This document shows positions 1 to 64,000 of a stretch of 64,000 nt of DNA, piece after piece; positions within the stretch are counted from its first letter, which is position 1; each line of letters starts with the position of its first letter. The position numbers were made by a program, and so were the translations under genes. The notes under the pieces are model-generated. The model saw only the letters and a list, made by a program, of their open reading frames with translations. It did no database searches and was not told where the DNA came from. The DNA is from Octopus sinensis (lineage: Eukaryota). Where the stretch lies: assembly GCF_006345805.1 (NCBI RefSeq), contig NC_043000.1, positions 44,764,001-44,828,000 on the forward strand, read 5' to 3'.

Positions 1-1410
1 TGCAGTAGCATATTTTATATTACACTGAGATCCAAGTTCCCATTCCATTATGCTGGTCTACATTGAGATGATGGGTTAGGAGTATCTCATGGCTTTGATG
101 GTCACGCACTTGACAAATTTAGGAAAAATATAATTGATACCTTTAGTCACTTAGGCCTCAAAATCAAACTTACTACTAATTTGTCCGAAGTTGATTGTTT
201 AGATGTTTCCCTAGATTTGAACTTCTATTCTTATAAGCCGTATCATAAGCCAAAGGAGAAGCTCTCATACATATATAAATAGATCTGTCTAGCATTATTA
301 ATAGTCTTTGAAAATCTTATAGCTAGCATTAGTAACAGGATGTCAAATTTATCTTCTTCAAGACGAATATCTAATAAGGTAGTCTCCTACTATACCAATG
401 CCCTCGCAAACAGCAAATAAAGGAAAATATATATTATAACTCTTTAATTAAAATGTAAATCTTTACAATAGATAAAAAAAATAGACCTAGGAAAATTATT
501 TGGTTCGCTCCTCTTTTCTCCATTAATGTTACGACTAACGTATGCAAGATCATAAATATAGGAACACATTTTATAGGCGCTAAGAAAAAAAATATCATAC
601 AGCTGCTACCCCAATATGAAGAACTTTATAACTCGTAAAGATCACGAAGAGACCACGCCCACATGTAACTATCGGGACCCTGAATCTTACACACGAGAGG
701 CACGTACAATTAACTCCGTCATATACGAGGTTGAAGTTACAACTACGCTCCAAGGTAAACCAATTGTAAAGAAGAATTACATCTGGTTATGTGAGGTCGA
801 TTTCAAGAGACTACCTATCTTTTTTCCGGCACATCGATAAAAGTAATGCAACTAAGTCAGCCAGCTACGTACAATTAAGTGGGGAATAGCTCCACACCAC
901 AAGCAATTAAATGGGAAAAAGTGATATGTTAATGGACCTAAGAAATGCGACTCGTACGTAGCAGAAAGATATCATATTCTTCTTGGATCCAACAATTTCA
1001 ACAGACTGCTTAATTCGAGATCTGAAAATTTTAGCAGGTGTAGGTACATGAAAAGGTTTCTTTTATCACATTGGAGGGGACCACCCACTCCGGATTGGAT
1101 TGCTGTCTTGCAGACTTTGCCATAGTTTCTGTTATTTTCTTCTAAACCAGTTGTGCTTAGATTTCTGCAGTCCGGGAGAACGAGGATCCTACTTTTCTTG
1201 ATTTCTTATTTTCTCATTCTATTTTTTGCAACAATCTTCTTCACGGTTTTTCCAAGTTTTTCTTATTTTTTTATTGGCCAGCGTCCTTGTTTCTAAAATA
1301 TGTATGACGCGTAAACAGAACCTGAATTATTGTTTTAAGGTACATGGCGTATTTTATAAATATACCTGTTCAGGTATCATAAAAGCCTGAAACTATTAGT
1401 GACTCTTTCG
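1..1410 (+). mobile_element. Decayed Penelope-like retroelement (RT C-terminal half, GIY-YIG endonuclease, 3' region)
   Basis: Manual translation across stops and frameshifts gives GLH*DDGLG (~55-81, cf. GLYRDDGL), VDCLDVSLDL, YKPYHKP, RKIIWFAPLF and ISYSCYPNMK. ORF 616-840 adds TCNYR..SVIYEVEV..NYIWLCEVDFKR (GIY-YIG-like VIY/YIG). The motif order matches Penelope-like ORFs. Confidence 0.85.
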
Positions 1411-1569
1411 GTTGTGTATGTATTTAAATTGATATGTGTGTGTGTGTGTGTGTGTTGTGAGTAATTAAAATAAAAATTTACTTGATATCATGTTTACATG
1501 TAGAAAAAACATTTACGAAAAAGAATGATAAAAATTTCACGAATATTAAAATAAATCTGAAGCAACTAA

Positions 1570-3000
1570 ATAGAAACAAGTGAAGAAGCAAATATTGTTG
1601 ATGGAATTGCTTCTTAAATTTGGCTGCAATTTTGCAACAAAAGCCCTACAGCAGACTATTTAAGTCAAAAGAGTAGTATTGCGGGCAGGAAACAGCGGCA
1701 AACTAACAATTCTATATCCAGTATTTTCAATTCTTTCTCCTCTTTAAAAAATCACTTGGACCATAAAAGGTTTGATTGCTCTCACGGCGCCATCCAACAA
1801 CATCTTTAATGGAATTGTTTAATTTTAGAAGTAGTGACGTTAATTTTGATGGAGTGATTTTGAACTGGAAGCAGCAAAGTCATCTAGTTAATTGGCGAAC
1901 CGTCTTGGCAATATTTTGCACTGATTCTAATATCTAAATAAGTGAGTGAGGTGCATACAAAATTAACAGGGGATAACTGACATGAAACTTCAATCCAATC
2001 AGAGTTTTCCTCACATTGTTCGATTATATTCTTGGCACATTTTCTCAGCAAACAAAACATTAGCAAATTTTGTCGATTCACTTCTAGAATTAAACAGATA
2101 GGTTTTCTTCAGGGATAAAGGATTAATTTTTTTACTTAGTTTTTTTTAGCTCCACCTCTAATACGGGGTTAATAAAAATGCATATGATCGATATGAGCGG
2201 TTCTCCATATGACTCATAACTTTTGTGATACAACATTTTAAAAGAGCGAAATTCCTTCTATTAAATAGCCATTATATATCTCCCCTTTCATCATTGATTA
2301 ATTACAATTAATGAGCATCATCCACTTAAAAGTATTTTAAAGATTTTTGCATGATATTTGGTGAGCTGAGGACATGAATTGACAATTGCTTTTACTTTTA
2401 AATGGCACGACCAATGCTTACAATTTCTTCAACGTAATGACCTTCTGCATTCCAGGTTATTTCTCTAAGTTTACTTTGCTGTAGATTGACATAAATAACG
2501 GCATCTTCTAAAGGTGATAGTCATTGTCGAATGTAAATTCCAACTAGTTTTCAACGTATCAAATATCATTAGTCAAATTAGGTCCATCACAAATTGATTA
2601 AGCTTTCTTTTGATCATAGCATAAGCAGCTTAACGGTGTCTATATTGACAAAGGGTGCAGTTTCATTAATTCCAATCATTTCAGAATTCACCAGACAGGT
2701 GTACATTAATTATATCTTTAATCATGCGAAGCTAAATATTCACCTATAGAAATGTTGAATATTTGAGTTCCTCTATCTTTTAGTTGTTTTATAAATCACA
2801 TTAACAAAATTCTCTCTTGATTTATCTACAGCATTATTGAACTGTATCCGTTAAATGAGAAACACTATTACGTTAACACCAAACCTTTTTGATAGTTTTC
2901 CTATTAAAGGATATATTTAACTAATGAATGCACGAAAAAATCCATCTATAGCAATGAATTTGGATACTATTTCCTCTATAATTTCACTACCATTTCAGTA
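1570..3000 (-). mobile_element. Heavily decayed hAT-superfamily transposase
   Basis: Minus-strand fragments in hAT order: EEIVSKFIAIDGF (~2940-2980), FNISIGEY...INVHLSGEF, ICDGPN (TDG-like), KVKAIV, ALLKCCITK, and C-terminal SAVGL.VAKLQPNLRSNSINNICFF (dimerisation-domain-like). Many stops. Confidence 0.6.
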
Positions 3001-3279
3001 CAGATTTTTTTGTCGTTGGATTATTTTTGGAAGAAGATCGCCGTTTTGAAGTGTACGAGGTCCCGATAAATTGTCTTTTTGAGCGTCATTTATACGACAT
3101 AAAAACCGCTTATAGAACAATCCAAAGATACTAAGCTATTCTTGCAATATATAATTCGTTTTCAAAAAAATACGATCGAAAATTCTCAGAAAAGAAAATA
3201 CAATGCGAAAATTCCTGATTGCATATTTAAGTAAAACTACTTATATTTCCCCCCAAAATATGAAACAGGAATCTTTGTT

Positions 3280-3737
3280 TCTTAACAAAACACACGTTTT
3301 TGCTCGATTAGTGAAGGTTTATACCAGCGTTTTAGGAAAAAGTCTCTATCGCGCCCAGATTAATTTTTGTGGGGGTGGGGGAAGAAAGATGAACGATTTA
3401 AAATAAATATCTTATTTGTTGTATGAGAAAGTATAGAGATTCTAATGATAAAACATAGTATCATTCAAAAACATCCTAAATTTATAGACTATATCTTGTG
3501 TGTTTAAGAAAAAAAACATTTTACAGAAATAAATTTTACTTGGTTCGTTATTAAATATAGATATAGATATATACATAGAGAGAGAGAGAGAGAGAGAGCA
3601 GAGAATATGACATCCTTCAACTTTCTTCTCCCGCCCCTCTCACAAAACAAATTAGTTTAAGCGCGAAAGAGTTTTTTTTTCTAAAACGCTGGTATAAACC
3701 TCAACTAGTCGACAAATAAAGTGCGTTTTATTGAGAC
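3280..3737. repeat. Degenerate inverted repeat (MITE-like or transposon subterminal region)
   Basis: ggtttataccagcgttttag (~3316-3335) is the exact reverse complement of ctaaaacgctggtataaacc (~3681-3700). Weaker complementarity extends over ~110-bp arms. Confidence 0.7.
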
Positions 3738-3816
3738 TTAATCCATTCATTTGACAGCAAAGAGGTAAGTAGCACTTTGTCGGTGAATTTTTACCTGTCT
3801 ACATGCATACACGCTA

Positions 3817-3880
<64 letters not shown>

Positions 3881-4059
3881 GTAAGAAAAATAAGTTGGCT
3901 AGCAGCAAGCTGTTTCGCCTCATACCGAAGGAATTAGAAATGGCAGTCAAAGACCGTTTTTTCCATTTCTATAAGTGGAGATTCCAAAAACGAAGGCCCT
4001 TGCGGCTCACATACACAAAACCGGAGTGGCAAATATACGAATTCAGTCACTTACCGTTA

Positions 4060-4132
4060 ATAGCGAACACGGTGTTTCTGGATCACAAACATATAAAAAA
4101 AAGGGGAGTTTGAATTCCGTCATCAGCGCTAT
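4060..4132 (-). ncRNA. Minimal type-I hammerhead ribozyme motif (family A, left arm)
   Basis: Reverse complement of the 4692-4762 motif. tcatcag (CUGAUGA) at 4120-4126; stem I atagcg/cgctat. Confidence 0.75.
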
Positions 4133-4691
4133 ATTCGATAGTTTTATCAAATGCCACCGGCCCTCACTTCTGACCCAGCGACATCAGATAGTGGGGGGAA
4201 GTGCGCAGATGTTAAAACCAAGTAACGACTGGGAACGTAAATTTTCCCTCCAAAATTCTGCCATGCGCGCCTTCTGGGTAATCGTAATGGAATGAGGAAT
4301 CCACATGGTAATACAATAAAAATGGTAAATAATTTTCCTGTGGTTTTTCATGTAACCAACAATTATTTACCGGTAAATTTAGGTATGTAAATACGACAAA
4401 ATAATTGTCAAGACCTTTGTAAGGTTCAGTATATAGTAAAGAAAAATAAGTTGGCTAGCAGCAAGCTGTTTCGCCTCATACCGAAGGAAAATTATTTACC
4501 ATTTTTATTGTATTACCATGTGGATTCCTCATTCCATTACGATTACCCAGAAGGCGCGCATGGCAGAATTTTGGAGGGAAAATTTACGTTCCCAGTCGTT
4601 ACTTGGTTTTAACATCTGCGCACTTCCCCCCACTATCTGATGTCGCTGGGTCAGAAGTGAGGGCCGGTGGCATTTGATAAAACTATCGAAT

Positions 4692-4762
4692 ATAGCGCTG
4701 ATGACGGAATTCAAACTCCCCTTTTTTATATGTTTGTGATCCAGAAACACCGTGTTCGCTAT
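4692..4762 (+). ncRNA. Minimal type-I hammerhead ribozyme motif (family A, right arm)
   Basis: atagcg (stem I) - CTGATGA 4698-4704 - stem II gga..caaac/gtttg..tcc - GAAA 4744-4747 - stem III ACAC-c-GTGT - T - cgctat (stem I). Predicted cleavage triplet GUU after 4756. Confidence 0.75.
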
Positions 4763-5111
4763 TAACGGTAAGTGACTGAATTCGTATATTTGCCACTCCG
4801 GTTTTGTGTATGTGAGCCGCAAGGGCCTTCGTTTTTGGAATCTCCACTTATAGAAATGGAAAAAACGGTCTTTGACTGCCATTTCTAATTCCTTCGGTAT
4901 GAGGCGAAACAGCTTGCTGCTAGCCAACTTATTTTTCTTTACTATATACTGAACCTTACAAAGGTCTTGACAATTATTTTGTCGTATTTACATACCGAAA
5001 TTTACCGGTAAATAATTGTTGGTTACATGAAAAACCACAGGAAAATTATTTACCATTTTTATTGTATATATATATACACAATATAAATGTCACATTCTCT
5101 AATTCTCTACA

Positions 5112-5273
5112 GGCGTAGGAGTGGCTGTAGGGTAAGGAGCTTGCTAACCAGCCACATGGTTCCGGGTTTAGTCCCACTGCGTGGCATCTTGGGCAAGTGT
5201 CTTCTATTATAGCATCGGGCCGGCCAAAGCCTTGTGAGTGGATTTGGTAGACGGAAACTGAAAGAAGCCCGTC

Positions 5274-5340
<67 letters not shown>

Positions 5341-5551
5341 TTGTGTGTGTCTGTGTTTGTCCCCCTAGCATAGTTTGACAACCGATGCTGGTGTGTTTAT
5401 GTCCCCGTTACTTAGCGGTTCGGCAAAAAGAGACCGATAGAATAAGTACTGGGATTACAAAGAATAAGTCCCGGGGTTGAGTTGCTCGATTAAAGGCGGT
5501 GCTCCAGCATGGCCGCAGTAAAATGACTGAAACAAGTAAAAGAGTAAAGAG
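5112..5551 (+). mobile_element. tRNA-derived SINE, family 1, with internal (TA)n(TG)n
   Basis: Pol III A-box-like tggctgtagggtaagg, B-box-like ggtttagtccc, and tail aaagagtaaagag. Near-identical copies at 24248 and 34032. Confidence 0.9.
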
Positions 5552-5583
<32 letters not shown>

Positions 5584-5691
5584 ATATAAGAGTGAAAATT
5601 GAATATTAATTTGATTGATACCAATTTAAAACCATTGGCCTAGCTTATTGAAAGATCGGAAGATTCAGAAAAATTATATTGCATACATATA

Positions 5692-5813
5692 TGAGAGATG
5701 GACATTAAGTGGATATCCATTACACTAGAGGTAGACCCTAAATCTTTTCTTAGTGGTCAGACCATATGTGGTCTACCTCTAGCATAATGGATGCCCACTT
5801 AGTGGTCATTCCT

Positions 5814-5814
<1 letters not shown>
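5692..5814. repeat. Imperfect hairpin between (TA)n tracts
   Basis: ctagaggtagacc (5725-5737) pairs with ggtctacctctag (5770-5782), extended by aagtggatatccatta / taatggatgcccactt. Confidence 0.75.
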
Positions 5815-5849
<35 letters not shown>

Positions 5850-7804
5850 GAACCATGTAATTCACACTTGGAAAATTTCTGTAAACTATAGGGAGTGGGT
5901 AAAATTTTCGAGGCATCCACCTCACCCCACTCCGTTTTTCGGACCCAAAACAGGGTTTTGTTGCATTTTAGGAGGACACAGGAATTCATTCAACGAAGAG
6001 AGAAAGAATTCTAATGATTCCGGGTCGAGGGTCCCCCTCGCCCCGCTTTTTACCGAACGAAAATAAGGGATTTGCTGCATATTATGAGGTCAGCGTACTT
6101 GATTCCACGCAAAAAAATTCTTTTCTTAATCGTGTAGGTGTTACATAAAAAATTTACCGAATTTATAATACTTTATAACATTTGTATATATATATATGAG
6201 TGTGTGAATATACATATATATATATATAGTGAGAGATGTGTATGTGTGCGTGTGTGCAAATATGTGTTTGTGTGTGTTTAACGTGCATGGTAACCTAAGA
6301 GTGTGCTGTCCAAAGCTCCTCTTCGAGTATCGGCTAGTAAATGTTATCATACATTTGTACTTCTCCTTTTACTGCATATGCATGTGGAAACACAATAATA
6401 TCCGTAGAGTATAAACAAAGTTTTTAAAAGTGCTATATTCATACCGAAATAGTTCTTTTAATATTCCTCTGAGAAAGAGGTATAAAGAATGGATCTATCT
6501 ATAGTTTGTTGGCTTGATGGTTGGACGGGACGACAGACGAAGGATGGATGTATGCATGCAGGCTGAGTAAAAGCAAAAATAAATTCTAATGTTTTGAATG
6601 GAGTCATTTTTTAGGGAAAAATAATGAAATATTTTCCGATTGCACCAATATAATGTTATAGATGGGGACAGTATGTGAAAGAAAGCGATAACCAGTTGTG
6701 GCAGATGTTATTAGGAGGATGTATTCTTAAATAGTTGGAATAAATCTATAAAGATACGGAAAACACCCCCAAAATTATATCATAAGGGATATGTTCATAT
6801 ACTTAGATCGAGTGACATACATAGATGTCAGATGACATATTAACCACTTTAAATCCAAGGACAATAATCGTGCTTTTCAGTTAGCAGAAATATACACATT
6901 AGAGTTTAGAAGGATGCGTATCACACGGACGCGCGTATACTTGTACACTTAATGTAATCATCAGGCGTACCCAGTCTAGCATAGTATGTGTATCAATTAC
7001 TTTTTTATTCTTTCAAGGCGGAGAAAAAGAGTTCCAAGCTAGTGCTGTTGCAGTCCTGTTCCCCTCCAGCTGTCACATCATCTATGTTTCGATAAGTAAA
7101 TGTTATGAGACCCCGAGAAGATTTGTATATCTGCTTGTGAATTATACAGATAGCGAAAACATTTGCGAAAGGCTAGTAAAAACTATCACGTTGTACTCCG
7201 TTGCGAATAACGGCGCATAAGTAAACGTGTATGTGTGTATGCGTCTATTTGCGGGTGTGTGTGAATGTATGCATATTTATATGTATGTATGTATGTCTAT
7301 GAATTTATGACAACTGATGTGTACATGTTTACAAAGTTAAGATTGCGCAAATTCCAATAAATTAAAACCAGTTCTATCCTCCGAGAATCATTCAAAGAGT
7401 AAAATCAATACAGTGCATGGACACAACTGCCATTTATTAGAAAACATTAATGGTTCTCTTCACATCAAACCAAAGATTTTTTTACAAGAAATTCGTTTGA
7501 CACTCTCTCCTCATAATTCAGTGTTTTGTTTCAAATAACCAGTTACATTGTAAATATTCCTCAATGGAGAAAGTATATTTTAGCTAAAATTTCTACCAGA
7601 CTACTTCAAATGGACTGTAAATAAGAAGCAATTTATTTAAACTACTGCATTCTTATAGATGATCATGATAGTGCTATACAAAACAGTTCTGAAATTACAG
7701 ATACTTCCTACTTAAAATTATGCAACCGCTGCATGAATGGGATGTATCGTTTTTAAAAATATTAGGAGTGAGCACACTAATGCTACATGATAACCTAACT
7801 GTAA

Positions 7805-8340
7805 AAAAAAACGTGCATCAAGTTATACGGAGGCGACTTCAAATGACACCACCTACCTTCTTTTCGGCACATGAACAAAAGTAAAGCCACTAATTTGGCT
7901 AGCTACCTATGGGGTTCGAAGCCCAACAGAACGCAACATACAATCGAGTGGAAAATCATGGAAAAATCCATTTCATATATTAATGGATAAAAGTCCGTTG
8001 CAAGTTATGCATAGCTGAAAGATTGCATATCGTTTTTATCTAAGAATTCCACCACTCTGATGATTTCCAGACATGACATTTTCAGCAAATGCAAACATAT
8101 GGAAATTTTCTTTAGGCTTTTGCGAATTGGAGAACACCACACTCTTCGGAGTGAGCAGCTCTATCGCAGACTTCAGAGCCCTTCTGTTGATTCTACATCA
8201 ACCAGTTTTATGGCTTTACGGTCAAAGGGGACATAACATATATTCTCTTTCTTCGTTTCTTTTTAAGCTTTTTTCATCCTTCTACTTTCTGGATCCACCC
8301 TCCTATATTTTTTTCCTATGAGGTCTCCATATCATTCTTC
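7805..8340 (+). mobile_element. Penelope-like 3' fragment (GIY-YIG C-terminus)
   Basis: SFRHMNKSKATNLASYLW...IEWKIMEK...CKLCIAERLHI. Homologous to ~790-1100 of this window. Confidence 0.8.
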
Positions 8341-8364
8341 CTTGATTTATTTCTTCAGAGTGGG

Positions 8365-8600
8365 GGGATGTTACATCACCACTCCTTCGTGAGCTTTACC
8401 TTTGAGTATGAGGGAGCTTGATACAGCTGCCCCATCTGTACCTCATGCAGGACGTTTGATCCATCCTGTATCGTGGGTGACTTTTTCAAGACATCCACGT
8501 CCATATTTTGTAGGTTTCTAAAGTTTTTGACAGAATATTGAAGAGTTACAGACCTTCAGCTGTTACCATCTTTTTTAATATCCGCTTCAATATCCGCTGT
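8365..8600 (-). mobile_element. Possible RTE-clade LINE C-terminal remnant
   Basis: Weak fragments SNVLHEVQM / SSLILK..RSGDV resemble the region before the RTE LRWAGHV motif. Confidence 0.3.
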
Positions 8601-8635
8601 TAGTTTGATGTGAGCAGTAGTTTAGAGAAATAGGC

Positions 8636-8782
8636 ATAGATCGATCGACAGATACGCAGATAGATAGACAGACAGAGAGATGGATAGATAGACAGACAGA
8701 CAGACAGACAGATAGATCTATAGATAGATAGATCTATAGATAGATAGATTGATTGATTGATAGATTGATAGACAGATAGATA
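8636..8782. repeat. (GATA)/(GACA)/(GATT) compound microsatellite
   Basis: Directly visible. Confidence 0.95.
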
Positions 8783-11394
8783 CAAAACACGTAAATAAGA
8801 CGAGAGGGAGATTACGAGACAACCAGATAATATAAAATCTCGCGTAGAAAAATTAAACGAAACAATAACACCCAGAAAGTCTGTAAAGTAAAAATATGAC
8901 AGATTAGAGGAATAGCAGTGGACTTAAATTTTATACTAGATATAGGGAAATTCCAAGAATGAAGAGAAAGGGAAGAATAAGATATTGAAAAGATAAATAT
9001 GTGTGTGTACTTGTGCGCGTGTAAATGTGAGTACGTACGTAAGCGTATTAGCAATCTACTCGGCTGAACAATTTTAACTAATCTACATGAGAAATGTTAT
9101 CACAGAGAGTACATAACAGCTCAGGAGGTCAGAAGGATACGTAGTACGTTATGTGAGTGTGATGTAAAATACAAAAGACACCTTAAATAAGTAACGCCAG
9201 AATATGAAATATTTAACTTGAATTACCATGCTCTTCTACATGTTTCTGTGACTCTTCACCTCGTCCCTAGTTACTTTTCTAGCCACATAGTATATAGTAT
9301 ATAATTGTTGATATCACGAGTATTTGGCATAGAAATCGATCGGGAATGGATGAAGAAAGCCGCTTTTTCACGCACACACATGTATGCATGTTCCTGTATT
9401 TAATATCGTTGAATGCCATGATTTATCCATAAAGTATTAAGAAACATACATATATACACGCACGCACACTCACACACATACATACTCATATACATGCATA
9501 CATACATATACGTATAAAACGACTTGGCTAAATTTCGGTTCATACCGCGCATAAAATAATCATTAAAACTACTGCTTGTGTTAAAAGTGTGGTCTGTGTT
9601 TGTATAAAGCTAATGTATTCTTTCAAACACGCTATACTAAAAACATGGAGAAGAAATCAACATCAACAGGCTGCATACATGAAACTAGATTTTATATGGA
9701 AAAACATCAGCCATTCAATGACGATGGGACTAATTGTCATCTATGAAACATTTAATATGAATGCAACATACCTAATGAAGAAAATATTGTTTGAACATCC
9801 GTACTATCAAACTTGGCAAAGCATATCATAAAAGATTTGCAGAATAATTGGATAATACTTTTTAAATAAGCGAGTTATAGTTTGTTAAATATATTCATTA
9901 ATATGTTATTCTTTTATATTTTGCGGCTTGTACTGAATTTGTTAAGACCCTCACTTTTTTTTCTTTATTGTACATGCAATCAAAATATATTCTATCCAGT
10001 TTTATTATCAGATATGTTCATCATGTGACATTTTGTATGTCTTAACTGCAAAATTGTTTCTTTGACACATTGTAAAATTGTCATTTCATATCCATCATGC
10101 TGAAATGATAATTATCAAATAAGATAAATACAGAAAGAAGTTTGAAATTAGCGAAATAAATAAACGATTGACTTCAAAATTCTTCATCTGTAAATTGTTA
10201 AATACGCCTTCATCTAATTATTGGACACTAAAAGATAACTCGCAATATCATGATCTTTGAATGAAATGAACATGCATATATTCTAAAGATATTTAAAATT
10301 ATTCAGTTGGCGTTTGTTTTTAAGCATTAGATGAAAAAACTGTTTGCTTTATCCGATGTCAACAATGTAACTTATTTGAATTTGTCACCTTAGTAATTTA
10401 ATGCCTGTATAGAAATTAACATGTCTCATTAGAGCTTGCAATAATGATGCACGGGCTTAATTGTTTAATATGTGATGAAACATTAAATCCAAATCTTCTA
10501 CAGAATATTCTCCTCCAATAATTTCTTAATTTTATTACTCAGTTTATTTCTCTAAAGTTTTGACAATAAAGAAAACCATTAGAAATTGATTCATTTGTAT
10601 AAAAGGTGGCCAAGATAGAAATACTAATTATTTCAACTGAGTATTAACATTGATACAGTTTTGAATAAAAGTTGTATTAGGACGTTTTCCATGCATGTAA
10701 ATTGCTGGGCATCGATGTAATCGAATACACCCTAGAAATATGCGTCACAGCTAAACGACAGTCATTTAAAAGGTATAAATAAAAGTTCAAAAGCAAACAA
10801 TTAAGATAACAACACAAAGATAGGTATGAACACAAAACACTGTTAACTTGAATTGAGAAAATAGTTCAACTTCGATCACAACGAATAAAATAGTGAAAGA
10901 ACACAAAACCAAATCCCAGGACGCCTTAAAAATATCGAATATTAAAAGCGAAGCAAAACTACCCCAAGGAAAATATAAACTTAACTGAATATAAGAACGT
11001 TCTGAGAATAAAAAAGAACTAAATTTGATCATGTGGAAGTTAACAAAAATCTTATGGTATGATAGCTAAATAATTAAAATAGGCAGAATTTGTCCTTAGT
11101 ACGACGAATCTCAAAGCGAAAACGTAATGATAAAATAAGTAGTGAAAATTAACGTGAAATGGAATTTAAGGAAGAGATTCTAACATCAGTTTAGTGAAAT
11201 CTACATCAAGCAATCTATATGCAATTGCTGAAGGACACACAAAGAGAGATGAGTACATCCCAGATAGGAGATGGGGAAAGTGTCGTGAGTTCAGACTGTC
11301 GTAAGACCTTCTATGCTATTTCTCAACATATGACAGCTTATTCAATACGGTTTTCGGCTAGGTAAGGATATCTCATTATTATTATTAACGGGAA

Positions 11395-11825
11395 AACAAA
11401 GCCAGTGAGCTGACAGAATCGTTTGTGTGCAGGATGGAATGCTAGCGGTATTTCGCCCGGCGCTACGTTCTGAGTTCAAATCACACCAAGGTCGACTTTG
11501 CCTTTCATCGTTTCGAAGTCGATAAAATAAGTACCAGTTGAACATTGGGAGCGATGTAATCGACTCATTCTCCCCCCCCCAAAAAAAAACTGCTGTCCTT
11601 GTTGAAAAACTTGAAGCCATTATTATTATTGAGAAAACAAAGGCGGTGAGCTGGCAGAATCGTTGGCGTGCTGGACGAAATGCTTCGCAGTATTTCGGCG
11701 AGATTGGCTTTGCCTTTTATTCTTTCGGGGTCGATAAATTAAGTACCAATAAAACACTGGGGTCCATGTGTTCGACTAGTCCTCTCCCCAAAAATTGCAG
11801 GCCTTGTGCCTATAGTCAAAAGGAG
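11395..11825 (+). mobile_element. Two adjacent decayed SINE family 2 copies
   Basis: Both begin (g)gtgagctg(g/a)cagaatcgtt and share tttgcctt...gtcgataaa(a/t)taagtacca. B-box-like gagttcaaatc in the first copy. Confidence 0.8.
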
Positions 11826-13366
11826 TATTCTTGGGAAAACATATTTGTTGGTCACACCTAGTCGATCCGAGCTGATCTAGCGCTATGCAACAGCAACAAC
11901 GAAGAAATTATACATAGAAAAACTGACAATAATGGCAAAGGTCACCAAATCCTTAACGTGTAAAGCGTAATGCAGAAAATATAAAAAGAATAAAATAAAA
12001 GACAAATCCCACTCAAATACACGATAAAAAAAGGTATTCGACATTGTAGTACACAATGAGAGTGTTTGAATTAGTTTGGACCATTAATCCAGATAACTAT
12101 CAATACAAAGTACCAACACGGGAGCTTCTACATTGCTCTTCAACCGACTAGAAGTAGGTGATAAACTTTCCACTTCCCACTCACTATCTGTAGTTTTCAA
12201 TATAAGAAACGCCAATGAGATGATATACTGCTTTATAATTTTGCTCGATTAGAATTAACTTGAGGTTCATATTATACAACAATAACCAGTAAATAAAAGA
12301 AATTCCACTGCATGCGTGTGCTATTCCCTCCCATTTTCTTTATCTCTCAGCTAATATACTTTCTCCTAGATCTTGTTCAGTATACACACAAACAATGGCC
12401 AAAATGCAAATGTACGAAGTTCTGATTCGAACAGACTCTGCTATTTTTCATTTATAGCAGTCCGAGCGACTGTGTAAATATGTCAATCTACTGGCCACAT
12501 TGCGATTACCCGCTTTTCCTTGCTGTTTTATGATTTAAAACTGCCCAAGTAGAGCTATTTCAAATCACAAAACTTAGAATCTCTGTTGATTAACAGTTTT
12601 ACAACGCACTTGTAGCATCTTCGTGTGTTGAATAATTGATCGGATAGATAATAGTGGGGTATAAATATGCTAGAATTCATATAATCAGAAATGAATAGAA
12701 AGAAAATATATATCTTCAAAATATGACACATTTAATGCGGGGACCCTGCTTCCTGCTAACCGAAAGCTCAATAAATTTCAATATTGATGACAAATATCGG
12801 TTAGATGACATTAATGGTAATAGCTATACCGCATAAATTTTAACCCTTTAATTATTAAAGGAAATAATTAGGATGTCTTACTATAGCATTAGCTGGCAAA
12901 GAAAATGCCTGTTGCATCGACAAAAGTATATTTCTTCTATTGTTGTAAGGGGTTCTTCGTTGTCGAGCATGGTTCTTACGTCCCTTAAACCAAGAAGCCG
13001 TACAACTAGTGACTTTGATTAGCGTGGGAGGATACACACTTGTTATTCAATATCGTTGTCACAGTTGTATCGTACGATGAGAGAAGTTAAACATGTCGGA
13101 TTTCTCAAACTATTATCATTATTATTATTCAATATTTAGTAATTTCAGACGAATTTCTAATGCATCACCTTCTACACCTCTGTGTTGGTTGGGTGTGAGC
13201 AGGATTGTGTCTTCTCATTTTGTCGTTGAGGGAGTGCAAACCCTTTCCGGTATTGTATTGCGAGAGTTTCATTATGGGTCTGGTTGCAGTTTTTTTCTGG
13301 TATTCGTGTTTGTATTGTGTGTTGTGTATGCTGGCCGACTTATTATTATTTGCTATTATTATTATT

Positions 13367-14382
13367 CAGTAGTTTTATCTTTATAGCGTGCTTTCACTTC
13401 ACTACCGAGCGCAGCTCTGTGCGCCTTGGGTATGTGCTGTGTTTGTTGTGATGCTTTCTGATGGTTACTGTAGTGAGAGTGTTCAGCGTAGGATGTGTGC
13501 AGTGCCTAGTAGTGCAATTTTCTGTATGTTATATGTGTTTGTAAGTCCAGGTGTTTTTGTTATGTATTTGTCTGAATATTTTTTTTATCATGCCTAATGC
13601 GCCTACTATGATAGGAATTGTTTCTGTTTTTAGATTCCACATTCTGATTATCTCTATTTCCAGGTCTTTGTATTTTGAAATTTCTCCATTTCTTTTAGAG
13701 ACACGTTGTCATCTGCTGGTATTGATACATCAATTAGAAAGCATTTTTTTCTTCGTGATCTCTGACAACTATATCTGGTCTGTTGGCCTTAATTTCTCTA
13801 TCAGTGTGTATTGGAATATCCCAGAGTATGCTTGCTTTCTCGTTTTCTGTGACATTTTCTGGTGTGTGCCCATATAATCTTTTTTCTGTTGTTATTTCAT
13901 AATGTTGGCATAGCTTCCAATGTATGTAGGTCCCAACTCTGTCGTGTCTGTGAATATATTCCTTCTTAGCCAGGACTGGGCAGCCAGAGATAATATGATT
14001 TATTGTTTCTTGTCCATCTCCATATAGCCTGCAGTTACTTGTTATATTTCTTTTCATTACATGTTTTTTGGTAATTTCTGCTGGGGAGGCTTTGGTCTTG
14101 AGCTGCAATTAAAAATCCCTCTGTCTCTGCTATGAGTCCTGAGCTTCTCAACCATTGCTGGGATTTTTCTTTGTCTATTTCTTTTGCATTTAGTTTAGTC
14201 CAGTATTTGCCATGAAGGGGTTTTTCTTGCCATCGTTTTATCATGGTTCGTTGCTGTTCTAGTTTTAGTTTGGATTTCATTTGTTTAATGGATTTTGTTG
14301 TTTCTTCATCTTCTTCTTCTTCATATTTATTAGATGATATGATTTCTTGTTTGTATTTGTCAGCTTCCTTAAATATTGAGAA

Positions 14383-14384
<2 letters not shown>
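13367..14384 (-). mobile_element. R4/Dong-clade non-LTR retrotransposon, 5'-truncated (subfamily A)
   Basis: KPLHGKY, ETEGFLIAAQDQSL, CCHC-like CRLYG..ETINHIISGC, and RLE motif RPDIV. Highly similar to 45568-46575; both ends abut (TTA)n. Confidence 0.92.
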
Positions 14385-14426
<42 letters not shown>

Positions 14427-14486
14427 TATTATTAGTAGTAGTAGTAGTAGTAGTAGTAGTATTATTAGTAGTAGTAGTAGTAGTAT
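14385..14486. repeat. (TTA)n/(TAG)n microsatellite
   Basis: Directly visible. Confidence 0.95.
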
Positions 14487-16727
14487 TCAAGCTTTATTTT
14501 CATATGCCAAACTTGTTCGGTGATCTCTTAGCAGATGACTAGCCCAACTGGCAGCAGAACGGAAGAATACATAATGCTGTGAGCCATAGCGTGATGGTGC
14601 AGCTGAGAAAGGACCTAAATAAGGGGGACCAATTAGATAATTTTAGGCTTATAACTCTGCTAAATGCAGATCATATGATTTTGGCTAAGGCGTTAGACAA
14701 GAGGTTCACGCTTGTCGTCGGTAAATTGCAGACGTGCGCTATTCCGAACAGTTCTATCCACAACCTCTACCTCAAGCGCTACATCATAGACAGACTAGTG
14801 AAGGACCCTGGCATGGATGGGGTTCTGATCAGTTTGCATCAATCAAAAGCTTTTGACAGGGTCGACTATCAATACTTGGAAGCTGTCCTTGCAGTGGCCG
14901 GGTTCGATGCCGTTTTCAGAGATTGGATTGCTGCAATGCATAGTGGCATCTGTTCGGTGGTCAAAGTAAACGGACATCTTTCAGAATTGTTTAGCATCAC
15001 TCACTCGGTCCGTCAAGGATGCCCACTCTCTCCCCTTCTATATGTACTGGCTCTCGAAACATTGCTGAGGAAGTTGGATATTTCGTGAGGCTCCCGTGTG
15101 AGCTAGGATGCGGAAGGTCCGTGCCGGCTTATACGGACGACGTCACCGCCATAGTGTCGGATACCTCGGAAATCGAGGTGATCGGCTCTACTGTAAGAGA
15201 GTATGAAGCGGCGACAGGAGCAAAAATTAATCGGAACAACTTGGTGGGCCTGCATTTCGGGATCTGGAGAGGCCGATCAACCAACGGCGTGGTAGGGCGT
15301 TGGGGGAAGGACCAGTTAAATTTCTCGGAGTCTGGTTTGGTCCAGACCTCCAGGTGGACAAAGGCTGGAGGGAAGGTAATGGGCAGGGTAGCCAGTCTCA
15401 TCCAGAAATGGGCAGAGAGGAAATTGTCCCTGATAGGTTGGGCGGAGGTGGTGAATGCGCACATCTAATACCATCTGATCTTTGTCCCTTGCTCTGCTTC
15501 AAGGCTGGCTAAGCTTGAGCACCTGCTCTTTTGCTCCTCTGTGGAAAGGTCGTGTTCCACTCGTCGGACGGTACATCTGCTGTCAACTGCCATTGAGTGG
15601 AGGACTGCCTATGCCGTGGCTAATGATGCGCAGACACGCACTGAGGCTGCAGCATCCACAGCGCATTCTTAACAGTGAAGAGGTGTGGTGACCGTTTGTC
15701 ATGCAGGATTTTTCGCAGTTCGTCTCCTTGATGGAACTAGACCTGGATCAAGGGTAGACCAAGAAAGGGCATTTGGCACCTGGAGTGTCAGCAAGCGCTC
15801 ACAGCTTTCTGCCAGTCGGGCAACGCGGTCGGTAGAAGTTCCACCATGGAGTACTATAGTGGATTAGTGGCAGGAAAGAGAGACGACGTCCTCGGAGACT
15901 GCCTGGGCTTCGGGAGCAATCAATTAACTGGTCTTTTCAGGAGGACTTTTGGGCCGGGGCCTATGGATAACTTCCAGAAATCCTTGGACTGGCAGTACCA
16001 CCGGGGAGCGCTGCCGGTTCGAGAAAGCTCTACAGATATGGAAGTGCTGTGAAGTGGACCTGTCCGAGGGGTGCGCAGGGTAACGAAACCATCTTGCACT
16101 CACTTGTCCAGTGTCCGTGCATTACTGATTTGTGGAGCTTTGTCGAACACCTGTTATTACGTGTAAGACGGATCCAATTATCAACCGAGCCATCGTGAAG
16201 ATTGCCCCGTCGCCTTCCTTTGGACGGGAAGGAAAGGCAGTTTTCCTCTGTCTGGTGGCTATGGTGAAGGAGGTAGTGTGGTGGACGAGATTGAAAAGAC
16301 TGAAGACAGATACTTTCCTCTTCAGTCAAGCCCTCATGGGCTTTTTTCAAGTTCCACTTAAAAAGCAAAATGAAATTAGAGAGGGAAATTATCCCCGTCT
16401 ACCAGTAAATTTGTTGAAAGGTGGGTGCGTATGTCGACGATGGCCCTTGTTAATGGGCCTACTCTGAACTTTTGTTTGTAAATCGGAGGAGTTGAGAAGG
16501 AGAGTGGCACCTGCTGAGGTGCATCTGGCGGCCGGAATAACCAGAATGAGTGGGGTTCCTCGGTTGTTCCTATGAGGAACTTCTCTTTTTCGGAGACTTT
16601 TATTGTTTAATGGCATTGTTAATTGTTATTGTTATTTTATTGTTTAATCGCGTTAAACCCCACGAGGACCTAGTTTTGTATTGTCCATATTTATTTGTGT
16701 TCAGCCCTTGTCGCCAAGAAGGAAATT
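14487..16727 (+). mobile_element. L1/Tx1-clade LINE, 5'-truncated, decayed ORF2
   Basis: NFRLITLLNADHMILAKAL, QSKAFDRVD, VRQGCPLSPLLY, YTDDVT, KFLGVWF, and C-terminal CPRG..ETILHSLVQCP. Ends gcccttgtcgccaagaaggaaa followed by (TTC)n. Confidence 0.9.
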
Positions 16728-16885
16728 CTTCTTCTTCTTCTTCTTCTTCTTCTTCTTCTTCTTCTTCTTCTTCTTCTTCTTCTTCTTCTTCTTCTTCTTC
16801 TCTTCTTCTTCTTCTTCTTCTTCTTCTTCTCTCCTCCTCCTCCTCATTATTATTATTATTATTATTATAATTATTATTATCATCA

Positions 16886-16941
<56 letters not shown>

Positions 16942-16947
16942 TTTATT
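16727..16947. repeat. (TTC)n then (TTA)n microsatellite
   Basis: Directly visible. Confidence 0.95.
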
Positions 16948-17380
16948 CAGTAGTTATATTTTTATAGCGTGCTTTCACTTCACTACCGAGCGCAGCTCTG
17001 TGTGCCTTGGGTATGTGCTGTGATTTGTTGTGATGCTCTGATGGTTATTGTATGGAAAGTGTTCTGCGTAGGATGTGTGCAGTGCCTAGTAGTGCAATTT
17101 TCTGTATGTTATATGTGTTTGTAAGTCCTGGTGTTTTTGTTATGTATTTGTCTGAATATTTTTTTATCATGCCTAATGCACCTACTATGATAGGAATTGT
17201 TTCTGTTTTCAGATTCCACATTCTAGTTACCTCTATTTCCAGGTCTTTGTATTTTGAGAGTTTCTCCATTTCTTTTAAAGGCACGTTGTCATCTGCTGGT
17301 ATTGATACATCAATTAGAAAGCATTTTTTTACTTCATGATCTCTGACAACTATATCTGGTCTGTTGGCCTTAATTTCTCT
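16948..17380 (-). mobile_element. R4/Dong 3' fragment (subfamily A), RLE domain and 3' UTR
   Basis: RPDIVVRD..CFLIDVSIP..KEMEKLSKYKDL..LGTAHILRRTL. Same 3' junction ttattcagtagtt as 13367 and 45568. Confidence 0.92.
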
Positions 17381-17381
17381 G

Positions 17382-17423
<42 letters not shown>

Positions 17424-17430
17424 GTTCTTC

Positions 17431-17489
<59 letters not shown>

Positions 17490-17507
17490 ATTATTATTAT
17501 TATTATT

Positions 17508-18735
17508 CCATGTTTGACTTTTGCTTTACACTTGCATAAGCTGGCTCCAAGTCTCACCTAGAGACCTCAAGAGACAACAGGTTGGAAGTTCGTGTTAGTG
17601 GTATGCCTAGGGTGCTATATATTTGGTTTTGTATTTAGTGTTGTACTAGTGAATGCCTAAAAAACCATACGAAAATTATGTTTGTCTTAAAACTTGAGAT
17701 TACATAGCAAGTATTTTGCGTAGGATATGAGCAGTTCCCATGAGCACTATCTTTTGAATTTCTGCCATTTTGGGGTTTCCTGGTATCTGAGTAAGGGAGC
17801 AATCAGCCCCTTTTGCTATCATTCCCAGGGCACCTATGACAACAGGTACTGTTTTAGTCTTCAGGTTCCACATTTTGCTGATTTCTGTTTCCAGATCTTT
17901 ATATTTGCTCAGTTTCTGGTAGCTCTTGACAGATACGTTTACATCGATTGGGACAGTCATATCAATGAGGAGGCATGTTTTTTGTCTGATGTCTTTTACT
18001 ATTCTGGCCTATTCGCGTCTATCTTTCTGTCAGTTTGAATGGTGAAGTTCCAGAGGAGTGAGATGTAGTCATTTTCAAGCACTGGAGGTGGTTTGTGTCC
18101 CCACCAGTTTTTATCATGGGGCAAGTCCAAGCTTTCGCAAATAACCCAGTGAATATATTGTGCAACTCTATCATGCCTGTTGAGATACTCTGTAGGCGCA
18201 AGAAGGCTGCACTTGGAGACAATATGATCAATGGTTTCATTTTGTTGTTGACATACACGACATGTTGGGCTACTGGTGTTCTTTAATACGTTGGCCTGGT
18301 AGTTCCTTGTAGGCAGGCATTGATCTTGAGCTGCTATGATAAACCCTTCTGTTTCAGATTTTAAGCCAGAGGCTATTAGCCATTGATGGGTCAGAGCTTT
18401 GGCAACATCTGCATTATTCGCTCTCTTTGGGTATTTGCCATTGAGAGGTTTTTCTTGCCATTTATTATTCAGAATATATAAGGCCGCAGTTTTGGCACGG
18501 GTTTTCATGCGCCTAGCTTTTTCTGTGCTTTTTTCGTGTATGTCTAATTCCGAAATTTGTTGTATCCGGGATTCACTTAGATATTCCTTTGCCTGTTTTG
18601 ATACTGAGTATGATGCTTTCTTATTTTCACGTTTTAACATCCAGTCCTCAGAGACACGTTTTAACATCCAGTCCTCAGAGTTTTTCAGGTAGGTGTCTAG
18701 GCCATTGTAGCAATCTTCATTGTTTTTGCCAGTTC
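17508..18735 (-). mobile_element. R4/Dong 5'-truncated copy (subfamily B)
   Basis: ORF 17999-18667 (ETEGFIIAAQDQCL, CRVC..ETIDHIVSKC, DANRP) and ORF 17700-17960 (KLSKYKDL..MGTAHILRK). Its 3' UTR differs from subfamily A. Confidence 0.92.
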
Positions 18736-18761
18736 TAAAACTCCACGGCCTCCCTCTTTTC

Positions 18762-18783
18762 TTCTTCTTCTTATTATTTTCTT

Positions 18784-18814
<31 letters not shown>

Positions 18815-18981
18815 TTATTATTATTATTATTATTATTATTTTTTTTTTTTCTTCTTTCAAATTTGCTTCCATTTCTTGCCGAGTGTCTTCCCGACTCCTA
18901 GGGCAAAGAAACACATAGTATACATTGGTAGGCCATTAAACCAAACTCAATTATTATTATTATTATTATTTATTATTATTA

Positions 18982-19037
<56 letters not shown>

Positions 19038-19089
19038 TATTATTATTATTATTATTATTATATTATTATTATTATCATTGTTATTATTA

Positions 19090-19124
<35 letters not shown>

Positions 19125-19150
19125 GTTGTTGTTGTTGTTGTAATTATTAT
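18762..19150. repeat. (TTC)n/(TTA)n/(TTG)n microsatellites with a ~95-bp unique insert (18857-18950)
   Basis: Directly visible. The insert may be another very short LINE 3' end (inference). Confidence 0.85.
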
Positions 19151-19159
19151 ATACGTGAA

Positions 19160-19325
19160 ATAGAACGCGGCATTACGTCCGCCTTTATTCTCTTAGTTCA
19201 GATTCCGAGGTCGACTTTAATGTTTTCTGGATCCATGAAACAACTACCAGTTGAGCACTGGGGTCAATTTAATCGACTAACTTCTCCTCTATATTTCAGG
19301 CGTTATGCCTATAACAGAAAGACTT
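19160..19325 (+). mobile_element. Decayed SINE family 2 fragment
   Basis: agttcagattccgaggtcgacttt...taccagttgagcactggggtc matches 11470-11560. Confidence 0.65.
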
Positions 19326-19684
19326 ATATTATTAATTCTAATAATAATATTGTTGTTGTTGTTGATGGTGATGTTATTGATATTGTTACAGAAATATTTA
19401 AAGCGCATAAGCGTGTGGGTGTGTACATGTGTTTATGATTTGAATGACTGGTAATTAGCTGAAGAATGAATTGACAGTCTTTTAGAAAACCAAGATATTG
19501 ATTGTCAAGCGTCCTCTATCATTCAGGCTGGATCTCGTTTACCTTTAAATTTTACGGCTCGATATAGATCGTAACATTTGAAGATTATATCTTAACATGA
19601 ATGAGAAGTTTATCCAAACAGAAAAAGACACGAGTCTTAATTGAGCTACTTCATTATATATCGGGCAATAAAATTATACATGTA

Positions 19685-19709
19685 AATATACATACATATA
19701 TATATATAC

Positions 19710-19768
<59 letters not shown>

Positions 19769-19775
19769 TATATGT

Positions 19776-19858
<83 letters not shown>

Positions 19859-20127
19859 ATACACACACACACATGCACTCACACATATATATAGACAAAT
19901 TGCTAGAAAGCTATTTAGATAGAGAGATACATATATTTTAGATATTATATATACATACATGCATATATATATATATGTATATAAACGCACACATACACAT
20001 ATATATATATATATATATAAACACACACACATATATATAAACACATATATGCATATATATATGTGTATATATACATATATATACATATACATATCTATAT
20101 CTATATATATATATATACATATCTATA

Positions 20128-20179
<52 letters not shown>

Positions 20180-20215
20180 TTACTCACATACATATGTCGC
20201 TGACTCACACACATG
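19685..20215. repeat. Long (TA)n/(CA)n microsatellite
   Basis: Directly visible. Confidence 0.95.
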
Positions 20216-20511
20216 ACTAAATTTCCTAAATTCACGGGTTCACACGAAGGCATAAAGTTTTATACAAAATAAACGCATACGCAAATATGTTTATTTTATA
20301 TTTATTTTTTGACAAATGGAACATAAACAAGATTTTATATGAATCACTATTATTCCAATACGTAAAGAATATTGCATTCCCAGGAGCTTGAGAAAATACT
20401 TGGAATTCACAGGTTGCCGATACTATTATTAAGAATAAGAAATAATCTTGTAAATTTCGACAATATTATACCTGCTGTAACAGCTCATCGATTCTTAGAA
20501 TTAAATTCTGT

Positions 20512-20512
20512 T

Positions 20513-20547
<35 letters not shown>

Positions 20548-20679
20548 GCTGATGCTGCTGCTGCTGCTGCTGTTGCTGCTGCTACTGTTGCTGCTGTTAC
20601 TACTATTACTACTACTGCTGCTAATACTACTACTACTACTACTACTAATAATAATAATAATAATAATAATAATATTAAT

Positions 20680-20717
<38 letters not shown>

Positions 20718-20760
20718 CAACAACAACAACAACAGCAACAATAATATTATTGATAATAAT
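20512..20760. repeat. Compound trinucleotide microsatellite (CTA/CTG/TAA/CAA)
   Basis: Directly visible. Confidence 0.95.
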
Positions 20761-22072
20761 ACTTCCTTTATTGGCCACCAGGGCCAAACGCAAAACAGAG
20801 AGAACGAGACACAGATGAGAGACAATGTGATTAAACGCGTAAACTGAGCAAACACAGCGTTTAACTAAGAGATTAAATCAATAATTTGCTTCCCCAATAG
20901 GGGAGAATTCTACAGTAATCTGACCAAAGAGACCTCACACCCTTAACATCGCTTAGCATCAACGACTCCTCAGGAAGCTATCCTCTCTTCTCCCTTCCAT
21001 CAATCCTATAGGCGCCCACTTAAACTAGGGCCACTTCCGCGGGCCGTTCTTGCAACATTCACATATCTTTCAACGAACATACTGGGTGACAGTACCTCTT
21101 TCTTCAACCTCACGTTCCTTTTTAGTTGGAACCAGGAAAAGTCCCATCTTCAATCCCTTTCAATCGCATCAACCACAACCTCTCTCCCCATAGCCATCAG
21201 ACAGAACAAAATTGCCCTCCCTCTCGGCCAAAGGAAGGAAGCGGGAAATCCTCACAATGGACTCGGTCGATATCTGGATCCGTCCTACACGTGACAATAA
21301 CAAAGCTCTACAAGTCAGCAATTCGCGGTCACTGTACGAGAGCATGCACAATGGTTTCATCAATCCGCGTGCAGCTCGGACAGGCCCGACTGACTGCACG
21401 CCCGCGCCTGTAGAGCGAATCTCGAACCGGCAACTCACTCCGGAAGCACTGCTAGGCCAGGGATTTCTGGCAGTTATCCATAGTTCTCCAACCGAAAGTC
21501 CTCCGGAAGAGACCAGATCGGTTGATCCACCTCAACTCCCAGGATCTCTCCGAGTATGGCGTCGCTCTTGCCTTACACTAATCCCATAGAGAACTCCATA
21601 GTGGAACTTCCACCGACCGCATTACCCGTCAAGCGCCCTGCCTCGGTCTACCCCTGAATCAGGACTGTAGCCCCGTCAAGGAGACGAGCTGCGGAAAAGC
21701 ACGTTCAACAAACGGTGACTACACATGTTCACCGTGAAGGTATCACTGGTGATGTCGCAGCCTCAGTGCATGTCTGCGCATCCTCAGGCACGAAATGCCC
21801 AGTCCTCCATGCAACGGATGCTGACAGCAAATAGACCATCTGACAAGCAGGACCAGTCACTTCCACAGAAAGCGGAATAGCAAGTGCACCAGCCCGTTCA
21901 GCCACGAAGCAAAAGACGACAGTCATTCGCCACCTCCACCCGACCATTCAGAGACAGCCACCTTTCTGCCCATTTCTGGATGAAACTGGCCACCCTGTCT
22001 GTCACCTAGCCCCAGTTCTTGTCCACTTTGATTTCCGAGATGTCCATCACTAACACGATGATGTCGTCCGCT
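20761..22072 (-). mobile_element. L1/Tx1-clade LINE 3' portion, related to 14487-16727
   Basis: Reverse complement aligns by eye with ~15150-16720 (ccagtttcatccagaaaatgggcaga, ggtcggtggaagttccactatggagt, gataactgccagaaatccctggcct). The 3' end reads gccctggtggccAATAAAggaag. Confidence 0.85.
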
Positions 22073-22074
22073 AG

Positions 22075-23880
22075 CCAGGAAGGAAGGACAGGAAAAAGAG
22101 AGTGTAACTTACCCTCTTGATGCTGTTTGTGATCGAGTGGTTCTCACACCCTGTCTGTTTTGTTGGGTTCCTCTAGGAATCCCCTTAAAAGCCGTTCCAC
22201 TTAATGCTCGTATAAGTTCCGAATTTTATTCGCACCATCATCAGGTACTCTAAAAGTTTTGGGGCTGCAGATCACCCCCTCTGTTTCAATGTTCTAATTT
22301 GTACTAGGAGAACGATCATCTTCTTATTGACCCTCCTCACATGCAGGAAATTCCCATGTTGCGCAGATCATTGTTGCTGTTGTTTTTAAAGCTTTTTGTA
22401 TTTTTGATTCTGTTGTTTGTGCTCGTGATGTTGTTGTCATCAGAGTGTCTGTGTTTTCAGTTTCTTTCATTTATCTCCCTATTTTCTCTGTTTCATTCTT
22501 GGTTCTTCTGCCTTTTGGGCATCCCGCTCATCATCACTTGGATGCGTGGACGAGTCCGTGTTTTGTATGTTTTCTTCTGGTATTGCTTGTCCTAGTTATC
22601 TTGTAGTAGTTGTTGTTGTTGCTCCTGCTAGTGTAGCTTCCACCACTGCTAGTGTAGCTTCCACCACTGGTGCTACTTCCACTGTCACATTCACTGTAAC
22701 ACCTGCCTGTTTTGTCTCCTTGGGTTTATTTTCTGTTTCTGTCCCCTTGCCTTTCTGTTTTTGTTATTGTGGTGCCTTCGTTTAGAGACTTCTATCTGCA
22801 CTTTTGTTCTGGTTCTGTGGGCAGAAAATCCGTAAGTTGAACCACAATCATGGAATCTCGGCCTTTTTCCCCTCCATGTTCACCCTTATTTGTACTCCAT
22901 CGGGAGGGAAATTAGGTCTAGAACTTTCTCTAACCGCTCTGCTTTCACGTGGAGAACTTCGAAGGTAGTCCCAACCCAATTCTCCCTCCTCGATATTTTA
23001 ACATCCAAGAGAATTTCTCCCCATTCGTACAAATATAGGCGAGTATTCACCATAAATTCAAGCCTGGTGGGACTCCATGTACCGTAATTCGTACTGCCCT
23101 TTTCCCCATTTATGTTGGGAAGAGGGCAATTTCCTCTGTGCGAAGCGTTGTCACCGAGCTCTGTATCGCCTTTCCCTCGGTCTTAAAATGTACTTCTCCT
23201 CTACCGTACTGCCTCGCTCTCGCAATGTGGTGGATATTTTGCCATATGTCTTTCCAGGCTTTTTCCACCTAGTCGCGTTTAGCGTTTTCGATTTTCCTTG
23301 TCTTTGTGTTCACACACCTTTAAAATACTGGGGTTTGGCTGTTCCTTCAAGCACGTCGCTTGAAGACGTCAGTTCTTCCCTCCTTCCATTCATTTTCATT
23401 TATTTTGCTGCCTTGTTTAGTTTCTCTGTTTTTCCCCCAATGAGAAGTTAACCAATTCCTTAGCTGCCACGATATTTGCAAAAGTCTCTTTTCCGCCGCT
23501 TACTCCATTTTTATCAGATTCTTCGTAATTGTTGTCAATGTTGTTTTCGAGCTACTAAAATTCCCATGTAATGAGGAAGACTTTACTTTTTCCTCCCTGA
23601 CGCCTTTTTTCTTCATTTAATCCACTTTGTTCTTCTTCGTCTTCTTTTTATTTTCTTTCTGCTGTCTACTGCCAATTATGTTGGGGACGCCGAGGAAATT
23701 TTCGTGCAAATTGCCGTACCACCTTCATTCCCCACTCCCGCTTTTCGGTGTCATCTTCAATGTTAACTTTCTTCGAAGCAAATTATAGAAGAAATTTCAA
23801 AACAGTAAAGTTTGTATCACCACCAAAATGGGGCTTTGGTTAATAAATGTCAGCCCCCAGAAGGGCAGCTGGCTTGCAAA
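22075..23880 (-). mobile_element. Probable L1/Tx1 ORF1 and 5' remnant
   Basis: Minus strand is purine-rich and coding-like. IRVNMEGK.PRFHDCGS (~22835-22890, frameshifted) resembles a degenerate ORF1 zinc knuckle, followed by a low-complexity T/A/V linker. Collinear with the ORF2 fragment. Confidence 0.5.
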
Positions 23881-23944
23881 TGAATTTAACCAACAAAATT
23901 CAGTATAGTACATTTTAAAGCAAGTGAATTTGTCATAATTTTAC

Positions 23945-24407
23945 TCCATTCCAAAAACCCACCACTTAAACCGGGGGCGTTTAACATGGGAGAACGATAA
24001 AACTTCACTCCGAAATATATCCAAAACATCGGAATAAAGACAGCAAATTGAGTCAAAAAACACTGATAAAGTGTTGGACTATATCCGAGTAAGTAATACT
24101 CATTAAAATTTATTTCTATTTTCCGCATGAAATTATGTATTTTGATTGTGTATCATCTTCGTCACTTGCACAACACTTGTAATCGCGTTCATCACACTGA
24201 CAAAGTGTTGGACTATATTCAAGTAACTAATACTAAATAAAAGTGTTGCAGGAGTGGCTGTGTGGTAAGTAGCTTGCTAACCAACTACATGGTTCCGGGT
24301 TCAGTCCCACTGCGTGGCATCTTGGGCAAGTGTCTTCTGCTATAGCCCCGGGCGGACCAATGCCTTGTGAGTGGATTTGGTAGACGGAAACTGAAAGAAG
24401 CCTGTCG

Positions 24408-24458
<51 letters not shown>

Positions 24459-25770
24459 TTGTGTGTCTGTGTTTGTCCCCCTAGCATTGCTTGACAACCG
24501 ATGCTGGTGTGTTTACGTCCCCGTCACTTAGCGGTTCGGCAAAAGAGACCGATAGAATAAGTACTGGGCTTACAAAGAATAAGTCCCGGGGTCGATTTGC
24601 TCGACTAAAGGCGGTGCTCCAGCATGGCCGCAGTCAAATGACTGAAACAAGTAAAAAGAGTAAAAAGAGTAAAGAGTAACTCATTAAAATATATTTCTAT
24701 TTTCTAATACTCGCACAACACATGTAAACACGCTCGCCACATTAAGATCTCATCAACATCAGACCATCTCCATCCCTAACCACCATGCAGAAAAAAATGC
24801 ATAATAAATTAAATCTTAACTGTATTATTCAACACAAGAATAACAAAAGTAAAGTACGTACTTTAAACACAAGTACGAAATATAACACGTGCAAAACCAT
24901 TTAACACCAGAAATTACGAAAATGCATAAATGGACACGTGAGTAATATGTTTTAATCCTACACGCGTATTTTACAGTGGTGGTCTACCCACAGAACGAAT
25001 AAAATCTAGACGAAAAATAAGCTATATAAAAATTTAGATACAGTAATGCATCCCAAATAAACTAACATACGGAGATATATTCTCAAAACAAAATAAAAGT
25101 ATCAGAAATAGAAATAGAACACTTAAAAGGTAAAATACACCAGGAAAACGTAGATAGTAATCACACAGCAATGCCAAAGAATATCATAAGCACTGGGACT
25201 GTAAAGAACGAAGATAGACGTAACATGTTCAACAAAAACGAAGTAAGGAACGCAAGACGGACAAAAGGAATGTATAATGATGAGCAAAATGCACCAAATC
25301 AGAACACCAGAGATAAAAATATGAACAGGAGGGAACATGAAACAAATCTTAAGCCTGGAAACAGTGGAGGTGAAAATGATTATGATATTCTAAAAATGAA
25401 CATAATCAAAGAATTGAAAGTCACAGATCTAAGTATGAACCATCGATTGTACCTCCCAAAAATTGAAAGTGATATTAAACCAACATCAATGATAAATAGC
25501 ATGAATCTGGTTGTCACAGAACTAATAGTCGCAGAAGCATATGTCAATATGATCAGGCTAAATGATATAATACATGCAGCAGCTTCTGTGGCCACGAAAA
25601 GAAGCTCGATACACCCTAAAATCCATCCAAACAGGAGTATTACCACCCAAACAAACTCCGTGGAGAAATAATATCCAGAAAAAAAAAGAAAAGAAGAGAA
25701 AAGATCTGTCAGACCTTAATGAAACTAGTAGGCAATCAACACTACTAAGCAACAAGAGAATGGCAAAGTA
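23945..25770 (+). mobile_element. Older R4/Dong 5' portion (5' UTR and N-terminal ORF), interrupted by a SINE
   Basis: Aligns to the reverse complement of 48150-49485 (agaacgataaaac, ggact.tatccgagtaagtaatactcatt, NDYD..IIKELK.T.L.M.HR, KSIQTGV.PPKQTPW). Confidence 0.88.
24248..24678 (+). mobile_element. tRNA-derived SINE family 1
   Basis: Full copy with ggttcagtccc B-box and (aaaagagt) tail. Nested in the R4 5' UTR. Confidence 0.92.
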
Positions 25771-27209
25771 AAATATCAACAACACCAACGAAAGTAACAA
25801 ATGTTTAAAACATGTGAAAGCAACGCTTGCACACTTTCCATCAACAGTACTATCCGAAACAACAATGAGCATGAAAGCAACAAATGTAACAATGATAATG
25901 ATCATGGAAAACAGAGTAAAGGAAAAAAATCAGTTGTTGATTCAACACATTTGAAAATTCCACCTCTGGTACAAACATCACCATCACTATCACTACTAAC
26001 ACAAATAAAGTTAAGGTGCCATAATTAGCCAATCGAAAGTTAAGGGCTTCGCAAACTCGATTCGTTAAGAGGAGCTACTTTAAAGAAAACATAGCGTTAG
26101 ATATCAAACGCCGCTAAAGAAAGGCAGGATGGCTACTGTAGAAGTATACTAATTCGGACAAAATTGGAGGTGAACTAACATCAATATTAACACTGTCAAC
26201 ATCACTGTCATGTTCCGTTTCTTTACGGTTTCTGTTGTGCATACGTAAAGCGACGCCACTCATAAAGAAACTGAACTTGCATTGCACAGCTCAGATAGCT
26301 AGAAGATTAACAACGATCTATATGCTGCCACATTTTAAATAAGCACGTTGTTTTAAGCTCACACATACTTTCGCTTTCTCTCTCTTTGTGTTCACACTAC
26401 CCACTCTGCTCTCCAATGCACAGAGTTAAGTATGAGCTTTTAAAATGTACTTACTGCAACAATTGCTAATCTGTCGAACAATTGATTTCTCTGAAGATAT
26501 TCTAGAAAATAAATCTTCCTTCCACTATCCCCTATTCTATTAAGCTAATTTTAATTTAATCGTTTATTTTATTGTAAATTTCGTTTATGTTTGGTTTCTG
26601 TCTTTTGGCGAAATTACTTCATTTCAAATAAGTCGGTGAAAAAAAAAATGACTGAAGTTCCATCTGGAATTAAAAATGCGTATCCATGCTTCTACTCCAT
26701 CTTGAAATTTAGCATCAATAAACAATAATCCATCATATATACGTATATCATTTGTTTATTCATATTATTTGTTAATTGTTCTTTCTTTATATCATCTATA
26801 CTATCAATACTTCAGAGATTTAAAGATTTAAACTGTTCGTCTTACAATCTTTTGATTTAATTTCATACTATTAATTTCCATTTTCATTCTTTTTGTCAGA
26901 TATTTCATCCACTTTCAGCTTAGAGATTAATTTTGTTTATAGTTTTAGAGTTATTGAATAAATAAATAAATAAATACATAAATAAAAAATAAATGAATTA
27001 AATACAAGCAGCCATCAGTTTGTTTGCCTTGTTTGAGTTAGGCTCAAAAACAGTGCTAGATTATGGGGAAAGTATTTCCATTATACGAATATATGTATGA
27101 ATAATACTATAAACCGGTATACATACACACACACACCAAAGTATTCATATATGTAAATACATACACACATGAGTGTGTATGAAAATATCTATGACATATA
27201 TCTATCTAC

Positions 27210-27428
<219 letters not shown>

Positions 27429-27701
27429 TTGCAAATAGCTGTACAGAGTAATATATAACAGAATACAAATAAAGTCAGTCACTTGAGTGTCAGAAATAAT
27501 TTGAAAACTTCTTTATCATAAAATGAATAAATTCTTTAAAATTGAATATAAAAATTCACTCAACTTTTTCTTTCTGTAGCAATCTTGTTTGTTTCATATA
27601 GGATTTGATTTAAAGATTGAACTTGTAAGATATCCATCTTTTTCCGTACCAGAAAATAATAATGACCTTAGTTAAAATTGGGCTTCGATATTATATATAT
27701 A

Positions 27702-27748
<47 letters not shown>

Positions 27749-27764
27749 TATATACATACATTAT

Positions 27765-28740
27765 AAGTGTGCGATGGGTAAATTGTCGCCATCTTATAGT
27801 TGGAATTACGCATGTGCGCATTGTTTAGTTTAGATTTTGTCGACTACACATTATATTAGGGTCAGTTGGGAACCGTCTGTGAGAAAAACAGTATTATGAC
27901 GCAATTCACTCTACCAGGAATATGGAAACGACATGCTAAGTTGCTTGGCTATCACGCTAGAAGCTCCAACACTAACATTTAAGAGTGTTTGGGTGTCAAT
28001 CTGAGGATAGCGCAATCTGAGGACATGTATCGAGAGGGATAAAAATCAAACATCCAGTCAATACCAGGTTGTTCAGGTTGATCACTAGATATGGCGACAT
28101 TATGCCTCCATTCATCTTCCCACACGGAGAAGGTGGTGCTACCCTGGTTCAAGAGGGTGGCAGCTAGAAGAATCTATTTTTGGCAACATGACTCTGCACC
28201 ATGACAGAGTTTACTATGCCGCCTGAGTTGAGGTTCCGGAAATAATTGGTAACCTCTGGATAAATACTGTAAGTAGTGGAAGGTCATATGTGTTGCAGTA
28301 AGACTCTGCACTATCACACATGGCTCTAGTAACACTGGCATGGACGGCTAGAAATTTCATCATATAGCCCCTAAAATTACGCCTCCTAATTCCCAAGATC
28401 TCAATCCATTGGAATATTACATGTGGAGCATTGCTGAGAGCGTGAGAGGTCAATGAACACGTCCATAGCACTAAAGATTCTATGAAAGCTGCCATAGTCA
28501 GAGTAATGTCCAAAATGAACAAGAACCACTTGATTCGAGCATGTCGAGCGTGTAGATGATTTAGATCTCATTTAGAAGCAGTTGTTGACGCTGAAGGTGG
28601 CTTTATTGAATAACGTTATAGAAAAGAAGGGTTATTTTTATTCTCATAGCATTTTTTTGATAAATAAAGTTATCTGTTATTATATATCTGATTCTTTTAT
28701 AAACACAAATCTGTCCTGAAATATTTTACGCTCCCTGTAT
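27765..28740 (+). mobile_element. Decayed Tc1/mariner (maT/DD37D-like) transposon
   Basis: ITRYGDIMPPFIFP, FWQHDSAP, PPNSQDLNPLEYYMWSI, AEGGFIE*. Ends cgctccctgta. Confidence 0.8.
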
Positions 28741-28807
28741 GTATGTATTGGCTAAACTGGCAAAATGACCATTCCTAAATACAACAATATATATATATAT
28801 AATATAT

Positions 28808-28852
<45 letters not shown>

Positions 28853-28854
<2 letters not shown>

Positions 28855-29690
28855 GAGGTCTGATCAATAAGTACTGGTATTATAAAAACTACAACACATA
28901 GCAATTTGGAATTTAATCTTCTTCAAAGCAATCCCCTTCAGAGGAAACACACTTAATTCAGCGCTTTTCCCATTCATGGAAGCAATCCTGGAACTCGTTT
29001 TCTGGGGTAATTAGTAGCTACATCGTCGCATTCACTTTGAGATACTCGACGTCCTGAAATCTACTTCCTTGCAAGCAAGATTTGATTTTTGGAAAGAGGA
29101 AAATTCGCAAGGTGAATATGGTGGCTCTCGGACCTGGAGAATGCTGTGCCTGGCCAAAAACTGCTGCACAATCTACGTCGAATGGGCAGGTGCATTGTCT
29201 GCTGAAAGCAGTTTTGGCACAAACTTGACAGACGCGCGTCTCATACCCAAATCTTCAGTGATAATGGACTGAACCATAACTAATCTGCACATTCTCTGAT
29301 AACTCACAGATGGTAATTCGATGATTTCCACTCAGGACTGCATGGTCATCTACGATGTTTTTCTCAGTTCTGCTGGTTGCAGGTCTCCCAGAACATTCGT
29401 CACTATCGACATTTTTTCGGCTCATAAATCCCTCTCCATAGAGTTTCTGCAACTTTGGGTAGGCCTCTGAAAAGGTATCCCCAAGTTTTTGGCATAATTT
29501 GATGCAGATTCTCTGGTCAACTTCCTCTGTCATGGTCAATGCGAAGATCACTCGCTACACACGTTCCTTCCAAGCACCTCTGTAAATAGCGGAAGTAAGC
29601 TAGAACGTTAAAATGTAGTGCGCATGCATAGCAGAGTACAACGTCAATGTGTGGTAAGTGGCTTCACTCTGTTCTGTTAAAAGATGCCTT
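28853..29690 (-). mobile_element. Internally deleted mariner element
   Basis: ORF 29255-29551 has QRICIKLC..DECSGRPATS..NHRITICELS..ISYGSVH (mariner HTH). Terminus tacgaggtctgatcaataagta sits next to TA. Confidence 0.88.
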
Positions 29691-30237
29691 CGATCAAATG
29701 CGATCCAACCATGAGGCTGAAATACTTTTTTAACGTTTCATTTATAAAGAATTGTATCTAATGGGTTCTTTGCTTCATGATGCTACTGTGTGACTTAATG
29801 TAGATTTGGATGCTGTTTCTTTTGGTTCGTTGTTTCATTTGTGATGTAAGAGAGTTAACGACATGCTACAAGCGACCGCCATCTCGGTTGGTTTTCGCAT
29901 AATCCATCAAAACATCCACCATTTCTGTCTCTCCTCCTCTCTTTCTGCTCCTGCCTGTTTCAACCCTTTCTACCTCACTCCCTCTCTCTTTCACACTGTG
30001 TCTGTTATTCTCTCTTTCACACACCCTCTTTCCTTTATGAGATTTGTAGTAGATCAACTACGATTTATTTACCGTGATATTCTACAAACGCAGTTATGAA
30101 ATAATTGATCTTACAATCAATTTCCCAGAATTCCAGATTTTTGTGAATCTTTTTTCTTCACATATCGCTTCTATTTGCTGTTTCGATCTCAAACCACATA
30201 TCTGACATTATTCTAAGACAGTATCTGCAATTTCAAT

Positions 30238-30440
30238 GGCAGCAGCAGCAGCAGCAGTAGCAGCAATAACATCACATTTATCATCATAATCATTATATCA
30301 TTATCACCATTATTCATCAAGAACAATAACTACTACTACTACTACTGTTACTATTAGCACTACTACTACTACTACTATTACTATTAGTACTACCATTGCT
30401 GCTGTGGTTGCCGCTGCTACTACTACTACTACTACTGCTG

Positions 30441-30491
<51 letters not shown>
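30238..30491. repeat. (CAG)/(CAT)/(TAC)n microsatellites
   Basis: Directly visible. Confidence 0.95.
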
Positions 30492-31104
30492 TACCTTCTC
30501 TCTGCTTTCCTTTCATCATCTCTTTCTCTTCTTTCCCTCCTTTATGTCTTCTTCCGTATCTCGTAAATTCCTCTCTGCTTTCTTTATTTTCAAAATGTTG
30601 ACCTTTTTTTTTTACTTGAAATGTTGTAGACCATGAGATACGCCTTCTTTCAAACTATCAATCGATTTCTACTGAAATAAAATCATAAATATGTGCATAT
30701 TATCCCTAAGGATAATATTTGATTTATCCTGAAAGATACACCTGTCTACGTGAACATGCGAGTGCTCTCAAACATGTGCGTACACAAACATACACACGTA
30801 CGTACATGCACGTATTCACATAACATACATAGGAGGACGTTGCCCTGTCATGCTTAACCTCAGGTGACACGTCAACCACGACGATGGCAGCTAACTCATA
30901 GATATTGTTATATATATATATATATAAATGAATGTATGCATGCATACGTTCATACACGCATACACAAATGTGTACATGCATGTGTATAACTTTGTGTGTG
31001 TATACATGCGTATAAATATGTCGACTTCTAACGAGTTTGATAAGTGCCAGCGTCAAAACTCTTGGACCTTGTGTCATTTTGTTTCTTCTCCTAAATATTA
31101 ATCC

Positions 31105-31622
31105 TATTTACTCCAGACACAAGGCCCTAAAATTTGGAGGAGGGGACCAGTCGATTAGATCGACTCCAGTACGCAACTGGTACTTAATTTAATTTATCGA
31201 CCTCAAAAGAATGAAAGGCAAAGTCGACGTCGGCGGAATTTGCATTCAGAACGTAATGACAGACGAAATACCTATTTCTTTACTACCAACAAGGGGCTAA
31301 ACACAGAGAGGACAAACAAGGACAGACAAACGGATTACGTCGATTATATCGACCCCAGTGCGTAACTGGTACTCATTTAATTGACACCGAAAGGATAAAA
31401 GGCAAAGTCGACCTCAGCGGTATTTGAATTCAGAACGTAATGACAGACAAAATACCTGTTTCTTTATTACCCACAAGGGGCTAAACACAGAGAGGACAAA
31501 CGAGGATAGGCAAACGGTTTAAGTCGATTATATTGACCCCAGTGCATAACTCAGAAGGTAACGGCAGACGAAATACCGCTAAGCATTTCGCCCGGCGTGC
31601 TAACGTATCTGCCAGCTCACCC
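31105..31622 (-). mobile_element. SINE family 2 with internal tandem amplification (~185-bp unit, ~2.5 copies)
   Basis: Variants of gaccccagtgcgtaactgg recur at ~31161, 31350 and 31534. The head, reverse complement of gtgagctggcaga, lies at ~31608-31620. Confidence 0.85.
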
Positions 31623-31655
31623 TTTTCTACAAATATTGATAGATAAGTATATATA

Positions 31656-31724
<69 letters not shown>

Positions 31725-31834
31725 TGTATGTATGTATGTATGTATGTATGTATGTATGTATGTGTGTGAGTGGGTGCGTGTCTGTGTTATCTATGAAATA
31801 GGGAGATTTTGTGTTATTTGTATTTCTTTTTCTT

Positions 31835-32232
31835 TTATACTTTTACTTGTTTCAGTTATTTGTCTGTGGTCATGCTGGAACATGGCCTCGAATTTTTTGA
31901 ATTGAACAAATCAACCTCAGGACTCATTCCTTAAGCCTAGTAATTATTCTATCGGTCTCTTTTTTCCGAACTGCTAATATACAAAGACATAAACAAACCA
32001 ATATCGGTTGTCTGTTTAGTGATGGGAGTCAAACACGGACACAAAGATACACACACATAGATATGTACATATGGGCTTCATTCGATTTTCATCTGCCAAA
32101 TCCACACACAAGGATTTGGTCGGCCCGAGGCTATATTAGAAGATACTTGCCCGATGTGCCATGCAGTGGGACTGAACCTGGATCCATCTGGTTGGAAAGC
32201 AGTCTTCTTAGCACACAGCCATGCCTACGCCT
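31835..32232 (-). mobile_element. SINE family 1, diverged
   Basis: tttacttgtttcagt ... gcagtgggactgaacc ... cacacagccatgcctacgcc is the reverse complement of the 5112 copy. Confidence 0.88.
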
Positions 32233-33679
32233 GTATGTTTGATTTGTTAACTAATTTCTTTTTAGATATTTGTATTTGATAGTAAGCTTCAACCTTTTTC
32301 ACTCACATTTATTTCAGTACGACTATAAAAGGAAATAGAATGCAAAACAATATGATGAGGTGTTGCGAAATTGTTAGGTAGGTATTATCTCAAGCATAAA
32401 GAATATTGCAGTTCTCAGAACTTCAATACATGATTTTGTTGTCGTCGTCGCAGTTCTTGGTATTGATGCGTTTACCGCTGATGCGTTGCTCTAAGTCAGC
32501 TGTGAATAGGAAAGCCATTGTCACGCTTGTAATTGGCCAAATGCCGATCCACGACCAGCAGATTCATCAACCCTTGTAATATTATTTTCGTTCAGTTTAG
32601 AAGCTCAATTTGCGTTCTGAGTGCGATGTTACTTTATACAGCGTACAGAATAATATCTTGTATAAATTATCCAGAAAGTATCTAAAGCTTCGAGAGAGTG
32701 GCAATAAATAGCTGCGAAATCATCTTTAAATTCTACTCTAACTTCAAGAAATGCTATACAGGATAACTTATATGCACACTCATTTTTTTGGTTACTCATC
32801 TTGCAATAGCAGCTATTCCTGTCATATGATACTCTTGCATTGCCTTGAGCCTTCACCTCCTGAGCGAGTTAGTGAGGCTTCGTAGTAACATATAGTGCGT
32901 CGTGTGCTCTTTTCGGCCGAGTGAAACTCATGTCTCTCTAGATTTGACTACGACCGATTTCTTCTGATAAGAGAGAAATAGAAGGGTGAAACGGGGGGAA
33001 AGAAAGAGGGAAGAGAGAGAGAGAAAGCAAATGGATGTGAGAATCGAAACCTCCAAGATCATGACGTTTATTTATCTACCTAGAAATAATAATAGGCAAA
33101 GTTGCAGATCAGAGGATTTGAACCTAGAAACCCGGGAACAGATGTCATATGGTGTTCTCACGTGTCTGCCAGTTCGCCAACATATAAAACCCTAGCACCT
33201 TGAAGAAAAAGTCAATGAATATCACGCTGCAATACATAGGAGAGTCATAGCAAGCTTCGTAGTTCCAGAAGACAAAAGCACTATCAATATTCTTAATATG
33301 TCTTTGTCACACAGTCCAACATACAGTATCTTAAATATAAGATTTCATGTCGTGAGTAGAGCCCTTTCGGTATGTATACTCGATCATATTTTTGAGCATG
33401 TGCTAAACAAAATTAATGCGTGTCATGTCCCTTTAGATTATACATTTCAAATATAGCGGAAGTCTATTTTTCTATGCATGCTTGTATGATCAATTAAGTA
33501 ATATATTAGTCAAGTTTTTCCTAAATTGTAACACCTTGTGCTTTTTGTTACGAATCATTTTCTTTTTTCTTTATCTTAGCATTTAGCCTGCTTCTGTGCA
33601 TGCCCTGTGTAATTATATGTATTTATGAGGTATAGACGTTGCTTCAACCAACGCTTCGCTCCACCTGACATTGCAAGCC

Positions 33680-33950
33680 TACCAACGTGGCTGTGTGGTA
33701 AGAAGTTTGCTTCCCGACCACATGGTTTCCGGTACAGTCCCCTTGCAAGGCACCTCGGGCATGTGTCTTTTAGTATCGCATCGAACCAGCCAATGCCTTG
33801 TAAGAGGATTTGCGGATCTGGTAGGCGAAAACAGAAAGAAGCCCGGTGTTGGTCAATTACTGGCTAAAAAGGCCGATTCAATAGGTACCAAGCTTTAAAA
33901 AATATGTACCTCAGCATGGCCGCAGTCTAATGTTTGAAATAAGTAAAAGG
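33680..33950 (+). mobile_element. SINE family 1, diverged and internally deleted
   Basis: gtggctgtgtggtaagaagtttgc ... cagcatggccgcagtc...aagtaaaag. Confidence 0.8.
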
Positions 33951-34031
33951 TAATAACTTATCTTTATCAGCACACAAGGTGGAAAGTTATAACAAAGCTA
34001 TCTGAAAAATCTATTAAAGCATTCTATTAAA

Positions 34032-34435
34032 GCAGGAGTGGCTGTGTGGTAAGTAGCTTGTTTACCAACCACATGGTTCCGGGTTCAGTCCCACTGCGTG
34101 GCTCCTTGGGTAAGTGTCTTCTACTATAGCCTCGGGCCGACCAAAGCCTTGTGAGTGGATTTGGTAGGTGGAAAATGAAAGAAGCCCGTCGTATATATGT
34201 ATATATACAAATGTATGTGTGTGTGTTTGTGTGTCTGTGTTTGTCCCCCTTGCATCGCTTGACAACTGATGCTGGTGTTTATGTCCCCGTCACTTAGCGG
34301 TTCGGCAAAAATGGTCCGATAGAATAAGTACTGGGCTTACAAAGAATAAGTCCCGGGGCTGTGTTGCTCGATTAAAGGTGGTGCTCCATCATGGCCGCAG
34401 TCAAATGACTGAAACAAGTAAAAGAGTAAAAGAGT
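34032..34435 (+). mobile_element. SINE family 1
   Basis: Near-identical to 24248-24678. Confidence 0.92.
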
Positions 34436-35361
34436 ATCTACCCACTACCTAAACTCTTCGTGAATTTTTTAAGTCCGGAATGTTTTTATTTCGGTGTCAT
34501 CAATATATGATATGTATTTTACAATGCATTAGCATACCACTATTATTTTACATTAGTGGTTGTTTGTTTTTTTAATATAACTTTTCCAAAGCATAGTCGC
34601 TGTTCAATTCACAATTTTACCAGTTAGATATGTTTATATTTCTTTAGACGTTTTATGAATTTCTATAAAACTATCTATATTTTCATTATAGATAATATTA
34701 GATATTAAAAGTTACAAATAAAGACAGTAAATTGAAACTGACGGTATCCAAGGTATACATTTATCACCTGCCAGAATATCTATTATTTTTTTGTATTAAA
34801 GATAAACGCCTTTACTTCATTTTCTTTTTTCTGTATTTTTATATTGTTTTTGTAAATTTAATCAACACGATAGGCCAAATGTTATTTCTGTATTTCACAC
34901 CATGAAAAATGAAAATAACGTCTAAAAGTAATGTGAGACAACTTTCGTTGAAGCGTCTTTGATCAAAGGCTTGTCTACTCAATAAGACTTGAAGGAAGGC
35001 CAACCACTAACGACAGCTTGGAATAATAGTCAGTAAAGAATATCTATGAAGATATACGTACTTCATGCAGCAGTCGAGTGTTTCCCAGAAATTATCCTAC
35101 CATCGTTAAAATGACAAACAGCTAAACTAAAAATATTTAAGCAGTAAAGTTCATAAAAAAGACAAAAGGTACCGAACCTACACATGATTTTTACCAAATA
35201 GAAAGAGTTGGCAAAGTTGTTAAAGAGTAAGACATAAAACTTGCAATATTTTATTACGGGTTCTTTATCATTCGATTGTTAAGCCTACATATATCATCTT
35301 AGAATTTCATCTATTCGAAATAGATAGAATAAATCACCAGGTAAGAACTTATATCAATTCA

Positions 35362-35650
35362 TTATTTCCAGGTGGCAAGATCTAAAAATGGAATTTTAAA
35401 AGAATAAGATTGCTACAAGCAGCAATAACAAAATACATTAAATATAACCAGCAAAAGTGTATTGTGCATAATCGGTGACGAAAACCATATAATGCAGCGT
35501 ATGAAGGTTTCTTAATTCCAGGTGGCAAGATATAAAAATGTAATTTTAAAAGAATAAAATGTTGTCAGAGAACAATAAAAATACGTCTAAAATAATCAGC
35601 AAAAGTGTATTGTATCTAGTCAGTAACTCAACCTATATAATGTCGCATGT
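35362..35650. repeat. Tandem duplication, ~150-bp unit x2
   Basis: ttccaggtggcaagat at 35366 and 35516, followed by aattttaaaagaataa and cagcaaaagtgtattgt in both copies. Confidence 0.85.
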
Positions 35651-37595
35651 GAATAGTGTTTCCAACACCACTGAAATAAAAACAACATTTTATGGAACGA
35701 CATTTTATACTTAAAGATGAAAAAAGCGCAGCTCCAGTTGTTCGTCATATATTTCAACCAATCGAAACGATTTTATTATATTAATTTCTGATATTAGCAA
35801 CTGATATTAGTACAACAAACATTTTCGCTTGTTTGTTCTTCGGGAAGAGGCATTGTCTATAGTCCTTGTATGTTCTCGTTAAGCGAAATTGTTAACGTTC
35901 CTTTCAGACTTGTATATACGGCATCTGAAAGAAAGACGTAAGGAAGAAGGGAATTCGTGAAGGCCGACTTTCTTATGGGGAAGGTTTTGACATTCGGTAA
36001 TATAATTCAATGCTAGTGCTTATAATACAATATGGGCGGTGAAAATAAAGTAAACGCGTAAGCCGTAAGTACCTAACTAGAAGTGATTTAGCACCAGCCT
36101 GCTAAGAGGAGCAGTGACCATTATAATGTAATAGCAGTAGTAAACACACATAATCTGTGAGGAAAATTATGCCAGACAGTGAAGTAGATTTTCTTTATAC
36201 GACAGCAACAATAGCCAATTGATGAGAAGCCAAGCATAATGTAGTCAATTGAGAAACTTCGATAAAAATATTTTGCCTGACTCAGCTCAGAAAACAAATC
36301 TCTGTAAAGAAGTAACCAAATTCGTCAAGATTAACAGAAGCATCTCTCTTTCTAGAATTTTATTAAATTGAACCAGTACTCTAAAATTCAAGACATTAAA
36401 TTCAACAATGTTAGATACCAACGATTATGCAGATTCTTTTAAATGAGTCGTTCGATCATTTATTTACCTCACTGCATCATATTGTGTGTTAAAGTAGAAC
36501 TGAGTGTGAAGAGACTATGCAATAACAACAAACACACCATCAACATCAAACACACGACAGTAAAAGAGTTTACTACACGGCCGCGAGAATTAGCTGTTAA
36601 ACGTCATTCATACATAAATACATACTGGATAATGTGTTTCTGGAAACACATTACAAGAATCCTTTTGATCACAGGTCTCTTCGTCGACAACTAGACTGGT
36701 GCTAAATATTAACGACAACGAATGCAAGAGCAACATTATATTGACTGAAAGAAGAAAATCTAAAATAGTTCCTGGCTTGCCTTTGCTTGTTATGCTTTCA
36801 TTCCAGTGACTGTTTGTACCAATTATATTATTTCATAGGTGTTTACTCTAGACATCTTTCTTTATGCATACTTTTCATTTCTTTCTTTCATCTTTTATGC
36901 TTTCTATTTTGTATCGGAATGATGCTAGAAAAGCAAAAGTAAAGGATAGAAAGAAAATATAAAAGTATTAGAAGTAAGATAATTTACAATATTTGTTATC
37001 TGTAAACCATTTCTTCCTGTCTTATAAATAACGAAGATCAATAATACAAAGAGAAAGTAAAATGCAAAGATGAGGGTAGATATAGACAACACAGGCGTAA
37101 GCAAAATAATACACACACACACAAACAAGCACACAAATATATTTATATCAACAAATATAAAAATAAAAAGATGGCAAATTTGTACATTACATGTATTGCT
37201 CATGCAAAGTGACAGCTGTACCTAATTATGAAGAGTTATCATAAATATTTGCATACTACAGATAAACTATTTGGCATAATGTTTATGCTAATATATTTAG
37301 TTTTATACATCTAAATTTGTTTCTGTTAAAGTGAGACATTTTGTCTCCTTTCGTTATTTATTATTCCACTGTAACTAAATAATTTGATTCTTGTCTGTTT
37401 ATTTGTTAATTTTCAACATTACTTATCAAATTTCATAGTTAATTAACCAGATGATAAAAACAAAAATGGAAGCTAAACATAGATGCATACACACACACAT
37501 AGAGACACACAAAGGCATATACATAGATAATACATACATGCATACATATGTAATGTGTGTATGTATTAAATATATAGGTGTATAGGTGTATGCGC

Positions 37596-37667
<72 letters not shown>

Positions 37668-38989
37668 ATATGTATGCATGCATGTTTATCTTTAGCTGTA
37701 TACCGGCATGAGTGTATGTATATGCACATCTACTTGTACACATGTATATATACTTCTGTATATATACAACAGAATATTTAAAGACAAAAAGCTTACAAAT
37801 GTAAAAGATTGAATGAATTTAGTTGCAAAAACAAACATTTAGAAAAGACCACACATATACATTGCTAAATTATATAATATACAAAATGGCTAATGACTGA
37901 ATAACACTTCATCATGGGTTGCAATGGGAAAAATTTTGTAACTAGTAGAGCGAGAAGATAAAATTTGAGAAACTTCACCTGGGCCACATCTTATAATTAA
38001 ACCAACTTTAAATCCTGCTCCTTCTTTTCTTACAATCACTTTATTATTTTTACAACGTATGGTAATAAAAAGCACTCTCATTCATATTCTCCTCTTTTTA
38101 CATCATCCACCTTTTTTTTTATTTCGTGGTTGTGATGTCCTTGCAGTTAAATGTGGTGTACAGCAATGCGAGTGGCTGGTATTAACAAAATGACAAGATA
38201 TGAAAAAAGCAAATAACACCACATTTAAAAATGTTTGAATAATAAAAATGAAGATATTAGATTTGTTGTTTGTTTAGTTTTTAATGTTCAAATCGTATTT
38301 ATCATACCTGAAAACGTTGACAATTTCATAAAAACTATTTTCCCCAACCCCTCTATTTCGTCTTCTATCTCTGAAGCTCTTACTTCATTGCCAAACTTAA
38401 GAACTTTGACGACGTCTATTAATGAAACTACCTCGACGTCTTCTACTCCACTTCTTCCACTCTTTACTGAAGAAAATTCACGACGTCTGTTAATAAACTT
38501 GAATTTGAAAGCTGTTTTCCTCCTCATCCTCCTCTACACTTCATTTTCACCATAATCGTCGTTAATGTCATTGACATTATTACAGACATTAGCATCATTA
38601 GCATCAGCACCATTAAATGTACAAACCGACTAATATTTAATGTAGCATAATCATACATACAAATTAACAGGTCTACAATTACACACACAATTATACGTAC
38701 ATATGAGCACTTATGTAAAGATGAATATCTATACATTACATTTGCGCATTGCTGTATGTATTCAAATGTGAACAGAATCACATGTAAGTGTTACTGTATG
38801 TGTGCATGTATGTATATATAAGTATAAGAGTGAATGTGTGGACGCGCGTGGTTTAATGAATACGGGTGTTATATTCACGATCGGAAGTTTGTGGTTTCGT
38901 TTCTTGAACTGGTGAAAACACTTCATTTTATATTGTTCGAGTTGTATCAGAGATACCCGCCCTTGCTCGGGATTAAAATGGCATAGATT

Positions 38990-39188
38990 TTTTTATTGTT
39001 TTAGTTGTTTCAGTCTCGTGACTGTGGCCATGCTGGATCACCGGACAAATCGACCACAGGTTTTATTCTTTGTAAGCCTAGTACTTATTCTATCAGTGTC
39101 TTTTTCCGAACCGCTTAGTTATGGGATTGTAAACACAGCAGCATCGGTTGTCAAGCAATGGTGGAGATACACATGAACAGACAGATAG

Positions 39189-39239
<51 letters not shown>

Positions 39240-39322
39240 TACAAATATATCCATGTATACGACAGTCTTTCAGTTTCCGTGTACGAAATCCACTCACAAA
39301 GCTTGGTCGGCCTGAGGCTATA
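38990..39322 (-). mobile_element. SINE family 1 lacking its head (ends at a TA tract)
   Basis: ttgtttcagtc...tacttattctatc...gcatcggttgtcaagc...aatccactcacaa. Confidence 0.85.
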
Positions 39323-39327
39323 ATATA

Positions 39328-39387
<60 letters not shown>

Positions 39388-39391
39388 ATAT

Positions 39392-39655
39392 TAAATTAGA
39401 GACAAAACCACTAGTAGGCAAATCATACAATGAAAAACTTAAGCCAATGCATAAGATTATTTAATTTATATTATTTAAATATATAACAAAATTATTAAAA
39501 AAATATAATTAATATAACACTACGATCGTTTCATGGCTGTTAATTTCTTTAAATTAATTTAATATAATATAATATTTTACTATAAAATTGGATTCAATCC
39601 TAAATGTGATTTTTCCCTGTAAGTTTGGATTTATTCCCTAATATTTATTATTATA
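39392..39655. mobile_element. Possible Penelope pLTR fragment with a half hammerhead, between TA tracts
   Basis: Minus strand GAAACGATCGTAG (~39519-39532) resembles a hammerhead GAAA plus palindromic stem III and GUA. The CUGANGA half is absent. Confidence 0.35.
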
Positions 39656-39669
39656 TATATATATATATC

Positions 39670-40537
39670 TTACAAGATAATTGGCCTCTCTCGTTTGACC
39701 AATCTCGGTTGTTTGATTGCAAATTCACTCATCATTTCATTCCATTGGTTGATGAATATATCCGCTGTAATTGACTTACCAATTCTCATGAAGCTGTAAC
39801 GCATGACACCAGCGCTGAACCACCAAACAGACACCATTAGCTTTTTAGGTGAATATTCTCTTGAGCTGTGATTTGACACTTCGTCTTCATCCAACCATCG
39901 TGCAGAACACTTGCTATTGTTGAAAACCAATCCATCTCTCATCACACGTAAGGATGAGATGCACCACTTGTTCGCTTTTATGACATGACAGCAAAGAACA
40001 GCAAGTTTCAAGACGACCTGTCATTTGACGCGCATTCAGTTCGTGTGGTACCCATTTGTTCAGCTTCTTTAACTTGCTAATTTGTTTCAGATGGCCCAGT
40101 AAGTTGGAATCGAAACATCAAACCTTGCTGCTAAAGCACGCGCAGTTTGAAATGTATCCGCTTCCAATAGAGTTTCCAACTCACCATTATCCACCTTGTT
40201 CTCGGGTCTACTACGAAGCTGATTTTCTAGGGTAAAGTCACTAGACTGGAACGACGAAGGGCGCGCTCATTCGCCACGTCTTCACTAAACAACTCACTGA
40301 TGTTTTGAGCTGTCTGGGATACATAGGTTCCACGATGGAACTCATTCATAAACAACATGAATATTTGATCTATCTATGTGTACACAAAAATTGATTTGCT
40401 AGGGAAAACTCAAAATATAATCAGATACCATGAATTGCATTTCGAGAAGTGATGATGAAACTCTTGGATGTTGTGAAACAAAGAATTGTGAAACTCGGTG
40501 CATCAGAAAATCGGACATTTTATTCTTAATGACCTGA

Positions 40538-40540
<3 letters not shown>
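39670..40540 (-). mobile_element. Decayed mariner transposase, 3'-truncated
   Basis: WVPHEL at 40037-40054 (minus) and KKLMVSVWW..GV...GKSITAD in ORF 39670-40011. TIR-like end atcaggtcattaagaataaaatgtccg next to TA. Confidence 0.9.
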
Positions 40541-40572
<32 letters not shown>

Positions 40573-41594
40573 TTTCTGTGTATCTAGTACTTGCTTCTTC
40601 CTTTAGAGGCCTTTTAATGTACTTATATATGAATAACATATAGTCTAATGACTAATTTGTCTTTTGTGCTAGATCACTGGTAATAATAATTTATTTTATT
40701 ACCCTTTTTACTATATATATAGTAAATGCGAAACCTAATGTCTGTGTGTCAGTGTGTCACATTTAGATCCCTTCTCTCACTATTCAAGAAGACTGCTACT
40801 ATTCCTCATGGTGGGGTGCGAGTAATAGTAGGCGTAGAGATGGTGAGAGTGGCGAAGACAAAGAGGTAGAGAGACAACGAAAAAGAGAGGGAGAGAGAGA
40901 GAAAGAGGGTTAAGCACTGAGGTAACATGCTAAATAACATACTGAACGAACACACACATTGAGACTTTTTGTGATGGTAATGTGATGACAGTAATAGTAT
41001 GAACTGTAGTTGTGCTAGAGGCGGAGGCGGTGGTGATGAAGGTGTTGGTCTTCGTGGTGGTCAGAGAAGACGGTGAGAGTAAGCGTTGTGAAGGACAGTG
41101 GTGATGATGGTGGAGGAGAAGACAGCGAAGTCAAAGGTATTGATGTTGGTGGCAACAGAAGTCTGAATTGTGTCTGTACGGCAGTTGTGGTTGCGATGGT
41201 GGTGGTACTAGTGATGGTAATGGTTGAAAACAATCAATAGAAAAAGAAGAAGGAGAAGAGAGGTAGAGAAAGTAGGAGGTTAAATAGAAAAAGAAATTGT
41301 ACTGACGCTCGAATGGGAAGACAAAAAGTGTTGCTTATCCTATAGCTTTGCAATAAATTCCAAGTCGACAAATTAAATCACTGTTTTGGTGAAAATTGTT
41401 CTTTGCATGAAGAAGTATTGTTCAATTTTAATAATTTTTAACATATACTCAATGCATGTGTTGGGCCCAAAATCTAATGAAGAGCCTGCCAGAGGAGCTA
41501 GCGGCTTTTACGTTAGTATATATATATATATAAGTGTGGGGGTGGGGAATGTAGATATATGTGTGTGTGTGTGCGTATGCATATATAAATATAT

Positions 41595-41850
41595 GTGTGT
41601 GTGGGACGTCTGACCTCTGACCTCTGACTTCTGCCTGAAATCAGAACGCCATGATGGACCGTTAGCTCCTACACGCATTTTTTTCTCTCCTTGTTTCTTT
41701 TCTGTGTATCTTTCTGTCGAAGAGCGTAGGCTCGAAACGTAAAAGACTTGTTTTATTTCTATTCCTGAGCGCCATACTAATACAATTGTTTGTTTGTACT
41801 CCACCTGCATTCGTCTTTTGTTTATTTTCGTAAACCTTCCCGTTATGTAT
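41595..41850 (+). mobile_element. Short hammerhead-bearing element between TA/TG tracts (probable Penelope pLTR fragment)
   Basis: Unique ~250-bp segment bounded by microsatellites and containing the 41709-41746 motif. Confidence 0.55.
41709..41746 (+). ncRNA. Ultra-minimal hammerhead-like motif with variant core (family B)
   Basis: TCTTT - CTGTCGA-A - GAGC gtag GCTC - GAAA - CGT - A - AAAGA. Stems I and II are perfect, stem III is the palindrome ACGT, and the triplet is GUA. The core deviates from CUGANGA. Confidence 0.6.
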
Positions 41851-42229
41851 ATATATACGTATGCGTATATACACACACACACTTCCTATATTTATTTCAC
41901 TCAAACAAATTTGGTCTCCTCATCTTTGATAGCGTGTCATCTAACTCATAAGGCCCGCAACGTATTACATTTCATTCGACTATGACTACATATCAGTCTC
42001 CACCGGCATCAATCCGCTCACTTGCAAGCTGGAACCCAGAGTGCTGAGCATGTGCACTGACCGGTTCATACATTCCGCTACTCGAGGTACCAATCGATCA
42101 TGCCGGACGTCTCATTGGTACGTGGGAGCGATTCTTCATCGCGCGTGTGGCTGAGTATCCCTGATTACGAAAGAAAATCTGTTGTATCCTTTTTGAAAAA
42201 AGTGCTCACATACTCCATATATTTACCTG

Positions 42230-42620
42230 CGTGGAGGCGCAATGGCCCAGTGGTTAGGGCAGCGGACTCGCGGTTATAGGATCGTGGTTTCGATTCCCAG
42301 ACCGGGCGTTGTGAGTGTTTATTGAGCGAAAACACACCTAAAAGCTCCACGAGGCTCCGGCAGGGGATGGTGGTGATCCCTGCTCTACTCTTTCACCACA
42401 ACTTTCTCTCACTCTTACTTCCTGTTTCTGTTGTACCTGTACTTCAAAGGGCCGGCCTTGTCACTCTCTGTGTCACGCTGAATATCCCCGAGAACTACGT
42501 TAAGGGTACACGTGTCTGTGGAGTGCTCAGCCACTTACACGTTAATTTCACGAGCAGGCTGTTCCGTTGATTCGGATCAACTTGAACCCTCGTCGTCGTA
42601 ACCGACGGAGTGCTTCCCAG
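42230..42620 (+). mobile_element. tRNA-derived SINE family 3
   Basis: Head tggcccagtggttagggcagcggactcg...ggtttcgattccc has A and B boxes but no complete cloverleaf. GC-rich body. A degenerate head is also present at ~38840-38935. Confidence 0.85.
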
Positions 42621-43189
42621 TATCTATATTAAATGTTTCTTTAATATTGTCTTTGAAACACTCGTGAGGCGTTCACAAGACATTTTTATTGTTCCAGCTC
42701 GCCATACAACTCCCGCCCGATTTGACGTGCAGATGTTCTCTAAACAATCGAGACTACTTGACCATTAAGTGTTTGGTAGTCATGGATTCGATATAGATCA
42801 TTTTTGACAGTTGCTCGAAGAAAAGAAAATAACATTTAGCATGTTGCTCTCGCGTTCTGTGCCAAAACGTGAACCTGATAAATCACTGAAAGTCTTTTAT
42901 AAATTTATGTCTGTGGTCCGGCTTGCATTGCTGGCAGCAAAAAGAGGAAGCTGGTGAGAAAAAGCACCCGAAATTCAGACATCAGCCAACGCGATAGTCA
43001 AAATCTTTGTACCACCAACTGCATGCATATTCCGTCTTTACTCCTTAGAGAAAGCACTAGTAATGTGCTGCTGCGCAAGCGAAATGAAATCAAGGCCAAA
43101 TGGTAGCATCATTTTAGTGATATTTGCACCCTAAGATTGCAGTAAGAACTTGTATCACCGGGTGGGGGGATTTGCATTGGCACATGTAA

Positions 43190-43552
43190 TCCACCCACTT
43201 AGGATTAAATGGTGGCAGCTGTAAAACTGATGTTTACCAGAAAAAAATACCTGGGAAAGGTAGCATTGTTCCTGAATAAGTTCAGAAACGTAGAGCTGAG
43301 ATACTGGAAATTTTATCTACCGTATTTCACACAGTGTGAATGACAGACAAAATTCCACAAGGATGAAGAATTTCACTCGCATTTCTTTGTATCAGAAAGA
43401 AACCCAAGGCATTTGTGATAAACACCATGGAATCTTCTCTTCTATTAGCCATTGGCAAAATCTTTGCAAAGATATTCTAAATCGGTTGCTGGACCATTTT
43501 ACACCAGATATTTTTCCTGAGTCAAAATGTGACGTTTAGCCAAATCGAAGAA
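43190..43552 (+). mobile_element. RTE-clade LINE RT fragment
   Basis: GICDKHHGI/SLLLAIGKIFAK/ILNRL..IFPESKCDV, cf. RTE CDNYRGISLLS.GKI.A.ILLNRL..LPESQCGFR. Upstream 42640-43190 may belong to the same element. Confidence 0.75.
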
Positions 43553-43563
43553 TTGCTTATTTG

Positions 43564-43609
<46 letters not shown>

Positions 43610-43641
43610 ATGCACACACGCCTACGCACATATACAGACTG

Positions 43642-43692
<51 letters not shown>

Positions 43693-43849
43693 GTAGCTTT
43701 CGGATCAGTAGTTAAGATCTGTAGGAATGCTATTGCCGAGGAACTTATAAGTGACTAAAGCTCTATGATGCTGTGCTGTTCTTTTAAATCCAGTAAAAAT
43801 TAGAATAAGAAGACCCTATATTGCATATACCAAATATGTAAAATTGAGT

Positions 43850-44078
43850 GTATATGTGTGTGCGTGCGTGCGTGTGTGTTATGAAAACATATGCCAGAGT
43901 ATTTGTCCGTTAGTGTATGCGTGCATGAACTGTACGTTTAGCGGTGTGTGCGTATTATATTGTGTGTGTGTGAGTGTGAGTGTTGGCGTGTGTATGTGTG
44001 TGTTATGAAGACATATGCCAAAGTATTTGTCTGTTAGTGTATATGTGCGTGAATTGTACACTCAGATGTGTGTGTGTA
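43850..44078. repeat. Tandem duplication, ~125-bp unit x2, TG-rich
   Basis: gtgtgttatgaa.acatatgcca.agtatttgtc at ~43874 and ~43999. Confidence 0.8.
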
Positions 44079-45507
44079 TTTTGTATATGTATGTTCGCGT
44101 GTATGCATAAAATGAATGTCCATGTATTCGTTTTTAATAGGAGCGTATAGGAGAGCATATTACTTCAATTATCCTATTACAGTAATGGAGACTACTGTAA
44201 ACAGATGTGTTTGCATGCATATAGAGACCTAAACGCATACAAACACGCAAACATGCGCACACATTTACAGTCACACAACAGCATATACAGATTTGTATGC
44301 GTGCATCATTAAGCATGTGTCTACTTATTATATGCTTATAGGAAATTACCAGCATGTATGCATTTGTGTAGTTAAGCATGTAGGTGGGTGCTGACATATG
44401 TTCATGTACGTTCGATGTCCCTGTATGTGTTTTCTTGCAGTTGTCTGCGTGTTTGTCCGTGTGTGTAGCAATCATTTATTCAGTAACTGCCATTACGTTT
44501 TAGAAAATGAACAATAGAACAACAGAATCAAATGTTAGTTGAACTGACTTTACTTTGCAGCACAAATCTCTTCGCTCATAAAACCCTTTCTATGTTCAGT
44601 CATTATTATGTATGGTCATATGTGTTAAATTTGTAAGTTTGCTAGAATTACTCAAATCTGCAACTTATAATAATGCCCACAAGAGCTATAACTAATCGGA
44701 ATTGCCAGCGAATAAAGCCGTGTTCATTGTTAAAGAGACTGAGAGTTTGAGAGATAATGTGAATAAGAGACATTATAAGAGGCTACAATAAAGAGAGTGA
44801 AATATAGATAAAGTGACAGGAAGAAAGAGAAACAGACAGACAGAAAGCAATTGATACAGGTATGTGCAAGAGTGAGGTTAAGGGAGTGTGGGTAATGGCT
44901 AATAAATCAGGAAGTTATTTGATGCTGAAATCCCCGAATGATTAACGTTTGCAGTTATTGAGCACGGTATGCTCAAAATAGGTCGTTGCTCATTATACCT
45001 GAATAAAATTACGGCAAAGATTCCGATGGCGTCAAAATATTGAAACTAATGTAATTCTGTAATCTGTAAGACTTTACTTCCGTATATAGCGTGGTATTCA
45101 CATTGATATTCTCAAATCAATGTAGTTTTACTATTCAGTTCAGGGTCTTTTCAACAATTTTATCTCCTGATTGTTAGGTGTAAATATATTTCATTTGAAA
45201 GATCAGGTGAGAAATAAAATAGATGTTAGCGCTTATGGTTAAAGAAATATTAATTACAAATATAGACGCAAGCCTTAAATATAAGGTGGAGATAGAAAAA
45301 AACATAGTTAATTATAGGGATTCCAGTACTTAACAGATGGTTTATGTTGTTTACTAAATAGGGTAGAAAGGGTAAGTCAACTCTGGCAAGAATTGGATTC
45401 AAGAGTGAACTAAGCAATTCACATTTTATCTATTGATGTATTGATTCTACCAATCGTGGTCCTTGTTAAACAAACTAATACGAACGATAATTCAGTATTT
45501 TGTTGCA

Positions 45508-45567
<60 letters not shown>

Positions 45568-45570
<3 letters not shown>

Positions 45571-48500
45571 TAGTTTTATTTTTATAGCGTGCTTTCACTT
45601 CACTACCGAGCGCAGCTCTGTGCGCATAAGGTATGTGCTGTGATTGTTGTGATGCTCTGATGGTTATTGTATGGAAAGTGTTCTGCGAAGGATTGTGCAG
45701 TGCCTAGTAGTGCAATTTTCTGTATGTTATTGTGTTTGTAAGTCCAGGTGTTTTTGTTATGTATTTGTCTGAATATTTTTTATCATGCCTAATGCACCTA
45801 CTATATAGAAATTGTTTGTTTTTGGATTCCACATTCTGGTTACCTCTATTTCCAGGTCTTTGTAATTTGAAAGTTTCTCCATTTCTTTTAGAGACACGCT
45901 GTCATCTGCTGGTATTGATACATCAATTAGAAAGCATTTTTTTCCTTCGTGATCTCTGACAACTATATCTGGTCTGTTGGCCTTAATTTCTCTATCAGTG
46001 TGTATTGGCATATCCCAGAGTATGGTTGCTTTCTCGTTTTCTGTGACCTTTTCTGGTGTGTGCCTATACCATCTTTTTTCTGTTGTTATTCCATAATGTT
46101 GGCATAGCTTCCAGTGTATGTAGGTTCCAACTCTGTCACGTCTGTGAATATATTCCTTCTTAGCCAGGACTGGGCAGCCAGAGATAATATAATTTATTGT
46201 TTCTTGTCCATCTCCACATATTCTGCAGTTACTTGTTATATTTCTTTTCATTACATGTTTTTGGTAATTTCTAGTGGGGAGGCTTTGGTCTTGTGCTGCA
46301 ATTAAAAATCCCTCTGTCTCTGCTTTGAGTCCTGAGCTTCTCAACCATTGCTGGGATTTTTCTTTGTCTATTTCTTTTGCGTTTAGTTTAGTCCAGTATT
46401 TACCATGAAGGGGCTTTTCTTGCCATCGTTTTATCATGGTTCGTTGCTGTTCTAGTTTTAGTTTGGATTTCATTTGTTTTATAGCTTTTGCTGTTTTTTC
46501 ATCTTCTTCTTCTTCATATTTATTAGGTGGTATGATTTCTTGTTTGTATTTGTCAGTTTCCTTAAATACTGAGAACAGTTTTTTATTTTTCTCGTGTTTT
46601 GCCGCTATTTGTATCAGTTTTCCTTCCTTCTGAAGTAAATATTTTTGTAGTCCTATGGTGGTTATTTTGTAGTAGTTTTCCAGCTGTATATGGCCTCTAC
46701 CACCTTCTATACGTTGTATATATAGTCTTTCTATGTCAGATTTTGGGTGATGCATCCTAGATCCTGTCATTATTTTTCTTGTTTTCCTATCTATTTTGGT
46801 CAGTTCATTTAGGATATTGTCCAGTTAAGGATATTGTAGCTGTAACTTATAACTGGGACAGCTAAAGTGTTGATACCTATTATCTTGTTTTTAGCATTGA
46901 GCTCTGTTTTTTGTATTGATCTAACTCGTCTATAATATTCTTTTCTTATTTTCTCTTTCATTTGTGTGTGGTGTGTCTTATCTAATTCATGGATTCCTAA
47001 GTATTTGTAAGTTTGGCTTTGGTCTAATGTTCCAGCTGTTTGACATTTGCAGCGTATAGTTTTAGGTCATCCATATATAAAAGGTGGCTGATCGTTTCGC
47101 CGTAACACATTTATATCCGCATCCAGTTCTATTTAGCATATCAGATAGAGGTGACAGTGCAAGCAGAAAAGGAGTGGAGAGAGCGTGTCTCCCTGGAATA
47201 TTCCTCTTCTAATAGGGATGGCTTGGTTTTCATGAGTCCTCTTTTTGTTTGGAGCTGTAGCACTGTTACCATTTATTCATAGAGTGCCCTATGAATTTTA
47301 TAATTCTTGGTGCTACTTTGTTAATGGCTAGTGTTTCGAGGATCCATGTGTGGGGGATGCTATCAAACTCCTTTTTGTAGTCGATCCAGGCCATACTGAG
47401 GCCTTTCTTCTTTCTGTGGCTGTCTTCAGTTATGGCTTTATAAATAATTAGTTGATCTTTACAGCCATATTAGCCTTTGCAACATCCTTTCTGCTCTTCT
47501 GGAAACAGGTTGTTTTCGTCCAGGTGCTTGTTCAACGTTTGCGATATCACTGCAGTAAATGCACTGTACATGTAGGGAGACAGGTTAATGGTCTGTAGTT
47601 TCTGGTTTTGCTGTCTTATTTGATTGGGAATTAAGATGGTTTTTCCTTCGTGAGCCATTCAGGCATTGTCTCTGGCTCTGCTAGTATGTTGTTAAAGATT
47701 TCAGCCAGCTTTTTGTGCATTCTGTTAGATATTTCAAACAGAAGTTGGGGATCTTGTCATACCCAGGTGCCTTCAGTTGCCTAGATTTTGCAGTGCCTAA
47801 GTGACCTCTTCAGTTGTTATGGGGGTCCAAAGTTGCTCAGATGCTGAGTTGTTGTTTTGATACTCCTTTTTTTTTGGTTGTTCGCTCGCCGACCATATTT
47901 CTCTCCAGAATTCTTCCACTTCTTCTGCCGTTGTGCTGCAGTGATTTCTATTTTATTTTTGCCAAATTCTGGTGGACTTTTTGGGGTTGGAGTTGAATTT
48001 TTGTTATGGTCAAAGAAGCGCTGGCGTTTCTCGTACCGGCGGATCCTTTGTGCTTTGGCAAGGATATCTTGCTTCAGCTTTTCTTTTATCTCAGGTAATC
48101 TTTTTCTGTGATGTTATATTTGCGGAGTATTTTTGTTTTCTTTTTGTTGCTCAGTAGCGTTGATTGTCTTCTGATTTCATTAAGAATCGACAGATATTTT
48201 CTCATTTTTTTTTTTTTTGATGTTATTTATCCACAGGGTTTGTTTGGGTGGTGGTACACCTGTTTGGATGGATTTGAGTGAGTATCCATCTTCTTTTGTG
48301 GCTGCAGTGGCTGCTGCGTATACTAAGTCATTTAGCTCAGTGATATCGCTTTTTGTTTCAGTGGCTATTAGTTCCGTGACACCTAGGTTTATGCTGTTTA
48401 TAATTGGTGTTGTTGTTTCGTCTATTTTGATTTTTGGGACTATGGTCGGTGGTCCATTTTAAGCTCTGTGGTTTTCAGTTCTTTGATTATTTTACTTTTT

Positions 48501-49488
48501 ATATTATCATAATCATTAGGCTCCCCTTCGTTGTTTCCAGGTTTTTGATTTGTGTCGCTTTCTTTATTATTTATATATTTGTTTGCCGTGTTTTGGCTTG
48601 CTGTTTGTCGTGTAATATTATGCATCCTTACGGTCTGGGTTTGTTGTTTTTTGTTTACATCGTGTTTGTTGGGAATGTTACGTTTGTCTTCGTGTTTTAG
48701 TTTCAGTGTTTATATATTGGGCATTGTTGTGTGGCTTCTATCTATATTTTCCTGATGTATTTTTTCTTTTAGATTCTATTTCTATTTCTGATATTTTTTT
48801 GCGTTGAGAATGTATCTTCGTACGTTAGCTAGTTTATTAGGGTTCATTGCTGTATCCAAGTCTATATTTATGTTATTTTCCTTCTATATTTTATATGTAT
48901 GTGTTGTTGTGTTTTCATTTTTTGGGTAGAGCACTGCTGTGAAGTATGCGTGTAGGATAGAAATGTATTCCTCACGTGTCCATTTATGTCTTTTGGGTTT
49001 TATTTGCGGGACATGAGGAGCAACGCCCGGCCCATTATTTTGACGGTCGTCATTTTCGTAGGGTACCGGTCCGTTGATTTCTCTTGTCACATTGTTTTGC
49101 ACGTGTAGTTTTTCGTACATTTTGTGTTGTAAGTTTAAAGTACGTACCTCCCGATTGTTATTCTTGGGTTGAATAATATCGGTGGTATTTAATTTCTTCG
49201 TAGTTCCTTTGTATATGGTGTTTAGGGTCGGGAATGATCTGGTGTTGATGGATCGTAATGTACCACGCAGGTTTACATGTGTTGTGTTAGAGGTGGAGAT
49301 GATATCGAGTCAAAATACATCATTTCGTTTCTAAAATAGTAATAAATTTCAATGAGTATTACTTACTCGGATACAGTCCAATCCTTTGTTAGTAAATCTT
49401 TGGCTCCATACGATGTTCTTGTTTTCGATGTTTGTGGATAGATTTCGGAGCTCTGTTTTATCGTTCTTACATCCCCCGGTGTTTTCTC
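45568..49488 (-). mobile_element. Near full-length R4/Dong-clade non-LTR retrotransposon (~3.9 kb) inserted in (TAA)n; ORF frameshifted
   Basis: N-terminal KRHKWTREEY; RT motifs FPEEQKGC, AWIDYKKEFDSIPH, GIFQGDTLSPLLF, YMDDLK, YKYLG; CRICG..ETINYIISGC knuckle; RPDIV..DVS.P..KE.EK RLE. (TTA)n on both sides. Confidence 0.96.
45757..46770 (-). pseudogene. Longest uninterrupted segment (337 aa) of the R4/Dong polyprotein: thumb, Zn knuckle, RLE endonuclease
   Basis: MHHPKSDIERLYI.R.EGGRG...RPDIV. Frameshifted just before the true C-terminus. Confidence 0.9.
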
Positions 49489-49537
49489 TTATTATTATTA
49501 TTATTATTATATTATTATTATTATTATTAATATTATT

Positions 49538-49574
<37 letters not shown>

Positions 49575-49625
49575 ATATTATTACTATTATTATTATTATT
49601 ATTAATATTGTTATTATTATTATTG
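49489..49625. repeat. (TTA)n microsatellite
   Basis: Directly visible. Confidence 0.95.
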
Positions 49626-50112
49626 AGAGAGCAGCACAAACCATTAAAGTGATACTGGGATACAATTATTCGTATACCCATCATGACTACCCATCTGATA
49701 AGTGAACACCAGGCACATGCATCACAACCATATGAACACGACATGGTAATCTCATATCGAGAAAAACAGTACATGGCGCTTGCAGTTGGGGCCCAGTTAG
49801 AATTTTCTTCAGGTCGAGCAGCCTGTCACTCTCGGAAGGTCCCTGAATAAGAGTTGTAGAAGGATGTTGAACGAAACATTCATGTTTCCAGATGTGAATT
49901 ATTCAAACCCCCAAAATACCTCTCACACATCGCTATGGTACTCCCCAACAACTTTACTTGTATTCAGAGATGTACATATCGTCAGCCACTAAAGGAGATG
50001 TTCAACGCTTAAGGAGCTGATTAAATAGCTTTTGTTACATATCCAACTGCACAGAATTTGAAAGAAAGATATTTTGGGGAATTGATATAAAGAGTAATTA
50101 CAAAATGGTCAC

Positions 50113-50172
<60 letters not shown>

Positions 50173-50173
<1 letters not shown>

Positions 50174-51016
50174 TAGCAGAATTGCCCGGCGTTGCTCGGG
50201 GCTGAATTGCTTGAAAGTACTGTTAATGATTGCACTGAATTATGATGATTATTCAGGCAAATATTGATATAAGTTTACGGTTGGAGATAAGGACTAAACG
50301 ATAAAACGTGTGCCATTGCATTGTTTTTGGGGAACCAAATTTCTGATGAGCATTATAGGGGCACCAACTTTAAGTTTGAGAAAGTGTGGTGGTAGTCCGG
50401 GGTGCTCAAAGGAATTGAGTACCTCTATTGGATAGTTGATGACGTCATCTGGGTCAGGAGTTGTATCGATAGACTGATATACATAGACTTCCCCAGGAAT
50501 GAGTTTTAGCATTTCATCATTAATATGGTGAACAGTTTTATTCCACGGGGCCAGTATAGCCTTGTTGCCAATCCAATCCATATTCTGATAATTAGCTTGT
50601 AGATCTGGGAACACTGCATCTCTGAGATCAGAAGGCGTCTTAACAATGGTACAAATGGAATCGATGGCAATATTACCATTTTCATCCCCTGGTATTTTGC
50701 CTTCGCCAAGTGCAAGGAGGGTGTGAGGAAATGCTGCTGATGTGATATTACGTTGCATATGAGCACGCATATTGGTGTGAAGTTTGAGAGTTACTTCCCT
50801 TTATTTAAAAAATATGCATTAAAATGGAAAAAAATGATGGTAAATTATTTGTAAAATCATAGACTCATCGTAGACGCGCGCTAATACCCAGAAGAGCTCG
50901 ATATGAATCAAGACTATAAAATACCCGGTTTTGGTTAAACTGCATTGCAAAATGTGGGAGTAGTTAGGAATCTAAATCGGAGTAGACAGACACACAACCT
51001 TTCTTTTATATATAAA
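50173..51016 (-). mobile_element. Internally deleted Helitron carrying a PIF1-type helicase fragment
   Basis: ORF 50294-50770 has ILAPWN..V..IN and GLPPHFLKLKVGAPIMLIRNL...CNGTR. The 3' end has hairpin cccgagcaacgccggg (50185-50200) followed by CTAG (50173-50176), next to a TA tract. Confidence 0.92.
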
Positions 51017-51860
51017 TATTTTCGTCCTAAAAAACTTTGTATGGATTGAATGGTTACCTCTATGGAAATATATACACGCACATTATACATACATGTGTGT
51101 ATAGATGAATATATAAATACATTTAAATATCTATATACACTTTTGGGCGATCTTTCTTTTTCTTAGAGATAACTTTAGATCTTATATTCGTCCTAAAAAA
51201 CATTGTATGGAGTGAAAGGTTACCTCTATGGAAATATATACACACACAGTATACATACATCTGTGTATAGATGAATATATAAATACATTTAAATATCTAT
51301 ATACACTTTTGGGCGATCTTTCTTTTTCTTAGAGATAACTTTAGATCTTATATTCGTCCTAAAAAACTTTGTATGGAGTGAAAGGTTACCTCTATGAAAA
51401 TATATACACACACATTATACATACATCTGTGTATAGATGAATATATAAATACATTTAAATATCTATATACACTTTTGGGCGATCTTTCTTTTTCTTAGAG
51501 ATAACTTTAGATCTTATTTTCGTCCTAAAAACTTTGTATGGAGTGAATGGTTACCTCTCTGGAAATATATACACACACGTTATACATACATGTGTGCATA
51601 GATGAATATATAAATACATTTAAATATCTATATACACTTTTAGGCGATCTTTCTACTACTTGTATATACTTTAGATCTTATATTCGTCCTAAAAAACTTT
51701 GTATGGAGTGAAAGGTTACCGCTATGGAAATATATACACACACATTATACATACATCTGTGTATAGATGAATATATAAATACATTTAAATATCTATATAC
51801 ACTTTTGGGCGATCTTTCTGCTACTTGGATATGGGTCTTATATTCGTCGTAAAAAACTTT
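51017..51860. repeat. Tandem array, ~166-bp unit, ~5 copies
   Basis: cgtcctaaaaa at ~51023, 51189, 51355, 51521 and 51686, with a variant at ~51845. Units are highly similar. Confidence 0.95.
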
Positions 51861-52352
51861 CCTGTCACACACTCACGCACACGCACACACACACACACCA
51901 CACACGCATCCTCACACACACACACACGCACACACACACACACTCACACACACACACACGTTAGCTTACAATTTTATTTATATATTTGCGTGTCTATGTG
52001 TGTAAAGTGGAAGTGGGAATGTAGAGTGAAATAGTGACTCACTACAGAAAGTGAATTAGTTTCACTTTATTCGTTGCACACTGTGTGTGTGCGTTTGCGT
52101 GTGCTGTATCCCACACTAAGAGAAGCATTTGACTCATACACCACAATGTGAGTTTTCTCTAAATTTTGCTTAATTGGGGCTAAAATTTTAAAAAGTGGAC
52201 CTGTTACGACCCGATGCATTCTACTCTTAAAAATGCTAGGTAAATTGTAATTGAAGAAATCCTATATTGTAGATTTCTATAAGATACAAAGGGAGGCAGA
52301 TAAAATCTGCCTTTTATAATAAGATTATAATAAGAGATATGTATATACATAT

Positions 52353-52404
<52 letters not shown>

Positions 52405-52410
52405 TGGTTG

Positions 52411-52618
52411 GGAGTGCTGAAAAGTTCTAGCTTTAGGTAAAACTAAAATACAGAATAATCATTTAATAATGATTTTCTTTAACATATTCCTCTCTAAGAT
52501 TTACACACTTATTGAAGGGGTCCTTCAGTTTTTCTACGTCCTGTAAAAGAACTCAGAAGGTCGGATCTCCAGCCAGGCCTTTCTCGATAGCCTTAAAGCT
52601 AGGAACTTTTCAACACCC
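52411..52618. mobile_element. Mariner-type MITE
   Basis: TIRs ggagtgctgaaaagttctagcttta / taaagctaggaacttttcaacaccc; no ORF. Confidence 0.75.
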
Positions 52619-54762
52619 ATTTCATCATCGTCGTTTAACGTCCGCTTTCCATGCTGGCAAGAGTTGGACTAGAAAATTCCCACAAGTATCTCAATTCAAC
52701 CATTTCTATTGGCTTACATTTCTGTTCTCCCAGTTCATTACTGTGCACATGTAACCAACTTTTTAGTTAAATGTCCAATTTTGAGATACCTATATGTTCT
52801 GTATTTACTTTGACCTCACGGTTGCTATGCCAACAAAATATGAGTTCTTGTCTCACCTGGTTTATCACACATTCTGTATATGGATAGAATATCTCAGTCC
52901 AATTTACGCCTATGACTTGTTCCTGTGATACCTAAATAATTTCTTCGACCTTTTCTACGATACTCTTTCCTTTAAACATTGTCAGATATGTTTATCATCT
53001 CTTATCTCATGTATTTTTGAAAAGTTTTTGTAAATATTGCCTCACTGAAAGACTGATTTCCTCTTTTGCCTATTTTCATTTTTTCTTTATTAGGTTTCAC
53101 AAGTTCTGTAAATCATTCTTCGGTAATTACCTCCTTAAGGGGTGCTTCTTTCTTTTGTTGTAGAAAAGAAAATGAAATTCACTTTTCTATTGTATTGCTG
53201 CTTCGAGATACAACAACCACTTTTATTTTGCTCCTCATCTTTTCCATTAAAATCGGTTCATATTGAACTGACAATGCATGCAACTCTTGACTGTGAGCTG
53301 TTCCATATTTTACAAAATACGACAAAATTGTGAAAGAAGTTTGACACACGCTGGGTAATATTTTATTCATCAGTTATAGGATTATAATCTATCATCATAT
53401 GAACTGGTGTCATCAAAAGTGGAGGTGGCACTCAAAAAGATAAGTGACACATAAAAAGGTGGTGAAGTTTTGCAAAATACAAGGATTAAAAATTTCACTT
53501 AAGCAAATGTATGAGAGGAAATAGCAAAAGGAACGCTCTTCGAGATAATACTATATTTAAATAAGTGACTCCAAATCAGTCTCAACTATGAATGCGATTG
53601 CCTTATCAGTCGCATATAAACAACCATTCTCTGTATTATGGTTGATCTATTTTCTAGTACAGTATTTAACAAGTAGCAAAGTAGTGCATTTCATTAAAGG
53701 TCTTTGTTATGCAGGTATATTTGATATATATACTTCATATACTTTAATGAATAACAGTCAAAATATTTTGTTTTCTAATTCTCTATTAGAAATTAAAATT
53801 TAGAAAAAAGCAATCTATTTGGTTCAGATTTTATTGACCAATGTTTTATACACACACACACACAAATACACACACACGCACAGACACACACACGCACAGA
53901 CACACACACGCACACACACATAAACACACACATATACATTGTCGAAATATATATGTTAATATGCCGAAACCGAACGTTTCCAGTAGTGATTTCACCAACA
54001 ATCCACTGCTTCATAGAATCACTTCTAACTCCAATGTTTGACTGAAAAGTTTAAATGCAAATCACTCAGTAGCATTAAATTTCTTAAGTTTGACAACACT
54101 ATGGACCACGGCTGTATTCCAAAAGATGTGTTGTAAATAGATTTCATGAGAAGATTGACTGAATTGGGAAATGGAAGAAATGTGTTCCCTATAGCAGCAA
54201 TTACAATAAGGGTTGTCAACAATGTTGAATGCGCAACTACCCTTATAATTGAATCAATTTTAATTGATATGAAAATCACATGTACCGTCTTCATGCATAC
54301 TCGATATAATTGCTGATCTTGAGACGTAAAAAATTTGCGCTAAATAGGAAATAATGGAGGTTTTCTTCTAATAAAATGTTATGGTTCGACGTGAGCTACT
54401 TGATTTTGCCGTAATGAATTTTAATTGCTCTGATCGGAACAATGTGATTTGTCATCATTTTTGAAGTATGAAATAAGTTCTGTTAAATATATGGAAGTTC
54501 TGATTTTGTTTTGCATGCATACATATATTTTTATCCTTTTATTGGCATCAGCAATTAAAACACGGTGATGCTAAAGTAACCACGTTGACATTATGTTGGT
54601 GCTGGATTAAGCGGAAAGCCTGTGCCATTTCTTGCTGGCGTAGGATTTTCTTTTTTCCATTTTCTTGTAACCACAAATAATGAATATGTATACATTCATA
54701 TACATACACACATACATAGGTTTACATATGTGTGTGTGCGTGTCTGTGTGAGACTATATAAA

Positions 54763-54807
<45 letters not shown>

Positions 54808-54828
54808 ACATACATACACACACACACA

Positions 54829-54867
<39 letters not shown>

Positions 54868-56149
54868 ATATATATATATATATATATATACACATACATT
54901 TATATATATTCATAACAGGCTTTTCAACGTTTACAGTAAGAGACTGCTGTCCAATTATCTATGCAGTGAAATCAAGAGGTTATTTTTGAACCACCAGGTT
55001 TCGAAGTATTTAAAAATAGGTGCATCCATAATATGTAGTTTGCTTTTACTTACATTACACTCACATTACATCGGCACAGTATGACCGAATGGAAAAGTCA
55101 TCCACTTCAGAAACATGAAATCAATGACAAGTGTAACAATTTGTAGCTACGGTTTCACCTATGCTTTTTATATTTATTTCGCGTAGAAGCCCAAAGTTTG
55201 GACTGTTCTAGTAATTCAAAATGCACAACATTCTCACATACTGTTTCGCTTTAATTCTGACTGACAATTACATTAAGAGTGACAGTGTCATCCACTTATG
55301 CAACAATGCAGGAGCACGTAATTTAGTTAATGGGGCCACTGATCAACGACGTCAAATTCTTACATTGTGAGGTGGTTGTAATCTTACGGTAAAATGTTCT
55401 GCATTTATTCCCAGTTGCTCTATCATGTAGACAAAAAAAATCAAAGGTAACCTAGCTTTGGTCATTTTGACTATTTTCGGACGTAGTTCATCTTGGGAAA
55501 CACTTTCAAACATATCCCTTTATAGGATATTAAAGTTTAATTGAAGTAATGTTTGACCTTTAATTATTGAAGGTCAAGTGACTGCTTAACGACTGTCTTG
55601 TAATTTCGTAATTTTGCGAGAACGTTTCAATTACCAATTGAACCGAGTCTCTTAAAACTTACAGTTTATACTGAAACGCTTAATGGCAGAAATGATGCAA
55701 TGTACTCAGTTTTCGGAAATTCAGTAACATTGCATTCAGTTTGGACTTGCTCAGGTTTATAATTTTCATATTATCTCTGGGGGAAAATTTAAGGCAATAC
55801 TGCCATCTGGATTCTTTAAACTCAGACAAGGTTGTTATCGAACAAAATTAAGTAAATCTTACTGTGTTTACGTTTACATAAATGTGTACTTTGTAGCAAT
55901 ATTTCGATGACGCTCACTTCAAAATTGTAATATTTTCTTTCATTACACACTGCTGACAATGAGCACAGTCTACTCATCAGTAAATAAACACAACATATAA
56001 TTTTCCAAAATTAAGGACGGAAATAGTATGTCAACGAAACAGCTTTCACTGTGGGACAATATTACCTTGCACAGATTTCCACACTTCATTTTTATCAGAA
56101 TTTTATGTTTATTACAAAAACAAATAGACTTATAAACCTTTCGTCAAAC

Positions 56150-56290
56150 TTTTATTCTTCAAATCTCTCCTTAGTGTTGCGAAATACATGTTGAAGCATT
56201 TCAGGAGTTAGCTCCTGCACTGCTAACTGAATGTTTTCTTTAAACTCAGCAAAATGATTACTCCATCTTCGGGATGGAAGTAAAGAAAGC
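56150..56290 (-). mobile_element. Possible Tc1/mariner transposase C-terminal remnant
   Basis: EFKENIQLAVQELTPEMLQHVFRNTKERF resembles the terminal helix of Tc1/mariner transposases. Confidence 0.45.
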
Positions 56291-57478
56291 GATTGCTGCC
56301 AATTGAAAGAAAGCTGTCATGGACAAATAAGGGGGGTCCAACAGGAATAAAAATAAAATAATAAACAAAATTCAAAATTTGTACACTTTTAACACATATT
56401 AACCATGCTAAACATAAATAAAAGTGAGCTTGAAAAGAATATCCGAGTTCACTCAAATCGTTATTAATTCCGTGACAACCTGTATTTACTTGTCCGACTA
56501 AGCAATGGAAGGAATACCGGGGTAGACTAATTGCTGATGACGAACGTAGCTTCTGGAAGTGGACATGTGGTCAAACGGAAATGGGTGTAGGTCACACCAG
56601 GAGTTGTATGAACATTTTGGTTTATATAGTTCACACATGGATGACATATAAAGCAGACATACTGCCGGGCCATGCCGCGAAGGGCAGGTCTGGAAATAAA
56701 AACACAGATGGCAAAATTAGATACGAACACGCAATCCAGCGAGAAAAGTATTGTAAAGTAGTATATATACATATACATACATATATATATATATATATTA
56801 TATATATATATATAATATATATATATATATAAATATTAGAAAAAAATGAGGTAATCATATCAGATGGTTCATATTTGTAGATATTTATTTATATATTACA
56901 TTTTTTACATATATATCATATCATTCAGATCATGTCATTCGGATTAGCGCTTTCTCCCAATCTAGTGGGGTTTTCAAATCAAATCAATTGTGGGGAGTTT
57001 GAACATTTTATAGTTTCGTAGTAGTGCGGAGGAATAAGATATAGTACAAGAGGGTGAGGAGGAAGTGAGACAGAGAAAACATGTGTGTACGTGTATGTGT
57101 GTGTGTGTATGTGTATGTGTGTGTGTGTGTGTGTATATATACATATATGAGTGTATATATATATATATATAAAAGTTACTTGAAAGAGGACGCGTGGCGT
57201 TCAGTCACACGTGAGCAAGGGTGTAAGAGTGAGGGAGAGAGAGTGACAGTCAGAGATCTGTGAAGGGCAGAGGAAAAAATTGGAAATAGGATAAGTGAGA
57301 AAAGCAGGAGGGGGAAAAGGGAGAAAGGAAGAGAGAAAAACCGAAATAGTAAGAAAGAGAAGAGGAGGTAAAAACAATAAGAGAGCGAAAACGGAAAAAT
57401 GAAAGAGTAAAAGGAGAGTAGGGTGCGCATCAGAATTATTAAGATAAAACATACTTGGATGAAGAGCGTGGCATTCAA

Positions 57479-57508
<30 letters not shown>

Positions 57509-57513
<5 letters not shown>

Positions 57514-57752
57514 CATTAAGGAACGGCCATAATAGGCCATTCACCCACTAGAAATAACAGCCAAAGCTTCTACCGCAAATAAGATTAATTCCGTAAACAG
57601 GAGAAAATTAAAAAAACATTTACCCTGTAATTACAGGTAAATGTTTTTTAATTTTCTCCTGTTTACGGAATTAATCTTTATTTGCGGTAGAAGCTTTGGC
57701 TGTTATTTCTAGTGGGTGAATGGCCTATTATGGCCGTTCCTTAATTGTTAAT
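57509..57752. repeat. Spacerless ~244-bp palindrome
   Basis: Centre cctgtaa|ttacagg at 57630/57631. Arms differ only by single-base homopolymer indels. Confidence 0.95.
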
Positions 57753-57851
57753 GTTGAACTTAAAAATGGTCTATGACTATTTAATTTTTTCCCACTGGGC
57801 CGCTGGTGGCAATAAAATTCTACAAAATTTTCCTTGCCACCCTATATTGAT

Positions 57852-57901
<50 letters not shown>

Positions 57902-59049
57902 GTAAATATATATATATATACATATAAATATATATATACATATATATATGTGCATATATACATACGTATATGTACATACTTACCCTGTACGAGTATATAT
58001 ATTTTTATGTGGGCACAAAACGTGTAAAACAAAAGGCATGTCAGAATGAAGTGTCCAGTCGAGAGAATTGAAAAATGAATAGCAGTCAACTATGCGCAGA
58101 AGCGGCCATTGTTGAATAACCTGATAATGCAGTTTAATGTGAAATATGGTAAAAAATTGGCCGAAACGTAACGTAGTCGCAAAAGCATGGAACAACTTAT
58201 CAATTGATTTCCTTACGATTAAAATATGATTATTCTAGGCATATTTTGTGTTTTGTTCAAACTGTTATATATATATATATATATAGTACATATAAATTGC
58301 AGTATATGTGTGTATAATGACTAACGCATGCATTTTCCCGATTCTCAACAGATTTTCACCAAACTTTACTCACACATTACTTACATCTCAAGGATGGTCA
58401 TGCACTACAACATTTTGGACGTAAATGGACATAGCTATATGTTTGTAGGGTCTTCGATACGTTTTTAATAGTTTTATAAAAGTGAAAGGATTTAGTCTAT
58501 TTATTTCGACTGTCCACCTGCGATATTTATTAAATTGACTAGAAACACCTTACGTGATGAATATCCAATACCAAACAATTCCCAATCCCCATATTTAAAC
58601 TGCATTAAACTTTGGCAAGCTTACCTTTATCTATTCTCAGTTACTTGAAAGATGATGTTATCCGCCCTCTCTTCTATTTTATGATACCTCTGTTGACCTA
58701 CAAATGCGTTGCTTCACTTTAAGGATACTTATTTACCCATCTATAATGATATTTCGACTGTTGTCCATTGTCTCAAATACGTTTTAACGTTGTCGTTCTA
58801 GCCCTTATGAAACAATCATATATGATTCGTCCCAAGGAATCAACACGTAAATAAGAGCTTTTGGTGGAGTTATGATGTAAGCACGTTTTAAAATCCCTCA
58901 TAACTTTTTATTCTTGTGAATTTTACAAAGTTTTTCGATTCTGGTTTCGGCATAATGGAATTAATACGATTATCCAAAAAAAGTAAATAAATAAATAAAA
59001 ATTAATCCATGCCCTCGCGGTTTTAAAATACGAATATTCCGAATCTACC

Positions 59050-59702
59050 ACTGTACTTGTACTAGCAAGTAATATTCGTAGCCACTTCAACATGGCTGTT
59101 CCGTTCGAAGGGAATTTACTGCGTTTTTTAACCCCGAGAAGACATCTCTCCTAACTGATTACCGATGCATAGCTACATCCGATATATCGTGAGCAAGAAA
59201 ACGAATTCCTACCACTTTCTAGCGACGGAGCCAGGATACTCGCCTCCTTTCGGGATATTTCTTCCTGTCTTCAGTCCTGGACACATTGTCTGCTAGAGAT
59301 AGCAGTAGTTCGTTTCTCCTCGCACTATGAATAAATTCAAGTGACACGCAGTCACTGATTTTGCAACAAGCTAAAAAGCTAGTTCTAAAATCTGTTTTAA
59401 TCACAGTATTTGTACTACCAAGTAATTTAAGTAGCCACTTCGAACGGACTTTACTGGGATTTTTTAACTCCTGCTGTCTCATCTCTGACGAGGCGTCTAA
59501 TACTGAAGAGATACAGAAATAGCCCGAACCCAGGCTGGAATGCTGGTCTCATCGCTAGAAGGCGGTGGGAGTTCTTTCCCTTGCTCGCAATATAGCAGAT
59601 GTAGTTGTGCATAGTTTTCCAGATAGGTGAGAGGACCTCTTCGGGTTAAAAATCGCAGGTAAGTCCGTCCGAACGGAACACGCCTTATTGAAGTAGCTAA
59701 GG
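59050..59702. repeat. Old direct-plus-inverted repeat structure
   Basis: 59078-59310 aligns with the reverse complement of 59465-59700 (tgttccgttcg, ttttaaccc, ctacatc, gagcaag, ttctagcga, tcttcagt). 59050-59090 is directly repeated at 59405-59443. Confidence 0.8.
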
Positions 59703-59854
59703 TTATTATTTGCTATATATATATATATATATATATATGTATCTGGCCTGCTCACTTAGCCAGCGGGGTGGCGTCATGTGAAGGCTAAAACAATGCGAAG
59801 CAAATTGTGACCAGCGATATGTAACAACATCTGATAACCTGGTCGGTCACGGTG

Positions 59855-59893
<39 letters not shown>

Positions 59894-59979
59894 AATTGAT
59901 AGAAATGGTAAGACAACAAAAGAATGAAAGAGACCTAGATATTATATAAGTATAATACGTAAAAATTACAGGGTAGCCA

Positions 59980-60048
59980 TGATAGAACTCCGAGTTTCGG
60001 ATGTTGAAGTGGAGGTGGAAACCCACGCCGACATCTCTTCAGCTATCA
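59980..60048 (-). ncRNA. Minimal type-I hammerhead motif (family C)
   Basis: Minus strand: TGATAG - CTGAAGA - GATGT...ACATC-c - GAAA - CTC g GAG - T T - CTATCA. Predicted triplet GUU. Confidence 0.78.
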
Positions 60049-60351
60049 GGCCATCGAAATGCTATGGAAATGACCGTTAAACATGGAAGATTATGTCTTT
60101 CCATGATAGAAAGACTTTACTCTTCAGCGGAACACAGAGTGGGTCACGACTACTGATACAGTGGATACTTTCGATGTGAGAATGGTGTTTTATGATGGAG
60201 CAGGCATATGAAATCTTATTGGGCTATTTCTACTCGATACGTTAGGCAATGCTTTTCCTGACGTATACTTCGCCATTTACAAAGATGATGCCCTCGCCTT
60301 AACCACAAATACCAATGGACCAGCACATGATCGGTTTAAGACTGGCATTAT

Positions 60352-60394
60352 CCATTTGGTAAGCAAGCTACTTGCCACAGAGCCACTCCTGCGC
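60352..60394 (-). mobile_element. SINE family 1 head fragment
   Basis: Reverse complement reads gcaggagtggctctgtggcaagtagcttgcttacc. Confidence 0.75.
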
Positions 60395-61095
60395 ATATAT
60401 TTTTTATACATGTTTTTTCTCTTTTCTACCTTCTATCCTGCATTTTTCCTGTGCGTATATAGACGTGTATATAGAATATTTTGTGCGCGCGTGTAGATGT
60501 GTGCGTGTGCGGGTACGTGCGTATAAAGACATGTTTTAGTCTTATTGCTTATTTGTTACACTTTTTTTTACACATCTTTCTGTATTCCGCCTTTAGCTCT
60601 GTTTTCTCTTGTGCATGTGCGCATATAGATGTGTGTATGACGTTTTCTTGTACGTGTGTGTGTGTATGTACGAATAAAGACGTGTGTAGGAATGCGCGTA
60701 TATAGACGTGTGTGTGTGTGCGTGCCTTTAGCCTTGTTCTTTCTTGTGTATGTGCGTATATAGACGTGTGTATTAACTTTTTTGTACGTGTGTGTGTATG
60801 TGTGTGTGCGCGTGTATGAGGGTATGTATATCTTTTTGGGCGATTGGGTGGATGAGTATGTGTGTGTTTCAAGTGAGGGTGGATGAGTATATACTTATAG
60901 GCGCATGTACGTAGGTGTGCGAGCGCGCATGTGTATGTATGTACATACGCGCTTAAGCGAATACTATGACCATTTTTATTCCATTACCTTTACTTCTTCC
61001 CCTTAATGGTCATTCTAATAGCTCTTTTGTCTTAATAACGGTCTGAATTTCCCTTTGTTTATCGGTAATTTCCATAGGATTTTTTTCGATGGCCC

Positions 61096-61156
61096 GATAA
61101 CTGAAGAGATGTCGGCGTGGGTTTTCGACCCGACATCCGAAACTCGGAGTGTTATC
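61096..61156 (+). ncRNA. Minimal type-I hammerhead motif (family C), probably inactive
   Basis: GATAA - CTGAAGA - GATGTCGG...CCGACATC-c - GAAA - CTC g GAG - T G - TTATC. Triplet GUG violates the NUH rule. Confidence 0.75.
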
Positions 61157-61199
61157 ATGGCTACCGTATAATTGCCATACATTATATTTACAGATATAT

Positions 61200-61263
<64 letters not shown>

Positions 61264-62194
61264 ATATAAGATTTATTTTTTTTCGGTTCTTGGTTGAAAC
61301 CATGGAAGGATTAGCAGTAACTGATATGCATATCTCTTAAAGGGAGGGAGCTATCTTGTTAAGTCGTAGTACTCTTTTGGCTTCTGCCCCTCCCCCACAC
61401 ACACACCAGCACCACAAGAAAATACGTGTTAACCATCAACATACATATTTGTGTGCTTTTATGTGTAGTTGTGTGAGTATTAGAAATATCATTTGCATGC
61501 AATAAATTAGAAAGTTACATTAAATAACAATCTGATAAGGAATCGGTTTAATCCAGATTTAGTCTCAAAGAAATATAGATTCATTTAGAGAGTTTCGTAT
61601 CACTACTTCAACAAGTCTGTGCTTCACTTATGAATTCATATTAATATGGAAATGTATAGAACGCTCGTCTTTTATTTGCCAAAATAAATAAAACGTTATC
61701 ACTTATTTATTATTATTCCCTTTTTACCCCATCGCCTCATAAATATCTCTAGTTAGCGATTTAATATATTCCTTGCATTAAATATATTAATACTAACTTG
61801 AATATAAACTTTGTTCGGGAAACTTATATAGAACGAATATGAACTTATTCTTACGGGACTTGAACAAACTGAATGAAATAGACGATCGCCGCCAATCTCA
61901 GGAAGGGAACAGAAAGGTAAATTAATTCGATCAAGATTTCGGTATAGATGAAAATGAAAATATATCTAAGATATGGAAGTATGTCTGCTAGAATAAAAAG
62001 AAACATTAGCAAAGCGATTTATTCTGATAGCGATATTATGCAAATGTACATAGGTTATCTAAGTGTACGAAGATTACGAAGACGTAAAACTTGGAAACAT
62101 GGTTCTCGAGTCATACGCTCCTTGGCTTAATTTATTTAGCATACAATTACTTTAAGCATAGATTCTTCTTCCGATCCTCGAACGATATACACAG

Positions 62195-62279
<85 letters not shown>

Positions 62280-62699
62280 TGTGTGTGTATTTATACATAG
62301 ATATGTGTGTATATTTGTCTGCATGCACGTATGTATGAACATATATGAATAAATAAATGCATACATATATGAACATATACAAATGTATGTGTGCCTGTGT
62401 GAGTAAGTGTGCTTGCATGTGCATGTGTATGTGTGTGTGCGTACATGTGTGTATGTATGTGTATCTTCATCGCTTTGCCTTTAGTGATATCATCTTTTAT
62501 CTCTTCAAACCACTTGAGAAGGAGGAAGCAAGGAAAAAAAATAAAAGGTTTCCTTGGAACCAATGTGACTGCATATAGTTGACAGATATATTTACATGAA
62601 AGTGTTATTGAAGAAACGAATTGTCTTGTGGCACAGCTTTGTTGATATTTGGAGGCAAGTCAAGATGATATATGGCAATTATTGCTTACAAAAGAAAAA

Positions 62700-63045
62700 T
62701 AGATTATTATTAACTTGATATTACTTTATTACCTCTCCACTCACCATCTTAATTTCCAGATAAATTCCATTCTTTGTTCTAGCCTTTGGCTACTTGTGTT
62801 ACTGTTTGTTCTGAACGGTATTAGAAGAGAGAATGACAACTGTCCAAAAGTATTTTCTACCAGTATCTAATATTATTATTTGCAAAGCGAAATTTATAGA
62901 TGTAGGCATAAGATATTATCCAATTAAACAACTCAAGCTATTTGTGGTTTGGATGTGTCTTCAATTCCATAACTTATTCCATACAGTCACTAAACAATTG
63001 AACCAATCAATGAAGTTGGATGTATTTTGATAACGTTGATTTTTC
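62700..63045 (-). mobile_element. Possible very decayed Penelope-like remnant
   Basis: QNTSNFIDWFN (RT-like) and RLEQRMEFIWKL (GIY-YIG end-like) fragments only. Confidence 0.35.
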
Positions 63046-63818
63046 TTGTTTGTATTGTGTAAAGCACATTATATGACAAAACATACAAGTTCATTGAATT
63101 GTCTCTTGTTCATTACTTGTTCTTATTATGTCAATCCCAGAAAGATGAATAATAACGTCATTCACAATGGAATTCTAATGTAAAATACAAACCAATTAAA
63201 CTGCATTCAATCCCTTTTTCGCTATCCGCCAAATTTCTTTCTGATAGTGTTCTCTGGGTTTAGCGGTAGGGCGTTTTTTAGAGAATGGATAGAGTTGAAT
63301 TATTAATTACAGTACATTACAAATATATATTGCTACACAACTATATCTTGAAAGACTGAGGCAAATGAGTAAAATTTAACTCACTGTCAATTGCATGTAT
63401 ATAATCAGTGTACAATATGTCGATCATGATACAGTGTAATTGGCAGAGAACAATAAGACATTACAAGATACTGCTGATTCAGTGAATGAGCATAGTTTCA
63501 AGAAAGGTTTAATATGAATGTATTAAATACAAAGATAATAATTCTTGCTATAACAGAACAATAGGAAGCAAATATAACGGTAGATGGATATAAACTAGAA
63601 CAAGTGAAAGCATCAATGATTCAAGAAAGTTAAAATATAACTGCTTAAACGCTTGTCAAAGTTTCTGCCCCATATTGGGGATGTGGCGTAATATAAGATT
63701 TTATCAGCCTCAACTTTAATATTCTGTCTTTTGAGGTGAAGATCTTTTCCCATTTTTGTAAATACATATTTTTAATAATTATAGGTTGAGTAAACTCTAC
63801 ACAGCGTATATCTTTCTC

Positions 63819-63853
<35 letters not shown>

Positions 63854-63891
63854 CTCTCTCTCTCTCCCTTGTTATATATATATATATATAT

Positions 63892-63923
<32 letters not shown>

Positions 63924-63927
63924 ATAT

Positions 63928-63990
63928 GTATTCTTTTACCTTTTTAGTCATTTGACTGCGGCCAAGCTGGAGCACCGCCATAAAGGGTTT
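63928..63990 (-). mobile_element. SINE family 1 3' fragment
   Basis: agtcatttgactgcggcca.gctggagcaccgcc. Confidence 0.8.
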
Positions 63991-64000
63991 TTTCCTCAAA

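Follow-up and report, generated by a model that had tools for sequence, protein, structure and literature searches.

The window, a 64,000-nt stretch of Octopus sinensis contig NC_043000.1, contains an insertion built from two inverted copies of one unit of about 555 nt. The first arm (3881-4489, sense on the minus strand) holds 1.1 units with a period of 556 nt, and runs from unit position 502 at its 5' end to a fixed 3' end, site A, where it adjoins a (TA)n run (3818-3880). The second arm (4485-5067, plus strand) holds 1.05 units with a period of 554 nt, and runs from unit position 97 to a second fixed 3' end, site B, which likewise lies in (TA)n (5065-5076). The inverted two-arm structure described in a first-pass annotation of this DNA is confirmed, with 46 other loci following the same plan, as is its placement within (TA)n, since TA repeats bound the insertion at both ends. 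The copy in the window is a typical A+B insert, that is, one arm ends at each site.

The arms meet at an asymmetric junction (4485-4489), where unit positions 502 and 97 come together across a microhomology of five nucleotides, AGGAA, rather than the four (ggaa) first reported; the location of this junction varies between loci. Each arm is terminally redundant. In the left arm, 51 nt are repeated exactly (3883-3933 and 4439-4489), or about 55 nt if a 1-nt indel is allowed, in keeping with the earlier figure of ~55 nt, while the redundancy of the right arm is 29 nt (4485-4513 and 5039-5067) and not the ~27 nt previously given. Between the arms we found a single substitution, a run of A8 against A6, and a one-base difference in the run of A at the left end, which bears out the claim that the two differ by one substitution and homopolymer indels.

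Each arm has one hammerhead, as had been noted, and both cores were located by a pattern scan. In the second arm, the predicted minimal type I hammerhead (4692-4762, plus strand) has a stem I formed by 4692-4697 with 4757-4762, a core at 4698-4704, GAAA at 4744-4747 and a near-palindromic stem III at 4748-4754, with cleavage predicted after 4756 (GUU). Its counterpart in the first arm (4060-4132, minus strand) has its core at 4126-4120 and a predicted cleavage site after 4066. Further downstream on the plus strand lies a motif found across a clan of sister families (4889-4901), the 5' strand of a predicted stem whose complement (4991-5003) lies within the tail, a segment of 125 nt that extends from site A to site B (4943-5067). 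The internal copy of site A falls between the two strands of this stem (4937-4948); the fixed end is after 4942 and is followed by TATATA, which could pair with a (TA)n primer. No match to a Penelope-like element (PLE) protein was found in the 64-kb window, in agreement with the earlier observation that the element lacks a reverse transcriptase (RT) coding sequence.

Several other features lie in the window. Imperfect inverted repeats beside TA runs (3280-3736 and 5683-5824) are possibly older two-arm mini-inserts. Repeats between TA runs at 5108-5270 and 5330-5550, the second of which recurs in the flanks of other loci, are presumably SINE-like. Two minus-strand open frames, of 355 aa (45760-46824) and 270 aa (18002-18811), gave no match to PLE queries, and we take them to resemble retrotransposon remnants.

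The hammerhead and the stem around site A

In control scans the hammerhead pattern returned 0-2 matches per shuffled window and 4 in 20 shuffles, and a further hammerhead-like pattern at 60042 (minus strand), which belongs to another family, may be a chance match at this rate. Rfam gave no hammerhead match at E ≤ 1 in the window, its matches there being hairpin and TA artefacts, and local folding of the hammerhead region alone was unremarkable (z = -0.66). Within the family, variation is concentrated in the hammerhead loops, with one lineage having a stem II loop that is 10-11 nt shorter, and stem III occurs as CACCGTG, CACGGTG, CACGTG and CATATG. When six sequences were aligned, 98% of cells were able to pair and 7 of 10 base pairs were changed on both sides, a value reached by none of 500 shuffles and compared with 0-2 in slid controls; these six were picked by hand, and relatedness can beat shuffles without any structure. 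With that limit, covariation across the sister families supports a predicted minimal type I hammerhead fold.

In its extra base after A9 with G-C next to it, its palindromic stem III and its long, variable stem II, the hammerhead resembles the minimal PLE type, rather than a canonical type I hammerhead with contacts between loops 1 and 2. In the unit's own copy, an extra A precedes G12 and the triplet is GUU, a slow one for cleavage. Minimal hammerheads of the PLE type have been described as cleaving weakly, and only as dimers (PMC4209133). The ribozyme in this unit looks weak, and its self-cleavage is a prediction from sequence.

The clan motif upstream of site A occurs 1435 times in the genome and marks the sister families. 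Their hammerheads lie about 100-135 nt upstream of the motif and have different stem I sequences, and in one sister family C3-G8 is swapped for U3-A8 (L204 at C1:5.03 Mb, and L172-L174). The motif is predicted to pair with a complementary stretch of the tail (in several of these families 83 nt downstream), enclosing site A, and we infer that this stem is a putative RT binding element. Folded as a circle, the unit from cleavage site to cleavage site reaches -151 kcal/mol (z = -4.6 against 60 shuffles), with sites A and B in unpaired, U-rich stretches of the predicted structure. The antisense strand also folds well (z = -2.7), and a possible Pol III B-box can be seen on it by eye.

The clan as a whole (L171-L220, L002, L046, L053 and L138) shares the hammerhead, the motif, the tail and the pairing of a short with a long end, and periods of 526, 566 and 583 nt were seen among its members. 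Many sister copies are short palindromes, which would pass for MITEs. Among the distinct two-arm loci of sister families, 9 of 10 pair a short with a long end, as judged by eye.

A family with two fixed 3' ends

In the 2.72-Gb genome, the family has at least 141 DNA matches of 86-100% identity (40 of 1013 candidates scored), and two exact core patterns have 108 and 134 copies, with none for the reversed controls. From the listed family matches and the core-pattern places we tabulated 82 distinct loci, a sample that leaves out eight unlisted matches and the extra places from a later core-pattern search, and that is biased towards young copies that include the hammerhead. Two arms joined 5'-to-5' make up 47 of these loci; another 31 consist of a single arm, and the remaining 4 are complex. 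In all 47 two-arm inserts the 3' ends face outward and lie in (TA)n. These ends fall at two fixed sites, A at unit position 555, followed by TATATA, and B at position 125 of the next unit, 125 nt further on. The two-arm loci comprise 33 with A+B, 1 with B+B, none with A+A, 10 with B and an odd end, and 3 with A and an odd end, several odd ends also lying at TA-like motifs. A and B are thus paired in 33 of the 34 inserts with two canonical ends, where a proportion of 0.49 would be expected (P = 1.4e-9). The one-arm loci end at A in 24 cases and at B in 7.

The 5' ends are far less regular. Arm lengths range from 23 to 2707 nt, and the junctions mostly overlap by 0-8 nt, a few having up to 8 extra bases and one a BLAST overlap of 16 nt. 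No two junctions are alike among the 47 two-arm loci, and no shared 5' flank reaching the element was found among the 31 one-arm loci. Head-to-tail arrays extend to 4.9 units without an ORF between units; some, such as those at C3:71.80 Mb, C1965 and C19:8.16 Mb, have 3-4 copies of the core spaced ~555 nt apart. The longest ATG ORF on the unit circle has 55 aa in the sense and 94 aa in the antisense direction.

At seven or more site-A ends (L010, L026, L104, L117, L124, L133 and L138), the last 11-12 nt before the TA run are repeated, as though the primer had moved backwards and the first part of the template had been copied again; these ends recall telomerase realignment.

The fixed ends change how the layout is to be understood. 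The first-pass annotation had taken the two start points for permutations of one monomer, such as reverse transcription around a circle or multimer with one template switch would give. They are instead the family's two fixed 3' ends, and two separately primed cDNAs joined 5'-to-5' provide a better fit, because the 3' ends face outward in 47 of 47 inserts and 33 of 34 pair A with B. By itself, this layout is as compatible with a linear multimer as with a circle. The broader proposal, of a young, non-coding, hammerhead-bearing mobile element of the retrozyme or Penelope kind, is supported. The genome-wide monomer search that was also proposed yielded the two fixed 3' ends and the tandem arrays tabulated here, with no linkage to PLE ORFs found; copies in the form of pLTRs attached to Penelope ORFs, which would have made this an ordinary PLE fragment, were searched for across the loci and not found.

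Turning to candidate partners, the genome holds young elements encoding RT and GIY-YIG in open frames of 775-784 aa. Several PLE families are young, some copies being near 100% identical (L061-L068 and L221-L236), and several of those with frames of 775-784 aa have an overlapping upstream frame of 280-479 aa. Homologues of the 781-aa frame pointed to no usable clade, and the elements are Neptune-like by the CxxxxCxxC motif before the endonuclease, an assignment that rests on this motif rather than on a tree. In the 775- and 780/781-aa families, those 3' ends that could be seen lead into (TA)n, and the 3' region of the 781-aa family yielded no hammerhead. A BLASTN comparison with 66 PLE stretches (50 plus 16 GIY-YIG stretches, drawn from 150 of 5029 and 144 of 16871 candidates scored) found no extended sequence shared with the unit or the motif, but only short or incidental matches, such as one of 28 nt inside a PLE RT gene (E ≥ 0.037). 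Using tblastn, a PLE remnant was found in one family stretch (L119), where it ends about 1.4 kb from the element. Motif matches near PLE remnants (L046, L053, L172 and L225) were considered as pointers to a partner and rejected as separate sister insertions.

Template and mechanism of insertion

Four sequencing runs were assembled over 4345-4888, the RNA type of three of them (X1, X5 and X6, among 14 datasets taken for RNA, none of them recorded as such) being a guess. X1 and X5, which come from two studies with two organism labels, each gave one 585-nt contig, corresponding to 555 nt plus a 30-nt overlap, with one haplotype. These contigs each close into one 555-nt loop, a hint of a circle, and the same closed contig could result from a tandem array or a read-through transcript. 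X6 gave fragments with one dominant haplotype, and X16, whose type is off record and which behaves like genomic DNA, gave 470 fragments. A core variant shared by X1 and X6 (two studies) has no copy in this assembly, a finding that a polymorphic source locus, or a different population or species, explains more simply than the RNA-level lineage considered below. Where one haplotype dominates a run, matching arms need not come from one molecule.

Among 258 aligned pieces of the genomic copies, compared with homopolymers masked and ends trimmed, a substitution also seen in at least three other loci was carried by every unit of its locus that covers the position in 134 of 146 cases. Two of the 12 mixed cases look real (L114 and L026), the others involving gaps, run edges, arm ends, a third allele or recurrence in an unrelated lineage. 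At L153 and L155, what looked like mosaics over unit positions 363-365 were rejected as alignment artefacts. In addition, 21 variants private to one locus among the 82 are common to all units of that locus, and several of them span both opposite arms, including G294A in the window insertion. Altogether, the 50 multi-unit loci carry 37 distinct all-unit haplotypes. A>G/T>C changes account for 11 of the 21 insertion-wide private variants versus 19 of 118 single-unit variants (P = 7e-4), and for 32 of 65 when lineage variants are added (P = 4e-6). In our reading, the insertion-wide variants arose as errors at an RNA or RT step further back and became fixed by passing through one unit. Assembly polishing could blur differences between units, though 118 single-unit variants survive.

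At four loci (L116, L029, L097 and L125) the haplotypes mix the markers of two lineages and are uniform per insertion, which may reflect recombination or template switching between lineages. The idea that L124 is a read-through copy of L116 was rejected, as their haplotypes differ and so near a match arises in 44% of permutations.

The cleavage site provides further evidence. With a cut linear monomer as template, no arm could be longer than 186 nt (A) or 311 nt (B). This template was rejected since most arms exceed these lengths and cross the cleavage site (49 of 60 for A, 42 of 52 for B) without a scar: positions 366-375 vary by 0-0.7%, with no indels or extra bases in 146 spanning pieces. 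Nor was a pile-up of 5' ends seen there (365, 367 and 370 among 125 ends). A second arm made by folding back and copying the first cDNA was also rejected, because neither arm of the window copy contains the other.

Taken together, the uniform haplotypes, the private all-unit variants with their A>G/T>C bias and the scar-free crossing of the cleavage site argue for a single-unit, probably circular, template. A ligated circle is the best reading, as it explains the haplotypes, the long scar-free arms, the unique junctions and the lack of a 5' flank in one step. The circular template of the first-pass annotation is therefore retained as the best guess, on the strength of haplotypes, scar-free sites and closed contigs, and not of the permutations from which it was argued. 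Overall, we lean towards a circular RNA as the template. Very probably, the family is mobilised by a Penelope-like element and works like a non-autonomous Penelope element, and it is more likely than not that the window insertion is an ORF-less non-LTR retrozyme, whose self-cleaved and circularised RNA was reverse-transcribed in trans by a PLE RT/GIY-YIG protein.

From what can be read in the sequences (the family, its two fixed ends, A+B pairing, the (TA)n target, the covarying fold and the uniform haplotypes), we infer the following series of steps. A source with two hammerheads would be transcribed, cut to one 555-nt unit and then ligated. The PLE protein would bind the conserved stem around site A and nick both strands of a (TA)n run, after which TA-like microhomology would help one nick to prime at site A and its partner at site B. 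Both cDNAs would then circle the template with strand displacement and stop at random, before their ends were joined via 0-8 nt of microhomology. Where a single nick was primed, the cDNA end would join (TA)n directly, yielding a one-arm copy. A bolder and rather doubtful extension is that a single circular RNA serves two Penelope RT active sites, which prime at A and B and pursue one another along it, such that each insertion would be the record of one molecule, and that the circles form a lineage changing at the RNA level, possibly through RNA-to-RNA copying, which the genome only samples. We raise it because of the A>G/T>C bias of the insertion-wide variants and the dominant X1/X6 haplotype with its assembly-absent core variant.

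The strongest competitor to a circular template, unlikely but to be taken seriously, is PLE twin priming at A and B on an uncleaved linear multimer from a source array, with uniformity achieved via short insertions and DNA-level tandem duplication or conversion, and with a ribozyme that is weak or has some other job. The main substrate of a lizard PLE is reported to be uncleaved RNA (PMC11167929), and Li et al. (2026; bioRxiv 10.64898/2026.07.22.740005) favour local amplification of a pLTR-derived unit. In our data, nine private variants are shared by a subset of units, mostly neighbours (L004, L148, L151, L155, L157, L158 and L160); DNA-level duplication or conversion can therefore also rebuild arrays, by which route a linear multimer can regain uniformity, and the two loci that look mixed (L114 and L026) are in line with this. 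Such a history would, however, call for at least 37 separately homogenised sources among 50 loci, and would have to accommodate 47 junctions with no two identical and 31 one-arm loci with no 5' flank reaching the element. Moreover, variants common to opposite arms cannot arise by tandem duplication, single-unit variants have no A>G/T>C excess, and large arrays of one lineage (L157, L144, L159 and L143) lack, by eye, a common single-unit substitution.

A bottleneck through a single unit could also arise without an RNA circle, if RT jumped precisely from the 5' end of a cut monomer back to a 3' end, or if a one-unit DNA circle were transcribed into a uniform multimer. Although uniform haplotypes and closed contigs would be explained equally well, we think this improbable, since the cleavage site is free of indels and extra bases in 146 pieces, with no 5' ends piled up there, and since a DNA circle would not explain a conserved, covarying ribozyme. 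The view that these are ordinary 5'-truncated pLTR fragments of an autonomous Penelope element draws on genuine PLE traits (the tail, inversion, partial tandem, minimal hammerhead and (TA)n target), but is largely refuted, and very improbable, given arrays of up to 4.9 head-to-tail units without an intervening ORF, a PLE remnant by only one family stretch (L119, ~1.4 kb away) and a longest sense ORF of 55 aa. Finally, an assembly or chimeric-read artefact is scarcely credible as the origin of the inversion: although the listed read contigs leave the 4485-4489 junction unbridged, which is uninformative either way, the junction lacks symmetry, three differences separate the arms, and 47 two-arm loci obey the A+B rule, as would not be expected of an artefact.

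Relation to known systems

The operational definition of a non-LTR retrozyme requires two or more consecutive units in tandem, every one carrying a complete type I hammerhead, whether canonical or minimal (Li, Clavereau and Pollet 2026; bioRxiv 10.64898/2026.07.22.740005). The family belongs here by virtue of its arrays, the window copy having one hammerhead per arm, and falls outside the narrow, canonical-hammerhead sense of the term (Cervera and de la Pena 2020, PMC7229834). Within the open literature, we found no description of this family or of the A+B pairing rule.

That a circle is reverse-transcribed to tandem cDNA, with mobilisation by PLEs, is a stated hypothesis in the Discussion of PMC7229834, and how PLEs make inverted, tailed insertions is a task named as open in PMC8557442. 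The family bears on both questions, circles as RT templates with PLE mobilisation and the origin of inverted or tailed PLE insertions, by providing countable genomic footprints: the two start sites are divided almost strictly between the target strands, and each insertion has a single haplotype. A small, young RNA, probably expressed, is available as well; its start sites are defined, its stem is conserved, and intact candidates for the RT/endonuclease genes exist in the genome. Both questions are therefore open to an in vitro assay of the type used for the lizard PAc protein described below, in which a circular is compared with a linear template.

Plant LTR retrozymes are likewise non-autonomous and hammerhead-processed, and have a circular RNA intermediate such as is proposed here. 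However, they are described as having a type III hammerhead in LTRs, PBS/PPT, a 4-bp TSD and Gypsy machinery, whereas the unit has a type I arrangement, permuted tandem ends and ends of the PLE type; a TSD is unreadable inside (TA)n. The non-autonomous Chlamys elements, for example MRC1 (PMC8557442), resemble the family as non-autonomous PLE derivatives with pLTRs and multicopy head-to-tail insertions. Elements of the MRC1 kind generally share 3' sequence with an autonomous family, whereas none was found for the unit in 66 PLE stretches, and most Chlamys are reported there to be without hammerheads.

With the metazoan non-LTR retrozymes (PMC7229834; Li et al. 2026), the family has in common ORF-less tandem units, each with a type I hammerhead, and co-occurrence with PLEs, and its 555-nt unit lies inside the 51-972 bp range given by Li et al. 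It differs in that its hammerhead is of the minimal PLE type with a palindromic stem III, whereas the proven producers of circular RNA are described as canonical, and in that its copies are mostly dispersed short inserts, over half of the sampled ones being inverted. Fixed ends, inversions and per-insertion haplotypes are absent from the available text of these two retrozyme accounts, as is the word 'inverted' from the main text of PMC7229834.

In the manner of its insertion, the family is closest to the PLEs, although the unit has no RT and GIY-YIG ORF, as an autonomous PLE would. PLEs are described as forming partial tandems with an inverted, 5'-truncated copy and an optional tail of 30-40 bp at one end (Craig et al. 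2021, PMC8557442), which compares with a 125-nt tail here. In the account of Frangieh et al. (2024, PMC11167929), the purified lizard Poseidon protein PAc cuts both target strands, extends them, and initiates RT at a pair of internal sites on either side of the tail, with uncleaved RNA as the dominant substrate and ribozyme mutants that still insert. PAc is reported to have no strand difference in vitro and to start at non-homologous sites, whereas the family splits its two sites between the arms almost without exception, and has ends with TA-like microhomology. Common to the family and these elements are partial tandems, 5' inversion, a tail at one end, two internal RT starts, the extension of both strands and a microsatellite target.
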